A DNA stretch of 64,000 nt, taken from positions 239,993-303,992 of the forward strand of contig CBDEUM010000022.1 of assembly GCA_965242925.1 (NCBI GenBank). The letters are read 5' to 3'. The notes under the pieces were generated by a model, which had not been told where the DNA came from, ran no database searches, and saw nothing but the letters and a program-made list of their open reading frames with translations. Every line of letters starts with the position of its first letter. The first letter of the stretch is position 1. The stretch is from Roseibacillus sp. (GTDB lineage: Bacteria; Verrucomicrobiota; Verrucomicrobiia; Verrucomicrobiales; Akkermansiaceae). Shown piece after piece: positions 1 through 64,000 of the stretch. A program made the translations under genes and the position numbers.

Positions 1-1
1 A

Positions 2-1114
2 TACGATGTCGTCTTCATCGGGGATGTCGGCATCGGAGACGGCATGCTCACCGGGGAGCAGGCCGAACTGTTGAAGGGCCTCGTCGAAAACCAGGCATCC
101 GGCATTGTCTTCATTCCCGGTTGGCAGGGTCACCAGTTCAGCCTGCTTGATAACGAACTGGGCGGACTCCTCCCCGTTCTCCTCGACGAAGAAATGAAAA
201 CCGGCCAGGAGGAAGCCACCGATTCCCCTCTCTCGCTCACTACCGAAGGCCGTAGTTCGCTCCTCACCATGCTGGGCGACACCGAGGAGGAAAACCCCAC
301 CATCTGGCGGAGCCTGCCAGGCTTTTACTGGCATGCACCTGTCATCCGTGCCAAGAGCGGAACCGAGGTTCTTGCAGTCCATGCCAACCGCCGGCATCCC
401 AAGTACGGACACCGCGTCCCCCTCATTGTGACCAGCCGCGCCGGCAACGGGAAAGTCCTCTTCATGGGCATCGATTCCGCCTGGCGCTGGCGCCGCGGCG
501 TGGAAGACCTCTACCACTACCGCTTCTGGGGACAGGTTGCCCGCTGGATGTCCTACCAGCGCAATATGGCCGCGGGAGAGCGCGTCCGACTCTATTTCAC
601 TCCTGAGCGTCCCTCCCCCGGCGAAAACGTGACCCTCAACGCGAATGCCTTCCAGGAAAACGGCGCCCCCCTGCAGGATGGAACGGTTCTCGTTGACCTG
701 ACCGCTCCCGATGGAAGCGTACGCCGATTCGAACTGGCCAAGGAGGATGACTCATGGGGCACCTTCACCGGGCGCTTCAAAGTCACCATGCCCGGGGACT
801 GGCAGATTACCGCCCGGACATCCGAGAGCGAAAAGGGCGCGGTCCGGACCCGAATCATTGCAGAGGGAACCCAGATCGAAAAAACGGGCCACCCTGCCCG
901 CCCGGATGTGCTGGCCGAGCTCTCCCGCGTTTCACGTGGCAAACTGGTCGAAGCCTCCCAACTCAAAGCCCTGGCTCAGGAAATCTACGACCTCCCGGAA
1001 CCTCGACCCCAGATTATTCCCGAATCCCAGTGGGACAAGTGGTACATCGCCGCAGCCCTTGTCGGCCTGCTCTCCGTTTTCTGGATCGGAAGGAAGCTCA
1101 ACGGCACCTTCTAA
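2..1114 (+). CDS. C-terminal part of a large membrane protein with a glutamine-amidotransferase-like domain (PVC vWA/MoxR-cluster type); 5'-truncated by the window edge
   Basis: Frame is open from base 2 (YDVVFIGDVGIGDGM...). WRWR...YRFWGQVARW motif and a C-terminal TM helix ending RKLNGTF. Confidence 0.65.
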   Translation, partial: YDVVFIGDVGIGDGMLTGEQAELLKGLVENQASGIVFIPGWQGHQFSLLDNELGGLLPVLLDEEMKTGQEEATDSPLSLTTEGRSSLLTMLGDTEEENPTIWRSLPGFYWHAPVIRAKSGTEVLAVHANRRHPKYGHRVPLIVTSRAGNGKVLFMGIDSAWRWRRGVEDLYHYRFWGQVARWMSYQRNMAAGERVRLYFTPERPSPGENVTLNANAFQENGAPLQDGTVLVDLTAPDGSVRRFELAKEDDSWGTFTGRFKVTMPGDWQITARTSESEKGAVRTRIIAEGTQIEKTGHPARPDVLAELSRVSRGKLVEASQLKALAQEIYDLPEPRPQIIPESQWDKWYIAAALVGLLSVFWIGRKLNGTF

Positions 1115-1153
1115 CGCCCCCTTTCCCCGGCGTAGTCCGGCAGGGAAGCCGAA

Positions 1154-2098
1154 TCAAATCCCCGCCTTGCCCTGCTTGAAGAGCTCTCGCGCCTCTTCCA
1201 GATCACGCCGGATCTGCTTCTTCAACTCTTCCTGGTCCTTGAACTTCTTTTCTGATCGCAACCGCAACCCGAAATAAACCTCCACCCCGGCCTCGTAGAG
1301 ATCGCCCTCGAAATCCAGAAGGTGCACCTCCAGGAGACGCCGTTCCCCGTTCACTGTGGGCCTCACCCCCAGGTTCGCCACCCCCCGGTGTGTTTCCCTC
1401 TCCTCTCCAATGGTGGCGGTGACCGCGTAGACCCCGTCAGGTGGCAACTGCTGGTTTCCCAGCATGATGTTGGCCGTGGGCGCGCCCAGTTTGCGACCCA
1501 ACTGCTCGCCGCGCACCACCGTCCCCATCACAGTGTAAGATCGTCCAAGCATTCCCGAAGCCGCTCGCAGGTTTCCATCGCGCAACGCCCGGCGCAAACA
1601 CGTACTGCTGATCCGCTCCCCCTTCAACATGACCGGCGGCACGGCAGTCACCTCTACCCCGTGGGGTTTGCCCAGTCCCCGCAGGAGATCCATCGTTCCC
1701 CGCCGCTCCCGTCCGAATTTCCAGTCCTCGCCTGCCACCACCTGCCGCAGGGCCGCCACCGAAAAAAGGTGTTCCCCAAATTCCTCCGCCGACTGGCGCG
1801 CCATTGTCTCGTCAAAGCGCAATACCAGCAGCACTTTCACCCCCAGGGATGCCAGGAGACGCTCCTTGTGTTCCAGCGACACCAGAATCCGCCGGGGAGC
1901 CCGCCCGGGGGCCAATATCTGGATGGGATGCGGTTCAAGGGTCAGCACTCCTGCCACGCCCCCGCTCCTGCCTGCCCCTTCCACTGCCGTTCCGATCACC
2001 GCCTGATGCCCCAGATGCAGGCCGTCAAACACTCCCATGGCGAGGTGCAGAGGTCCTTGAACCTCTTCCAATTCAGCAATGGTCGACAACCGTTTCAC
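1154..2098 (-). CDS. ribF: Bifunctional riboflavin kinase/FAD synthetase
   Basis: GVFDGLHLGHQ, ISSTxxR, GRKLGAPTAN, NLGVRPTV and LEVHLLDF motifs; lies downstream of truB. Confidence 0.95.
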   Translation of the reverse strand: MKRLSTIAELEEVQGPLHLAMGVFDGLHLGHQAVIGTAVEGAGRSGGVAGVLTLEPHPIQILAPGRAPRRILVSLEHKERLLASLGVKVLLVLRFDETMARQSAEEFGEHLFSVAALRQVVAGEDWKFGRERRGTMDLLRGLGKPHGVEVTAVPPVMLKGERISSTCLRRALRDGNLRAASGMLGRSYTVMGTVVRGEQLGRKLGAPTANIMLGNQQLPPDGVYAVTATIGEERETHRGVANLGVRPTVNGERRLLEVHLLDFEGDLYEAGVEVYFGLRLRSEKKFKDQEELKKQIRRDLEEARELFKQGKAGI

Positions 2099-2117
2099 TC
2101 TCCAACTGGAAACTCTT

Positions 2118-2843
2118 TCAAGCTCCCCGCATCAACGAAATCTCTGCCAGGCTCACCATTGAGTTGATCAACTCCTGGGCCTCCGTGTTCTTCAGGGTCT
2201 CCACCTTCACCGCCCGATCGAGCGTAAACTCCCCCGACCGTGTGCGCCGCAGCGAAGAGAGATGGCCGCCACAACCCAGCGTGGATCCAATATCGTGCGC
2301 ATAGCTCCGGACGTAGAATCCCTTTGAACAGTTCACCGTGAAGTCGATCTCGGGAATTGCGATCCGGGTAAGTTCATAGGCGGTCACGTAGACGGGCCGC
2401 GGATCCCGCTTCACTTCCTTCCCCTTGCGGGCGAGCTTGTAGAGAGGCACCCCATCCTTTTTGATCGCGGAGACCATGGGCGGGATCTGTTCGAATTTGC
2501 CCGAGTATTGCTCGAATGCGGACCGAACATCGTCCTCGCTCACCCCCGTCACCTCCCGCTCCTCAATTACTTCCCCTTCCGCATCCTGTGTGCTGGTGGT
2601 CGACCCCAACGTGACGGTGCCCACATACTCCTTGTCCTCGCTCATGAGAAGATCCTGAATCTTGGTCGCGCGACCCACCACCAGCATCAGGAGCCCTGTC
2701 GCCATCGGATCCAGGGTCCCGCAATGGCCAATCTTCTTGATGCCCATGGATCGTCGCGCAATGGCAACCACGTCGTGGGAGGTCATCCCGGGATCCTTAT
2801 CCACCAGGAGCACTCCACTTGGTACAATATTCGGTTCGTTCAT
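2118..2843 (-). CDS. truB: tRNA pseudouridine(55) synthase
   Basis: DKDPGMTSHDVV, KIGHCGTLDPMATG, QIPPMVSAIK and CSKGFYVRS motifs. Start set at ATG 2843, which overlaps the nrnA stop (ATGA). Confidence 0.95.
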   Translation of the reverse strand: MNEPNIVPSGVLLVDKDPGMTSHDVVAIARRSMGIKKIGHCGTLDPMATGLLMLVVGRATKIQDLLMSEDKEYVGTVTLGSTTSTQDAEGEVIEEREVTGVSEDDVRSAFEQYSGKFEQIPPMVSAIKKDGVPLYKLARKGKEVKRDPRPVYVTAYELTRIAIPEIDFTVNCSKGFYVRSYAHDIGSTLGCGGHLSSLRRTRSGEFTLDRAVKVETLKNTEAQELINSMVSLAEISLMRGA

Positions 2844-3826
2844 TCGCTCAAAGGAGAGAGAGTTGCCTGCGCCACCCGCAGGAGCCGTGCGACCGCATCT
2901 TCCAGTGGCCCCTGCGTCCGCGCCCCAGCCGCCAGGGCATGGCCCCCGCCTCCAAACTGCGCACAAATGTCACACACGTTGACGGAGGAATCCTTGGAAC
3001 GCAGCGAGAGCCGTACTTTCCCATCCGCCATCTCCTCCACAAAGGCGCAGACGAGAACCCCTCGGATCGCACGCAGGACGTCGATCAGCCCTTCACTGTC
3101 TCCTGCCTGCATTCCCACCTGTTCCTTTGTTTTGTGGGATAGTGTCCACCACGCAATCCTGCCATCGTCGGTTAACTGCGTGGTCTCAAGGAGCGCCCGC
3201 AGCAATTCCACTCTCCGATATGGATAATCGTGGTAAAGGCGTGCAGTCAGGGACGCGACATCAAGACCCCGACCCACCAGATCAGCCGCCATCCGGTGTG
3301 TGTGCACCGTCGTGTTGGAATACTGGAACGATCCCGTGTCAGTCGAGAGAGCAACATAGAGCGCATCACGCGCCACATCGGGCAGGGGCCACTCGAGCTC
3401 CCGGATAAGGCCGTAGAGAATCTCCCCCGTGGCGGCTGCACTGGAATCAATGAGCAAGTGGTCGCCATATTCTTCGTTCGAGATGTGGTGATCGATGTTA
3501 ACCCAGAGCTTCCCCTCTCCCAGCACCTCAAGACACCCCGCGCCAAGGCGCTCCCGGTTTGCCGTGTCGAGCGCGATGACCACCTCGGTCTCTAGGGGTT
3601 CAGACGGACGCTCGATCCCCTCCACGCCATTCAGAAAAAGCAGGTTATCCGGCACGCCATCCTCGTTGAGCGCACGGACCGATTTACCCAACGCTTCCAA
3701 TACGGCCTTGAGCGCCACCTCTGACCCGATCGCATCACCATCGGGACGGGCATGACTCAGGAGCACGAAGTGCTCGTGTGTGGAGACAATCCTGAAAAGC
3801 CCGGATGCTGTGATCGGTTGACCCAT
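2840..3826 (-). CDS. nrnA: DHH/DHHA1 phosphoesterase (NrnA-type oligoribonuclease/pAp phosphatase)
   Basis: HARPDGDAIGS, NIDHH, TDTGSF and GGGGHALAAG motifs; usual position between rbfA and truB. Confidence 0.9.
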   Translation of the reverse strand: MGQPITASGLFRIVSTHEHFVLLSHARPDGDAIGSEVALKAVLEALGKSVRALNEDGVPDNLLFLNGVEGIERPSEPLETEVVIALDTANRERLGAGCLEVLGEGKLWVNIDHHISNEEYGDHLLIDSSAAATGEILYGLIRELEWPLPDVARDALYVALSTDTGSFQYSNTTVHTHRMAADLVGRGLDVASLTARLYHDYPYRRVELLRALLETTQLTDDGRIAWWTLSHKTKEQVGMQAGDSEGLIDVLRAIRGVLVCAFVEEMADGKVRLSLRSKDSSVNVCDICAQFGGGGHALAAGARTQGPLEDAVARLLRVAQATLSPLSE

Positions 3827-4053
3827 GGACGGTTGGAACGTTCAGCGGGAAGGGCGCGGATTGTCTACAACACCCGCAGGATCGCAAGCAAAAGTAGGGC
3901 TTTATGAAGGAGCCGCACCGGGGACCGGAAATCCGCGATTCCGGGCCTTCCTCTATCCCTTTCACCTGCCTGGTGTGCGACAACAGAAACCACCGTATCG
4001 TGAATCCGAAGTCCGGCGGACAAACGATGAGGATCAAGCCCTCAGGAGCCGGG

Positions 4054-5190
4054 CTACTGTTCCGGCGTCTTTTCCAGACCTTCGCCTTGAGTCCGCCCTT
4101 CCGCGGCTTCCTCGATCCCCAGCCGTTCGGCGCGAAGATACGCGGTCCGGGCTTCCTTCTCTTTTCCCATTTCAGTCAGGCATTTCCCGAATTCGAGGTG
4201 TCCATGGCCAAAATCCGGCCATGCCCGCAAGAGCTGCGAATAGGAGATCTCGGCAAGCTCCAGATTTTCCTGCTCACGGTAAAACTGGGCGAGATAGTAA
4301 AGGGCCACCGCATTCTCAGGCTGATAGTTCAGGACACGGCGACAACGGTCTGCAGCCTCCTCGGTAACGCCCCCGTGGCGTTTCTCACCGGCAACCTGAT
4401 AAGCGCTATGGATCCAGAGGTCCCGGCTGTTGCTGTCAATGGCAGCCCCCATCAATTCCTCAAACAATTCGGCGATCTCCGGGGCCAGACGTTCCACCGA
4501 ATCAACGAAAGCATCCACGATTTCATAAACGCTGAACCGGCTCAGGATTCCCTTGCCGGTGGCAAACTCCCTGTCGCTGAACAGCAGATTGCGCATTCGC
4601 GCGTGGAGCAGGTTGTAGGCGGTATCGGACAGGAAGATGCGGAAATGGTGGCCATCGCGGGAGTGAGACTCAATCCGTTTCGCCAGGTTGATCGCGTAGC
4701 CCTGCATCTTGAATCCGGATTCCAACTGCCTCGCCCAGACAGTCCCGAAATTAATCCCAACCGCAATCTCAGCCGCAGCCGAGCGGCGTTCTACCCGCTC
4801 CCGGTTAAAGGGGGATGCGAACCAGGCAGCCTTGAGCGTAATCCCGAGCGTTGCGAGAAGGTAAACATCATTTGAGGGCTTGGCAGTGTGCATGAAAAAC
4901 ACCAGCTCGTCACCTATCACAAAGTACTCGTAATCCCGGACTCGCTCATACTTCCCGCGCAGATAATGCTCAAAAAAATGCTCACACTGGACACGCACCA
5001 CCTCGTGAAACGACTCAACGTAATCCGAATATTCCTTGAGCCCGAGAACACTGGCGAACACCGATGAATCGACCAGGTCCACGAACATGATTGCCGTGTC
5101 CAGGGGCCCTTCCCACTTTGGCTGACTGCCCGCTGGCGCGCTCACTTCCTCCCGGGATTCGCCCTCGCGCTTTGACGATGAACCCATCAC
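4054..5190 (-). CDS. Class III nucleotidyl cyclase (adenylate/guanylate cyclase fold) with C-terminal TPR repeats
   Basis: IMFVDLVDSS, VIGDEL, VGINFGTV, GYAINLAKRIES and IFLSDTAY motifs, followed by TPR-like helices (PENAVALYYLAQ, WPDFGHGHLEFGKCL). Confidence 0.8.
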   Translation of the reverse strand: MMGSSSKREGESREEVSAPAGSQPKWEGPLDTAIMFVDLVDSSVFASVLGLKEYSDYVESFHEVVRVQCEHFFEHYLRGKYERVRDYEYFVIGDELVFFMHTAKPSNDVYLLATLGITLKAAWFASPFNRERVERRSAAAEIAVGINFGTVWARQLESGFKMQGYAINLAKRIESHSRDGHHFRIFLSDTAYNLLHARMRNLLFSDREFATGKGILSRFSVYEIVDAFVDSVERLAPEIAELFEELMGAAIDSNSRDLWIHSAYQVAGEKRHGGVTEEAADRCRRVLNYQPENAVALYYLAQFYREQENLELAEISYSQLLRAWPDFGHGHLEFGKCLTEMGKEKEARTAYLRAERLGIEEAAEGRTQGEGLEKTPEQ

Positions 5191-5474
5191 TCGATCTCTG
5201 CTGGGTCAGGGACATGGGGGACAACCTCAGCTGGGTCAGGGACGTTGGGGACGATCTCGGCCGGGTCGGGAACATTAGTACCCTCTGCCGGGGGGGTGGC
5301 GCCAGGATCGCTTTCCTTCTCGTCTCCAATAACCTTCCCCGTCTCCGGCGACGAGGGACCAGCTCCCCCTCCCCTGCTCGTTGTGGACGACTCCTCACAG
5401 CCCGCCGAAAAAAGGGAAACCGCACACATCACCAGCATGCACCGGAACAGAAAAAAGAATGAATTGGTCATCAT
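5187..5474 (-). CDS. Small lipoprotein with a C-terminal 10-aa repeat (NVPDPAEIVP-like, x3)
   Basis: Hydrophobic signal ending in lipobox SAGC, a low-complexity linker and a 30-bp in-frame repeat. Its stop overlaps the cyclase start (GTGA at 5187-5190). Confidence 0.65.
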   Translation of the reverse strand: MMTNSFFFLFRCMLVMCAVSLFSAGCEESSTTSRGGGAGPSSPETGKVIGDEKESDPGATPPAEGTNVPDPAEIVPNVPDPAEVVPHVPDPAEIE

Positions 5475-5515
5475 TAGATAGGTGGCTTGGTGGTTATCCT
5501 GATCTGATTATTCCC

Positions 5516-5632
5516 CTCGTCCCAACTGCATGACGAGACAAATCAATCAAGGCTGTCGGATGTCATTACTACAAACGGAAAACCAGAGGTCCGTTTTCAT
5601 AATAATCGCAAATCCGACATAATATTGTCATG
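5516..5632 (-). promoter_or_regulatory. Candidate structured leader/ncRNA (nested inverted repeats)
   Basis: Helices 5554-5561/5612-5619, 5565-5572/5599-5606 (two G-U pairs on the minus strand), 5573-5579/5590-5596 and 5529-5534/5627-5632. Confidence 0.45.
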
Positions 5633-5786
5633 GCGCAACGGGCAGAAGCGACTTTCCATCTCAGTTCACCACAACACAAAACCCCGGCAGGATCGACGTA
5701 TGCTGCCACCCAGAGTTCCTCGCTGTGATCTCCGCCCGGGATCAGCAGTGGCGCGGGCAGGCGCACCTCGAAAACACCCCGGCCAC

Positions 5787-6146
5787 CTACTCCTCTTCTT
5801 CCTGGGGTGCCGTCGGCAACTCCGCCACCTTGTCGAGCAGGTTGACGATATCCACCCCCCGCACAACCGAGTCATCGCTGAGGAAACGCAGAACGGGCGT
5901 GTTCTTCAACACCACCCGTTTCATCACCCGGCCCTGAATGGATCCGTGTTCTCCATTGAGCCGTGAAATCACCTTCCCTTCGTGCCCGCCCAGCACTCCT
6001 ATAAAGACCTTCGCCTCCTTCAGGTCCTGCGAAACCTCCACCGCATTCACTGTCACCAGTGATCCGTCCCATTCGAAATCACGCTGCAGGACACCACTGA
6101 TCTCACGCTTCAGCAGTTCGTTTACCCTGTCAGTACGTCGCGACAT
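5787..6146 (-). CDS. rbfA: Ribosome-binding factor A
   Basis: RRTDRVNELLKREIS, VEVSQDLKEAKVF and TPVLRFLSD motifs; follows infB. Confidence 0.95.
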   Translation of the reverse strand: MSRRTDRVNELLKREISGVLQRDFEWDGSLVTVNAVEVSQDLKEAKVFIGVLGGHEGKVISRLNGEHGSIQGRVMKRVVLKNTPVLRFLSDDSVVRGVDIVNLLDKVAELPTAPQEEEE

Positions 6147-6195
6147 GGATCTCCCGAATGATAAATTACCAACGCCCCAAATGGCAGCCAGAGCG

Positions 6196-8295
6196 CTAAA
6201 GGGTCTGATCGATCTTCTCGAGCTCGTAGCATTCGATTACGTCGTCGACTTCGTACTCGTTGAACTCCCCAAGCCGGATTCCGCATTCGATGCCCTGTTT
6301 GACTTCCTCCACATCATCATTGATCCGCCGCAGGGTGGACATTTTCCCGTCAAATACGGGCGTGCCATCCCTCAACACACGCGCATGCGCCGTCCGGGTC
6401 ACCTTGCCGTCCGCGACCAGGCAGCCCGCTGCCCGTCCCCGCTTGACCTTGAAAATCTGCTTCACCTCGGCATGCCCGAGAATGTTCTCTCGCAGCTCCG
6501 GTTCCAGCAGTCCCAACATGGCATCCTTCACCTGATCGATGAGTTCGTAGACAATCGAATAAAGCTTTATCTGCACACCCTCACGCTTGGCACCCTTTAC
6601 CGCGTTGCTCTCCACCTTCACGTTGAATCCCAGCACCACCGCGTCCGAACTGCTGGCCAGCAGGATGTCGGACTCGCTGATCGATCCAGCCGCCGCATGG
6701 ATAAAATTGACCTCCACCTTGTCGGACTCCACATCGCCAATCGCCCCCTTGATTGCCTCAACCGACCCCTGCACGTCACATTTCAGGATCAACTTGAGCA
6801 CCACCTTCTGGCCTCCTTCAACCATAGCCAGCATATCTTCCATGCGGCTTTTCCTGGGACGCTCCAGACGCTCCTGCCGACGCTCAAGCTGCCGCTCGTC
6901 GCTCAGCTTCTTGGCCGCCCTTTCGTGCTCCATGGCCACCAGTTCATCCCCAACGTTGGGCAGTTCGGCAAATCCAAGCACTTCCACCGGGATGGCTGGA
7001 CCGGCCTCCTCCACCTGCTCGTTCCGATCGTTGAGGAGCGACTTCACCTTACCCGCATAGGGGCCGCAGATAAACGGGGTGCCTACTTCAAGGGTTCCCG
7101 TCTCCACTATCACGGTGGCGGTCGGACCCTTCCCGGGCTGCACCTTGGCCTCAATCACGGCGGCACGCGCATTCGCTTCGGGATTCGCCTTCAGCTCCAG
7201 CACCTCCGCCTGCAATGCCATTAACTCGGCCAGTTCGTCCATTCCCTGGCCGGTGATGGCCGAGACTTCCACCGTCTCCGTGTTGCCCCCCAGATCTGTT
7301 GACATGAGGTCCTGCTCCATGAGCTGAGTCTTCACCTTCATGGGGTCGGCACCCGCCACATCGCACTTGTTGATCGCTACAATGATGGTCTTGCCCGCTG
7401 CCTTGGCGTGACTGATCGCCTCCCTGGTCTGCGGCATGATTCCGTCGTCGGCCGCCACCACCAGCACCACGATGTCCGTGACGTCCGCGCCCCGGGCCCG
7501 CATCTCCGTGAAAATCGCGTGCCCCGGTGTATCGATAAAGGTAATCGGGCGCCCTTCATGCTCCACCCGGTAGGCCCCGATGTGCTGTGTGATCCCGCCG
7601 GCTTCCCCGTCCACGACTTTCGACTTGCGGACATAGTCCAGAAGAGAGGTCTTGCCGTGATCAACGTGTCCCATGAAGGTGATGATGGGCGCCCGCAGTT
7701 CGAGCTTTTCGGCAGGCTCATGTTCCTCCGGCTCGGGCTCCTCGATGACTTCCTCCACCTTGTGGACTCCACCACCCTTCTCGCGCTTCTCGCGTTCAAA
7801 GACAAAACCGTGCTGCTCGCAGACATTTTCCGCCACTTCCGGTTCGATGGCCTGATTAGGCGCCACGAACACCTCCAACTGGATGAGATCCTTCATGATC
7901 TCAAACGGTTTCAGCCCCATCATCTCCGCAAGCACGCTCACGATGATGGGCGGCTTAATGCTGATGGTGTTTCCTTCAACCACTCCGATTTCCTCCTCCG
8001 CCTCGCCCTCTTCCAAAGGTTCCCCGCTCACGACAAAGTCCGGATCCTGGACCTCATCCGTCAGCTTCGAAATGCTCGGGAGCTGTTTCTTGCCGGACTT
8101 CTCGGTTTTTCGGACCGCCGCCGCCTTCTTCTGTTCATCCTCATCGATGATGTCGAGCGCCTCGTCCTTCTTATCCTGAACGGTCTTCTGCTCGGCTGCC
8201 TGAGCCCGCTGCCGTTCACGACGCGACGGCTTGTTCTGTTCGTCGACCAAGTCGAGAACTTCCTTCTTTTTGTCGCTGTCGCCCTTGTCCGGCAT
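6196..8295 (-). CDS. infB: Translation initiation factor IF-2
   Basis: [42 protein letters not shown] and ECGI motifs. Confidence 0.98.
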
Positions 8296-8328
8296 GGTGA
8301 CCCTCTAAACCTCTCTAACTTACCGTGA

Positions 8329-10040
8329 TTACGAATCGTCGGCAGCAGATGCAGATTTCTTGTTCTCTTCCTTCTCCGTGGCTGGTTCTTCCTCCGCGGC
8401 AGGTTCTTCCTCCGTGGCTGGTTCTTCCTCCGTGGCAGGTTCTTCCTCCGTGGCAGGTTCTTCCTCCGCGGCAGGTTCTTCCTCCGTGGCAGGTTCTTCC
8501 TCCGTGGCAGGTTCTCCTCCGTGGCAGGTTCTTCCTCCGTGGCAGGTTCTTCCTCCGTGGCAGGTTCTTCCTCCGTGGCAGGCTCTTCCTCCGTGGCAGG
8601 CTCTTCCTCCGTGGCAGGTTCTTCCTCCGTGGCAGGTTCTTCCTCCGTGGCAGGTTCTTCCTCCGTGGCAGGTTCTTCCTCCGTGGCAGGTTCCTCCTCC
8701 GTGGCAGGTTCTTCCTCCGCGGCAGGTTCTTCCTCCGCGGCAGGTTCTTCCTCCGCGGCAGGTTCTTCCTCCCGGGCAGGTTTTCCGCTGAGGGATTGCG
8801 CCTGGTCGAGAATCTTCTGGGCTTCCTCTTCTGTAGACTCCAGCGACTGAGCGATGTAGTCCACCGGCATCTGCAACACCATGTCCGAAGACACACCCCC
8901 GGCACGGTAAAGTTTGTCGGCGATCTGCGGATCTACGCCCAATTCCTCCGCCAGTCCGATGGCGGCATCAGTTACCCGCGCCTCGAACTGCTCGTGCTGA
9001 CTCTCGTCCTTGCGCACCTGCACGTCCCAGTTCACCAGCTTGGAAGTGAGCCGCGCATTCTGTCCCCGGCGACCGATTGCCTTGCTCAGGTCTTCCTCAT
9101 CCACGGTCACATTGATCACCTTGTTCTCCTGGTCCAGGGTGATGGACCGGATCAGTGCCGGTTTGAGGGCGTCGGTCACGAAGGGTTCCGGTTCGTCACT
9201 CCAGCGGATGATGTCCACCTTCTCGTTGTTGAGTTCCCGCACGATGTTCTTCACCCGCGCTCCGCGCAGGCCGACGCAGGCACCGACCGGATCCACCTTT
9301 CCATCATTGCTGAAAACTGCCACCTTGGTCCGGTAGCCGGCCTCCCGCGCGATCCCACGGATCTCCACCGTGTGATCCGAAATCTCGCTCACCTCCGCCT
9401 CAAAAAGTCTTCGCACGAAATTCGGGTGACTGCGGGAGAGCATAATCTCCGGCCCCCGCAACTCGTTGTCCACCGAAACCACATACGCCCGGATACGATC
9501 TCCGACGTTGTAGTCCTCGGTCGAGACTCGTTCCCGCGACGGCATGCGGGCTTCGAATTTTCCGAGGTCGATCATGACATCGTTCTTCTCAAAGCGCCGC
9601 ACCGCTCCACTCACGATGTCGCCGGCGCGATCCTTGAACTCGTCGTAGATCTTCTCCTTCTCGGCCTGGCGCAACCGCTGCATCATGGTCTGCTTGGCAG
9701 TCTGCACCGCAATACGCCCGAAATTCTTTGGCGTCACGTTGAACTCCAGGGGATCATTCAGCTGGACCTCCGGATTCTTCCGACTCGCGAGGGAGATCGG
9801 CACCTCGTTGAACTTGTCCTGATGGTCGTCATCGGCCACCACCCGGAGGGTCGCAAAAATCCGCGTCTCCCCTTGCTTGGTATCCACTTCCGCCCGGAGC
9901 TCTTCAATATCCTCCGCCCCCGGAACCATCCGCCGGTAAGCTGACAAGAAGGCATTCTCAAGAGCCTCGACCACCTTCTCGCGCTCGATGCTCTTTTCCT
10001 TTTCGTAGAATTCTATGAGGGCGACGAGGTCGTTCGTCAT
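8329..10040 (-). CDS. nusA: Transcription termination/antitermination factor NusA with an acidic repeat tail; 1-bp frameshift at ~8515 as sequenced
   Basis: FGRIAVQTAKQ, LSRSHP, AREAGYRTKVAV, DPVGACVG and AIGRRGQNARL motifs. Start MTNDL at 10040. Restoring one base gives ...EEEPATEKEENKKSASAADDS* with TAA at 8329-8331; uncorrected, the ORF runs to 8061. Confidence 0.93.
8374..8786. repeat. Coding tandem repeat, 18-bp unit ctccgtggcaggttcttc x22 plus one degenerate unit, encoding (EEEPAT/A)n
   Basis: Units read directly from the sequence; the unit at 8500-8516 is 17 bp. Confidence 0.97.
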
Positions 10041-10070
10041 GATCTTCTGATCGTTCTGGTCTGGGGACGC

Positions 10071-10100
10071 AAAAGAGCGGGTCGTGGGAACCCACTCTTC
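10071..10100 (-). promoter_or_regulatory. rimP/nusA-leader-type attenuator hairpin
   Basis: Minus strand AAGAGUGGGU-ucccacg-ACCCGCUCUU-UU: a 10-bp stem running into a U tract, 30 nt before the nusA start. Confidence 0.75.
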
Positions 10101-10130
10101 GAAAGCGTCCAGAGTTGTTCTGTTGCGGTG

Positions 10131-10159
10131 GCTATAGGGATGCTCCCCCCATGAATCAA
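10131..10159 (-). promoter_or_regulatory. Putative sigma70-type promoter of the nusA operon
   Basis: TTGATT-N17-TATAGC on the minus strand, just upstream of the leader hairpin. Confidence 0.5.
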
Positions 10160-10253
10160 GACAAAAGACCGGCCCGACCATTCACTCCACCCGGCCCATG
10201 CGGGCCCGTGAAACCGCTCGGTTCACCCTCCCCGGCATCCTGCCTGCCGGTTC

Positions 10254-10928
10254 TCACTTGATCAGTTTGCGCCAGCGCAGGCCGCGCAGTTCGGCGGTCG
10301 TCTGCCACGTCGCCAACCCCAACGGCGCACACTTCTCGATATCCCCGAATCGCAGGCCCAACTTACGGCCCTTGATATTCACGTCCACCATCTCCTTCCC
10401 ATCGATCCAGGCCTTCAGACTCTCCTTGCGGATCTCCAGCCGGATCTTGTACCACTGTTTATCCTTGAAGGCCTGGTAACTGGCGGTCTCGTTCTCGGAA
10501 GCGTCCATGCCGTCGATACTGGAGAATCCGACCACCCCTCCACCCCAGCCGCCACAGATAAAGGTCACGCAGGTCTTGGCATCCCGCACCGGAAGCGTCA
10601 GGCCACAGAAAAAGTCCACCCCGGATGTCCGCCGGGCCTCTACCTCGATCTCGTAAGGGGCCTCCGGGAGATCCGCACCGCTGAACACCACCCCGGTCAG
10701 TTCCGCCCCCTCCGCGATCGCAAGGGTTCCGCCCTTCCACGTTGTATCCCCCTCACCGCCAAAATTCAGTGCCTTCCAGAATCCCATTCCTTCCTTCGCC
10801 GGTGCCAGTGAAACCCACTTTGCTTCCTTGTCACCTGCCTCCTTGCCCTCACCGCTCCCGGGCTTGTCCGCCCCTGCCATCATCATTCCGGCCAGCAACA
10901 CCAGGATTATCCAAAAACGCGCCTTCAT
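10254..10928 (-). CDS. Secreted DUF1080 (3-keto-disaccharide hydrolase-like) domain protein
   Basis: Signal peptide; YEIEVEARR, DFFCGLT, GGWGGGVVG and WYKIRLE motifs. Confidence 0.75.
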   Translation of the reverse strand: MKARFWIILVLLAGMMMAGADKPGSGEGKEAGDKEAKWVSLAPAKEGMGFWKALNFGGEGDTTWKGGTLAIAEGAELTGVVFSGADLPEAPYEIEVEARRTSGVDFFCGLTLPVRDAKTCVTFICGGWGGGVVGFSSIDGMDASENETASYQAFKDKQWYKIRLEIRKESLKAWIDGKEMVDVNIKGRKLGLRFGDIEKCAPLGLATWQTTAELRGLRWRKLIK

Positions 10929-11055
10929 CGTCTCTCAACTATTCACCCTGCGCGCGAACCCCGCAAGCCAAGAGACCGCCCACCTGCCTTCATTACGCTA
11001 ACGCTTCCCCGTGACCAGCCACCGTGCAAACTGCATACTGAACATTGAATCCTGA

Positions 11056-11145
11056 CACAGATCCATCCTCCTGGACGCTGCTTACACCCTGATCCACCCC
11101 TCCGAGACAGTGGGGCAGTCCTATCCCCACCACCTCGAAGCGGTC
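11056..11145 (+). pseudogene. Remnant N-terminus of a HAD-superfamily hydrolase
   Basis: After a TGA at 11053 the frame reads HRSILLDAAYTLIHPSETVGQSY, which resembles REG-2-like HAD motif I; the similarity then stops. Confidence 0.4.
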
Positions 11146-11250
11146 CCCGGGTTGGTGGGCGTCGTGCCCTTGACTCTCAGACGAACCGCCTCACTCTTGC
11201 TGGCAGATCCTCCCCCCGAGCCAACTCAGGCCCTCAAGGTTATCTCACTA

Positions 11251-12024
11251 ATGAGTTCGATTCGAAAAGGGGTTCCATTTCCAGATGACGGCACACGCGA
11301 AACGGCCTGCCAATGCCCCATCGGCAAGCCGACCATGTTCCAGTCCTGGCAGAATCTGCTCTTCCTGCACTGGGCGGTACCGGTAAAAACCCTGGAAGGT
11401 CATCTTCCCCAGGGCCTACGTCTCGATGATTTTGAGGGCCAGGCTTGGCTCGGTATCGTTCCTTTCTTCATGCGGGATATCCGTCCCCGTCGACTCCCTG
11501 CCATACCCGGAATTTCCAACTTCCTGGAACTTAATGTGCGAACCTACGTCTATGATGAATCCGGAATTCCCGGGGTCTGGTTTTTCTCGCTGGATGCCAA
11601 CCGCAGGATGGCCTGCGCTCTCGGCCGCTCACTTTTTCACCTGCCTTACCGCCAAGCGAAAATGAGCACACAGGCTGGAGAGTGGATCGATTACAGGGCT
11701 CTGCGAAACGGAGAAACAGAATCAGCCGACTACCGTTATCGCGGCATTGGCCCGGACCGCATCGCAGAGCCAGGCTCCCTGGAGTTCTTCCTGCTTGAGC
11801 GTTACGTCCTCTACTCACATGAGAAAAAGAAAAATCGCCTCTGCCGCGCGAGAGTCCATCACGAGCCCTACCGGTTCCATGATGCTGAAGTCGAGCGATT
11901 CTCGACCGCACCACTTGCCTGGAACCACCTTCCGCTAGTGCCCGCCCCTCCAGATCACGCCTGCACCGTTCCACGAGTCGACGTCAGCATCTTCAGCCTG
12001 TGCGAAGTCGGCACGGTGCCATAA
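11251..12024 (+). CDS. YqjF/DUF2071 family protein
   Basis: MFQSWQNLLFLHW, FLELNVRTYV, GVWFFSLDA, FFLLERY and VHHEPY motifs. Start at ATG 11251 is inferred. Confidence 0.85.
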   Translation: MSSIRKGVPFPDDGTRETACQCPIGKPTMFQSWQNLLFLHWAVPVKTLEGHLPQGLRLDDFEGQAWLGIVPFFMRDIRPRRLPAIPGISNFLELNVRTYVYDESGIPGVWFFSLDANRRMACALGRSLFHLPYRQAKMSTQAGEWIDYRALRNGETESADYRYRGIGPDRIAEPGSLEFFLLERYVLYSHEKKKNRLCRARVHHEPYRFHDAEVERFSTAPLAWNHLPLVPAPPDHACTVPRVDVSIFSLCEVGTVP

Positions 12025-12117
12025 GAACCGCAAGATCGGAAGGAGTGGCCTTGGATCCGTCCCGGACAAAACGGGGATTAGCGGAAACCGCTGGAATTCA
12101 CAGCCGGAAGCTGAAAG

Positions 12118-12190
12118 TACGGAGACTGGGACTCGAACCCAGGACCAATTGGTTAAAAGCCAACTGCTCTACCAACTGAGCTACCTCCGC
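12118..12190 (-). tRNA. tRNA-Lys (anticodon UUU); CCA not encoded
   Basis: GCGGAGG-TA-GCTCAGTTGGTAGAGC-A-GTTGG CTTTTAA CCAAT-TGGTC-CTGGG TTCGAGT CCCAG-TCTCCGT-A folds as a full cloverleaf. Confidence 0.96.
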
Positions 12191-12218
12191 TTTTGGTTGC
12201 TCGTTTGGGGGCGGCGGG

Positions 12219-12247
12219 AGATAACGATCCCGTGGGCGTCCTGACAA
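12219..12247 (-). promoter_or_regulatory. Possible promoter of tRNA-Lys
   Basis: TTGTCA-N17-TTATCT on the minus strand, followed by a GC-rich tract. Confidence 0.3.
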
Positions 12248-12316
12248 GGGAATTCTTGCTCATGCGGACGAGAATCCGGGGATTGGAGCGGAACCGGAGC
12301 GGCTTTGCCGAGGTCC

Positions 12317-13558
12317 CTACCCCAACAACGCCATCACCAGCCCACTCCGGATCTTGGGCTGAAACCAGGTCGACTTCGGGGGCATTATGCGGTTCTGGCG
12401 GCAAACCTCGATGAACTGGTCAATGGTTACCGGGGCAAGGGTCACTGCGAGGTCGTGCCGGCCAGCGTCGACCTCGGACCTGAGGTAGGCGGCATCCCGG
12501 TTGCCCCCTACGAAGGTGAGTTCCCCGGCCCGGGGATCCTCGATCCCGAGCACGTCGGCAAAGAGATGCCTCTGCAGGATGTCGGAATCGACGGACTGGG
12601 CTGCGTTGGAAGAGTCGAAGGCCGACTCCCGCGGCACCAGCTTGAGCCACGCGCCCTCAAGGTAGAGGCCAATCTCATGGATTTTCTCCGGCTGATACTC
12701 GGAGAGTTCAAGACTCTCGATCTCAAAGGTCTCCTGCAGGGCCTCTTCCAGGCGCGCCCGCGTGATTCCCGGCGCGGTCACGAGGCGGTTATAAGGTGCC
12801 AAGCCCATTGTGTGAGCCGGGAAGAACACCGTCAGGAACTCTCCGGTTCCCCGCATGGCGGCGGCTGCGCTCCGGTGGTTGCCGTCCGCCACGTAGGCAT
12901 GCGACTCGACCGCCAGGACCTCCCGCAGGCAGGCAATCTCGTCCACAGCGGTAACAAGCCAGATGCGATGCGCGCTGCCATCATCGTGATCGGCGGCCTC
13001 AAAGTCACAGGGACGGTCGTCCGCGTAGTCCAGCAGGGCGTTAAGCAGCTTATTCTCCACGTCGTCCACCGAGAGGTTGACCGTCCCGATGATGGCCCCG
13101 GTGGCCTCGATGAGATCGGCGCGGCCCCGGGCTTTCTCCTCCCGGATTCCCTCGTTGCGGATGATCACGCCGTCGGGGGTGGCTTCCGTGCGAATGTCAT
13201 CAGTGGGAACCATCCCACCGAGTCCGATCTGGCGCACTCCGGGACGGGCAGGATCGACGATCTCGTACAGGAAGAGGGCATCCTCTACCTCCTCCGTGGA
13301 CGCGCTCTCGACCAGTCGGGCCATCTCCCGGGTTCCCATTGCGAGGGCCCCGGGTGAGCCATCCGGCAACATCTCTTCCGCACGCCGGGCATTGCAATGG
13401 GGCATGGTCACGCGCAATACACTCTCCCCCTGCACCTGAAGGAGCTCCCATATCTCACGGTCGCTCTGGAATTCGTCGTAGTTCGGGCTGCAAAGGCGCT
13501 GGGCGGCTCCCGAGTCGACGGGAACCAGGGCTCGGCGGATCGGGTTGACAGTGACCAT
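12317..13558 (-). CDS. DUF1015 family protein
   Basis: SPNYDE, YVADGNHRSAAA and MPPKSTWFQPKIRSGL motifs. Start MVTVNP is inferred. Confidence 0.88.
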   Translation of the reverse strand: MVTVNPIRRALVPVDSGAAQRLCSPNYDEFQSDREIWELLQVQGESVLRVTMPHCNARRAEEMLPDGSPGALAMGTREMARLVESASTEEVEDALFLYEIVDPARPGVRQIGLGGMVPTDDIRTEATPDGVIIRNEGIREEKARGRADLIEATGAIIGTVNLSVDDVENKLLNALLDYADDRPCDFEAADHDDGSAHRIWLVTAVDEIACLREVLAVESHAYVADGNHRSAAAAMRGTGEFLTVFFPAHTMGLAPYNRLVTAPGITRARLEEALQETFEIESLELSEYQPEKIHEIGLYLEGAWLKLVPRESAFDSSNAAQSVDSDILQRHLFADVLGIEDPRAGELTFVGGNRDAAYLRSEVDAGRHDLAVTLAPVTIDQFIEVCRQNRIMPPKSTWFQPKIRSGLVMALLG

Positions 13559-13630
13559 CGGTTCGAAAAGGGCCGCGACCCTGCGGAGCACGCCGGGGAG
13601 GGTCAATTCTTTCTTCGCGACAGTTCGCGC

Positions 13631-14008
13631 TCACAAACGGTCTGCGTCCTCTCCTGCAGGAGGAGCAATGCGGAACTCTTCCACCACCTTCCCGCCCACG
13701 AGGTGTTCATCCACAATCCGGGCCAGAACCTCCGGGGTGCAGGAGTGATACCAGACGTCCTCGGGATAAATCACCGCAATAGGACCCCGTTCGCAAACCC
13801 GCAGGCAATTGGCCTTGGACCGAAGGAGCCGGGGATAATGGCCATCCAATTCCCTGAGACGCGCCTTGAGAAACTCCCAGGACTCAAGGCTGAGATCGCG
13901 GCGACAGCACTTGGGCTTGCTCTGGTCACAGCAGAGGAATATGTGGCGCTTTTCCTCATGCAGACCCAACTCCTCTGCAATTTCTGTTAGATTTTCCTCA
14001 GAGCCCAT
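13631..14008 (-). CDS. Thioredoxin-like [2Fe-2S] ferredoxin
   Basis: HIFLC...KPKCC...[22 protein letters not shown] and EHLVGG motifs. Confidence 0.88.
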
Positions 14009-14486
14009 TTTCCAGCCCTTCCGTAGGTGCTTTACTGATCCATCGACGAACAAGCTCAGACCCCACCCTCGACCAAGAGATGACTCCCGGAAAAGAGCAT
14101 CTATCCGGGGCCCAACGGTTCATGCGAACCAGAAACCCGGAGCGCTTCAGCCCCCTGCACGCCGCCAGGCCCTGTCCTTGCCCATCATCAACCTCCATCA
14201 CTATTCCCCACATGTGGTAGACGGATAAGGGGAGGGCTGTCGATAAATTCCAACGAAGCACTGTTCCTCGTGTCCCAAACGGGACCCATCCTCACCCAAA
14301 TGGGCCCTGGTGCCACAGGAAATTTCACGAAATTCCTGACAACAAATCCCTCCTCATCGACGTTTAACAGCTAGAACAGATTTCCAACGTGGACGGCCAC
14401 CGGGGGGCTTTATGGGTTTTGCCTCTCGTGGCCGTTCACCTTTTTCTGGAAGAAATCTCTCCAGCCTATATCCCTCTCCCACGCCC

Positions 14487-15254
14487 ATGAAGCTCCTCCT
14501 CACCCTTGGCGCCAGCCTGACTCTCTCCGTTGCAGCCCAGACCGACGGCGAATCCAGCCCCCCCCCCGCCACGCCGTCAACCAGCACTCAACCGCTTCCA
14601 CGGGCCAAGGCAGGGGCCCCGGAGAAGGCTGCCCTTCCCAGCAGGCTCGGAGACAGTTTCGCGAGGCGCCGCGCCCGCATCGCAGAAGCACGCAAGAAGG
14701 CCCGTGCCAGCGCCAGCAAGAAAAAGCCGGAAGCCGCAAAACTCGTCCTCCCTGCTGAGAGTGCCTCGGATGCAACACTGCCCGGCACATGGGTCCTGCA
14801 AAGCGAAAGCTTGGGCAAGTCGCTCACGGAGCAGTTCCAGGAGGCCGCCGGTAAGGGCGCCACCTTCAAGCTGGGAAAACTGGACGGTCACTATCTCGCC
14901 GAGATAAATCCCGAGGACAGCAAGATCACGGTAAAATGGAATGAATGGAAAATGGAGAGCGTGACCACGCGGGGAGATATCGCAGTCACGCTGACCGTGA
15001 CCGTAAAGGGCACCCAGGAGTACGAAATCGTGCAACTCACCAGCGGCACGAAGCCCGAGGGCCGGAAACTGCTGGTGAAACTGGTAAAGGATGACACCAC
15101 ATCAGAGAGTTTCTTCCAGGGATCCAAGATGCGGACCAAGGTGGATCTGCCCAAACTTCGCAGCGGGCACTGGGCCCTTCACGAAGGACTCCTCTACCTC
15201 CAGGGCTCCCTGCAGAAAGAGGCTTGGAAGTTCGACCGGAAATCGCCTGAGTAG
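14487..15254 (+). CDS. Secreted hypothetical protein
   Basis: Signal peptide MKLLLTLGASLTLSVAA, a Pro/Ala/Lys-rich linker and a beta-rich C-terminal domain. Confidence 0.7.
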   Translation: MKLLLTLGASLTLSVAAQTDGESSPPPATPSTSTQPLPRAKAGAPEKAALPSRLGDSFARRRARIAEARKKARASASKKKPEAAKLVLPAESASDATLPGTWVLQSESLGKSLTEQFQEAAGKGATFKLGKLDGHYLAEINPEDSKITVKWNEWKMESVTTRGDIAVTLTVTVKGTQEYEIVQLTSGTKPEGRKLLVKLVKDDTTSESFFQGSKMRTKVDLPKLRSGHWALHEGLLYLQGSLQKEAWKFDRKSPE

Positions 15255-15372
15255 CTTTCCCCGTCACTCTCTCCACCCGGAAGGGCGGTGGAATCCGTCA
15301 GCCTCAACAGCTTCCGGACCTTTGGAGGTCAAAGGGCGGAAGATCGAATGACATTCCCCCATTCTCGATGAC

Positions 15373-17193
15373 TTACAGCAACTGCGTCTGCGCCAGGAGG
15401 CGGTAAGTTCCCTCCGCGGCAATCAGTTCGTCGTGATTCCCGGATTCCACGATCTTACCGCCCTGCATGACATAAATCCGATCGGCGTGCTTCACGGTCC
15501 CCAGACGGTGCGCAATAATCAGGCTGGTGCGGCCCTTCATCAGCTCATCCAGGGCTTCCTGCACAAGACGTTCGCTCTCCGAGTCAAGGGCACTGGTGGC
15601 CTCGTCCAGCAGAAGAATCTTCGGATCGGCAAGAATGGCGCGGGCGATCGCAATACGCTGCCTCTGACCGCCACTCAACTTCACCCCACGCGGCCCGACC
15701 GCGGTTTCGTAGCCTTCGGGAAACTCGCTGATGAACTCATGGGCATGGGCTTTGCGGGCAGCCTCTTCGATTTCCTCCCGGGTGGCTTCCGGTTTGCCAT
15801 ACCCGATATTTTCCGCCACCGATCCACCAAAGAGGAGAACGTCCTGCGGAACAAGGGCCATCGCTCCGCGCAAGGTCGCAAGGGAAAGTTCAGCGACAGG
15901 ATCACCATCAATGAGAAGAGCCCCATCCTGCGGATCGTAAAAGCGCAGAAGTAGCGAGAAGAGGGTGGATTTACCCGCTCCGCTCTGGCCAACAAAGGCA
16001 ATCCGCTCGCTGCTTTCGGCCCGGAAGGAGACTCCGTCGAGGACTGCTTTCTCGGGACGCGAGGGGTAGGCAAAGCTCACGTTCTGCGCCTCCACCGCGC
16101 CCAGCACTTCGAAGGGCGCTTCCTTCCCGGTCGTTGCTTCAGGCTCTTCGCCCAGGATCTCACGCAATCGCTCGGTGGCACCGTTGGCCTTCTGAATCTG
16201 ACTCACGATCTCGGGGAAAGCCCCAAGGGACGCCCCCACGAAAACGCTGAAGAGGATGAAGGCCGTGAACTCAAAGGGCGTAATCTCCTCCCGGGCCAGC
16301 ATGCCGGCACCGAACCAGGCCACCACTGAGACACTGCCGAAGAGGACGAAGATGATAAAGGAGACGAAGAGCGCGCGAACCTTCGCCCCCCGGATGACCA
16401 CTGTAAGATACTCGCCCAGGGCAGACCGATAGCGATCTTCCTCATGAGCCTCGTTGCCGTATGCCTTCAACTCCGCTATCCCCTGCGTACTCTCCTCGAG
16501 AACCACCCCGCTGACTGCCAGGCTGTCCTGGGCCCCGCGCGAATAGGCACGCACCCGCCGCCCGAAGATCGCAACTGCCAGGATCACCACCGGAATCATG
16601 GCCAGCATGAAGAGGGAAAGTTTCCAGCTCATGATGAAGATGAAAAACAGCCCTCCCAGCAGGATAACTGACTGCCTTGCGAGTTGCGGGACGGTGGTAA
16701 GAAGGGTTTCCCGCAAGACCGCGAGATCGGCTGAGACACGATTACTCAACTCGCCCGCACGATGCCTCTGAAAGAACTCCACCGGCAGATGCACAAGCCG
16801 CGCAAAGACATCGCAGCGGATGTCGTTAAGGGCGCTCTCACCTGCCTTGATAAAACCACGAACCCGCCAGTAAACAATGATGGCCTGCGCTGCCAGGATG
16901 ACAAGGAGCGTGAGAACCGTCCTGTTGATGCTGGTGGCAACACCCTCTTTGTCGATCGTGCCGGTCGACTTCAAAGCCTCGGAAAGGGATCCGATCGGGC
17001 TACCAATGAGCTTGCTGAGATAATAGGGAAAAGCAAGGGAGAGCCCCGCCGTGACAAATAACGCGACGAGCGAAGGAAGGAAGATCGCCCGATAACGATT
17101 GAGGTATCCGTAGAAGGAGAGCGCGGACACGCGCTTTCGACGATGTTCCTTCTCTGAGGTCTCCTTCCGCGGCATGCGCGGATGGGACACCAT
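15373..17193 (-). CDS. ABC exporter, fused permease/ATP-binding (MsbA/ABCB-like)
   Basis: TM domain followed by Walker A GQSGAGKS, signature LSGGQRQRIAIARA, LLDEATSALD and IAHRL. Confidence 0.93.
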   Translation of the reverse strand: MVSHPRMPRKETSEKEHRRKRVSALSFYGYLNRYRAIFLPSLVALFVTAGLSLAFPYYLSKLIGSPIGSLSEALKSTGTIDKEGVATSINRTVLTLLVILAAQAIIVYWRVRGFIKAGESALNDIRCDVFARLVHLPVEFFQRHRAGELSNRVSADLAVLRETLLTTVPQLARQSVILLGGLFFIFIMSWKLSLFMLAMIPVVILAVAIFGRRVRAYSRGAQDSLAVSGVVLEESTQGIAELKAYGNEAHEEDRYRSALGEYLTVVIRGAKVRALFVSFIIFVLFGSVSVVAWFGAGMLAREEITPFEFTAFILFSVFVGASLGAFPEIVSQIQKANGATERLREILGEEPEATTGKEAPFEVLGAVEAQNVSFAYPSRPEKAVLDGVSFRAESSERIAFVGQSGAGKSTLFSLLLRFYDPQDGALLIDGDPVAELSLATLRGAMALVPQDVLLFGGSVAENIGYGKPEATREEIEEAARKAHAHEFISEFPEGYETAVGPRGVKLSGGQRQRIAIARAILADPKILLLDEATSALDSESERLVQEALDELMKGRTSLIIAHRLGTVKHADRIYVMQGGKIVESGNHDELIAAEGTYRLLAQTQLL

Positions 17194-17336
17194 GCCAAGG
17201 GCAGTAGCAAGTCTCCGGGTCGGCTCAATCGTCCCCGGCGCTCAGGATCAATTGCCCCTCCTGACCACCGGGATCAGGGACATGAGGTTCATGTGGAAAT
17301 GCCCGGGCAGGCGTTCTTCCCGCTACACGCCATTCC

Positions 17337-18683
17337 CTAGGGCCCCAGCATCACGCGCAACCGGTAGAACATGTGCAGATCGGCCGGCTGATCGATTTCG
17401 TAATCTATGGTTTCCACACCCTCTCCCAATGAACGAACCAGCCCTACCCGGGTCAGACCGGTCACCGCGCTATAATTCGCGCTCTCCAGATCATCCGCGC
17501 CCTGGATCTCCCAGTTCAGTCCGCGCGCCGCCGCATCGAGGCGAATCCGCACCGTGAAGCGAATCTTGCCCTGTTGCCTCTTAAGCGAGAAAGGGCGCAG
17601 TGGCTCATCCACTGCGGAAGGATCGAGAGCCGCAAGGTACTCCACCGCATTGGGCCAGCTGTCGGACTCGGAATCGACATCCGGGGCCGTCCCGCCCGGC
17701 ACACCAAATCCGGTCATCCAGTCATCGAAGCGCTGGAGAGGCGTCTTGAGGGCATCGTCGAACCCCGGCTGGATAATGGCCTGGATGGCGGCTGCATTAG
17801 CGCTGATGCGGCTCACGTATGTCCGGCTCTCGTCCAGATCGTTGGCGGCCGTGACCAGGGTCCAGTCGTCACAGGCGCCATTGTCTTCACCCAGATAAAA
17901 ACCCGTCCCATCAAACATGGCCGCAAAAAATTCGGACTCGTCTCCACAGACCGCGTTGGTGTCGTAACCGGACTCCGCTGAGAAGAGAATCCCGGCCAAC
18001 CTCCACCTGCCAGCCCGCCTGATGAAGGCCGCTCCGCCAGAATCACCGAAAGTCGCCTGACATTCATCGCTACCCGCCACATCGTCGAAGTCGGTCACCA
18101 TCATGGGCCCCTTCACTCCCGCATCGCTAAACCCGTCAATGGTGTTCGTTCCCCAGCGCACCCGCATGTCGCCAGGACCCAAACGCCATCCCCGCGTCTG
18201 GTTCAACCTGGTCACTTCCGCCCCCCGCGGATACCCCCGGCCCATCATGACAACCTGTCTGCCAGCCTCGTTGGACCTGGTGTAAAGTGGTGCGTAGGCC
18301 GGGAATTCACCATAGACCTCGAAGATACGCAGATCCGTCCCGGGCACGTCCCTGGAACCGTTTCCGTTGTTGAAGCCGGGGTTGATGTAATAGACCCGGT
18401 CGCCGGTCTCCCCGGAGAACCAGGATTTCTGGACAAAGGTGGTCGGCCCCTTTCCGATGTGGATCGCGGTAATGAAGTGCCGGGGCGAGATCATCGTTCC
18501 GAGAAACTCCTTGTATTCCCCTTGGAAACGCCATCCGGAACCGGCTAGCGACCCGGTTGGCGCCGTCTCCCGATTGTGCTGCGGATCCCCCGTGTCAAAG
18601 AAGATGATGGCCTGCAGGGTCGGGGCGCTCAGCAGAAGAACAATACCGAGGAGGAGGGGAATCGGAAAATCTCTGGCAACCAT
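17337..18683 (-). CDS. Secreted trypsin-like serine protease with a verrucomicrobial C-terminal domain
   Basis: Signal peptide; catalytic triad motifs FITAIH, TDLRIF and GDSGGA; tail FDDW...DSESDSWPNAVEYLAALDP...FYRLRV. Confidence 0.75.
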   Translation of the reverse strand: MVARDFPIPLLLGIVLLLSAPTLQAIIFFDTGDPQHNRETAPTGSLAGSGWRFQGEYKEFLGTMISPRHFITAIHIGKGPTTFVQKSWFSGETGDRVYYINPGFNNGNGSRDVPGTDLRIFEVYGEFPAYAPLYTRSNEAGRQVVMMGRGYPRGAEVTRLNQTRGWRLGPGDMRVRWGTNTIDGFSDAGVKGPMMVTDFDDVAGSDECQATFGDSGGAAFIRRAGRWRLAGILFSAESGYDTNAVCGDESEFFAAMFDGTGFYLGEDNGACDDWTLVTAANDLDESRTYVSRISANAAAIQAIIQPGFDDALKTPLQRFDDWMTGFGVPGGTAPDVDSESDSWPNAVEYLAALDPSAVDEPLRPFSLKRQQGKIRFTVRIRLDAAARGLNWEIQGADDLESANYSAVTGLTRVGLVRSLGEGVETIDYEIDQPADLHMFYRLRVMLGP

Positions 18684-18826
18684 CGTGTTCAGAACTGAAA
18701 AACCATCCTTGGCAGGCTAACGGTCCGGCATCTCCTAGACTCCTTTACCATAGCGCCAATTTCCTTTTTCGCCACGTGCAATCCCGGAAGATTCACCCAG
18801 GACATTCCCCGCCGGGCAACTCCACC

Positions 18827-20023
18827 CTAACCGGCAACCCGTTCCACTCCCGCCCGTGCGCCTGCGCGGGCCTCCAGATCCGCTTCCAGCAGGGCCTCCA
18901 GGGAGGGAGAGTCCACCACCACGTGGTCGGTCATGACTTCTTCCACCAAACCCCAGATACGGGGGAAGGAAATCGCGCCCTTGAGAAAGGCCTCCACCGC
19001 CACCTCGTTGGCGGCATTCATCACGGCCGGCAGGGTCCCACAGCACTTCCCCGCCTCCCGAGCAAGACGCAGGGCAGGGAAGACGTCCTCCCGCGGTTCC
19101 TCGAAGTCAAGCCGTGCCAGGGCCGCAAAATCGAGGGGCTTGAGTGAGTGCTGCACGCGTTGCGGCCAGGTCACGGCATACTGGATCGGAAAACACATGT
19201 CGGTGGTGCTCACCTGCGCCAGCACACTGCCATCCACGAATTCAACCATGGAGTGCACGATACTCTGCGGATGAACCACCACCTCAACCCGATCCATTTC
19301 AACTCCGAAGAGCCACCGTGCCTCGATCATCTCCAACCCCTTGTTGAAGAGAGTGGCGGAGTCGATGGTGATCTTGGGACCCATCTTCCAAGTGGGATGG
19401 TTGAGGGCCTGTTCCGGAGTCACATCCGCGAGGCTCTCTGCGCTCGCCGTACGGAAAGGCCCTCCCGAGGCGGTCAGAAGCAGGCGCCGCACCGCCTCCG
19501 CTCCACCCGTATTACCCTCCAGGCACTGAAAAATCGCGTTGTGTTCGCTGTCAACCGGCAGAACCCGGACCCCGGATCGCTCGGCTGCCGCCATCACGAT
19601 CTCACCAGCCATGACCAGGATCTCCTTGCTCGCCACCGCGAGATCCTTGCCCGATTCGATGGCATCAAGGGCGGGTTGTAAACCTTCCGTGCCCACGATC
19701 GAGACCAGCACCATGTCCGCCTCGGGCAGGCGGGCCAGTTCCCGCAGTCCTTCCGTTCCGGCATGGACCACACTGCCCGCCGGGGCGGATTTGGCCACCG
19801 TCTCGCGCAGGCTCTCGTCCGCGATGGCAAGATGCTTCACTCCGAATTCCCGGGCCTGCTCAACCAGTTCCCCGGCCCGTCGGCCCGCCGCCAATCCCAC
19901 TACTTCCATGTGCTCCGGAATCTTCCGGGCCACCTTGAGAGCACTCGTCCCAATCGATCCGGTGGAACCGAGAATGACCACCTTCCTGGGCCGCGTCATC
20001 TGTCTTTCCGAGGAGTCGGACAT
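18827..20023 (-). CDS. dxr: 1-deoxy-D-xylulose-5-phosphate reductoisomerase
   Basis: LGSTGSIG, PVDSEHNAIFQ, LTASGGPF, HPTWKMGPKITIDSA and NAANE motifs. Confidence 0.98.
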   Translation of the reverse strand: MSDSSERQMTRPRKVVILGSTGSIGTSALKVARKIPEHMEVVGLAAGRRAGELVEQAREFGVKHLAIADESLRETVAKSAPAGSVVHAGTEGLRELARLPEADMVLVSIVGTEGLQPALDAIESGKDLAVASKEILVMAGEIVMAAAERSGVRVLPVDSEHNAIFQCLEGNTGGAEAVRRLLLTASGGPFRTASAESLADVTPEQALNHPTWKMGPKITIDSATLFNKGLEMIEARWLFGVEMDRVEVVVHPQSIVHSMVEFVDGSVLAQVSTTDMCFPIQYAVTWPQRVQHSLKPLDFAALARLDFEEPREDVFPALRLAREAGKCCGTLPAVMNAANEVAVEAFLKGAISFPRIWGLVEEVMTDHVVVDSPSLEALLEADLEARAGARAGVERVAG

Positions 20024-20039
20024 GAACTACGATTATGTT

Positions 20040-20948
20040 TTAGAGCCTCACCAGAAGGAGGTAGAAATAGGCAACCGGCAGAGAAAAGCACAGGCTGTCT
20101 ATGAGATCGAGGATTCCACCGATTCCCGGCAGGAGCTGTCCGGAGTCCTTCACCTGGAGACTACGCTTCAGGATGGACTCCGCGAGATCCCCCGCCATGG
20201 CCGCGAGAGCCACGAGCAGTCCAAGAACGGCGACATGATGGACTCCGAGCCAGTCGAGACGAGGTCCGCTCAAAGCATGAATGGCAAAGGCCCCTCCCTG
20301 CGCAAAAAAGAGGGAGCCTATGTAGCCTTCCCACGATTTGGCCGGACTGATGTGAGGGATGGCCTTGTGCCTGCCGATCAGGGTTCCTACGAGGTAGGCC
20401 CCCATGTCGGTGAACTTGGCCACCAGGACCACGAGGAGGACAAGCCAGAACCCGGATTCGACGGAGGGCGGCAGGAGCACAAGCCGGATGATGAAGCCGC
20501 CAAAGAGGATGGGAATGTAGACAAAGCCGAGAAGTGCGAGAGCAATCGCCCGCACCGAATCGTCGCCCTCGATGGGAAAACGCAGACGCAAGATGAAGGA
20601 TCCGATAGTGACCGCGAGCACTCCTGCCATCTCCGGCAGAAAGTCGGCTCCCCTCAGCGAATCAGGATCATTGAGGGCCTGGGTCACCAGCATTCCCAGA
20701 AAACCCGCTCCCACAATCAAAGCCCAGCGCCGGCACTCCTTCCCCGGTGCCTCCCTGGTCAGGACAAGATACTCGAAGCTCCCGAGGAGAGTGAAGGCTG
20801 CAACCAGTGCCACGAGGCCCCAGAGTGCCCCACTCAGAAAGACCGCCACCACGACACCCCAGAGGAGAATCGTGCTGGTAAACCGCGCCTTGAAGGATGC
20901 TACGCGGGGGGAACCCTTGCTGGGCGCGGACGCCATCGTGGAAGGCAT
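20040..20948 (-). CDS. cdsA: Phosphatidate cytidylyltransferase
   Basis: Polytopic membrane protein with DMGAYLVG, ISPAKSWEG and GDLAESILKR...KDSG..LPGIGGILD motifs. Start is uncertain (20948 or 20936). Confidence 0.93.
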   Translation of the reverse strand: MPSTMASAPSKGSPRVASFKARFTSTILLWGVVVAVFLSGALWGLVALVAAFTLLGSFEYLVLTREAPGKECRRWALIVGAGFLGMLVTQALNDPDSLRGADFLPEMAGVLAVTIGSFILRLRFPIEGDDSVRAIALALLGFVYIPILFGGFIIRLVLLPPSVESGFWLVLLVVLVAKFTDMGAYLVGTLIGRHKAIPHISPAKSWEGYIGSLFFAQGGAFAIHALSGPRLDWLGVHHVAVLGLLVALAAMAGDLAESILKRSLQVKDSGQLLPGIGGILDLIDSLCFSLPVAYFYLLLVRL

Positions 20949-21086
20949 ACAACCGCGTTGACCCCACCCACGCAATGCCAAATCCCCCCCTCGCCGCTCC
21001 TCCACCTGGAAAAAATCCGCAACCATGGGCTGACACCCCTGTTTTATCCCCCAGCACGGCCAAAACCCCGTGAACTAACAGACGAC

Positions 21087-21536
21087 ATGAAGAAGACACT
21101 CCAAGCATTCTCCCTGGTCCTGGGCCTCCTCGCCACAGGATCGATCAACTCCCTTGCTGAAGAAGACAAGGGCAAGAAAAAGCCCCGCGCCGAGCGTGGT
21201 GAGCGTCCCGAAGGCGAACGCCGGGGACCGCCCCGAGGCGGCGCCCGTCAGATCCCGAAGGAAATCCTCGAGAAATTCGATAAGAATGGCGACGGCAAGC
21301 TCGACGAAGACGAGCGCAAGGAAGCCCAGAGAGCCCGCAGAGCCGAGTTCCTTAAGAAATATGACAAGGACGGCGATGGCGAACTGAGCGAAGAAGAACG
21401 TAAGGAAGCCATGAAGGGTCGTCGCGGTCGTGGGCGTCCCCAAGGTGATCGCCCCGAAGGGGGTCGCCCTGAAGGCAAAAAGCCCGGTGGCAAAAAGCCC
21501 GGTGGCAAAAAAAAAGCCCGGTGGCAAGAAGCCTGA
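21087..21536 (+). CDS. Secreted EF-hand protein; probable frameshift in an A9 run near the 3' end
   Basis: Signal peptide MKKTLQAFSLVLGLLA; two EF-hand loops, DKNGDGKLDEDE and DKDGDGELSEEE; (GGKKP)n tail. Confidence 0.85.
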   Translation: MKKTLQAFSLVLGLLATGSINSLAEEDKGKKKPRAERGERPEGERRGPPRGGARQIPKEILEKFDKNGDGKLDEDERKEAQRARRAEFLKKYDKDGDGELSEEERKEAMKGRRGRGRPQGDRPEGGRPEGKKPGGKKPGGKKKARWQEA

Positions 21537-21575
21537 CGCCTGAAGCCAGACCACATCTGACAACTCCATCGATTT

Positions 21576-21608
21576 AAAGGCCGGGAGGATTTTCCTCCCG
21601 GCCTTTTT
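21576..21608. terminator. Intrinsic, probably bidirectional, terminator
   Basis: aaaggccgggagga-ttt-tcctcccggccttt-tt is a perfect 14-bp stem between convergent genes. Confidence 0.85.
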
Positions 21609-21738
21609 CTTGAGTTGTGGCATGAGACCGCCTGAGCCCTATCCTTTTTATTCGCACAGACTGCCCAGTGCCGTAAATACCCTCTACCGGGCCTCCCTCG
21701 GCACAAAACTCCTCTCTCCGCCCTCTGCCCGCGCAAGA

Positions 21739-22581
21739 CTAGCGCGCCCGCGCCTTCTGGCTGAGCAACTGGGAGACGGTCACGAACTTAAATCCCTTGG
21801 AAAGTAATCCATCCAAGGTGGCAGGCATGGCGTCCACGGTGGGGGCGTGCAGGTCATGGGCCAGCACGATCGACCCGTTAGTGGTACGGGTAAGGATACG
21901 ATTCTTGACCACGCTCACCCCTGGTCGCTGCCAGTCACGGGGATCAACCGCCCACATGATGGTTGGGTAACCGAACCGCTCCATGATCAGTTGGCGCTGC
22001 CGCTGGTAGATTGCGCCGTAGGGCGGGCGCATGGTCCGCGGCTGCACTCCGGTCGCATTCACGATGGAGCTCCGCGTTCTCGACATCTCGGCCAGAACCT
22101 GTGCATCACTAAGGGTCTTCAGATTGCGATGGGTATAGGTGTGGTTGCCGATTTCGTGACCCTCCGCCACAATCCGCCGGGTGAGATGCGGATAGATGTC
22201 CACGTTCTTGCCGATCACATAAAAGGTCGCCTTGATGTTGCGCCGCCTCAGGATGTCGAGCAGCCGTGGCGTGTTCCTGGCGTGCGGACCGTCGTCAAAA
22301 GTCATCGCGATATAGGGCTGGTGTCCCAGACCGCGGGAGTGCGTGATCCCAATTGACTTGGGGAAGCGAGAAGACAGGCTCACGCTCGGATTGCGGGCCG
22401 ACGGCCAGGCGTGATAGGGCGAACGGTAGCCGTTATTGGCCAGAGTGGAGGGCTTCTTCCCCTTGGAGTCGATTGAAGTGCAGCTACCGGTAAAGGCAAT
22501 CAGTACAGCCGCTGGAACAAGGATGAGAGGGCGGAGAAACATAGGCACGTGCTCGAAAGGGATGAACAAAACGGCAGCCAT
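21739..22581 (-). CDS. Polysaccharide/peptidoglycan deacetylase (CE4, NodB domain), probable lipoprotein
   Basis: TFDDGP, HEIGNHTYTH, RPPYG, DPRDW and LAHD motifs; FTGSC lipobox-like site. Confidence 0.9.
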   Translation of the reverse strand: MAAVLFIPFEHVPMFLRPLILVPAAVLIAFTGSCTSIDSKGKKPSTLANNGYRSPYHAWPSARNPSVSLSSRFPKSIGITHSRGLGHQPYIAMTFDDGPHARNTPRLLDILRRRNIKATFYVIGKNVDIYPHLTRRIVAEGHEIGNHTYTHRNLKTLSDAQVLAEMSRTRSSIVNATGVQPRTMRPPYGAIYQRQRQLIMERFGYPTIMWAVDPRDWQRPGVSVVKNRILTRTTNGSIVLAHDLHAPTVDAMPATLDGLLSKGFKFVTVSQLLSQKARAR

Positions 22582-22612
22582 ACTTACCGTTTTTGACGCT
22601 TGGTGTCACGAC

Positions 22613-23521
22613 TTAGTTCCCTTCGCCCTCCCCTTCCCTGTCCACAAAACGCGTCAAAATAGGATATAGAGCCTCAACTGCCTGCGGCGGCCAAACGTCC
22701 CGGGCAGTAACAATCGCGGTATCCAGCACCCGGTGTTCCGGCCAGTCCGCCTGACCTGGAATGCGGTCGATCGCCCGCCCCACGATTCTCTGGGCTGCCG
22801 TTGCGTTGGCCTGCAGGTGACCGATCACAGCCTCCACATTGACTTCCTCATCCTTCCAGCAATCGTAGTCCGTGACCATGCACAAGGTGGCCAGCGCGAT
22901 CTCCGCTTCCCGGGCCAGTTTCGCTTCGGGCAGGTTGGTCATCCCGATCACATCGAAGCCCAGTTTACGATTCACCTCACTCTCTGCCCGGGTGGAGAAG
23001 GCCGGTCCATCCATGTTGACATAGGTGCCGCCAAAGTGAACTTCCAGATCCGGCTCCTCAAGGGAGGCCTCCTGCAGGATGCGCCTCAGCGGAGCGCTCA
23101 CCGGCTCTCCAAAGGAGATATGGGCCGCGATTCCCTGTCCGAAGAAGGTGTGATGCTCCCGCCGACTGGTGCGGTCGAAATACTGATCGGGAATGACGAG
23201 TGCACGCGGGACATACTGCTCCTTCAGGCTGCCTACAGCGGTGACACAGATGATCCAGCGCACTCCCAGCGAGCGGAGAGCCCAGATATTGGCACGGTGA
23301 TTGATTTCGTGAGGAAGGATGCGGTGTCCCCTGCCATGCCTCGGCAGAAACCAAACCTGCCGCCCGCCCAGGGTGCCCCCGATGAGGGCATCTGATGGAG
23401 AGCCGAAGGGAGTTTCCACCACTCGCTCCTCGCTCTGTTGAAATCCCTCCATCTCGTAGAGTCCGCTCCCCCCGATTACACCGATAGCCGTTCCCTGTCC
23501 CTCTTTGTCCTCCTGCTGCAT
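22613..23521 (-). CDS. mtnP: S-methyl-5'-thioadenosine phosphorylase
   Basis: IGVIGGSGLY, FLPRHGRGH, GPAFSTRAES, IGMTNLPEAKLAREAE and VTDYDCW motifs. Confidence 0.95.
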   Translation of the reverse strand: MQQEDKEGQGTAIGVIGGSGLYEMEGFQQSEERVVETPFGSPSDALIGGTLGGRQVWFLPRHGRGHRILPHEINHRANIWALRSLGVRWIICVTAVGSLKEQYVPRALVIPDQYFDRTSRREHHTFFGQGIAAHISFGEPVSAPLRRILQEASLEEPDLEVHFGGTYVNMDGPAFSTRAESEVNRKLGFDVIGMTNLPEAKLAREAEIALATLCMVTDYDCWKDEEVNVEAVIGHLQANATAAQRIVGRAIDRIPGQADWPEHRVLDTAIVTARDVWPPQAVEALYPILTRFVDREGEGEGN

Positions 23522-23698
23522 GGCAATTTCCTACCATTGAAAAGGGGAAACAAGCCAGCTGTCCTCTTCAAAAACCTCTCCAAAAGAAACAGCTGTTGCT
23601 TCACCGCCGTAAATACTGGAATAGAAGCATGTCGATCCCGACCGATCCCTCGTGCTCCTTTCTCCGGTAGATTAACCAACCCGATCCGAACCGCCTTC

Positions 23699-24493
23699 AT
23701 GTCAGCCTCCCCGAAGTTCTCGCCTTCGGCTCCAAGCAGAACGCCCGCCACCCGGCTCCTCCTGTGGAGCAGGGCGCCCTTCTCCATCCTTTTTCTCCTC
23801 CTCGTGTCCGGACCGCTGAGTGCCCAGAATCCCGCTCCCCGGGGGCTACCAACCTCCCCCCGTGCCCGTGCTGCTGCCGAACGCGTACAAGAGGAGCTGA
23901 CCCGTGATCTCGCGGAGACCGGAATGCGTTACGGCAATCCGGTATTCATCCGCATCCTGAAGGAAGAGGGCCAACTCGAACTCTTCATGCAGGAAGTGGG
24001 CAAGGAGACCTTCAAACTCTTCCGCACCTATGACATCGTGGCCATGTCCGGTCGGCTTGGTCCCAAGGAACGAGAAGGCGACCTGCAGGCTCCCGAGGGA
24101 TTCTACTATGTCCCTCCCCGCCGCATGAATCCCCACAGCCGGTTTCATCTCTCCTTCAACCTCGGGTATCCCAATACCTACGACCGGGCCCACAACCGCG
24201 ACGGCAGCCATCTCATGGTGCATGGCAACCGCGTCTCAATCGGATGCTTCGCGATGACCGACCGGAAGATCGAGGAAATCTACACTCTCTGCCATGCTGC
24301 CCTGGCCAATGGTCAGAAGTTCTTTCGTGTGCACGCCTTCCCCTTCCGCATGACTGCAGGACGCATGGAGCAGGCCCGGACCAGCAGGTGGCATCCCTTC
24401 TGGAAGAACCTCGGGCAGGGCTACGATTTCTTCGAGAAAAACAAGGTTCCCCCTGATGTGCAGGTAACCGGGAAGCGCTACCTCTTCGATTAG
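23699..24493 (+). CDS. YkuD-family murein L,D-transpeptidase/amidase (YafK/DpaA-like)
   Basis: VFIRILKEE, GPKEREGDLQAPEGFY, FNLGYPN, LMVHGNRVSIGCFAMTD and FPFRMT motifs. Confidence 0.88.
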   Translation: MSASPKFSPSAPSRTPATRLLLWSRAPFSILFLLLVSGPLSAQNPAPRGLPTSPRARAAAERVQEELTRDLAETGMRYGNPVFIRILKEEGQLELFMQEVGKETFKLFRTYDIVAMSGRLGPKEREGDLQAPEGFYYVPPRRMNPHSRFHLSFNLGYPNTYDRAHNRDGSHLMVHGNRVSIGCFAMTDRKIEEIYTLCHAALANGQKFFRVHAFPFRMTAGRMEQARTSRWHPFWKNLGQGYDFFEKNKVPPDVQVTGKRYLFD

Positions 24494-24497
24494 AAGC

Positions 24498-25421
24498 CTA
24501 GCCAGTCTCCGGCATGAAGGTCGGCATGGTGACCCCTCGGAAGTCCCGGGCCTCCCCACGCACCTGGGCCACGTGCATCTCACAGTTGCGCGCGCCCCAC
24601 TGGTACAGCGATGCCACCAGACTCTCCGCGCGGGCCGGCACCAGAAAGACCGGCTGGCGATTGGGCATGGCGGCCAACTGCACCTGGATCAGGGCGAGGG
24701 CATCGGCGTCGGAACGCATGACTCCTGGTCCGAGCATGTTGCTCCCAGAATGATCGATTGAGCAGAGAAAGCCGTCGATGCCCCCTCCTGTGTCCTCGAT
24801 TACAAAGACCCGCCACACCTTCTGCTCGTTCCGGATGAAATACTCGTAGTCCTTGCTGCGCCGGATTCCGCTGATCTCTTCCTCCAGATCCACCATCGCG
24901 GCCACATCGTCCATGACCGCCTCCCGCACGCGCTCTGCTCCGGGCGGTGCCTCGGGAGGGGGCTTGTTCGCCGGCAGGCAGATATCCTGGTACAACTCCC
25001 GCGGGGAAAACCCCGCCCGCGTGTAGAGGGAATAGGAGTCAAGGTTCATGCAACTGGAGACCAGGCGCACCGGCAGGCTCCCGGCCCGGCGGATGATCTC
25101 GGCCAGCAACGCCCGCGCCACACCCCGGCCTGCGAAATCCGGATGGGCATTCATGATTCCAAGGGACACGTGCGTCTCCCGGGGATGATAGAAACAGGAT
25201 CCCATCAAGCGTCCATCCTCCTCCTCCGCCACCAGGCAACACCCCGGATCGAGGGCCTCGTAGACTTCGGGGAAGACCAGGCAGCCGGAGGCATCATCCC
25301 GCTGAAAGATCGAACGGTTGAGGTTGGCCTCATACCAGGCGTTGGTTGAAACATGGATCAACTCCGCCACTGCCATCCACTCGTCGCTGTGCAATTCCCG
25401 GATCCTCATTGGATTCGTCAT
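24498..25421 (-). CDS. GNAT family N-acetyltransferase
   Basis: HPDFAGRGVARALL acetyl-CoA motif and SLYTRAGF. Start is inferred. Confidence 0.8.
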   Translation of the reverse strand: MTNPMRIRELHSDEWMAVAELIHVSTNAWYEANLNRSIFQRDDASGCLVFPEVYEALDPGCCLVAEEEDGRLMGSCFYHPRETHVSLGIMNAHPDFAGRGVARALLAEIIRRAGSLPVRLVSSCMNLDSYSLYTRAGFSPRELYQDICLPANKPPPEAPPGAERVREAVMDDVAAMVDLEEEISGIRRSKDYEYFIRNEQKVWRVFVIEDTGGGIDGFLCSIDHSGSNMLGPGVMRSDADALALIQVQLAAMPNRQPVFLVPARAESLVASLYQWGARNCEMHVAQVRGEARDFRGVTMPTFMPETG

Positions 25422-26030
25422 AGCGCAGACAGGCCGGATGCTCCAAACCTCAAATCCCGGCGGGGCCGGCAATTGAAGCCGATACAGTCCGGACCAATGC
25501 TCCACGCAACCACCCTGCCACGCTCTTCATCTCAACCGAACAAGGTGTTCCGGACAAGTGGGCATGAATCGACGGTCCCTGCTCCGTTAGCCCCTACGGG
25601 ATCCACTGCCAGGCTGCACAAAGATGAAACTGCAGGCCTCAACCCTTGTCCGAACTGCCGTTCCCAGCCTTCCCCGCATTACGACCGCGGAAGACCCCAC
25701 CGTCTTCGCAAAGGACCACAAGGCAATTCCGGTCATGGCACGGAAGGAGCCCTGGTTCCAGCTTATCGCCTCATCCGATGACATCCCATGCTGTGCCAGC
25801 CGGGGCGGGCGGATGGCCGCGTGGCGCCCGTAGACCCCACAGGGAATGTGAAGGATGGGCTACCGGATTCTTGCCCCCGGTGTATATTTCAGGCAGGAGG
25901 CTGTGACTGGCAGCAAGCAGTCGAAGTCTCCTCTCGATCGTCCGCCTCCAGTTTCGGGTTGGCGACCCGGAATATGATGGGACCTTGCGATGCCCTCATC
26001 CGCTGATAGAACCGGAGGCGGATCTCCTCG

Positions 26031-29000
26031 GTGGGCAGATCCAGAAACGATGAAAGGACCAAGAGAGTGAGAACATTAGTCACCGTGCCCGTTATCATCC
26101 TCACGGGACTCCTGTCAGCAAGAGGATCGGACTGGACGACCTGGCGGGCGGACTCTGCCCGGAGCGGCTATACCAAGGACGCCCTTCCGCAGAAGCTGGC
26201 GCTCTGCTGGTCGTGGACGCCGCGACACGCGCCGCGTTCGGCCTGGCCGCGCGACGAGCGCATGAAGTTTGACCGCGCGAATCACGTCGTGGTGGCTGGC
26301 GGGATGGTCTTCTTTGGGAGTTCCGCCGATGGGACGGTGAGCGCGCTTGACGCTGCGACAGGTGTGCTCAAGTGGCGATTCTTCACGGAAGGACCGGTAC
26401 GATTTGCGCCCGTGGCATGGAAGGATGAGCTCTTTGTGGTTAGCGATGACGGTCATCTCTACTGCCTCAACCAGCGGAAGGGCACCTTGATCAAGCGCTG
26501 GCGGGGAGGGCCGCGTGAGGATCGCGTGCTCGGAAACTCTCAGATGACCTCCAAGTGGCCCGCGCGCGGAGGACCGGTGATTCAACACGGGGTGCTCTAC
26601 TGGGCGGCCGGCATCTGGCAATCAGAGGGCGTTTTCATTCGAGCGCTGGATCTGGATACTGGAAAGCTCCTGTGGACCAATGACAGCGCAGGGGAGATCA
26701 ACATGCCGCAACCCCACGGAGGGGCCAACGCGAAGAGCGGTGTGTCGGCTCAGGGATACCTTCTGGCCAACGACGAACGCCTGTTCGTGCCAACCGGTCG
26801 CGCGGTCCCCGCCGCCTTCAACCGGGCCACCGGCAAGTTCGATTACTACCATCTGCAAAAAAACGGCCAACGAGGCGGCACCTCGGCCATGCTGGCGGGA
26901 GAGCTGATTTACAACGGCGGTTACACCTACTGGACGAAAGCCGGATCGCTGCTTGGCAGTCGCACTCCGGCAACCGTGGCCACCATTCCCGGGGGGGTGG
27001 TGCAGGGATCGGAGAATCGTCTGCAGGGGTTGGCGGTGGTGATGAAGGAGCAGAAAGACAACAAGGGAAACGTCGTTAAGGTGCCCACGAGGCAAAACCT
27101 CTGGGAGGTGAAAGGAATCCCGGCGGGAACGTCCCTGATTGCGGCCGGTGACGCGGTCGTGACGAGTGGTGGAAACAAAATCGCGATGGTGAAGGCGAAG
27201 GATGGGGAATCGATTTGGTCCTCCGAAGTCGACGACGTGGCTCATGGCCTGGCCGTTTCGGACGGCCGCTTGTTTGTAAGCACCGCCAGTGGAGCGGTGC
27301 ATTGCTTCGCGGCCAAGAACGGCGAACCAGTCCTTCACCGGTCAGAATCGATCGATGCACCCTACGGCGGGAATGAGGCGATCTCGCAGGCAGCCAGCGA
27401 GATCCTCAAGCAATCTGGAATCACCGCGGGCTACTGCGTCGATCTTGGCTGTGGCGACGGGCGACTGGCTTATGAACTGGCCAGGCAATCCGATCTTCTG
27501 GTAGTGGCGATCGATCCCGATCCAGCGAAGGCCGCCCTGGCGCGCAAGAATCTCGATGCCGCCGGCTTCCTGGGTGCGCGGGTGAGCGTGCATGTGGGCG
27601 ACCCTTCAAAGTCTTCCTTCCCGAAGCACTTTGCCAATCTGGTAGTTTCCCGCAGCTCCCTCGAGGCGGGGGCAGCGGTGGTGAATACCTCCGAGGCGCA
27701 GCGCCTGCAGAGACCGTTCGGGGGCGTGGTGTGTCTGGGCCGCCCGGGGGCGATGTCTGTTCACACTCGGGGTGCGCTCGCGAATGCCGGTGAGTGGACG
27801 CATCAATATTCCAGTCCGGCCAACACTCTCTGCTCGACGGACTCGATCAAGGGACCGTTGACGGCGGTCTGGTTTCGCGACATCGATCTCAACCTCCCGC
27901 AGCGCCACGGTCGTGGGCCGTCTCCGCTCTTCCACGAGGGAAGACTGATCGTGGAAGGGCTCGACGAACTGATCGCAGTGGATGCCTACAATGGACTGCC
28001 GCTCTGGCGCTTTGAACAGAAGGGCGTGCTCGCCGCCTACAATGCCGATCACCTTGTCGGCACTGCGGTGACCGGTAGCAATTTCTGCATCGCGGGCGGC
28101 AATGTTTTTCTTCGTAATGGCACCAAGTGCTTTCGAATCGAAGCCGCGACCGGGAAACTTCTGGCGACCTATGAAACGCCGAAGAGCCCGGACGGGACTG
28201 TCGCGGCCTGGGGCTATGTGGCCTCTGAGGATGGCGTGCTCTATGGCTCGGCGGCAAACGAAGAGCATATCGTGCGTCACGCCTACATCCGTGCGGACAA
28301 GGAAATGGGGCAGCAGTTTTCGGAATCGAGTTCCTTTTTTGCGCTCGAGGCCGAGACCGGGAAGTTGCTGTGGCGCTACGATGCACAAGAATCCATTCGT
28401 CACAACGCGATCGCGATTGGAGCCGGCCGGGTGCACTTGATCGACCGGGCGGTTGCGCCGGGGGATCTGCTCACGGGCCCGCGGGGCAAGGATCCCAAGG
28501 GGCAGAAGCCATCCGGTCATCCGACCGGAAAGCTCTTCACTTTTAGCGCAAAGACGGGCGAAAAGCTCTGGGATTCCGACCACGACATCTTCGGCACCAC
28601 TCTGGCCTTCAGCGAACGCCACGACACCCTTTTGATGTTTTATCAGCCCACCAGGTTCCGTCTTCCTTCGGAAACTGGTGGCCGTATCGCAGCCTTCCGT
28701 GCGGGGGCCGGAGATCGATTATGGGAGAGCAAGGTCAACTACTCCACCCGCCCCTTGATCAACTATGACACCATCATTGCTCACCCGGTGGCCCTCAACC
28801 TGGTTTCCGGGAAGCCTGTGGCATTGAACGTGCCCAAGTCATACGGATGCGGGCAGATAGCGGGATCGCGCAATCTTCTCGTCTTCCGGTCGGGCACGCT
28901 CGGCTACTACGATTTCACTCGCAAAGCCGGCACCGAGAACTATGGAGGACTCCGCCCCGGGTGCTGGATCAATGCCCTGCCGGTCGGGGGATTAGTTCTC

Positions 29001-29075
29001 GTTCCGGACGCGTCCTCCGGCTGCAAATGCAGCTACCAGAACCGCGCGTGGGTGGCCCTGGAGGGCAGTGACTGA
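26031..29075 (+). CDS. Secreted PQQ-like beta-propeller protein with an internal class I SAM-methyltransferase-like domain
   Basis: DWTTWRADSARSG, repeated ALDxxTGxxxW blades, central GYCVDLGCGDGRLA, second propeller from GEWTHQY. Start may be GTG 26068. Confidence 0.85.
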   Translation: MGRSRNDERTKRVRTLVTVPVIILTGLLSARGSDWTTWRADSARSGYTKDALPQKLALCWSWTPRHAPRSAWPRDERMKFDRANHVVVAGGMVFFGSSADGTVSALDAATGVLKWRFFTEGPVRFAPVAWKDELFVVSDDGHLYCLNQRKGTLIKRWRGGPREDRVLGNSQMTSKWPARGGPVIQHGVLYWAAGIWQSEGVFIRALDLDTGKLLWTNDSAGEINMPQPHGGANAKSGVSAQGYLLANDERLFVPTGRAVPAAFNRATGKFDYYHLQKNGQRGGTSAMLAGELIYNGGYTYWTKAGSLLGSRTPATVATIPGGVVQGSENRLQGLAVVMKEQKDNKGNVVKVPTRQNLWEVKGIPAGTSLIAAGDAVVTSGGNKIAMVKAKDGESIWSSEVDDVAHGLAVSDGRLFVSTASGAVHCFAAKNGEPVLHRSESIDAPYGGNEAISQAASEILKQSGITAGYCVDLGCGDGRLAYELARQSDLLVVAIDPDPAKAALARKNLDAAGFLGARVSVHVGDPSKSSFPKHFANLVVSRSSLEAGAAVVNTSEAQRLQRPFGGVVCLGRPGAMSVHTRGALANAGEWTHQYSSPANTLCSTDSIKGPLTAVWFRDIDLNLPQRHGRGPSPLFHEGRLIVEGLDELIAVDAYNGLPLWRFEQKGVLAAYNADHLVGTAVTGSNFCIAGGNVFLRNGTKCFRIEAATGKLLATYETPKSPDGTVAAWGYVASEDGVLYGSAANEEHIVRHAYIRADKEMGQQFSESSSFFALEAETGKLLWRYDAQESIRHNAIAIGAGRVHLIDRAVAPGDLLTGPRGKDPKGQKPSGHPTGKLFTFSAKTGEKLWDSDHDIFGTTLAFSERHDTLLMFYQPTRFRLPSETGGRIAAFRAGAGDRLWESKVNYSTRPLINYDTIIAHPVALNLVSGKPVALNVPKSYGCGQIAGSRNLLVFRSGTLGYYDFTRKAGTENYGGLRPGCWINALPVGGLVLVPDASSGCKCSYQNRAWVALEGSD

Positions 29076-29238
29076 ATCTGCTGCCTCATTACCACCTGAT
29101 TCCTCGCCCCGCTCGTCCCAATCTACCCAGGCCTGCGGGTGTTGGCGAGGCCCAGAAGACCTGTCCCGGGATCCGGGGACGACCGCGCCGGGCGGCAAAG
29201 TGTTTGCACTAGGATCGCTTCAGCGCACGCAGAGCGGC

Positions 29239-30615
29239 CTACTTCGCACCGTAGTCTTTCCCCGTCTGACTCCGCTCGCATGACTTGACCCACGCTTCCA
29301 GTGCGGCACGCATCTGTTTGACCCTCTGTGTTTGGCCGCTGGCGAGGTCGCTCTTTTCGTAGGGATCCGCGACCATGTCGTAAAGTTCATATCCGGCGTC
29401 CCTGCCCTTGCGCCGCAGTAACTTGTAGCGACCGTCTTGCAGAGCACGCCATCCTTTGGCGGCGAAGCCAACCGGTTCCGTGCGTTCAAATGGCTCGCCG
29501 CGAATCAGCTTCATCACACTCACGCCATCGTAGGGACGGGCGGGCATCGGCATGCCGATCATTTCCAGGATCGTGGGAAACAGATCAGTCGTGACCACCA
29601 TGGCCTGTTCGACACGGGACTGCCTGACCACGGCGGGCCATTCCAGAATGCCCGGCACACGCACGCCGCCCTCGTAAAGGTTCCCTTTGCTGCCTCGGAA
29701 CGGCCCCTTCGAACCGGGGCCCTGGGAATCGTCAAGGTCGCCCTTGAGGTTCGGACCGTTGTCGCTGCAAAACCAGAGCATGGTGTTGTCGGCGATCTTG
29801 AGTGCGCGCAGTTCGTTGCGCAGGCGCCCCATGGCTGCGTCGATGGCGGTCAGGTTCGAGTAGTAGACACCCTTCTTGCCTTCCGCAGCATACAACTGTT
29901 GATACTTCGGGATCATGCCAAGGGGGTTGTGGACCGCATGGAAGCAGACGAAGGCAAAGAAGGGCTTGTCGGGGTGCTGGGTGCATTTGCGGATCCATTG
30001 GAGCGTTCGGTCCATCACGATCGCCGAGTCGTCTCCGGTGATGCCTTGGGATTCGGGGACGTAACGGCCATTGTGGTAGTAGTGTTGGTCCCTGGCAAAT
30101 TTGCCGTCGTACGGGTTGTAGGTCGGCAGGACGTTGCGGGTCGTAAACCACTCCTCAAATCCGGCGAGGCCCGGATGCATGATGTGGGCCGGATCCTTTT
30201 CGTTGACGATGTCGCCGAGATGCCACTTGCCGAAATGGCCGCTGGTGTAGCCGGCGCCTTGAGTCGCCTCCGCCAGCGTGATCTCTCCGGCTGGCAGGTG
30301 ACCGCGTCCGGAAGCGATGGGCCCACCGATGCCCATTCGAAGATTGTTGCGACCGGTCAGTGTGCCGGCGCGTGTGGGGCTGCACATCGATGCGTTGGCG
30401 TAGAACCGTTCGAAGCGGATGCCGTGGCTGGCCATTTTGTCGAGGTGAGGCGTTTTGACGATCTTGTGGCCGTAGCACGCCACATCGCCCCAGCCCTGGT
30501 CATCGGTCATGCAGATGATGATGTTCGGTTTGGTCGGCGACGCGGCACCGGCGAATCGGACCGAGCTCAGGAGCACCGTGGCCAGCGCAAACAGGGTCAG
30601 GATGGCTCGGGACAT
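29239..30615 (-). CDS. Arylsulfatase-family (Cys-type) sulfatase, secreted
   Basis: KPNIIICMTDDQGWGD, CSPTRAGTLTG, GKWHLG, SDNG and YEGGVRVP motifs. Confidence 0.93.
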   Translation of the reverse strand: MSRAILTLFALATVLLSSVRFAGAASPTKPNIIICMTDDQGWGDVACYGHKIVKTPHLDKMASHGIRFERFYANASMCSPTRAGTLTGRNNLRMGIGGPIASGRGHLPAGEITLAEATQGAGYTSGHFGKWHLGDIVNEKDPAHIMHPGLAGFEEWFTTRNVLPTYNPYDGKFARDQHYYHNGRYVPESQGITGDDSAIVMDRTLQWIRKCTQHPDKPFFAFVCFHAVHNPLGMIPKYQQLYAAEGKKGVYYSNLTAIDAAMGRLRNELRALKIADNTMLWFCSDNGPNLKGDLDDSQGPGSKGPFRGSKGNLYEGGVRVPGILEWPAVVRQSRVEQAMVVTTDLFPTILEMIGMPMPARPYDGVSVMKLIRGEPFERTEPVGFAAKGWRALQDGRYKLLRRKGRDAGYELYDMVADPYEKSDLASGQTQRVKQMRAALEAWVKSCERSQTGKDYGAK

Positions 30616-30865
30616 ATTTCGATGTAGCTCATTCGACATCCAGGATACGCGGCATACTATGGATACGCCCGAGGCCGAATCTAATTCTTCTGGTCTTGGG
30701 ACCCGTGCACATGTTGACCGGCACCGATGGCCATGGGATTGGTTGATGCCCCCTCCCAGGGAATTCCACGAGCGGGGTTTGGTTGAAGTGAGCTTCAGCG
30801 GTTTGCTGCTCGCCCGGTCTCGTTCTTGGTTGCTTCGAACGGCGCCCCCCTGCTTGATCACTGGC

Positions 30866-31537
30866 ATGGGGAACCACATCCGGGAACAAGCGCTTCAGAC
30901 CATTGCGGACAAGTTGGGCGAACTGGATCTTCCACATCCTGTGCGAGTAGGGGTCGACGGGGTCAGCGCCTCGGGCAAGACGGTTTTTTCGGATGAATTG
31001 GCGGCTGTTTTGCGAGGCAGGAAACGCGAGGTGATTCGGGCGGGCCTGGACGGGTTTCACAACCCGCCGGAAATTCGTCACCGGCAAGGTCCGACCTCCG
31101 TCGATGGCTACCTCGAGGACTCCTTCGATTTCGAGGCGGTCCGCAGATGCGTGCTCGATCCCCTGGGTCCCGGGGGGAATCGTCTTTACCGGGCCGAGAT
31201 CTACGACCACAAGACGGAACAGGCGCGCGAGGTCCCTGTGGTTGCTGCGGATCCCAGGGCGATTCTGGTGTTCGAAGGCGTCACCTTGTTCCGCAAGGAA
31301 ATCGTCGCTGGCTTTGATTTCAAAATCCTCGTGCAGGTTTCCTTCGAGGTTGCGTTGGAGCGAGCCAAGACGAGAGACCTCGGCCATTTCGGGGACATGG
31401 AGACTTTGCTGACCAAGTACCGCAAGCGCTTCATTCCCGCCCAAAGACGCTACCTCGAGCAATCTCGCGCGGCGAGCCAGGCAGATCTCGTGCTGGTCAA
31501 CGACGACTGGGCCCGGCCGACCCTGGAATTCTCCTAG
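30866..31537 (+). CDS. Uridine-kinase-like P-loop NTPase
   Basis: VGVDGVSASGKT, LDGFHNP and ILVFEGVTL motifs. Confidence 0.8.
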   Translation: MGNHIREQALQTIADKLGELDLPHPVRVGVDGVSASGKTVFSDELAAVLRGRKREVIRAGLDGFHNPPEIRHRQGPTSVDGYLEDSFDFEAVRRCVLDPLGPGGNRLYRAEIYDHKTEQAREVPVVAADPRAILVFEGVTLFRKEIVAGFDFKILVQVSFEVALERAKTRDLGHFGDMETLLTKYRKRFIPAQRRYLEQSRAASQADLVLVNDDWARPTLEFS

Positions 31538-31769
31538 CCGGCCAGCTGTGAACTTCTGGTTTCCGACTCCATTGCGACCTGATTGCACGACCTCTCCCGC
31601 TTTTTCAATCAACTGCCGGGTCTTCCGGTTCTGCCGGTAAAGCACTTCGCCGGGGCTTACCAGTTGGTTCCAGTGCTTCTGGAAAATAAGGGCGAATTCC
31701 TTTCAGTGCCCCATGATCAGGGAGCTAGCGGAGTGCCCCAGCAAAACCCCGAATGTTATCGGGCCGGCG

Positions 31770-32480
31770 TCACCCACCTCCCCTGAAAAACCGCAGCATC
31801 CATTCTCCGAACACGCAATGATCCGCGCTTCCCTGCTGCAACGATTGTTCGGCCCGCTCCACCACCTCCGGCGGGATCCTGTCCAGCCTGGTATGCATCA
31901 GGTCCCGCGCATATCCCGGGGTGAATTCGGGGTGGCCCTGCACGCCCAGCATGTGCTCCCCGACACCATACATGTAATGCGGACAAAAATCGCTGCCGGC
32001 AAGCAACTCTGCCCGATCGGGCAAAACGCTGACTTGGTCCTGGTGGCTGACGAGCAACCGCAGATTCTGGAGCACCGGACGCATCCACGGCCGACTCACG
32101 GCAATACGGTTTTCCGAGAAGCCCACACCCCAGCCCAACGGAGAACGCTCAACCGATCCTCCCAGCGCCTCCGCCAGCAATTGATGGCCAAAACAAACGC
32201 CTACGAACCTCACCTTGTTCTCATCCAGACGTCTAACAAACCCCTTCAGCCGCTCCACCCAGTCCAATCCGTCATCCAGTCCGTGTTGACTGCCAGTGGT
32301 GAGGTAGGCGTCGCAATCACTCAATGTGGCGGGGTATTCCCCCTTTCTGACATCGAACACGCGTAAACGCACGGAAGAGTCTAACATGGAGAAATAATTA
32401 CCGAACATTTCGGGGTAATTCCCGTGCTTCGGTTGCAGGCTATCCCTGACATCGTCGCACTGTAACAATCCTATCTTCAC
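31770..32480 (-). CDS. Class I glutamine amidotransferase-like protein (putative gamma-glutamyl-amide hydrolase)
   Basis: GVCFGHQLLAEALGG, SHQDQV and QGHPEF motifs (Cys-His-Glu triad). Confidence 0.88.
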   Translation of the reverse strand: MKIGLLQCDDVRDSLQPKHGNYPEMFGNYFSMLDSSVRLRVFDVRKGEYPATLSDCDAYLTTGSQHGLDDGLDWVERLKGFVRRLDENKVRFVGVCFGHQLLAEALGGSVERSPLGWGVGFSENRIAVSRPWMRPVLQNLRLLVSHQDQVSVLPDRAELLAGSDFCPHYMYGVGEHMLGVQGHPEFTPGYARDLMHTRLDRIPPEVVERAEQSLQQGSADHCVFGEWMLRFFRGGG

Positions 32481-32498
32481 TCTTCATTCTTGTTCGTT

Positions 32499-33668
32499 TT
32501 AGTGATCACCCGCCAAAGCTTTGGCACAGAGTTCGGCGTATTCTCGCGCGTCCAAGGCGATCGGGTTGCCGGCGGCGCTGGGATCGCGCTCTGACATTTG
32601 GCCGATGCGCTCCAGATCCTCCGAGCGGACGCCGACCAGGGTAAGATCGTGGGGAATCCCCAACTCCCGACGCAAATCCAACACCCACTGAAGAAAGGCT
32701 TCGAAACTGTCGTCGCCGAGATCGAGATAACGCGCCAAACGGCAAATCCGTTCCTCTATCGCGGATTGGTTACGCTTCAGCACATAGGGCATCAAGATGG
32801 CATTGAGCAATCCGTGATGCGCGTCATACAGGGCTCCCAAACTGTGCGCCAGCGCGTGCATTCCTCCCAAGCCCTTTTGGAAAGCGGTCGCTCCCATGGC
32901 AGAAGCCACCAACATCTGCATCCGTGCCTCCAAGTCGTCTCCCTGGGCCGTGGCCCTCGGCAGATACCGTTGCACCAGCCGGCACCCTTCCACCGCGATA
33001 CCCTCTGCCATCGGGTGATAAAAAGGGGAACACAAGGCCTCCAGATTATGGGACAGGGCGTCCATTCCCGTGGCCGCCGTCAGTTTGGCCGGCAAACCTA
33101 CGGTCAACTCGGGGTCCAGCACCACCGCCTTGGGCAGCATCAAGGGATGAAAGATGATCTTTTTCACCTGCTGGGCCTCGTCGGTAATCACCGAAGCCCG
33201 GCCCACTTCGGAACCGGTGCCCGCCGTGGTGGGAATGGCAATCACCGGAGCGATTCCCTCCGGGTCCGCTTTGGTCCAATTGTCCCCCACGTCCTCGAAT
33301 TCCCAAATAGGCAACCGCTGGGCGGCCATCAGGGCGACCGCCTTGCCCACATCCAGACCCGATCCTCCGCCCAAGGCAATCACGCCGTCGCAACCGCCCT
33401 TGCGATAATCCTCAACGCCGGCTTCGACATTTGCTCCATTCGGATTGAGCTTGATGGCGTCGAACAACTCCGCCGACAACCCCGCCTCAGCGAGCGACTC
33501 CAGCATTGATGCGGTCATCGGCAAAGCCGACACCCCCGGGTCCGTCACCAGCAATGGTTTGCTTATTCCCCGGTCACGGCACAACTGCGGCAAGGCTGCC
33601 ACAGATCCCGCGCCGGCCTTGATCGCGTTGGGATAATTCCAGTTTCCCGTCAATTCTACATACTCCAT
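32499..33668 (-). CDS. Iron-containing alcohol dehydrogenase
   Basis: GGGSGLD, IPTTAGTGSE, DALSHNLE and HALAHSLG...HHG motifs. Confidence 0.93.
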   Translation of the reverse strand: MEYVELTGNWNYPNAIKAGAGSVAALPQLCRDRGISKPLLVTDPGVSALPMTASMLESLAEAGLSAELFDAIKLNPNGANVEAGVEDYRKGGCDGVIALGGGSGLDVGKAVALMAAQRLPIWEFEDVGDNWTKADPEGIAPVIAIPTTAGTGSEVGRASVITDEAQQVKKIIFHPLMLPKAVVLDPELTVGLPAKLTAATGMDALSHNLEALCSPFYHPMAEGIAVEGCRLVQRYLPRATAQGDDLEARMQMLVASAMGATAFQKGLGGMHALAHSLGALYDAHHGLLNAILMPYVLKRNQSAIEERICRLARYLDLGDDSFEAFLQWVLDLRRELGIPHDLTLVGVRSEDLERIGQMSERDPSAAGNPIALDAREYAELCAKALAGDH

Positions 33669-33692
33669 AGATAATCCGATTCACTCGCTGAG

Positions 33693-35087
33693 TTAAGACA
33701 GTTTCAAATGATAGGATTTGGGCTGCGTCAGCGCCTCGAACCCCAGGGGCGAAAGCGCGTATCCGGCACCCGAATGCTTCACCCCCGTCCACACCAGGGC
33801 GGGATCGAGATAATCGCAACGGTTGGTGAAAAAAGTACCGGTTTCGATTTGCTCGCCCAGTTCCACCGCCCGCTCGATATTCCTCGTGAAGACAGAAGCG
33901 GTAAGGCCGAACTCGGAATCGTTCATCAAGCCAATGGCCTCTTCATCCGAGAAGGTCTTCTGAATACCCACAACAGGCCCAAAAGTCTCCTCCGTCATCA
34001 CCCGCATGCTGTGGTCCACGCCGGTAAGTATTTGCGGAGCCATGTAAGCCCCCGAGGGATTATCCGCGGGAAACAGGGAACTATCGATGTGGGCCGTCGC
34101 CCCCTTGGCCAAGGCATCCTCCACCTGTTCACGGGCAAAGGCCGCAGCGGATGGCTTTACCAACGGCCCCAAGGTCGTTTCCGGATCATCAGGTCTTCCC
34201 AGCTTGTATCGCCTGGTCAGTTCCACCGCCTTCGCGACGAAGGCGTCGTGAACCTCGGTGTCCACATAAATGCGTTCGATTCCACAGCACGATTGCCCGG
34301 AATTGAAGAACGCCCCGTCCACCAGAGTCTCCACCGCGGCGTCCAGATCGGCGTCGGCGCGCACGTAGGCCGGATCTTTGCCGCCCAGCTCCAACCCGAG
34401 ACTGATAAATCTTCCCGCCACGGCCTTTTCCACGGCGGCTCCGCCGGCTACCGAACCAGTGAAACACACGTGCTGAACCTGCTCGGATCGGATCAGCTCC
34501 GCGGTATCTTCATGGGAAAGGTGCAAATACTGGAACACTCCCCTCGACAAGCCGGCGGCCTCGAACGCCTCGTAAAAGCGCTCGGCGCACAACGGCGTCT
34601 GGGCGGAATGCTTGAGAATAACGGTATTGCCCGCCAACAACGCGGGAACCACCGCATTCACGGCGGTCAGATAGGGATAATTCCACGGAGCGATAACCGC
34701 CACCACCCCCTTGGGGTCCCTTTGGATGTAACGGCGAAAGCCCTCCTTGGGCTCCACCTCCACCGGAGCCAGAGCGGTCTCGGCGATACTGATCATATGG
34801 CGGGCCCTCTCCTCAAAACCGCGCACCTCCCCGGCCGCATAGCGGATCGGCCGTCCCATCATCCAGCTGATTTCTTCCGCAATACTCTCCTTGCGGGCGA
34901 CAAAAGCGTCCACCATGGCCGAACACACCGCAGCCCTCTTCGAGACAGGGATCATTTTCCACTCATGCAAGGCCACCTCGGAGGCAGCCAAGGCCTCCAT
35001 CCACTGTTGTTTGCCCGCCAACTGCCGGGTCACATACACCGAGCCGTCGACCGGCGAAACCGTCTCCTGTTTTCTTGTTTCGGCCAT
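33693..35087 (-). CDS. Aldehyde dehydrogenase
   Basis: APWNYP, FTGS, LELGGKDP, FNSGQSCC and EETFGP motifs. Start MAETRK at 35087. Confidence 0.93.
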   Translation of the reverse strand: MAETRKQETVSPVDGSVYVTRQLAGKQQWMEALAASEVALHEWKMIPVSKRAAVCSAMVDAFVARKESIAEEISWMMGRPIRYAAGEVRGFEERARHMISIAETALAPVEVEPKEGFRRYIQRDPKGVVAVIAPWNYPYLTAVNAVVPALLAGNTVILKHSAQTPLCAERFYEAFEAAGLSRGVFQYLHLSHEDTAELIRSEQVQHVCFTGSVAGGAAVEKAVAGRFISLGLELGGKDPAYVRADADLDAAVETLVDGAFFNSGQSCCGIERIYVDTEVHDAFVAKAVELTRRYKLGRPDDPETTLGPLVKPSAAAFAREQVEDALAKGATAHIDSSLFPADNPSGAYMAPQILTGVDHSMRVMTEETFGPVVGIQKTFSDEEAIGLMNDSEFGLTASVFTRNIERAVELGEQIETGTFFTNRCDYLDPALVWTGVKHSGAGYALSPLGFEALTQPKSYHLKLS

Positions 35088-35109
35088 CACTCCAATCCCT
35101 GTTGCCGAT

Positions 35110-36486
35110 TCAAATGATTTCGAAATATCTCTGCATTTCCCAGTCCGATACGTGCTTGCGGTACTCCAGAGCCTCCCAAACGCGGGTTCCGGCGTAATGG
35201 TCCACAAAGGCGTCTCCAAAGAGTTCCCGCGCGGCTTCCGAGCCACGCAACGCCTCCGCCGCCTGCTCCAGGGAGGTCGGCAATTCCAGCGAGGCGTCGT
35301 GCTTCCGGGCATACGCATTGCCCTGCACCACCTCCACCGGCTCAAGCTGGCGCTCAATGCCCAACAGGCCGGACCCCAGGGCGGCCGCCAAAACGATGTA
35401 GGGGTTGGCGTCAGCGGAGCCTAGACGGAATTCCACCCGCTGCGATTTGGCTGACCCCGGAATGATTCGCAAGGCGGTTGTGCGATTCTCGCATCCCAAA
35501 GTGGCGTGGGTCGGCGCCCAGAACCCGGGAACCATACGGGAGTAGGCATTCACCGTCTGGGCCAGCATCGCCGTCAACTCCGCCATGTAACGTTGCTGCC
35601 CGGCCACAAAATGCCGCTGTATATCACTCATGCACATCGGTTGGTCGGCGTCAAAAAATGCGGAGCCCGAACCGTCGGCATAATCGAGCGAAAGGTGAAT
35701 ATGTCCGGATTGACCCGGATAATCGTTGGACCACTTAGCCATGAAAGTCGCCATCAACTCTCTGCGTTGGGCCCATACCTTGACAAAGGTCTTGAACAAC
35801 GCCGCCCGATCGGCGGCCTCGGCGGCATCTGTCACGGCAAGGGCCGCCTCAATCACCCCGGGACCGGTCTCGGTATGAATCCCCTCGATCGGAAACTCCA
35901 TGGTTTCGGCCAAACCCAGCAACTCGTGATACAGATCGCTGAAGGTCGAACAACGCAGCACGGAATACCCGAAAAATCCGGGGCTTATCGGTTGCAGATT
36001 GCGGTATCCCTTCTCTCTGGCGCTGTCCGGAGTCTCATTGAACATGAAAAACTCATACTCAAAAGCGGCGTTGGCTCGAAACCCGAGAGACTCGGCACGC
36101 TCGAGAACCCGCCCCAGCAGGTTGCGCGGACACAATCGGGCTGCCTCGGCGGCAAACTCGCACAGGAAGAATAAAGTTTCCGGCTCAAAAGGAATTTCCC
36201 GGCAGGTCTCCGGCAAAATCCGTATCTGGGCATCGGCATAACCGGTGTGCCACCCGGTGAAGTCGGTACCGACATTCTCATAAAGCTGATCATTGGAGTC
36301 CCACCCCAACACCACGTCACAAAAGGCGAACCCGTGATCCAGGGCGCCGAGAAACTTCTCCCGGCTGAGGTATTTTCCCCGCATCACCCCGTCCACATCG
36401 ATAAAGCCGACTTTAACGTTCTTGATATCCCGCTCTGTGACGATGCGTTTGGCGTCTGCGGCAGTGTTCACATCTCTTGCTTCCAT
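35110..36486 (-). CDS. Glutamine-synthetase-like gamma-glutamyl-amine ligase (PuuA/GlnA4-like)
   Basis: DVDGVMRGK, EYEFF, HTETGPGVIE, GQSGHIHLSL, ENRTTALR and EFR...ANPY motifs; catabolic gene neighbours. Confidence 0.88.
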   Translation of the reverse strand: MEARDVNTAADAKRIVTERDIKNVKVGFIDVDGVMRGKYLSREKFLGALDHGFAFCDVVLGWDSNDQLYENVGTDFTGWHTGYADAQIRILPETCREIPFEPETLFFLCEFAAEAARLCPRNLLGRVLERAESLGFRANAAFEYEFFMFNETPDSAREKGYRNLQPISPGFFGYSVLRCSTFSDLYHELLGLAETMEFPIEGIHTETGPGVIEAALAVTDAAEAADRAALFKTFVKVWAQRRELMATFMAKWSNDYPGQSGHIHLSLDYADGSGSAFFDADQPMCMSDIQRHFVAGQQRYMAELTAMLAQTVNAYSRMVPGFWAPTHATLGCENRTTALRIIPGSAKSQRVEFRLGSADANPYIVLAAALGSGLLGIERQLEPVEVVQGNAYARKHDASLELPTSLEQAAEALRGSEAARELFGDAFVDHYAGTRVWEALEYRKHVSDWEMQRYFEII

Positions 36487-36658
36487 ATCTTTGACCCTGT
36501 TCGTTGTTACTATGCCGCAGGTTGCTCACTGACTCCCGTCAAATCAATACGCTTGAGCAGGCAGTCCCCCACTCACCCCAGCCTGCCGGCCCGTTCCGGA
36601 GATTTGACGAAAAACAGGTTTTCTTTCACTGATAGCTGAACTCGTTATATTTCAGGAA

Positions 36659-38098
36659 ATGCCCGGCGAAGCCCCCCCTTCCAGATCTGATGCAGGAACC
36701 TTTCGCCCTTATTGGTTCGATGAGGCTTTGAACCGCGAAGGTGAACCCGAAATCACACCGCTTAACGGACATATTGCTTCTGATGTTTGTATTGTGGGGG
36801 GCGGCTACACCGGATTGTGGACGGCACTCATGCTCAAGGACCAGGATCCCGATATCAAAATCACCATTATCGAGAAAGAACTCTGTGGGTATGGAGCTTC
36901 TGGAAGCAACGGTGGATGCGTTTTGACGCTTGCGACCAAATACTTTTCCTTGTGCCAGTTCTATGGACGGAACGAAGCCAGGAGGCTCGTGAGAGCATCA
37001 GAAGAAGCGGTCCAAAAGATCAAGCAGTATACTGAAGAACACCACATCGACTGTGATTTAAGGATCGATGGAGCCCAATACATTGCCACAAATGACGCGC
37101 AAGTCGGCGTCATGGATGAGGTTATTCAGGCTCTGGAGGAAGAAGGGATCAACTCGTGGGTGCGGCAACCCCTCGGAAAAGCGGTTGAATTTGCAGGAAC
37201 CAATGAAATCAGGGAGGCATTCTTCTCACCCAATGCCGGAAGTGTTCAACCCGCTTTGTTAGTTCGAGGTCTGGTGCGGGTTGCCCGTGAGAAGGGAATT
37301 CAAATTTATGAACACACCCCCATGGATCAAATCCTTTCTGATAAGGCGCGTCCCAAAGTAATGACCCCGCATGGCTCGATTGATGCGGGAAAGATCGTGT
37401 TGGCCATCAATGCATGGATGGCTTCGGAGTTCAGGCAATTCTCCCGAAGCATCGTTGTAGTTTCCTCGGACATGGCTATCACCGAACCCATTCCCGACAA
37501 GCTTGAAGAAGTTGGCCTGACTCATGGAGCTACCATTTGTGATTCGCGCACCTTTGTTCATTATTTCCATACCACCAGCGACGGGCGACTTCTGTTTGGT
37601 AAAGGAGGAAACACCTTTGCCTATGGGTCTAAAATGCTGTCGTTGTTTTTTCAAGCCAGCGCGTATTCATCACAACTTAAAAGAGCCCTCGCGCGATTCT
37701 TTCCAAAATTCAAATCTGCGAAATTGGAACAGACCTGGACCGGCGGTTCTGATCGGTCCACGACAGGGTTTCCATTTTTTGGCAATCTGGACGAGCATCC
37801 CAATATTCACTATGGATTTGGCTATTCCGGGAACGGGATCACGCAATCATGGCTGGGCGGCAGGATTCTGTGCTCTCTTTGCCTGGACCGCGACGATGAA
37901 TGGAGTCGATGCGGTTTTGTCGGTGGGCCCAGAGGATATTTTCCTCCTGAACCCATCCGTTGGATCGGGTCCATGATGGTGCGTAACGCCATTCGACGCA
38001 AAGAAGCGGCCGAAGATGCCGGAGTTCGTCCGAATATTTATGATTCCCTGATGGCTCGTTTTGCAAAATCGGCAGGCAGATCTGATAAGAGGGCCTAG
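36659..38098 (+). CDS. FAD-dependent oxidoreductase, putative aminophosphonate oxidoreductase type (TIGR03329/PbfC-like)
   Basis: DVCIVGGGYTGLWTA, GASGSNGGCVLT..TK, VQPALLVRGL, GKGGNTF and GYSGNG motifs, matching the recalled pattern of this family. Confidence 0.75.
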   Translation: MPGEAPPSRSDAGTFRPYWFDEALNREGEPEITPLNGHIASDVCIVGGGYTGLWTALMLKDQDPDIKITIIEKELCGYGASGSNGGCVLTLATKYFSLCQFYGRNEARRLVRASEEAVQKIKQYTEEHHIDCDLRIDGAQYIATNDAQVGVMDEVIQALEEEGINSWVRQPLGKAVEFAGTNEIREAFFSPNAGSVQPALLVRGLVRVAREKGIQIYEHTPMDQILSDKARPKVMTPHGSIDAGKIVLAINAWMASEFRQFSRSIVVVSSDMAITEPIPDKLEEVGLTHGATICDSRTFVHYFHTTSDGRLLFGKGGNTFAYGSKMLSLFFQASAYSSQLKRALARFFPKFKSAKLEQTWTGGSDRSTTGFPFFGNLDEHPNIHYGFGYSGNGITQSWLGGRILCSLCLDRDDEWSRCGFVGGPRGYFPPEPIRWIGSMMVRNAIRRKEAAEDAGVRPNIYDSLMARFAKSAGRSDKRA

Positions 38099-38214
38099 TA
38101 TCGCGATCAGCCCCAATTGTGAATTTCCTGGCAATAATGGTTTGCTTGATTTCCTGGCAACGGATTCATTGCGATGTCGCGCACGATCATGAACCAGGCG
38201 TATTTTTGATTTAA

Positions 38215-38991
38215 ATGACGATCATACTCTCACCTGCCAAGACCCTCGATTTTGGAGACCAGTGCTTTACAGGAAAACACAGTGTGCCTGATTACCTGCA
38301 GGAGTCCGGGGAACTAATTGCCAAGCTGGTCAAATTGCCCAGGTCGGAGCTCAGGAACCTGATGGGAATCAGTGAAAACCTGGCTGAACTTAATGCCCAA
38401 CGCTACAGGAAGTGGTCGATCCCGTTTACAATCGACAATTCCAAGCAGGCTTTGCTGGCATTCAAGGGAGATGTTTATACCGGGTTTGACTTTGGGAACT
38501 GGAAGGCTGCTGATTTCAACTTTGCCCAGAAGGAGTTGAGAATACTCAGTGGATTATACGGGATCCTCCGCCCTCTTGATTTAATCCAGCCCTATCGCCT
38601 CGAGATGGGCACCCAACTGGCAACCCGGCGCGGAAAAAACCTTTATGCTTTCTGGGGGGAAACAATCACCTCGGCTCTCAATGAAGTGGTGGCCGCAACC
38701 CGTAACAAGTTCCTCGTGAACCTGGCCTCGAATGAGTATTTCAGTGCGGCAAACCCCGATGCCCTGGAAGCTGATGTGGTCTCACCCGTTTTCAAGGATC
38801 TCAAGAACGGAAAATATAAGATCATCAGTTTTTATGCCAAGAAAGCCAGGGGACTGATGGCAGATTTCATCATCCGGAACCGATTGAAGAGCCCCGGCGA
38901 CCTGCACGCTTTTGACCTTGCCGGATATCGTTATGACAAAGCGGGATCCAGCCCGGAAGCGCCCCTATTCCTCAGGGATGCACCCGCTTAA
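38215..38991 (+). CDS. yaaA: Peroxide stress protein YaaA (UPF0246)
   Basis: ILSPAKTLD, LRILSGLYGILRPLDLIQPYRLEMGT, NLASNEY and SFYAKKARG motifs. Confidence 0.95.
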   Translation: MTIILSPAKTLDFGDQCFTGKHSVPDYLQESGELIAKLVKLPRSELRNLMGISENLAELNAQRYRKWSIPFTIDNSKQALLAFKGDVYTGFDFGNWKAADFNFAQKELRILSGLYGILRPLDLIQPYRLEMGTQLATRRGKNLYAFWGETITSALNEVVAATRNKFLVNLASNEYFSAANPDALEADVVSPVFKDLKNGKYKIISFYAKKARGLMADFIIRNRLKSPGDLHAFDLAGYRYDKAGSSPEAPLFLRDAPA

Positions 38992-39107
38992 TTCGGAGTG
39001 GCGGAAGAAGGCCGTCATCTTCAATAAAAGGGCCGGAAACAAAGTCCGAATCGCCCGCTGGCGTAAATAATTCACCAAGGGTCCCCAAAGTCAGATTCCC
39101 GCGAGAG

Positions 39108-42100
39108 TCACTCCGCAGGCCGCGCTTTTAAGAAAGCGATCAGGTCCGCCATTTCCTTCTTCGAGATCGAGGCCTCCAATCCCTCCGGCATGAGGGAGCG
39201 GCCGGTGGAAGAGAAGCTCGCGATCTGATCGCGGCGGATGGTCTGAGCGGTGGACCCGGGTGCGCGCAACTCGACGGTGGTGGCGGTCTCACTCGAGATG
39301 ATCCCGGCGGTCTCTTGGCCGGAACGCAGTTTGAGCTGATAGAGAGTCCAGCGCTCCTCCACTGCGCGATTCGGGTCAAGGATGTCGGAAAGGAGGGCTT
39401 CCGGGGGTTTGTTGCGTGCATCCCGGATGTCCGGGCCAATCGATAAGTTGTCTCCGCTGCGCACGTGACAAGCGGCACAGCCCGCCTTCTCGAAGACCGC
39501 CTTCCCGTGCTGCGCATCGCCGGGACGGAGCGCGTCCTGATAGTCAGCGACAACCTTGGCCCGGTTGGCTTCCATTTTGCCAAAGAGCTCCGCCACAAGA
39601 TCTTTCACGGCGGGATCGGAAGAGCGGCCGAGAGTCCAACGCTTCATGGCGGGCATGAGAGCCGGCGAGATCTCACCGCTCTTCATCTTCTTCATGAGGC
39701 GCAGGGTGGTGGCCTTGTTTCCGGTGATCAGAGTAAGCGCTTCCCGTCGCGGAACGGGCGCGAGGGCATCCCAGCGAGCGAAGAAGAAGTCGGCCACCTT
39801 GCTGCGGTCATGCCGAGTGAGGGCCCGGCAGGCCGCGATCTGGAGTTCGGGGGGCTGCCTTGGGGCGATCAGCTTCTCCATCAGGGGGAAGAGGTTACCC
39901 TGAACGAGGGCGAGCGCGTCGACGCGTTGCGCCACCGGTCGGGAAGCGTCCAGAGCAGTCCGAGCGGCGGACTCCACTGCGGTCCGGATGCCGCCCAGTT
40001 TCTCCTCGAGCGAAGCGGGAGGATCGCCGAGGAGGGCCGCGAGCGACTTGAGCGGCCCGCGTGGCAGTCCGCGGACGAGACCAAGAGCGATGACGGTGAC
40101 CTCCGGCTGCCTGCGACGACTGGCCGCATCCAGCAACCGGGCGAGGTCTTCGACCTTCCCCCGCGCCGCCACAGCCTGGCTGAACTCGAGGAGCACTTCG
40201 GAAACCACCTTTTCCTGGGTGGTGAGGAGATGCACCAGCACAGCGCCCGGGGTCTGGGGCGAGATGCTGAGAATGGCGCGGCGCATCCACGGGTCCATTG
40301 CGTCACGCGCGAGGAGGGCGGCCAGTTGCTCCATCCCGGCCTGCTTTCCGTGTAGGGCGGCGGTCAAAAGGCGCACCCGCGGATCGTGGTGGGCGAGCAA
40401 TTTGGCAAGACGTGGGCGCAGGTTCACATCCTTTCGGCGCGCGGCGGCAAAGATGGCGTTTTCCACCACGCCCGCCACCGGATCCTCGAGGGCTCCGAGC
40501 ACCAGGGCGGCGCTCAAGGCCTCGCCAGTGCGTTCGTGAATCCCCTGCAGAGTCCAGAGCGCGTGCAGGCGGGCGAAAGGAGAATCAGACTCCATCAATA
40601 GGTCTGTTATTTTCTGAACGAGTGCAGCATTCGCTTGCGCAACGAGGAGGCGCTGGGAGTTGATCCGCCGCCAGGGGATGGGGCTGCCGAGTTCTGCGAC
40701 GAGGGCGGCGGGATCTGCCGGGAGCGCTTTGATCCTTCGCGGTTTGGCGCCCCTGGGGGCGAGGCGCCAGATCCGTCCGTGATCGAATCCCGCCCTCATG
40801 TAGTTGGTCTTGGAGAACTCCTCGGGGAAGTAGATGGCGTGGTCGATGAAGCGCCGGTAGAGGTCGCAGAGGTAGAGGGCGCCATCGGGGCCGTTGCGCA
40901 GATTGACCGGGCGGCTCCATTCGTCGGCGGAGACGAGGAAGTCGCGCTTCTCACCGAGGCGGCGCGCTTCCAGGCTTCCGCCCTTGGCGAGGAGGAGGTT
41001 CCGGGTGACGAGCTGGGCGGTGGGATCGCAGACGAAGAGATTTCCGCGCAGGTCCGGCATCCAGTCCCCGCGGTAGACCGCCAGTCCGCAAGCGGAGGTG
41101 TGGGTGCCGGCGTGGGCCACCGAGGTGGTGTGGCTCAGCTCCAGCGGATAGACACGTGCGGCGGACTCTTGGATGTTTTCGTGGGTGGCCGCGAAGCCGG
41201 CGAAGGGATTGCGGTCTGCGAGGGCGCGAGGGAGGACCTCCAGCATCGCCGGGTTGCGGTTGCTGCAGAAAAAGACGCGGCCGAAGTCGTCGAGAGTGGC
41301 GCCAAATTGCCCCACGCCCGACTCCTTGCGCAGTTTGCCGGTGCGCGGATCGTAGACGAGGTTGAAGCCACCGTAGGCAAACTTCTCGGCGGGCTTACCG
41401 GAGGGATGAATCTCCTTCCCGTTGATTCCGTTGTTGAGATGGATGGTGTTGTCTAGTCGCCAGCGGGGGGAAGCGAGTTGAAGCTGGCTGTGTTGGGGCG
41501 TGTTGGTGGTATAGAGCGGGGTACGTTGGTCGGCCACGCCGTCGTCGTTGGTGTCCTTGAGAAATAGGAGGCCTTCGCGAGAGGTGAGCAGAAGACCGCC
41601 GTCAAAGCAGAGCATGCCCTGCACGTCCTTCAAGTTCTCCGCCCAGGTGCGCGCGTGGTCCATTTTTCCGTCCCCATCGCGGTCTTCCAACAAGCGGATG
41701 CGGCCGAGGCGCGGACCGTGTTCGGGCGGGAAGGGATAGTCGCGCATCTCGGCCACGAACATCCGTCCGCGTTCATCCCAGACCACGTCAGCGGGATCGC
41801 ACACCAACGGCTCGGCAGCCACCAGCTGCAATTCATAGTCGCCGTCGATGCGCCAGGCGGCCTGCGATTTCTCCGGGCTCCAGGGTTCACGGCGGGGCAG
41901 GAGCGAGCGGCCGGTCTCCGAGTAACCGGTGTCGGTGGAACGCTGGGCCGGCTTCCAGCCTTCCTTGAACTGTCCCAGCGGCCACAACTCGATGCGACGG
42001 ACGAAGAGCTCGGCACCTTCGCTGCGCAGAGCGAATTTTCCGGCCACCTTGCCGGCGCGCTTGTTGACCTTCTTACCGTTGAGATGCACGAGGAGCTCCT

Positions 42101-42635
42101 TCGCACCGACCACCACCTCCAGGCGATTCCACTCGCCCACCGGATTCTCCAGATCCTTCTCCCCCCGGAATCCCTTGCGGTCGACCCATTCCCAGTGAGC
42201 GTCGGTGCGGGGAAGGCGCTTTCTTTTTTGAGGCAAGTCGCCGGTTCCTGCAACGACCGCTCCGGTGGCGCCCTCCTGCAGGACGACCTCCAGCGAGTCC
42301 CCGATAAGCACGCCGCTCTTGCGCGCCGCATCGCTTCGTTTGCCCCAGGTCTGCTCGCCCCACTTGTACTCGAGCACGAGGTGAAAGCTTGCATAGGTCG
42401 CCTCGGTCCGAAGCGATCCCCACCCCTTTCCCGTGATCTGGAGGAGACGTTTATCCGCCAGACGCCACACGTCTCGTGGTTGGATCGAGAGACTCTCACT
42501 AGCATTGAGATTACCCGTGAAGTTCCGGAACTCTGCATCGGGAAACAGGTCGATCTTCGCTTGCGGTACCACCGGCTCGGCGGCGAGCGGACCAGAACTC
42601 AGGGCGAGGACGAGGAAGGCACGAGTGCTCATCAC
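39108..42635 (-). CDS. DUF1080 + PVC-type membrane-bound dehydrogenase beta-propeller + HEAT repeats + cytochrome c
   Basis: N-terminal LEYKWG...GEWNRLEV; LVAAEPLV.DP, WDERGRMFVAEM and GPDGALY motifs; CAACH, GPD and SLMPEGLE at the C-terminus. Confidence 0.88.
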   Translation of the reverse strand: MMSTRAFLVLALSSGPLAAEPVVPQAKIDLFPDAEFRNFTGNLNASESLSIQPRDVWRLADKRLLQITGKGWGSLRTEATYASFHLVLEYKWGEQTWGKRSDAARKSGVLIGDSLEVVLQEGATGAVVAGTGDLPQKRKRLPRTDAHWEWVDRKGFRGEKDLENPVGEWNRLEVVVGAKELLVHLNGKKVNKRAGKVAGKFALRSEGAELFVRRIELWPLGQFKEGWKPAQRSTDTGYSETGRSLLPRREPWSPEKSQAAWRIDGDYELQLVAAEPLVCDPADVVWDERGRMFVAEMRDYPFPPEHGPRLGRIRLLEDRDGDGKMDHARTWAENLKDVQGMLCFDGGLLLTSREGLLFLKDTNDDGVADQRTPLYTTNTPQHSQLQLASPRWRLDNTIHLNNGINGKEIHPSGKPAEKFAYGGFNLVYDPRTGKLRKESGVGQFGATLDDFGRVFFCSNRNPAMLEVLPRALADRNPFAGFAATHENIQESAARVYPLELSHTTSVAHAGTHTSACGLAVYRGDWMPDLRGNLFVCDPTAQLVTRNLLLAKGGSLEARRLGEKRDFLVSADEWSRPVNLRNGPDGALYLCDLYRRFIDHAIYFPEEFSKTNYMRAGFDHGRIWRLAPRGAKPRRIKALPADPAALVAELGSPIPWRRINSQRLLVAQANAALVQKITDLLMESDSPFARLHALWTLQGIHERTGEALSAALVLGALEDPVAGVVENAIFAAARRKDVNLRPRLAKLLAHHDPRVRLLTAALHGKQAGMEQLAALLARDAMDPWMRRAILSISPQTPGAVLVHLLTTQEKVVSEVLLEFSQAVAARGKVEDLARLLDAASRRRQPEVTVIALGLVRGLPRGPLKSLAALLGDPPASLEEKLGGIRTAVESAARTALDASRPVAQRVDALALVQGNLFPLMEKLIAPRQPPELQIAACRALTRHDRSKVADFFFARWDALAPVPRREALTLITGNKATTLRLMKKMKSGEISPALMPAMKRWTLGRSSDPAVKDLVAELFGKMEANRAKVVADYQDALRPGDAQHGKAVFEKAGCAACHVRSGDNLSIGPDIRDARNKPPEALLSDILDPNRAVEERWTLYQLKLRSGQETAGIISSETATTVELRAPGSTAQTIRRDQIASFSSTGRSLMPEGLEASISKKEMADLIAFLKARPAE

Positions 42636-44791
42636 TTCTTTCCGGCCAGTGATTGCACTTCCTCTTCGGTGAGGGCGCGATCGAAGATCGCGATCTCATC
42701 CAGCCGCCCTTCCCAGTTGTCCTGGTTGTCACTGCGTCCGCCGAAGAAGAGCTGGGGCAGGTGGATACCCGTCTTGGGAACCGTGGGCTGGCGCAGCTCT
42801 TCCACGCCGTTCAGGAAGACGCTCAGACTGGTCTCCGATCGCACCACCGCGAGGTGCTGCCACTCCCAGCGTGGGATCACCGATTTGCCCGCCTGCAGGG
42901 AAAGTTCGCCAGGCCCCCGCTGCAGGATGAGGCGTCCGGCGTGTTCACCTTTGCCCCCGACTCCCGCGTGGAGCGAGCCCGCGGCCAGCCCGTGATCGTG
43001 TCCCCGCGAAACGAGCCAGCCGCTCACCTTGCGTGCGTCGCTGGGCATGCCGTTCCAGAACCAGAGCGAGAGCGACCACTGGTCTGCGAGGCCGGGAGGG
43101 CGCGTGCGCAGGCGTCCCCCGGCGAACATCGCGGCGCGATTAGTTTGGCCGGGGCCACAGAAAAGAGCGGAGCGTGGTCCTTCGAGGTAGTAGGTCACGT
43201 GGGACTCGTAGATCGCATCGTGGCGGTGGGGGCTGGAGTCGAGGGCGCGCGGTCCGGCGAACTCGTCGAGCCGATACCAGGCCGCCGGCTGCAACTGCGC
43301 GATGGCGGATGCGGCCGGTCCGCGGCTTTGTCGAGGATGGCGCCGGGGCACTCCGGTGACCTGCTCCAGCAGAAGCGTGCACGACTCGGCGATGCGCGGT
43401 TCCGCGCTCACTTCCAGTCCGGCCGAGCGGGCGGCCCAGGTGTTGTAGCCGCCGAAGAGATGCTGTTCCGGAGGCGGAATGTAGCCATCGCCACCATTGG
43501 CCAACTCGATCACCATGGTCTTCTCCAGCGGGCTGCTCCCTTTGATCTTCAAGCCCGTGATGGCGTAGGTCTCGTTGGGAGTGGTGGCGATGGCGATATC
43601 CCCGATGCGCAGGGCCTGGGTGACCACTTCGGTTTCCTGCCGCTCATGAAGAATGACCTGTTCCCGTGCGTAGATCTCCTCCTGCGTCTTGGGCAGGCGG
43701 TCGCCCATCTTCTCCACCACCTGCTGCGACCATTCCAGGAGTTGCTTGTCGGGCACGCGGTACTTCAGGGTCATGCGCTGTTCCGCCATGGCGAGGTCCG
43801 CCGCTTCGCGGTACTCGACTGCCTCCAGGACCCCACTGGCCAGGTCGACCAGTCCGGAGGCATACTCTTCGATCTTGGCGAGCTTGTTCCAACTCTCGGG
43901 CAGGGCGTAGTCGCGCCGCCAGATGTCCCCGCTGCAGCCGTGCGACATGATCCCCACGAACTTGCTCCCGGGTTCGGGTGCGAGGCGTTTCTTCAGTCCC
44001 TCGCAGAAAAGACCAAAATAGTCGGCGCTGATTCCATCCTCCCCGGAAAAATAGTGCATCGAGAAGTTGGCGAGCACGGCCAGCGGTTTGCCCTCGCGGG
44101 TCTGAATCGAGATGAGGGAGAGCTCCGGGTCCTCCGGTCCCGATTCGCCCGTGACGTCGTCGAGGTTGCTGGCCGCGTGCATGTTGGCGCGGACGGTGGG
44201 ATTGCCGAAGGGATCATTGACAATGCGGTCGGGTCGCCGGATCCAGCGCCGCAGGGCGGTGAATTCGGGAGCGCTCGTCCTCCCGAAGCCAATGCGGGCC
44301 GGCCGCAGGTCTTTGACCACACGCTCGATGGCCAGGACGAGGCGCTTTTTGAGGAAAGGAACGTAGTTGGGATCGGGCGGCGTGCCCAGCCCTCCCATGC
44401 AGGAACCCGCGGAGTGGGTGTGGGTGGCCGAGATCATGATACGGTCGCCGGGAATCCCGGTCGCTTTGGAAGCATTCTTCTTCACCTCATCGAGAAGGGG
44501 CCGGGGCATCATGCAGCTGTCCACCACCACGATAACCGCGGTGGTCCGTCCGTCGGAGAGGGCTAGGGCCCGCGCTTTGAGGGGTGTCTTGACCTTGTCC
44601 ATCGTGTTGCTCTGAAAGCCGCCGTTCACGATGACGGGAAACTGCTGCGGGGTGACATCGACGACCACCGCGCCGGCCTGGAAGGAGGCCGCGGGACGGC
44701 GTTCGGGCGGGGATTTGGCAGGCAGGAAGCAACACAGGGCTGCGGTGAGCACCAGGGCAAGGAGACTCAAGGAAAGGGCAGGGCGATTCAT
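42632..44791 (-). CDS. Neutral/alkaline ceramidase-like protein with a C-terminal LamG/ConA-like domain
   Basis: SATHTHS, NFSMHY, GCSGD and LANG..GYIP motifs; C-terminal WQHLAVVR...VFLNG...GRLDEIAIFDRAL. Stop overlaps the next start (GTGA). Confidence 0.8.
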   Translation of the reverse strand: MNRPALSLSLLALVLTAALCCFLPAKSPPERRPAASFQAGAVVVDVTPQQFPVIVNGGFQSNTMDKVKTPLKARALALSDGRTTAVIVVVDSCMMPRPLLDEVKKNASKATGIPGDRIMISATHTHSAGSCMGGLGTPPDPNYVPFLKKRLVLAIERVVKDLRPARIGFGRTSAPEFTALRRWIRRPDRIVNDPFGNPTVRANMHAASNLDDVTGESGPEDPELSLISIQTREGKPLAVLANFSMHYFSGEDGISADYFGLFCEGLKKRLAPEPGSKFVGIMSHGCSGDIWRRDYALPESWNKLAKIEEYASGLVDLASGVLEAVEYREAADLAMAEQRMTLKYRVPDKQLLEWSQQVVEKMGDRLPKTQEEIYAREQVILHERQETEVVTQALRIGDIAIATTPNETYAITGLKIKGSSPLEKTMVIELANGGDGYIPPPEQHLFGGYNTWAARSAGLEVSAEPRIAESCTLLLEQVTGVPRRHPRQSRGPAASAIAQLQPAAWYRLDEFAGPRALDSSPHRHDAIYESHVTYYLEGPRSALFCGPGQTNRAAMFAGGRLRTRPPGLADQWSLSLWFWNGMPSDARKVSGWLVSRGHDHGLAAGSLHAGVGGKGEHAGRLILQRGPGELSLQAGKSVIPRWEWQHLAVVRSETSLSVFLNGVEELRQPTVPKTGIHLPQLFFGGRSDNQDNWEGRLDEIAIFDRALTEEEVQSLAGKK

Positions 44792-45156
44792 GGCGTTGGT
44801 TGTTTGGGCGGACCGAATTGAGTAACTTCGAGAGAGTTCGTGATTGCGAAGCACATTCAACACCAATGTTCGGGAATCTGATCTTCTATGTTAGTCTTAC
44901 TCCGTCGCCGAAACCTCTCCAAACATCCCTTTCCCGCGGGAGTTCGCCGCTTTAAACCCGATAGCCTTTACGCTTCTCATAGCTACGAAGCGCGTCCTTT
45001 GCACCCCCACCAACCCCGGGGCTTAAGGTCCCGGAAAATGGGGCTGAAAAAGGAATTCCCTAGCCGTTTGATTGCATCCATGAAGGATCGATTCGCGTAG
45101 ATTCGCGGTCAGCATCTTTTGTCTTCGTCACCGAGCAAGGAACCCATTCAATCAAC

Positions 45157-46056
45157 ATGCAACCTGTAATACTACGAGCGGCGGTTCTGTTGGCGACACT
45201 CAGCGCGGGCTCGATTTGTGTCGCGGCGGAGGCTGGCGCCGGGAAGAAGACCTTCACGTTCCGCATCGAGGATCGGGTTACGATCCGCAGTAATCCGACC
45301 ACGCAGATCGCCATCTCGGTGAAAGAGTGGCCGGGCCAGACCTTTTTGTTGTGGATGCCCGAGGACGTGCGGCCGCTGTGGAACCAGTGGACGCCCGCAG
45401 TCGCCCGGCAAAACTTTTCCAAGACCGAGCGGGGGGGCTTGCTCTGGAGTTTCACCAAGAATCCGGGGGCTGTGATCACGGCCGAGCTGATTCCCCGGGA
45501 GGCGTCGCTGTTGCTGGAGGTCCGGGTGACCAACCGCGGTAGCAAGCCGCTGGCCAACGTGATGGCCCAGAACTGCCTGCACTTCTCGCAGGCGCCGGGA
45601 TTCGCCTGCGACGATTTTTCGCGGATCCATATCCGCACCGGCGGCGCATGGAAGCGGCTCAGCGAGCTAAAGCCCAAGGCCGGGCTGCCGATGTACTACC
45701 GATCCGGATTTCTGGAAGCGAAGCGCCGCGACAGTTGGGGCGGTGACCTTCACCATCTGGTGCAGAAACAGCGAGCCGACCATCCGCTGATCGCCTGCAC
45801 TTCCAAGGATGGACGGCGGACCGTCGCCACCGTCGCGGCGGACTACGAGTGCGTCTATCACAACCGCGACCTGAAATCGAAATACCTGTACTGCATCCAC
45901 AGCCACCAGGCCCCGCTCCCGCTCCTCGCGCCGGGCAAGGAAAAGGTCTTCCGCCAGTGCATCTATTTTCTAGACGGCACCGTGGCCGACTGCGTGCGGG
46001 CCTACGACAAAGATCGCAAGGCCGGCCTGTTTGGAGAGGTGGAGAGCGAGAAGTGA
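45157..46056 (+). CDS. Secreted hypothetical protein (beta-rich)
   Basis: Signal peptide and a 299-aa ORF with GC-rich third codon positions. Confidence 0.7.
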   Translation: MQPVILRAAVLLATLSAGSICVAAEAGAGKKTFTFRIEDRVTIRSNPTTQIAISVKEWPGQTFLLWMPEDVRPLWNQWTPAVARQNFSKTERGGLLWSFTKNPGAVITAELIPREASLLLEVRVTNRGSKPLANVMAQNCLHFSQAPGFACDDFSRIHIRTGGAWKRLSELKPKAGLPMYYRSGFLEAKRRDSWGGDLHHLVQKQRADHPLIACTSKDGRRTVATVAADYECVYHNRDLKSKYLYCIHSHQAPLPLLAPGKEKVFRQCIYFLDGTVADCVRAYDKDRKAGLFGEVESEK

Positions 46057-46372
46057 GGCGTGAGGGGATGCTGTTTGATAGGCTGCGGTGGTCCACCTCA
46101 CCTGGAAAACCTTTCCGCCTTCTACCGCACCGTGAACTCCGCACCCTCGCTGTGGCACGGATCGACCGGACACCCCTCGTCGTCGAGATTCCAGAATGCG
46201 ACGCCCGTGCTCGTCGTGACCCGGCCGACCATTTTCCGGCTGTCCGTAAAGTTGACGAAGAAGACCATCCGACGTCCGTGTCGATCTGGAGGGCCTACGC
46301 TTCGTGATCTGCAACGATCCACCCCCCGTCTGTTACGATCAGCTGCTTCAGAGCCCCCACCTATGGCGCCGA

Positions 46373-46470
46373 GGATTCGCACCACGACGAGCTATAAAGT
46401 GACCGACCCTTTTCTTTTTGTGGATTCGCGCTACGACGAGCTATAAAGTGACGGACACTTTTCTCTATAT
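46373..46470. repeat. 49-bp tandem duplication containing a small palindrome
   Basis: 46373-46421 vs 46422-46470 are 42/49 identical by hand alignment; copy 2 contains aaagtg-acgga-cacttt. Confidence 0.85.
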
Positions 46471-47587
46471 GAACAAACATTTCATGCGCATGCGCGATTC
46501 GCTCTTTCTGGTCGCCGTCTCAGTTGCAATCCTTGCCGATCCGTCCGCTGCCGCGGAACCAGCCCAGGGAGCGACGAAGAATCTTGATCTTGGAAAGGGC
46601 GTTGGCCTGGAAGTGGTCTACATCCCACCGGGCAAATTCATGATGGGCAGCACGGCGGCAGAGAAGGCTTGGGCCACCGGAATCGAAGGCGGGGCACAAC
46701 CGGGAACGGACCGCGAGAAGTTTGAGGGCGAGCCGCGACCGATGCGCGTTCGAAAGGGTTTCTGGATGGGACGCACCGAGGTCACGAGGAGACAATTCCG
46801 GAGTTTCGTGGAGGAGTCGGGTTACGTCACGGATGCCGAGAAGCCGGGCGGGATGACGCAGTGCTTCGATCATACATGGGATCGCTACTATTCCGCTTCG
46901 GGAATCAAAAACCCGTGGAAACCGATGGCGGACAAGAGCTGGCGTGATCCGGGTTTTGGAATCCCGATGAAGGACAGTTACCCGGTGGTCTGCGTGAGCT
47001 ATCAGGACATGAAAGCGTTTTGCCGGTGGGCGACAGAACGAGAGCGCAAGGCCGGGCGACTACCCGCAGGCATGGAAGTCCGCCTGCCGACCGAGGCCGA
47101 ATGGGCCTACGCCTGTCGCGGCGGCAGTCAGGAAAGCCACTACTTTTGGTGGGGAAACGATCTCAGGGAGGGCAAAGGGCGGTTCAATATCTCCGCCGTC
47201 GATTTCCTTCCCGGGCGCGACACGGTCTGGCCCTTGGCAAATGCTCCCTGGAGCGATGGTTTTGCCTTCCTGTCGACCGCGGATCACTACGGGAAGAAAG
47301 GCCGCAACGGCTTCGGTCTCGCGGACATGTGCGGTGGGGTGTGGGAGTTCACCCTCGATCACTTCGATCCGAAGGGCGGGCACGAGGAGGTCCACTACCT
47401 GGACCAGGAACAGCAATCGGTGTCGCATGCGGTCTGCCGCGGTGGCAACTACTTCGACGTCCCCGGCAACGCACGCTGTGCCGTCCGGCTCGGCATCGGG
47501 AGCGTGTCCTATTCCGACTCCCGGGATGGATTTCGGATTTGCCTGGGCACGCCAAGGAAGAGCACGCCCGTGCCGCCAAGACCTTGA
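46469..47587 (+). CDS. Secreted SUMF1/FGE-sulfatase domain protein
   Basis: IPPGKFMMGS, FWMGRTEVT, PVVCVS, RLPTEAEW.YACRGG, NGFGLADMCGGVWE, RGG and GFRI motifs. Confidence 0.9.
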   Translation: MNKHFMRMRDSLFLVAVSVAILADPSAAAEPAQGATKNLDLGKGVGLEVVYIPPGKFMMGSTAAEKAWATGIEGGAQPGTDREKFEGEPRPMRVRKGFWMGRTEVTRRQFRSFVEESGYVTDAEKPGGMTQCFDHTWDRYYSASGIKNPWKPMADKSWRDPGFGIPMKDSYPVVCVSYQDMKAFCRWATERERKAGRLPAGMEVRLPTEAEWAYACRGGSQESHYFWWGNDLREGKGRFNISAVDFLPGRDTVWPLANAPWSDGFAFLSTADHYGKKGRNGFGLADMCGGVWEFTLDHFDPKGGHEEVHYLDQEQQSVSHAVCRGGNYFDVPGNARCAVRLGIGSVSYSDSRDGFRICLGTPRKSTPVPPRP

Positions 47588-47787
47588 TTTCGTTTGCCCG
47601 CGCTTCTTGGTCGCTTTCGTCGCACATATCTCCACGCCAGCTGACTAAGTTTGCCGCTTGGATAGTTCCCAAACCTAACGGTAGCTCGACCCTTTCTACG
47701 TCGCGATATTCCCCAAGAGCCTTCTGCTCTGTGCTACGGTCACATCCAGATCATTTGCATCGATGGGAGTAAGCCTGTCGGCGATTC

Positions 47788-47964
47788 GGGGCCGTCCTCC
47801 GCGATCCCGTGACGGGAGTGACCCTCGACTGGAAACAGGTGGGCACCAAGCTCCCGGCCACCGCCCTGGGCACGTCGCTTGTGATCAAGTTCCGGCTCGA
47901 TAGCGACGACTTGTTCCACTTTGCCGCCTGCTACCCGGACGATTTCGAACTTACCATCCCATAG
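47788..47964 (+). pseudogene. Orphan C-terminal fragment homologous to the C-termini of 58049-60616 and 60787-63288
   Basis: GAVLRDPVTGVTLDWKQVGTKLPATALGTSLVIKFRLDSDDLFHFAACYPDDFELTIP* aligns without gaps to LAVIETDITGFAGDWEKVTKAIPAAALGKSVKMEFRLQSDGDFHFPGWYIDDVVITVP*; in-frame TAA at 47770. Confidence 0.8.
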
Positions 47965-47989
47965 GGCCTGGCGTGGCAGAGGATCTTGC

Positions 47990-49486
47990 CTACGCCAGGA
48001 TCTCCTTCACCACGTGGCCGTGCACGTCGGTCAAGCGCCGCTCGATCCCGTTGTGGTAGAAACTCAGTCGTTCGTGGTCGAGCCCCAGGATGTGCAGAAT
48101 GGTCGCGTAGAAGTCATAGACGGTCACCACGTCCTTCACTGACTTGTAGCTGAAGTCATCGGTCGATCCGTAGCTGAAGGGCGCCTTCACCCCTGCCCCC
48201 GCCAACCAGGTCGTGAATCCGCTCGGGTTGTGATCGCGACCGCTCGCTCCCTGCTGGAAGGTCGGCATGCGCCCGAACTCGGAACAGAAGACCACCAGGG
48301 TGTTTTCTAACAAGCCACGCGTTTTGAGATCTTTCAGGAGGGCCGCGGTCGGTTGATCAAGGACCGGCCCGTGAATGGAATACTGCTTCTCGATCACCTT
48401 GTGCCCATCCCAGTTGCTCACCCCTTCGCCGCCGGTTTGGTAAGCGCCATTGAAGAGTTGCACGAAGCGCACGCCCTTCTCGATCAAGCGCCGCGCCAGG
48501 ATGCAGTTGCGCCCGTAGGCCGCCCGCAAGTCCGCAATCTTGTTGCCCGCTTCGTCCGCTCCGTAGGCCTTGAGAACGTGCGCAGGTTCCTTGCCCAGGT
48601 CGGTCACCTCGGGAATGCTCAGTTGCATGCGGGCCGCCAGTTCATAACTGGCAATGCGGGCCGCCAACTCGCTGTCCCCTTTATAGTTCTCGAGGTGCCG
48701 CTTGTTCTGGCGCTCGAGGAAGGCCCGCGTGGCATCGTCGGTCGACTTGGTAATCCCTTTCGGGATGGCGAGGTTGCTCACCGGCTTGGCCGCGTTGAAG
48801 GCCGTGCCCTGAAAGGCGGCCGGAAGGAATCCGGGGCCCCAACAATTCACGCTCGACTGCGGGGTGCCCCGCACATCGGGGATGGCCACATAGGCCGGTA
48901 AATCCTCGGTCTCGCTTCCCAGCGCATAAGTCGCCCACGCCCCCGCACTGGGAAATCCATCCAGGGTGAAGCCGGTGCACATGAAGTTCTCCCCCGGACC
49001 GTGCGTGTTGGTCTTGCCCACCATGGAGTGGATGAAACACATCTCGTCCGCCAGCTCCCCGAGCTGAGGGACCAACTCCGAGACCCTCTTGCCACTCTGC
49101 CCGCGCGCCTTGAACTCCCACGGGCTCTTGGTCAGGTTCCCCTGTGCACCCTGGAAGGTGATCAACTTGTCCGCTCCCGGCATGGGCTGCCCGTGCCGCT
49201 TGATGAGCTCGGGCTTGTAATCGAAGGTGTCGACCTGGCTGATCGCCCCCGAACAGAAAATCATGAGGACCTGTTTGGCCTTGGGAGCAAAGTGCGCCTT
49301 GCGCGGAGCATGCGGATTGGCGGCTTTGATCGGCGGCCGAATAGGCGTCTTCCCAGGCGCACTCTCACGCTCCGCCGCCAGCAGCCCATCGCGGCTCAGC
49401 AAGGATGCCAACGCCACGCTTCCCAGTCCGCTCGCGGAGTGGGAGAGGAAATTGCGGCGATCTAAGAGGTGGCGGGGACTGGTCAT
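47990..49486 (-). CDS. DUF1501 family protein (Tat-exported, PVC-type)
   Basis: Tat motif [41 protein letters not shown] and GRDHNP motifs. Confidence 0.93.
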
Positions 49487-49497
49487 CTCATCGTCCC

Positions 49498-49562
49498 GTA
49501 GCAGAACGCCTCCGCGTTCCGATCTCGCTGCGTCCCTCCGGAAGGGGAAGCCCTTCCGCTAT
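49498..49562. repeat. Inverted REP-like doublet (REPIN-like)
   Basis: gtagcagaacgcctccgcgttccg (49498-49521) and an inverted copy whose reverse complement is atagcggaagggcttccccttccg (49539-49562). Confidence 0.6.
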
Positions 49563-49596
49563 TCGATAATCTGCGTCCTTTCACGTCCATCTGCGG

Positions 49597-52329
49597 TTAG
49601 AAAACAAACAAGAACTCATTGGTATTCAACATCGCACGACAGAAAGCGACCATCCCGTGCTCCTGCACGAACTGCTTCGCATCCGCCACTTCTTCCCCGT
49701 TCGCCTCCCGCCCATAGAGAATGCGGTAGGCTTTTCGCAGCGCGCTCTCCCCACTACCCAAGCGCGCCACCATCTTCTCCGCCTGCTGCATCGTAAATCG
49801 GCTATTCAACAAATTGAGAGCCTGCAATGGCGTGGTCGAACGACTGCGTTTCGGAATCACCTGGTTGCCATCCGGACAGTCGAAGGCGCCAAAGACCGCA
49901 TCCTGTTCCTGGCGAATCTTGAACATGTAAACCATGCGGCGCCACTCGGCCGGACCGGTCTCCTCTTTCGGGTGATAGTGCACCACGTTCTCACGATCGA
50001 CTTCGAAGAGATGAAAACTCGGCCCGCCCATCCTGCGATCCAGGGTCCCGGCCGCAGAGAGAATGCTGTCGCGAATCGCTTCCGCTTCCAAACGCCGCGG
50101 CGGAAACCGCCACAGGAAGCGGCCCCCGGCATCGATGCGTGTGGCATCCTCATTCGGCCGACTGGCCTGCTGGAAGGCCTCCGAGTTCAGCATCCATCGC
50201 AGCGCCTCCTTCACCGACCAGCCATTCGCCACAAACTCTGCCGCCAGCCAATCCAACAACTCGGGATGAGTCGGAACCGTTCCATTTCTCCCAAAATCGC
50301 TCGGGGTATCCACCAGGCCCGTTCCGAAAACGAACTGCCACAGGCGGTTCACCGCCACACGCGCGGTGAGAGGATGATCCGGTTGCGCGATCCAGTTTGC
50401 CAGGGCCACCCGCCGTTCCCGCTCCGGCGCATCCATGGCGAGCTCCAGGCTCCCAATGACCTCCAGGGCATCCGGTGGAACGGCCTCCCGCTTCGCCACG
50501 GGATCGCCCCGGTAGAGCCGATGAGTCGCCCCGGGCTGCGAAAAGTTCGCCACCCAGGCCTTCGGTCCATTCTCCAGGGCTGCGATTCGTCCCCGCAGGG
50601 CTCCAGCCGTGCTAAGCAGTTCACGGGCCCGCGCTGCTTTCTCCGCGGGTAACTTCGCAATGAAGGCACTGGGATCCGCGTTGCCGCCGGCAAAGGGCTC
50701 GCGCTCACCGGAGTGTGCCACCACCTTCCAGTCGACCCCGTCGCCCGAGAGCTCGATCCGGTACTCCACTGCCACCCGATCGCTAAAGCGCCCCTCCCGG
50801 TCGCGGGCCCACTCGATGCGATTGACCTGGTGGGATTTGGTAAATTCGATCTGCACCCATCCCTGGTCCTCGCTCGCGATCCAACTCCGTTCATTGCCGA
50901 ACTTGCCATCATTGATGTGTTCCAGTTTGTGAATGGGGTGGCCTGCCAGCGATCCCGAAGCACTCGGTTTACCTCCGAGCGCCACGTTCTCGCCACTCGC
51001 GGAGAAAACCTGAAGTTCGTCGATGCACGGCTGCGAACTATTGGTTCGATCGATCGCAAAGCGCACGAACTTGGCGGAGGAAACGGCAAAGGACTCCACG
51101 TTCCCGCGCGCAGTGACCGGCGGCCGCTTGGCCGAGGGCGCTTCCTGCGACTTGGTGGCCAGTGCGCGCAACTCCCCAAGCTCCGCTTCGCTCACCTCCA
51201 GGGTCTTGCGCAGCGCCGCAGCCTTCTCCTTCGCAGAGCTGTCCGTGAACACCTTGACGGGCCGCGCGCCAAAACCTACTCCGGCAAAGATGGCCTGCAT
51301 CGAATAGTAGTCCTTCTGTGTCACCGGATCGAACTTGTGGTTGTGGCAACGCGCACAGCCGATCGTCAGCCCAAGAAAGGCGGTCCCCGTCGTGTTGATC
51401 ATGTCCGCCAGTTCGTCCTGCCGTTGCATCAGGGTCAGGTTCACATCCGGGCTCTTCACGATGTCATACGGCCCCGCCACCAGGAATCCCGTTCCGATGT
51501 CCGCCCCCAGCGCGTCGCCCGCGATGTGCTCTTTCACGAACTGGTCATACGGCTTGTCCTCGTTGAACGACTCGATGACGTAGTCGCGAAATCGGAAGGC
51601 GTTGGGCCGCTCGCGATTTGTTTCGAATCCGTTGCTCTCCGCAAAGCGGATGATGTCCAGCCAATGCCGCGCCATCCGCTCGCCGTAGTGCGAATTCTCC
51701 AACACGCGCTCCACCAACACCGACCACGCTTTCGGTGAGTCATTCCTCACAAAGGTCTCCACCTCCTCCGGAGTCGGTGGCAGCCCCAGCATCACCAAAT
51801 AGAGCCGGCGAATAAGCGTCCTGCGATCTGCCCGTTTCGAAAACGTCAGGCCCTTCTGCTGCAACTTCTCCTTGAGATAGGCATCCACCTCGGCATGCCT
51901 ATGCTTCTTCGCCACCGGCTGAAAGGACCAGTGGTCCGTCGTCAACTTCACGACTTCCCCTCCCGGCAGCTTCGCCCCCTGGTCGATCCACAAACCGATC
52001 TTCTCAATCTCGTCCTTGGAAAGCGCATCCTTCGCCTTGGGCGGCATGGCCTCCTCCGGGTCGCTCCGGCTCACTAGTTGGAAGATGAAGCTCTCTCCCC
52101 GCTTGCCCGCCACGAAGAGCGGCTCCCCGGAATCTCCTCCCTTGCGAATGAAGGCAGGGGTATCCAGCCGCATTTTCGCTTTCTGCTTCTCGGGCCCGTG
52201 ACAATTGTAGCAGTTCGCCTCGAAAATGGGCTGAATGTCCTTTTCGAATTCAACCGCTCTCTCCGCCGAGAGGGGGTGCGGTAGCAGGAGCGGAGCGACT
52301 CCTATCAACATTGATCTGCCAATCTTCAT
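49597..52329 (-). CDS. Planctomycete cytochrome c + DUF1549/DUF1553 (PSCyt/PSD1) protein with an inserted discoidin-like domain
   Basis: CYNCHG, HWSFQP, YGERMARHWLD, CARCHNHKFD, PTHPELLDWLA, RRLEAEAIRD and TTPLQAL motifs. Start may be TTG 52371. Confidence 0.92.
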   Translation of the reverse strand: MKIGRSMLIGVAPLLLPHPLSAERAVEFEKDIQPIFEANCYNCHGPEKQKAKMRLDTPAFIRKGGDSGEPLFVAGKRGESFIFQLVSRSDPEEAMPPKAKDALSKDEIEKIGLWIDQGAKLPGGEVVKLTTDHWSFQPVAKKHRHAEVDAYLKEKLQQKGLTFSKRADRRTLIRRLYLVMLGLPPTPEEVETFVRNDSPKAWSVLVERVLENSHYGERMARHWLDIIRFAESNGFETNRERPNAFRFRDYVIESFNEDKPYDQFVKEHIAGDALGADIGTGFLVAGPYDIVKSPDVNLTLMQRQDELADMINTTGTAFLGLTIGCARCHNHKFDPVTQKDYYSMQAIFAGVGFGARPVKVFTDSSAKEKAAALRKTLEVSEAELGELRALATKSQEAPSAKRPPVTARGNVESFAVSSAKFVRFAIDRTNSSQPCIDELQVFSASGENVALGGKPSASGSLAGHPIHKLEHINDGKFGNERSWIASEDQGWVQIEFTKSHQVNRIEWARDREGRFSDRVAVEYRIELSGDGVDWKVVAHSGEREPFAGGNADPSAFIAKLPAEKAARARELLSTAGALRGRIAALENGPKAWVANFSQPGATHRLYRGDPVAKREAVPPDALEVIGSLELAMDAPERERRVALANWIAQPDHPLTARVAVNRLWQFVFGTGLVDTPSDFGRNGTVPTHPELLDWLAAEFVANGWSVKEALRWMLNSEAFQQASRPNEDATRIDAGGRFLWRFPPRRLEAEAIRDSILSAAGTLDRRMGGPSFHLFEVDRENVVHYHPKEETGPAEWRRMVYMFKIRQEQDAVFGAFDCPDGNQVIPKRSRSTTPLQALNLLNSRFTMQQAEKMVARLGSGESALRKAYRILYGREANGEEVADAKQFVQEHGMVAFCRAMLNTNEFLFVF

Positions 52330-52367
52330 GCGAACCTGGGAAAAGTCTGCTCTCCATGGACCGAAAA

Positions 52368-55300
52368 TCAAGGCAACGATAGAGTGAGTTGTTCACGAGC
52401 AAACCTCCTCACCCCGCCTGCCTGCACGTCCTCAAAGACCAGGGTCTCGGTCCCATCCCCCTCGTCGATGGGATCTCCAAGGGGCACCAGAACGGAGTTC
52501 CAGGTCGCGAGATCACTTCCAAACCCGGCCGCGATCTGGAGATCAACCGCATTTTTAGCAACTCGCACCCGCAGACGCAGTCGATCCCCAACCAACTCTG
52601 CGGTGGGCTGGAAAGCAGCGGGGAGCGGCAACCAGGGATCCAACCCCGCGGCGTAGTTCCAGATGTTCGCCATCCCGTCGCCGTTGGCATCGCCCAGCGG
52701 ATCCGAGATCGCGGGCATCGCAAGCTGCTCGGGAGTGAAGTGCTCTCGCTGCCACCCTGCAAACTGGATCGAGAAGCTGCCGTCGCCCCCATTTGGAGTT
52801 CCTCCCGCTTGCCCACTCAAAGCCCAGCCCTCCGCGGTGTTCCAAGTTGCCAGTGCGGCATTCTCATCCCGCACCACCAAGGAGCATCCTCCCCCATCAG
52901 CCGCGGAGTACCAGGTGTCCGCGAACGTGAAATCGTGAATGACATTTCCCGAGACATCGCGCAACTCGATCCGTTCCCCGTCGTTGCTCAAGGCGTCGGG
53001 GTCGAACTCCCCCAAGATCGGAAGGCCCGGTCCATGAAGCAACTCGAAGGCCGTGCGATCGCGTACCACCAGGCCGAAGGCCCCCGCGTTGATCGTGGTG
53101 TTGTCCGGAACGGTGAAGGTGATCCCATCCGCGAAGTGCACCCCGCCGATCGCGAGCGACTGCACCCCGATGTTTTTCATCTCCACGAATTCGGTGGCGT
53201 CACTGCCAGCCGGGTTGAAATGCAGTTCCGTGATTCGCAAAAAGTCCACCGGTTGCGGTTCGGTCGAGGTGCTCGTGATGGTGAGATTGGCCGTCGCCAA
53301 CTGTGCCCCGCTGAAGTCGTAGATCCCGAGCTGGATGTCGTTCGGCCCCGGCAGAACCGGAACCTGCAAGCGCCAGGTATCATCGTCGATCCACTCCAGC
53401 GGCAAAGCAGTCTCGCTAGGAGCCCGTGCAGGTCGATTCAGGAGCCGGATCTCGCGCACGTTGATCCACCCCTTCCCCTCCAGCACCGCCTGCGTTCCTC
53501 TCACCGAGAAGCCCTGACCGTTGTTGGTGGTGATCCGGAAGGGAACTTCGCGCGGAAGCTGGTTCAGGGCATGGTTTCTCCGGCTCCTGATGTAATTAAG
53601 CTGGCTGGCAAGATTGGCCCCCATCACGCTCCCGTAGTGTGTCATCCAGGCACTCATGTAGCTCCCATTGTAGGTGGTGCTGACCAGATCATGCACATGC
53701 CCCCAATAGAGACGCCGGAAGCGCGGAATATCGACCACCCGCCGCAGATTGCCTCCCCCCGGCAACATGGAAGCGGAGGTGCTCGAGCTGAACACAAAAT
53801 CACCGTCCCAGGGCAGGGCCACCACTTGGCCCAATCCAGGGGGTGCATACATCCTGATGTTGTGCCGCAGACCACCGTTGACAAAGGTGTCGCCGATCCC
53901 GCAAAGCAAGGTCAGCGCGGTGTAGCGCATCCATTCATCGACATCCATGACCGACTCGATCTGCGCATCCAACTCCGCCGTTGGCAGCGACATCGTCTGA
54001 CAAAACGCCATCAAGGAGGCATAGTCGTCACGCCGGCGACCCGTGCGGATCTCAAAGGAGGTTCGGTAATCTTCCTTGCTGTCCCCCAGGTCGCGAATGT
54101 CGGTTCCAATGTGGGTGAAGGGCACCGGCGACTTGAGACCTTCCACCGAGCCCGAAGTCGGGTCATAGGTGATATCCAGATTCATGACGCTCCCGTTACC
54201 TCCGTTCTCGAACTGCGTCGAAGTGAACAACGGACCGTAGCGCGCCATCTGCAGCATCGCGATCCCGGTATAAGTCGCACTCGGACCGATCATGTGCACG
54301 AGATCGTCATACATGCAGGGCACCCCCGCGTGATTGAACATGTGCTTGATGTACATTTCATCCGGCCGGCGACTAACCGGCGAGCGGGCCGAGCGGTCTG
54401 CTCCGATAGAACCATGCACGCCACGGAATAACTGGTCATCCGGAAAACCAATGCTGAAACTTCGCACCGAGCTACCATCCCGGGCACGTCCGGCACCGCT
54501 CCCTCGCAGCCGCACGCCCACATCATAGGTAATCTTCTCGCGATTGTAGATCGCGGTGCCCCCGAGGCGTTCGTTGCTCATCAGGTTCAGGTTCTGCAAG
54601 AGGAAGTTGCGATCGGAATCGAGCATGATGAGCCGGATCTCCTGCAGCCCCCCCCCCGTTCCCTGGCCATCCTCGACCTGGATCAGAGCGCGCGAATCAG
54701 GGCCGGCAGCCGGGGCCATCGAACTCGCCCCAAGCGCGTCGAGGGCCTCGATCCAAAACTGAATCACGGTGCCCGCGCTGGCGCCCGGAAGGACTCCCGT
54801 CCCCTTCCCGTCGGCGCCTACCAAAAAATCATGGGTCTGCTCCTGCCCCTCGTCGTAACGCGCCTTGAGCACCAATTCACCCAACCCATCAGGATCGGAG
54901 ACATCGGCACGAATCGTGATTCCCGACCCCGCAGCGGGAACGGGCGGATCATGGCGCAGTTCACTAACCGTGGGTCCGATGTTGCCCTCCGCCCGTGAAT
55001 TGACCGCGCCCGGCGTGCCGCACTGCTCCGGCCGCTCAAGCGGAGTGGTGCGCGCCAGCCGCTGATAGTAACAACGCGAATTGAGCTGATTCGCCCCTGC
55101 CAACCAGCGAGCCCGGAACGACACCTCATAAACCTGTGCGGAGGTGATCGAGGTGTTGTTGATGAAAGTCGTCTCAAGATGGTTGTGCCGGGTGTCGGTT
55201 GCCCCCGTGGCGATCAGATGCAGGACTCGGTTTCCTGGATTGCCGGGTTCGCCCACAACTTTGCTGTGCCGGTGATTGCCAATGATCCGCCAGGCATCCG

Positions 55301-57998
55301 CACCCCTTGCAAACGAGCCATTCTGCATCAACTCCTGGGCCGCCCCATCGGGATCACGCACCACGCTCACATCATCGATGAGAACTTCGCCCGCTCGCAA
55401 CATTCCGAGACGAAACTCATTCCAATTGGACAGGCCGTAACTCTGCCCTCCGTTGTCGCGGTAGACAATTGTCTGCCATCCCTGTTTGTGATCTTCCGCG
55501 CTCGCCGCCCAGGCACCTGGATTGCTGTTGTCGGCGTCCGGATCGCGCAGCTCTAGGCTCGAGCCATCGCCATCAGCGAGATCGGGCCAACGTCCACCCT
55601 CCACGTAGCGTACTTCATCAACCGGATTCTCCACCGCGTCCTCCAAGCGAATCAAGTCCATGCTGTTGTTGAGTCGATTGCGGTAGTCCCCGAGAATCTT
55701 GCCCGCCAGCGCAGGATATTTCGCGCCCAGAGCGGCTGCATCCTTGGCCACCAAGAGATACTCGCCTGCTCCAATGCGGGTGTCCGCGGGAAAGGCAAAG
55801 TCGATCCCGCCATCGATCGACCACCCGGTGAGATCCACCTCCTCTGTTCCTCTGTTGTAGAACTCCACCCATTCTTCATCCCGCTCCACGATCGGCTGGG
55901 GATTGCTCGACGGCTCGAGCTCAAAGATGGCATCCAGGGCCAATCCGAAGACGATGTCCGAGTCGACCGGGTTGTACTGGTGCACCTCCACCGAGAGACG
56001 ATTCTTGCCCACCACCAAATTACCGATGGGCAGATCGAAGGGGCCTTCGTAGTCCGCGTTCCGCACCAGGGTGGCGGCCAGGGTCGTCGGGGTGATGGGA
56101 CCTCCCGGCATATTGAAGCGATCGACCTCGGCGCCATTGATGGAGAAGACCGCCCCATCATCGATGACATGCCAGAGTTCCAGACTCAAGGAGCGGGCCA
56201 ACTGCGCCGCGGTGAGGGTGAACTCCTTCTCGAAGTAATAGCTCACGATCGAGGTCTGCACCGGATCCGCGAGGGTCGTTCGGAGCGGTTCAGGCAGGCT
56301 TCCAAACTCAAAACCGAGCGGGGCCGGGCCGGAGAACCAATCGACGCCATTAACCAGGTGCGAGTTGATCGCCCAATCGGCGGGCAATGCTGCTCCGCTT
56401 TCGTTGTAGCGCCAGCTTCCACCGATGGGAATGAGCTCCACCCTCTCCTGGATCGACTCGACTCCCTGCGTGCCCGGGTCTTCCCGGAAGTGGTACATGA
56501 TCTCGTTGATCACGATGTCCGAGTTGATCGCGAAGGTATTGGCCGAGCCGAAGCTGGGAGCATCCGGGACCAGCATCTTGTCGTGCGGCGCCGACCAGGC
56601 CCGGGGCAGATCATCAGCCCGAACCGCGTGCACGAGCGCACTTTGTCCCGGCGAAAAGAGAAAGAGCCGGTCGCCATTGGCCGGTCGAAAACCCAGCGTG
56701 GCTTCATCGATGACCAGGAATTCTCCTCCGCCAAGCGAGACCGGTGCCGGGATGGTGTAGCTCTCATCGGTCACCCCGCGCGAAGCCAGGACAAATCCTC
56801 CGGCCACAAAATCCCTCTCGCTCGTGTTTTCGATTTCGATTCTGAACACTGCGTCGCCGGTCCCCGGGATCTCGCTGATGAGCAAAGGAGCAGTGGTCGC
56901 GGTCCCTGCAATCTGCGTCATGCTCAACTCTGCTCCGAAGACGATATCGCTGCTGTTGGAAGCCTGTTGGTGAACTTCCACCGAGAAGCGGTTGGAACCG
57001 GCCACCAGGGGAGCCCCATTCAACTCGAAGGGCCCTTCGTAGGCGGCTTCCCGCACCACCGCGTTGGCGGTCTCGGAGGCCGCCACCACCCCGGAATCGA
57101 CGTTGAAGCGCGGAGCCACTTCGATTCCGTTGAGATAGAAGACGGCTCCATCGTCGATGACATGACGCAGGAGCAGGCGATCGATGTTGGCCACCTGATC
57201 CGCACTGAGATTGAAGTCGATTTCGAAATAGTAAGTGATGATGCCGTTGCCTGCCGGATCTTGGAAGGTCGTCTGCAAGCTCTCCGGCAGCTCCCCCAGC
57301 GAAGTTTCAAACCCCAGGAGAGCTGGCCCCGACGACCAGCCGCGTGCCGCACCAGGGCGGCTCGCCCACCCTTGCGGGAGTTCAACCCCGCTCTCGTTGT
57401 AGCGCCACGTCGCATTGATTGGGACAATGACAAGCTCCGGACCGGAGTTCCCGTCCGTCGGGAAGTTCGGCGCGCCCGGCGTGCCATCGACCTGGGCGCT
57501 CGCGCGCCAGTTGGCCGGCTCCGCGCTGGCGCTGTCCTCATCCGCCTTGGCCAGGGTTGCACCGGAACCATCCGGACCAATCGGCCACACACCACGATCG
57601 CCGAAGTCCACTTCGTCCATCCGGCGCCCCGAGTTGTTGCGCAACCGCAAACGCTCGCCTGCATTCGAAAGACTTCCCACCCACGGCCCAAGTGCTCCCT
57701 GACCCAGGGCAGCCGGATCGTTCGCCACCACGAGATAGCCCCCCGCCGGCACCACCGTGCCCGCCGGAAAAACATAGTTGGCGCCTCCCGTCAGTCGCCA
57801 TGCGGACAGATCGACATCGATCGCCATCTGGTTGTGCAATTCAATCCACTCCGCGCCCGCCGGATCCCAGGGATGATACTGAATCTCGTTGAAGACCACC
57901 ACGCTGTCCGCCTGCAACTGCACAGCCGCGAGAATACTGAGCACGCCCATGACGAGCGCGCGACATGATCGTCGCTGGGAATCGGGGTCGGGGGTCAT
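52368..57998 (-). CDS. Large secreted lamin-tail-domain / CotH kinase protein (1876 aa)
   Basis: Four LTD starts (VVFNEIQYHP, LLISEI, IVINEIMYH, LRITELHFNP); CotH-like VGVRLRGSG and HN..MY...LPWDGDF; tail DANGDGMANIWNYAAGLDP. Confidence 0.88.
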   Translation of the reverse strand: MTPDPDSQRRSCRALVMGVLSILAAVQLQADSVVVFNEIQYHPWDPAGAEWIELHNQMAIDVDLSAWRLTGGANYVFPAGTVVPAGGYLVVANDPAALGQGALGPWVGSLSNAGERLRLRNNSGRRMDEVDFGDRGVWPIGPDGSGATLAKADEDSASAEPANWRASAQVDGTPGAPNFPTDGNSGPELVIVPINATWRYNESGVELPQGWASRPGAARGWSSGPALLGFETSLGELPESLQTTFQDPAGNGIITYYFEIDFNLSADQVANIDRLLLRHVIDDGAVFYLNGIEVAPRFNVDSGVVAASETANAVVREAAYEGPFELNGAPLVAGSNRFSVEVHQQASNSSDIVFGAELSMTQIAGTATTAPLLISEIPGTGDAVFRIEIENTSERDFVAGGFVLASRGVTDESYTIPAPVSLGGGEFLVIDEATLGFRPANGDRLFLFSPGQSALVHAVRADDLPRAWSAPHDKMLVPDAPSFGSANTFAINSDIVINEIMYHFREDPGTQGVESIQERVELIPIGGSWRYNESGAALPADWAINSHLVNGVDWFSGPAPLGFEFGSLPEPLRTTLADPVQTSIVSYYFEKEFTLTAAQLARSLSLELWHVIDDGAVFSINGAEVDRFNMPGGPITPTTLAATLVRNADYEGPFDLPIGNLVVGKNRLSVEVHQYNPVDSDIVFGLALDAIFELEPSSNPQPIVERDEEWVEFYNRGTEEVDLTGWSIDGGIDFAFPADTRIGAGEYLLVAKDAAALGAKYPALAGKILGDYRNRLNNSMDLIRLEDAVENPVDEVRYVEGGRWPDLADGDGSSLELRDPDADNSNPGAWAASAEDHKQGWQTIVYRDNGGQSYGLSNWNEFRLGMLRAGEVLIDDVSVVRDPDGAAQELMQNGSFARGADAWRIIGNHRHSKVVGEPGNPGNRVLHLIATGATDTRHNHLETTFINNTSITSAQVYEVSFRARWLAGANQLNSRCYYQRLARTTPLERPEQCGTPGAVNSRAEGNIGPTVSELRHDPPVPAAGSGITIRADVSDPDGLGELVLKARYDEGQEQTHDFLVGADGKGTGVLPGASAGTVIQFWIEALDALGASSMAPAAGPDSRALIQVEDGQGTGGGLQEIRLIMLDSDRNFLLQNLNLMSNERLGGTAIYNREKITYDVGVRLRGSGAGRARDGSSVRSFSIGFPDDQLFRGVHGSIGADRSARSPVSRRPDEMYIKHMFNHAGVPCMYDDLVHMIGPSATYTGIAMLQMARYGPLFTSTQFENGGNGSVMNLDITYDPTSGSVEGLKSPVPFTHIGTDIRDLGDSKEDYRTSFEIRTGRRRDDYASLMAFCQTMSLPTAELDAQIESVMDVDEWMRYTALTLLCGIGDTFVNGGLRHNIRMYAPPGLGQVVALPWDGDFVFSSSTSASMLPGGGNLRRVVDIPRFRRLYWGHVHDLVSTTYNGSYMSAWMTHYGSVMGANLASQLNYIRSRRNHALNQLPREVPFRITTNNGQGFSVRGTQAVLEGKGWINVREIRLLNRPARAPSETALPLEWIDDDTWRLQVPVLPGPNDIQLGIYDFSGAQLATANLTITSTSTEPQPVDFLRITELHFNPAGSDATEFVEMKNIGVQSLAIGGVHFADGITFTVPDNTTINAGAFGLVVRDRTAFELLHGPGLPILGEFDPDALSNDGERIELRDVSGNVIHDFTFADTWYSAADGGGCSLVVRDENAALATWNTAEGWALSGQAGGTPNGGDGSFSIQFAGWQREHFTPEQLAMPAISDPLGDANGDGMANIWNYAAGLDPWLPLPAAFQPTAELVGDRLRLRVRVAKNAVDLQIAAGFGSDLATWNSVLVPLGDPIDEGDGTETLVFEDVQAGGVRRFAREQLTLSLP

Positions 57999-58048
57999 TG
58001 GGGGGATGGGAAACCTCGCGCACCTAACTCATCGAGGCAAGCGGTCAA

Positions 58049-60616
58049 TTACGGCACCGTTATGACGACATCGTCGATGTACCAGCCCGGAAAATGGAAG
58101 TCTCCGTCACTCTGGAGACGAAACTCCATCTTGACCGACTTGCCCAGAGCGGCTGCCGGGATTGCCTTGGTGACTTTCTCCCAATCGCCGGCGAATCCCG
58201 TGATATCGGTTTCAATGACCGCCAGCACCGAGTTGTCACTGGCGTCGAGGATCGATAACGAGCCAAGGTCGAACACGACTTGTGCACTCGGCTCTTCGAT
58301 GTCCTTGAACTGATGGTAGCTCAGGGTGGCTCCCCCCGCGTTGGTGAGATCGATGGCCGGCGAAAGAAGCCAGACGTTGGCGTCGAATCCGTAATCGGAA
58401 TCCAGGTTGGTCCCGAAGCAGTTGGCGAGACTGTTGGCCGCCAATGGCCCGACGACCGAGGGCGATCCCAGTTGCCAGGCGGTCCCCTCGCGGCCATCCG
58501 AACCGGCCAGCCATTCACCGATTCCATTCTCGAAGTTGTCCGAGTAAATGACCTCCGGCGGGGCGGGAAACTCCTCTACCACAAAGAAGCGCGCGGTCTC
58601 GGCAGGCATGGGGAAGGTCACCGAGTTTTCCGGCGGCGTGGCCGCGAGGTCCTGGTTGCCATCGAAGATGGGCCAGGTGATGGGATCGCCCGCGGAGAGA
58701 TCCGCCTCGCTGCGCACATTGTAGAGTCTCCCATCCTGGCTGTTCCACCGGATGGTGAGATCACCAGTGACGGCGTCGTGGCTAATGTTGAGGGTCGGCC
58801 CCACCGGCGGCACGGTCACGCCGTAGAGCTCGATCTCGTCGATGCCGATTCCGGGGTCGGGAACGATGATGCGCACCCCGGTCGCCACGACGGGATCACC
58901 GCCGTCGGTCCCGATCTGGTACTGGTGGCGCAACCACTCGGTGAAGAGACCGCCGAGTTCGTTGTCGGTGCCATTACCACCGGTGTAGCTGAAGTCCGCA
59001 ATGGATGTCCAGTCATTGTCCGCCGTCGTTTCATCAGGATCTGCCACCGTGGTGAACTGCAAGGTGTAGTTGCCGATGCTCCGGTCGTCCACCTGGCCAC
59101 CGCAGCAGTCTGTGCCAGGAGCGCTGTCATCGATGGCGCCATTTCCATTATCGCGTCCCCAGGCGATCCCGGTTAGCGCGGTCGGCCCCGGCAGGGCAAT
59201 CCCCATGTGACCGGGACTAGGCCCTTGGCCGTTGATATGGCTGTCGGCATTGCCGTAAAATCCATCGTTGAGATTCGCCACCGCATGCGGCGGGAAGTGG
59301 AACGATACCGGCGAGCTTGCAAACGGCGTGCCGCCATTGGTCGCCAGCGCCAAGTTATCCGGAACCAGTGCCCCGCCGGGCGGCGGATTCTCATCGAAGT
59401 AATCGCCGTCGTTGCCATCCCAGGTCGCCGTGAAACCAGCCGCGGGGGTAATTACTAGAGCCGGCGGCGGCGGCGGCGGCGGCGGAACATAGGGGGCCTC
59501 ATAGATCTCCAACTCATCGATCGCGGCGCCATCCGGCGTCAGGAGACGGATGCCGGTGATCTGCCGGGTTCCAATATTGAAGCGGTGCCGTAGGTGGGGA
59601 TTGGCGGGATCCCCGTCGCTGTGGATGATGATCCCGATGGTCAGCCAGTCGCCGTCCGGGGTGGTCTCATCCGGATTGGCCACATCCGTGACCTGCACCG
59701 TATACTCGCCGAGGGAACGATCGTTTTCGGCATCCGTGTTGTCTCGACCAAAGGCGATACTACTGACGGTCACCTCGACGCCTCCCAGGCTGATCCCGGC
59801 GAAGCTGTCTGCAGTCGCACCTACCCACGCGCTCCCGTCCCCGGAGGTCTCGTCGTTCAGGCTGCCGACCGAGCGTCCGGCCAGCGTGTCGTTGGCAAAG
59901 GCGGTGCCGGCCGCAGCCAGATTGCCGACCCCGGCCCCACCCCCTTCCTCAAGCGGAGCAAATTGGGGTAGTGCCCCGTCCGAATAGACCTCGATCTCGT
60001 CGATGCAGGTTCCGGTGGTCGGCGTAACGATTCGAATCCCGGTCGCTGACACCGCGGCATCCAGCGTGTAGAGGTGCCGGTAGGTGTTGGGAAAAGAGTT
60101 GAAGGGAATATTGATCGACCCGATGGTCGACCACTCGTCGTCAGGGGTATTAACGTCCGGGTCCGGAGTAGTGGTCAGTTGGATGTAATAGTCTCCCTGG
60201 GTCCGATCCGCAAACTCGTCGCCCTTGTTACTGCGGCCAAAGGCGAAGGAAGTGATGTTGATCGCGGCGGTGCCCGCAAAATCAATGCCGGCAAAGGTCG
60301 TGTTCACCACCGTTGCGCCCACGTCGATGTCCCGCGTCTGCACTCCGATCCAACTGTCAGCGTTGCCGTAGCGGCCGTTGTTCAATCCGGGAATCGAGTG
60401 GGGCGGACTGTGGCCGACGTCGATCGCGAAGGCTACCGCGCCGTTGCCAGCAGTCGCGGCATTGGGGGGGACGATCCCGGAGGACACGAGCGGTCCGTCC
60501 ACTCCATCCCAGGTGAACTGCGAGTCGGCAGCCACTGTCACCTCGGCCTCTACCACGCTGGCGATCCACGGGAAAACTGCGAGACACAACAGGATACAGG
60601 TTGAGTTTCTTTTCAT
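58049..60616 (-). CDS. Secreted protein with three discoidin/F5-8C-like domains, a poly-Pro linker and a C-terminal beta-sandwich module (paralog A)
   Basis: Signal peptide; three repeats of NLA...LN(D/N)G.YGN..SW...FGR...DR..G.Y..Q.T...IDE.E.Y; C-terminal LLSPAIDL...GWYIDDV. Confidence 0.8.
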   Translation of the reverse strand: MKRNSTCILLCLAVFPWIASVVEAEVTVAADSQFTWDGVDGPLVSSGIVPPNAATAGNGAVAFAIDVGHSPPHSIPGLNNGRYGNADSWIGVQTRDIDVGATVVNTTFAGIDFAGTAAINITSFAFGRSNKGDEFADRTQGDYYIQLTTTPDPDVNTPDDEWSTIGSINIPFNSFPNTYRHLYTLDAAVSATGIRIVTPTTGTCIDEIEVYSDGALPQFAPLEEGGGAGVGNLAAAGTAFANDTLAGRSVGSLNDETSGDGSAWVGATADSFAGISLGGVEVTVSSIAFGRDNTDAENDRSLGEYTVQVTDVANPDETTPDGDWLTIGIIIHSDGDPANPHLRHRFNIGTRQITGIRLLTPDGAAIDELEIYEAPYVPPPPPPPPALVITPAAGFTATWDGNDGDYFDENPPPGGALVPDNLALATNGGTPFASSPVSFHFPPHAVANLNDGFYGNADSHINGQGPSPGHMGIALPGPTALTGIAWGRDNGNGAIDDSAPGTDCCGGQVDDRSIGNYTLQFTTVADPDETTADNDWTSIADFSYTGGNGTDNELGGLFTEWLRHQYQIGTDGGDPVVATGVRIIVPDPGIGIDEIELYGVTVPPVGPTLNISHDAVTGDLTIRWNSQDGRLYNVRSEADLSAGDPITWPIFDGNQDLAATPPENSVTFPMPAETARFFVVEEFPAPPEVIYSDNFENGIGEWLAGSDGREGTAWQLGSPSVVGPLAANSLANCFGTNLDSDYGFDANVWLLSPAIDLTNAGGATLSYHQFKDIEEPSAQVVFDLGSLSILDASDNSVLAVIETDITGFAGDWEKVTKAIPAAALGKSVKMEFRLQSDGDFHFPGWYIDDVVITVP

Positions 60617-60786
60617 GAGTCTTGTGAATTTGCGAATTAGGGCTCCGCGGATTCAGGCCGCGACCACACATTACCAATCAAGACCTCCGCCTCCCAGGCA
60701 GTCAACCTGATTCGAGATAGTGGGGTTGGGGGTCATTGGGGGGACGGGAAACCTCGCGCACCTAACTCATCGAGGCAAGCGGTCAA

Positions 60787-63288
60787 TTACGGCACCGTTA
60801 CGACGACATCGTCGATGTACCAGCCCGGAAAATGGAAGTCTCCGTCACTCTGGAGACGAAACTCCATCTTGATCGACTTGCCCAGAGCGGCTGCCGGGAT
60901 TGCCTTGGTGACTTTCTCCCAGTCGCCGGTGAATCCCGTGATATTGGTTTCAATGACCGCCAGCACCGAGTTGTCACTGGCGTCGAGGATCGATAACGAG
61001 CCAAGGTCGAACACGACTTGTGCACTCGGCTCTTCGATGTCCTTGAACTGATGGTAGCTCAGGGTGGCTCCCCCCGCGTTGGTGAGATCGATGGCCGGCG
61101 AAAGAAGCCAGACGTTGGCGTCGAATCCGTAATCGGAATCCAGGTTGGTCCCGAAGCAGTTGGTGGGACTGTTGGCCGCCAATGGCCCGACGACCGAGGG
61201 CGATCCCAGTTGCCAGGCGGTCCCCTCGCGGCCATCCGAACCGGACAGCCATTCACCGATTCCATTCTCGAAGTTGTCCGAGTAAATGATCTCCGGTGGG
61301 GCGGGAAACTCCTCTACCACAAAGAAGCGTTCCGTCTCGACAGGCATGGGGAAGGTCACCGAGTTTTCCGGTGGCGTGGCCGCGAGATCCTGAAACCCTC
61401 CGAAAATCGGCCAGTCGATCGGAGCGCCCGCGGAGAGATCCGCCTCGCTGCGCACATTGTAGAGTCTCCCATCCTGGCTGTTCCACCGGATGGTGAGATC
61501 ATCAGTGGCAACGTCGTGGCTAATGTTGAGGGTCGGCCCCACCAGCGGTGCGGCCGCCCCGTAGACCTCGATCTCGTCCACGGCGTTTCCGTAGGGAGTG
61601 ACGATCCGGATGCCGGTGGCATTCTGCGGGGAGTTCAAAGTATACTCATGCCGGGAGGGGTTGGGAAAATCGTTGGAGGGAATATTGATCGACCCGATGG
61701 TGTTCCAGTCGCCGTCCGGGGTATCAACGTCCGGGTCCGGAGTAGTGGTCAGTTGGACAAAATACTCTCCCTGGGTCCGATCCGCAAACTCCTCGCTTTT
61801 GTTGCTGCGGCCGAAGGCAAAGGACCCGATGCGGTAGGTGCTGGAGCCCGCAAAATCGATGCCGGCAAAGGTGGTATTGACGGTCGTACCACCGCCCACG
61901 TCGATGTTCCGCGCCGTCAATCCGATCCAACTGTTAGCGTTGCCGTAGAGGCCGTCGTTCAATTTGGGAACCGAGTGGGTCGGTGTGTGGCCGCTGTCGA
62001 TCGCGATGGGCAGGGATCCGTTGCTCGCCAAGGCCAGGTTGTCTGGCACGATTTGCGAGGGTACGAGTGGTCCGTGGACTCCATCCCAGGTGAAGAGCGA
62101 TCCGGTAGCAACCCAGTCGGACACCGGTGGGGGAGGCGGGGGAGGCGCAACCCAGGGGTCCTCATAGATCTCCAACTCGTCGATCGCGGCGCCATCCGGC
62201 GTCAGGAGACGGATGCCGGTGATCTGCTGGGTTCCAAAATTTATGCGGTGCCGCAGGTGGGGGTTGGCGGGATTCCCGTCGCTGTAGATGATGGTCCCGA
62301 TGGTCAGCCAGTCGCCGTCCGGGGTGGTCTCATCCGGATTGGCCACATCCGTGACCTGCACCGTATATTCGCCAAGGGAACGATCGTTTTCGGCATCCGT
62401 GTTGTCCCGACCGAAGGCGATGCTACTGACACTCACCCCGACGCCTCCCAGGCTGATCCCGGCGAAGCTGTCCGGGGTGGCGCCGATCCAGGCGCTCGCG
62501 TCCCCGGAGGTCTCGTCGTTCAGGCTGCCGACCGAACGTCCGGCCAGCGTGCCGTTGGCAAAGGCGGTGCCGGCCGCAGCCAGATTGCCGACCCCGGCCC
62601 CACCCCCTTCATCAACCGGAGCAAATTGGGGTGCTTGGGGTTCTCCCCCGTCCCCATAAACCTCAATCTCATCGATGGCGACTCCGTAGGGAGGGACGAT
62701 CCGGATGCCGGTGGCATTCTGCGGGGAGTTCAAGATATACTCATGCCGATAGGTGTTGGGAAAATCGTTGGAGTCTATGTTGATCGTCCCGATGGTGTTC
62801 CAGTCGCCGTCCGAGGTATTAAGGTCCGGGTCGGGAGTGGTGGTCAGTTGGATGTGATAGTCTCCCGTGGTCCGATCCGCAAACTCGTCGCCTTTGTTAC
62901 TGCGGCCAAAGGCGAAGGAAGTGATGCTGATCGCGGCGGTGCCCGCGAAGTCGATGCCAGCAAAGGCGGTATGGACGATCTCTCCACCGCCGATGTCGAT
63001 GTCCCACCCGGTGTGGCCGATCCAGCTGTTAACGTTACCGTAGAGGCCGTTGTTCAGACCGGCGACCGAGTGAGTTGGGCCGTGGCCAGCGTCGATCGCG
63101 ATGGGCAGGGATCCGTTGCTCGCCAAGGCCAGGTTGTCTGGCACGATTGCCGAGGGTACCAGTGGACCGTGGACTCCGTCCCAGGTGAACTGGGAATCGG
63201 CAGCCACCGTCACTTCTGCCTCTGCCACGCTGGCGATCCAAGAGAATACCGCGAGACTCAGCAGGACACAGGTTGAGTTTCTTTTCAT
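60787..63288 (-). CDS. Secreted discoidin-like repeat protein (paralog B)
   Basis: Same architecture as paralog A. Start MKRNST at 63288 by alignment with A. Domain 3 is a copy of domain 1. Confidence 0.8.
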   Translation of the reverse strand: MKRNSTCVLLSLAVFSWIASVAEAEVTVAADSQFTWDGVHGPLVPSAIVPDNLALASNGSLPIAIDAGHGPTHSVAGLNNGLYGNVNSWIGHTGWDIDIGGGEIVHTAFAGIDFAGTAAISITSFAFGRSNKGDEFADRTTGDYHIQLTTTPDPDLNTSDGDWNTIGTINIDSNDFPNTYRHEYILNSPQNATGIRIVPPYGVAIDEIEVYGDGGEPQAPQFAPVDEGGGAGVGNLAAAGTAFANGTLAGRSVGSLNDETSGDASAWIGATPDSFAGISLGGVGVSVSSIAFGRDNTDAENDRSLGEYTVQVTDVANPDETTPDGDWLTIGTIIYSDGNPANPHLRHRINFGTQQITGIRLLTPDGAAIDELEIYEDPWVAPPPPPPPVSDWVATGSLFTWDGVHGPLVPSQIVPDNLALASNGSLPIAIDSGHTPTHSVPKLNDGLYGNANSWIGLTARNIDVGGGTTVNTTFAGIDFAGSSTYRIGSFAFGRSNKSEEFADRTQGEYFVQLTTTPDPDVDTPDGDWNTIGSINIPSNDFPNPSRHEYTLNSPQNATGIRIVTPYGNAVDEIEVYGAAAPLVGPTLNISHDVATDDLTIRWNSQDGRLYNVRSEADLSAGAPIDWPIFGGFQDLAATPPENSVTFPMPVETERFFVVEEFPAPPEIIYSDNFENGIGEWLSGSDGREGTAWQLGSPSVVGPLAANSPTNCFGTNLDSDYGFDANVWLLSPAIDLTNAGGATLSYHQFKDIEEPSAQVVFDLGSLSILDASDNSVLAVIETNITGFTGDWEKVTKAIPAAALGKSIKMEFRLQSDGDFHFPGWYIDDVVVTVP

Positions 63289-63380
63289 AGCTCTTGTGAA
63301 TTTGCGGACCACGGCTCCGCGGGTTCAGAAGGATGTCGAATTGCCATCTAAGAGATCCGCCTCGCAGCAGTCAAATCGAA

Positions 63381-64000
63381 TCAGTTGCCGTCCGGTGCCT
63401 GCTCGCGTTCTCGATAAGGTTCGCCTCGCTGATAAAGATCGATTTTATCTTGGATTTGCGAAGCAAGTTTCTCCTGCCCGGCAGCCCGAGCCAACGAGAC
63501 GGCTTGGCGGGCAGTGGTAATAGCCGCTTCGAAGCGGCCGGAGGCAGCCTGGGCCACCGCAAGAGTATCGAGATGTTCCGGTTTCTTTCCATCGGTCTGA
63601 CCCACCAGCCTGATCGCCAGCCGAAGGGCCTCGTCGGCGTTGCGAATCGCGTCGTCCGGGTGGGTGGCCAGAATCCACGCCAGGTTGTTCAGGGCGGAGG
63701 AGTAATCGGGAGCCAGCTCGAGCACGGAACGAAAACTGTCGATCGCCTCGGCGGTCTGGCCGGCGAGCAATTGCAAACCACCGAGCGCCTCGAGGGCAGG
63801 GACATGATTGGCCTGCAGGCGGACCGTTGCTTCGAACTGGTCCCGGGCCTGCGCCAGATTCCCCAGATGTTGATGGGCCAATCCCAGGGCGTGATGACCG
63901 GCTGGATCTTGCGCCCGGCTTTCGACATAGCTGGCGAAGTGCGGAAGCGCCCCGGCCCAATCTCCCCGCTTCGCGAGCAAGCGCCCGACGTTGCGTTGGG
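63381..64000 (-). CDS. TPR-repeat protein, C-terminal part (truncated by the window edge)
   Basis: Frame is open to the edge; TPR helices and ALNNLAWILATHPD...LDTLAVAQAASGRF motif. Confidence 0.88.
   Translation of the reverse strand, partial: QRNVGRLLAKRGDWAGALPHFASYVESRAQDPAGHHALGLAHQHLGNLAQARDQFEATVRLQANHVPALEALGGLQLLAGQTAEAIDSFRSVLELAPDYSSALNNLAWILATHPDDAIRNADEALRLAIRLVGQTDGKKPEHLDTLAVAQAASGRFEAAITTARQAVSLARAAGQEKLASQIQDKIDLYQRGEPYREREQAPDGN

Follow-up and report, generated by a model that had tools for sequence, protein, structure and literature searches.

A conserved tail of exported partner proteins may be a ligand of a divergent class III cyclase with TPR repeats in Roseibacillus

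In the 64,000-nt stretch of Roseibacillus sp. DNA analyzed here, called the window in the following, a lipoprotein gene and a cyclase-TPR gene lie between rbfA and nrnA. All listed open reading frames (ORFs) of the locus are found on the minus strand. From the ORF list and the Pfam names of the flanking genes, the order is nusA (8061-10181), infB (6196-8295), rbfA (5787-6146), the lipoprotein gene (5187-5474, 95 aa), the cyclase-TPR gene (4054-5190, 378 aa), an nrnA-like gene with DHH/DHHA1 domains (2840-3826), truB (2118-2966) and ribF (1154-2098), so that the pair has housekeeping genes as neighbours. The plus strand reads tcac at positions 5187-5190, which is GTGA on the minus strand, and the stop codon of the lipoprotein gene therefore overlaps the start codon of the cyclase gene; if the cyclase starts at the ATG of codon 2, the overlap is TGATG instead. 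Two genes overlapping in this way between rbfA and nrnA had been described in an earlier note on this DNA, and the ORF list and the sequence confirm them. Their junction is spanned by RNA-library contigs from three runs of three studies (X1 record 5, 5098-5551; X3 record 18, 5112-5414; X5 record 22, 4988-5203), with DNA carry-over being possible. Such contigs cover both genes in part and are silent on expression level, strand and transcript ends, and gaps in their cover carry no meaning. The intergenic leader that separates rbfA from the lipoprotein gene (5475-5786, minus strand) contains sigma-70-like sites at 5631 to 5602 and 5536 to 5507 on the minus strand, which are consensus matches only. 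Contigs of the runs X1, X3 and X5 terminate at 5541-5553 within this leader, a weak hint, and the leader possibly holds a promoter of the pair's own. An Rfam search of positions 3600-6300 gave no match at E≤1.

The lipoprotein consists of a signal peptide, a lipobox (..LFSAGC) with Cys26 and a disordered, acidic and Pro-rich mature part, and no Pfam, NCBIfam or PADLOC family was found for it. In alignment A3, composed of 18 partner proteins, this cysteine is invariant, and besides C26 the only other invariant positions are P89, D90 and P91. The latter three belong to a C-terminal tail of three tandem VPDPAE(I/V) copies (residues 67-95; 5190-5276, minus strand), delimited by TRF and codon comparison; TRF reports a 30-nt period with 2.7 copies at 5196-5275. 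The copies differ from each other by synonymous changes (CCC/CCT, CCG/CCA, GCC/GCT/GCA), from which it follows that selection acts on the peptide. Applying the strict tail pattern to the host genome we found it in 8 of 49,444 ORFs, and this lipoprotein is the only plausible gene among them.

The second gene encodes a class III cyclase homology domain at residues 27-227 (4510-5112, minus strand), as defined by Pfam PF00211, the AF2 model, Foldseek and VIA comparisons and invariant columns; D38, G93-D94, N168, K171-R172 and K213-G214 all lie within it. The Pfam family Guanylate_cyc (PF00211) was matched on residues 33-199 with 25.8 bits, above the cut-off of 21.9, which makes the domain a member of the family. 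A profile of the domain alignment A2 matched Pseudomonas aeruginosa CyaB (3r5g) with an E-value of 2.5e-11, and the single-sequence phmmer search against the PDB returned TPR proteins only, with cyclases at E≥0.2. The AF2 model of the cyclase has a pLDDT of 90.3. Its best VIA match is CyaB (3r5g_B; Z 21.0, rmsd 2.9, 186 residues aligned), all 50 of the top 50 VIA entries are class III cyclases, and the top matches of Foldseek and VIA together are class III adenylyl or guanylyl cyclases only (Z 18-21). No uridylate or cytidylate cyclase is among the 50 VIA entries listed, which is not evidence of dissimilarity. As modelled, the fold is that of a class III cyclase. CyaB, Synechocystis Cya2 (2w01) and Spirulina CyaC (1wc1) share it with Z values of 19.9-21.0, and they have both metal-binding Asp residues, the Asn-x-x-x-Arg motif and the Lys-Gly phosphate loop in common with the present protein. 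Compared to them, however, the sequence is very divergent, as seen from the 25.8 bits in Pfam and from the lack of any PDB cyclase under E 0.2 in the single-sequence phmmer search, and it differs in its own family signature, G[YF]AIN[LV]AKR.E..SR.G, in the residues F90/K161 and in its sensor, a C-terminal TPR domain packed on the catalytic domain.

We next consider the catalytic residues. The metal-binding D38 and D94 are invariant in alignments A1 (33 sequences) and A2 (36 sequences) and align with the Asp positions of CyaB. Among the 33 family members of A1, R172 and K213 are conserved to 100% and N168 to 97%, so that the transition-state Asn/Arg pair (N-x-x-x-R) and the phosphate-binding Lys of the K-G loop are present as well. 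The earlier note had read both metal Asp residues and the Asn/Arg pair from the single sequence, which the family bears out, and had concluded on an active cyclase. An active enzyme is plausible, as conservation extends to every metal, transition-state and phosphate residue. The protein contains neither an export signal nor a hydrophobic segment, in line with the absence of a TM segment noted before. A search of the whole host genome (89.9% complete) with PF00211 gave zero matches at E≤0.001, and as even the present gene was missed, this search says little about other cyclases in the host.

The positions that select the base are a different matter, as they bear on the cyclase subtype and not on membership in the superfamily. 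In the A2 profile alignment, F90 stands opposite the adenine-binding Lys of CyaB (DKFVGD) and K161 opposite its Thr (YTIIG, the Asp position), so that neither canonical pair is present (Lys with Asp/Thr for ATP, Glu with Cys for GTP). This agrees exactly with the manual alignment of the earlier note, which had derived from it a non-canonical nucleotide specificity. The latter claim could not be upheld: the two columns are among the most variable of the family (top-residue frequency 0.21 for F90 and 0.27 for K161), and since they drift freely they define no new specificity. Cyclases that have non-canonical base residues and still make cAMP are known, namely Rv1900c and Rv0386. As the base pocket is uninformative, cAMP is our default guess for the product. 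For annotation this calls for caution, as base-selecting residues that are odd by the textbook do not amount to a new nucleotide specificity when their columns drift within the family.

The C-terminal part of the protein (residues 237-370; 4081-4482, minus strand) is a TPR helical repeat domain of eight helices according to Pfam, phmmer and the AF2 model, in which the helices begin ten residues past the last cyclase strand. TPR_19 reached 28.7 bits (cut-off 25), TPR_19, TPR_16 and TPR_17 together cover residues 277-356, and phmmer found the TPR of OGT at E 3.5e-13. In NCBIfam the pair matched TPR families and LipJ only, far under the cut-offs; among these is a weak similarity (12-14 bits) to SycD/LcrH-type and SctY chaperones. 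STAND-type regulators such as the Rv0386-like proteins carry an NB-ARC/AAA ATPase between cyclase and TPR and a C-terminal HTH. The present protein has only 378 aa, and its Pfam matches are limited to Guanylate_cyc and TPR families.

The linkage between the tail and the cyclase was analyzed in 54 orthologue loci (cyclase identity 39-99%) by searching for a same-strand ORF that ends between -400 and +130 nt of the cyclase match and carries PD[PAE]..[LIVM] in its last 25 residues, a pattern written after examples had been seen. We observed such an ORF in 37 of the 54 loci, compared to a background of 7 among the 4073 remaining ORFs of these loci. Three of these seven background matches are true partners placed differently (downstream of the cyclase in L065 and L127, 2.8 kb upstream in L117), and a tail-bearing exported partner is thus present in 40 of the 54 loci. 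As many of the loci are near-duplicates, 40/54 overstates the number of independent cases, and the independent tail-linked lineages amount to roughly ten. A conserved linkage with the lipoprotein had been set beforehand as a test in the earlier note, and it holds even at 39-50% identity. For distant relatives of the cyclase (25-35% identity) the motif was found in 1 of 61 loci. The tails follow the consensus [V/I/P]PDPxx[L/I], occur 1-4 times in tandem and in some partners are followed by up to about 16 further residues, while the bodies that carry them are unrelated: lipoproteins of 49-138 aa, a Gly-zipper lipoprotein (L057) and multihaem partners of the Cytochrome_C554 type (L132 with 438 aa, and L121, whose tail is degenerate). 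All classifiable partners with a tail either bear an export signal or belong to the c-type cytochromes. The presence of the tail on unrelated bodies argues that the tail, and not a particular protein, is linked to the cyclase. The strict tail is missing in 14 of the 54 loci, two of which begin too near a contig end, and degenerate forms were seen in L121 (AEPIDLK) and L126 (VADPRKI). A tail-less clade with secreted DUF4384 neighbours (L061, L063, L064, L120 and L122-L124) keeps R200, N201 and F228 of the cyclase. In five genomes the slot between rbfA and nrnA holds lipoproteins of about 850 aa, for which no Pfam family was found; considered as alternative ligands, they were rejected, having no tail at their end.

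In a complex model of the pair from the window, residues 86-95 of the lipoprotein dock between the cyclase and TPR domains. The ipSAE was 0.85, 0.87 and 0.85 in three runs, compared to 0.01 for the best of three controls, with one pair modelled. For calibration, 116 of 157 solved complexes came up to the mark, as did 2 of 215 mismatched pairs, counts that apply only approximately here because our own alignments were used. Contacts agree between the runs to at least 41%, and the partner has a pLDDT of 41, so its tail fold is uncertain. The modelled cleft is lined on the catalytic side by the end of helix 51-76, the start of helix 105-124 and the segments 198-201 and 228-233, with contacts at residues 76-77, 104, 106-107, 110-111, 198-201, 228-230 and 233, and on the TPR side by residues 266, 269-270, 298, 329 and 333. 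The interface as a whole has a conservation of 0.665, compared to 0.609 for the rest, which is not significant (1592 of 10,000 random sets were equal or better). Four of its 15 catalytic-domain positions (Y110, R200, N201 and F228) are conserved in the tail-linked clade and not in distant relatives, a modest enrichment when compared to 21 of 196 other positions. Taken together, the model suggests that the conserved partner tail sits in the cyclase cleft and that the two proteins form a signalling pair, and the last repeat copy, PHVPDPAEIE, is the predicted ligand. The conserved tail and the docking model thereby lend concrete support to the regulation through TPRs proposed in the earlier note.

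The predicted site has parallels in known systems. In mammalian adenylyl cyclase, Gs-alpha and Gi-alpha use the groove between the second and third helices of the catalytic domain; Gs-alpha is reported to sit in the alpha2'/alpha3' groove of C2 (1azs, Tesmer et al. 1997). The mammalian C2 chain 1azs_B matches our model with Z 18.3, and the modelled tail touches residues 76-77, where the second helix ends, and 104-111, where the third begins, which would correspond to the Gs-alpha groove. The ligand here, however, would be a ten-residue peptide clamped jointly by the TPR helices and not a GTPase switch helix. Receptors that recognize C-terminal peptides through TPRs are known from the co-chaperones that bind the EEVD of Hsp70/Hsp90 and from PEX5 with PTS1. 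Like them, the present protein with its TPRs would, by prediction, recognize a short acidic motif at the extreme C-terminus of another protein, whereas its motif is PDPxx[L/I] and its pocket would be shared with a catalytic domain. In search listings on class III/TPR cyclases we found nothing in print on the pair, and we newly note the conserved exported-partner tail linked to a cyclase together with its predicted docking in the cleft.

For the age of the pair we analyzed its distribution. Of 201 genomes sampled across the order 2 carry it, the window's own included, and of 20 genomes of the genus 10 do. In a tree of the 20 genomes the carriers are paraphyletic, and 8 genomes without the pair make up a single clade nested among them. 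The GC content of the pair equals that of the flanks. The pair had been described as inserted in the operon; the GC content and the tree fit instead an old resident of the genus with one main loss at the level of a clade.

We favour a signalling module of two genes, with the cytoplasmic cyclase as the sensor of its partner's C-terminal tail, and give this reading a probability of about one half. A catalytically competent class III cyclase, judged by its residues, would stay in the cytoplasm, and its cleft between the catalytic domain and the TPR helices would bind the exported product of the adjoining gene at its [V/I/P]PDPxx[L/I] tail. Because the partners are exported and the cyclase has no signal, the two would meet only before or during export. 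The cyclase might then report how long the precursor resides in the cytoplasm, that is, the load on the Sec or lipoprotein pathway, and convert export load into a cyclic-nucleotide signal. The signal would most likely be read by the single stand-alone cNMP-binding protein of the genome (PF00027, 160 aa). Within the genus, a stand-alone PF00027 protein accompanies the full-length cyclase match in 9 of 9 genomes and occurs in 5 of the 11 others. This co-distribution is explained in large part by a single clade-level loss, and in two outgroup genomes the receptor is present although the cyclase is not. In its more specific form, as a post-translational secretion monitor that grips a portable PDP tag on lingering precursors and puts out a second messenger, the proposal is tentative. 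For the module as a whole the main difficulty is that the site of action of lipoproteins and cytochromes c lies outside the cytoplasm, and binding would therefore need a hypothetical pool of precursors.

Rather unlikely, but the most serious of the alternatives, is an orphan adenylyl cyclase of the ordinary kind carrying a TPR interaction domain, the PDP tail of the exported neighbour serving in the periplasm for processing, sorting or binding to an envelope factor. The partners are indeed genuine envelope proteins with domains of their own, cAMP production with non-canonical base residues has the precedents given above, the interface shows no significant excess of conservation over the rest, and 14 of 54 loci miss the strict tail. 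However, the tail is nearly exclusive to the clade (40/54 loci, compared to 1/61 for distant relatives and about 4/4073 background ORFs), it sits on unrelated bodies, and it docks with 0.85 where controls reach 0.01. It is improbable that the tail acts instead as a translation-arrest sequence of the SecM, VemP or MifM kind, where export frees the ribosome and thereby sets translation of the overlapping cyclase gene. The anatomy is shared: like SecM, VemP, MifM and the RAPP family, we have an exported protein with an N-terminal export signal, a variable body and a conserved motif before the stop, encoded directly upstream of a tightly coupled and putatively controlled gene, and export flux would be the measured quantity in both. 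Monitoring substrates are described as having an export signal and a conserved C-terminal motif, and the motifs named for them include RAPP-like, KYxIW, LPPP and NSP-stop, all unlike PDPxxL (10.1101/2023.09.02.556018). Further, the downstream gene encodes a cyclase and not a Sec/YidC component (secA, secDF or yidC), the motif comes in 1-4 tandem copies, the tail ORF of L065 and L127 lies downstream of the cyclase and that of L117 2.8 kb away, and some partners exceed 400 aa and have their own domains (L132, 438 aa). The docking model accounts for the tail without a ribosome, the proposed reader being a protein cleft and not the ribosome tunnel.

TPR proteins also serve as secretion chaperones, and the protein could be a non-catalytic chaperone or escort that holds the C-terminus of its partner until export. 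The weak NCBIfam similarity to secretion chaperones and the unconserved base pocket would fit, but every metal, transition-state and phosphate residue is invariant in 33-36 sequences, including relatives with 25-35% identity, which is hard to explain without catalysis and makes this reading quite improbable. Least probable by far is an anti-phage signalling module, either Pycsar-like or a new cyclase-based defence, which the earlier note had raised. The patchy presence (2/201 in the order, 10/20 in the genus) and the atypical base-selecting residues had spoken for it, and an unusual base pocket is shared with the class III-type cyclase PycC of Pycsar. PADLOC, however, gave no family for either protein at E≤1, the Pycsar cyclase models included, and no Pycsar-type effector (TIR, 2TM/4TM etc.) was found beside the cyclase in any context examined. 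Its neighbours are the lipoprotein gene and nrnA in the window, where the earlier note had correctly seen no such effector, and envelope proteins or unrelated genes elsewhere. The conserved partner is an exported protein and not a TIR or transmembrane effector, and the GC content and the genus distribution, which fits one clade-level loss, argue against defence as well.

The regulators of bacterial class III cyclases with TPR sensors are largely obscure, and for the two-gene signalling module favoured here a candidate ligand is encoded beside the enzyme. As the likely ligand is a peptide of ten residues, binding, activation and product can be tested directly with a synthetic peptide. Reading of the tail on the precursor before its export would amount to a new means of sensing envelope-biogenesis stress, and, if true, it would tie the Sec and lipoprotein pathways to cyclic-nucleotide signalling.

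The minus strand of the window carries, in this order, nusA, infB, rbfA, a 95-aa ORF (5187-5474), a 378-aa ORF (4054-5190), an nrnA-like DHH/DHHA1 gene, truB and ribF. The two middle ORFs had been described correctly in the earlier note. The small one begins with a signal peptide that has a lipobox at its end (Cys26), the two genes overlap by GTGA at 5187-5190 (or by TGATG, if the codon-2 ATG of the cyclase gene starts translation), and the larger product matches Pfam Guanylate_cyc barely above threshold (25.8 bits, cut-off 21.9) as well as several TPR families. The mature lipoprotein is Pro-rich, acidic and disordered, and its C-terminus consists of three tandem copies of VPDPAE(I/V), referred to below as the PDP tail. 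The junction of the two genes is spanned by RNA-library contigs of three studies, which is compatible with co-transcription of the pair but short of proof. In three RNA-library runs (X1, X3 and X5) contigs stop inside a 13-nt stretch (5541-5553) of the leader that precedes the lipoprotein gene, with one minus-strand sigma-70-like site on either side; this may be a candidate transcript start of the pair itself. Elsewhere in the window, an 18-nt tandem array (8374-8786; 23.1 copies, 95% matches) extends the C-terminus of NusA by an acidic (EEPATE)n stretch. Inside the array the reading of the NusA ORF changes from EEPATE to NLPRRK, a different frame of the 18-nt unit, and the ORF then overruns the infB start, which suggests a 1-nt slip, either real or an assembly error.

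The 378-aa protein contains no hydrophobic segment. From an input of 33 family members AF2 produced a confident model (pLDDT 90.3, pTM 0.87), in which residues 27-227 form a class III cyclase fold and residues 237-370, beginning ten residues past the last cyclase strand, form eight TPR-type helices. The closest structure was CyaB (3r5g_B; Z 21.0, rmsd 2.9, 186 aligned residues), which the catalytic-domain profile matched with an E of 2.5e-11, and guanylyl and adenylyl cyclases were level in the structural comparison (Z 18-21). D38, D94, R172 and K213 are invariant in the family, N168 is 97% conserved, and the catalytic residues are kept even in relatives of 25-35% identity from other phyla. 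The earlier note had proposed an active cyclase of non-canonical specificity. Judged by this conservation catalysis is probably retained, and the hand alignment that placed F90 opposite the adenine Lys and K161 opposite the Asp/Thr position was reproduced by profile alignment to CyaB. However, few columns of the family alignment vary more than 90 and 161 (top-residue frequency 0.21 and 0.27); as far as the alignment tells, both positions are free of selection, so F90 and K161 define no new specificity. The product of the cyclase is beyond prediction from sequence.

In a set of 5.8 billion proteins the full-length cyclase family comprises 63 clusters (41-98% identity), and among 201 genomes sampled from the order a true orthologue was found only in the host and one other, the other four matches being TPR-only. 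Within the genus, rbfA is followed directly by nrnA in 10 of 20 genomes and by lipoprotein and cyclase in seven. Three of these seven (G203, G208, G217) additionally have a large lipoprotein without a Pfam family before nrnA, and in G213 and G215 it occupies the rbfA-nrnA slot alone. G215 has its lipoprotein-cyclase pair on a different contig; the cyclase of G213, with an in-frame TGA, stands at the start of another contig behind a 22-residue lipoprotein fragment. One of the 20 genomes (G216, contig C107) has an internally deleted cyclase remnant away from rbfA (L045:6145-6547). Only residues ~14-73 and ~313-369 match there, in one 185-aa open frame that adjoins a copper amine oxidase and two SPFH/Band 7 genes. 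The large lipoprotein (~840-960 aa), found in this slot in five genomes of the genus whether the pair is there or not (L038:3904-6507, L039:5122-7647, L040:5350-7893, L041:2856-5501, L043:6399-9269), shows 47-73% mutual identity, and none of the five copies ends in a PDP tail. In a genus tree of the infB C-terminus and rbfA (335 columns, midpoint root) eight empty genomes form one nested clade and two lie in an outgroup. The earlier reading of the pair as an insertion is contradicted by its GC content, which equals that of the flanks, and by the pair-bearing lineages forming a grade with most empty genomes in the one nested clade; the pair looks like an old resident since lost rather than a recent insertion.

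Orthologues of 39-48% identity occur elsewhere, in MAGs labelled Sumerlaeota, Luteolibacter and Binatia, with no rbfA, nrnA, infB or truB nearby. At these loci the gene just upstream of the cyclase again codes for an exported protein, and its C-terminus is again [V/I/P]PDPxx[L/I]. For analysis of this linkage we used 54 loci with an orthologue, leaving out four with matches that begin at the edge of a contig (L054, L060, L098, L125), a 123-residue partial match (L129) and a duplicate of L058 (L059), and searched for same-strand ORFs ending -400 to +130 nt from the cyclase match with PD[PAE]..[LIVM] within the last 25 residues. Such an ORF was found in 37 of 54 loci, against 7 of 4073 other ORFs of the loci. 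Of the seven, three are true partners in another position (downstream in L065 and L127, 2.8 kb upstream behind a putative insertion in L117), which gives a total of 40 of 54 loci, a count from a pattern composed after examples were known and from loci of which many are near-duplicates. Conserved linkage with the lipoprotein, named in the earlier note as a check, is borne out by this count. The tail sits on unrelated partner bodies, among them lipoproteins of 49-138 aa, one of 158 aa, one with a glycine zipper, and multihaem proteins of the Cytochrome_C554 type; an alignment of 18 partners has no invariant positions besides the lipobox Cys and P-D-P. The three tail copies of the window have synonymous differences, so it is the peptide that is conserved. 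The 61 control loci of 25-35% identical cyclase relatives yielded one spurious-looking tail match, and among 49,444 ORFs of the host genome only this lipoprotein has a credible tail.

The strict tail is absent in 14 of the 54 loci, of which L106 and L128 start too close to the contig end and L121 and L126 have degenerate versions. No PDP tail was found in a clade with one or two secreted Pro-rich DUF4384 proteins coded upstream of the cyclase (L061, L063, L064, L120, L122-L124); its cyclase retains R200, N201 and F228 despite the tail-less neighbours, and a caspase-like gene lies nearby in L061, L063 and L064. At the Binatia-type locus the tail ..AAPVPDPDKLPK belongs to a small ORF that follows the cyclase (L065:6402-6599, L127:4402-4599), and the upstream gene codes for a Peptidase_C14 (caspase-like) lipoprotein ending ..GPPDTDNLRR. 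In a metagenome contig (L117:2-211 and 369-2595) ~2.8 kb of extra DNA with repeated Arg/Gly-rich ORFs separates the tail-bearing lipoprotein gene from the cyclase and may have been inserted into the pair.

We modelled the complex of the full cyclase and mature lipoprotein residues 27-95 from the alignments of 33 cyclases and 18 partners. Three runs gave ipSAE values of 0.85, 0.87 and 0.85, compared to 0.01 for the best of three controls. In calibration 116 of 157 solved complexes reached the ipSAE mark, as did 2 of 215 mismatched pairs, counts that apply only roughly here as own alignments were used. Contact agreement between runs was at least 41% and partner pLDDT was 41. The complex model supports, yet does not demonstrate, binding. 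Its confident cyclase contacts come from the last ten lipoprotein residues only (PHVPDPAEIE), which are predicted to be held between residues 76-77, 104-111, 198-201 and 228-233 of the catalytic domain and residues 266-270, 298, 329 and 333 of TPR helices. Conservation of the interface overall showed no significant excess over average; 4 of 15 catalytic-domain contacts (Y110, R200, N201, F228) are conserved solely in the tail-linked clade, compared to 21 of 196 other positions. The helix-2/helix-3 groove contacted in the model would correspond to the one through which Gs-alpha and Gi-alpha regulate mammalian cyclases.

Pair and tail are conserved, the catalytic residues are intact, and in the model the tail occupies the cleft between cyclase and TPR. 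Only the partners, and not the cyclase, are exported, so that the tail should meet the cyclase on the precursor only. The overlapping genes would supply both proteins together, and cleft occupancy would report the waiting time of the precursor before export and would tune cNMP synthesis. From the restriction to the precursor and the gene overlap we propose occupancy as a readout of the wait for export; such an enzyme-based export monitor is our boldest reading, with a probability of roughly 0.3. It is doubtful that we are dealing with an ordinary cyclase whose neighbour has a tail with a periplasmic role. A SecM-like arrest peptide would fit the anatomy of the pair but is unlikely, as the tail occurs in tandem repeats, lies downstream of the cyclase in two loci and differs from the published arrest motifs with which it was compared (10.1101/2023.09.02.556018). 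A TPR escort acting without catalysis is quite improbable, and the defence module suggested earlier is highly so, neither protein matching any PADLOC defence model at an E of up to 1.

For the export monitor, a plausible receiver of the cNMP signal is the single PF00027 protein of the host genome, a stand-alone cNMP-binding domain of 160 aa without a DNA-binding domain, coded after a 659-aa ORF (G000:C30:77123-77602; L174:3124-3606). A protein of this kind is present in 9 of 9 genomes of the genus that have a full-length cyclase match, versus 5 of 11 others, a co-distribution that is largely owed to one clade-level loss. TPR sensors are already familiar among class III cyclases, and surface-level literature searches turned up no published case of a ligand that an adjacent gene supplies as a portable C-terminal tag carried by exported proteins. 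What would be new here is a cyclase whose candidate ligand is coded in the neighbouring gene, as a portable tag on exported proteins.
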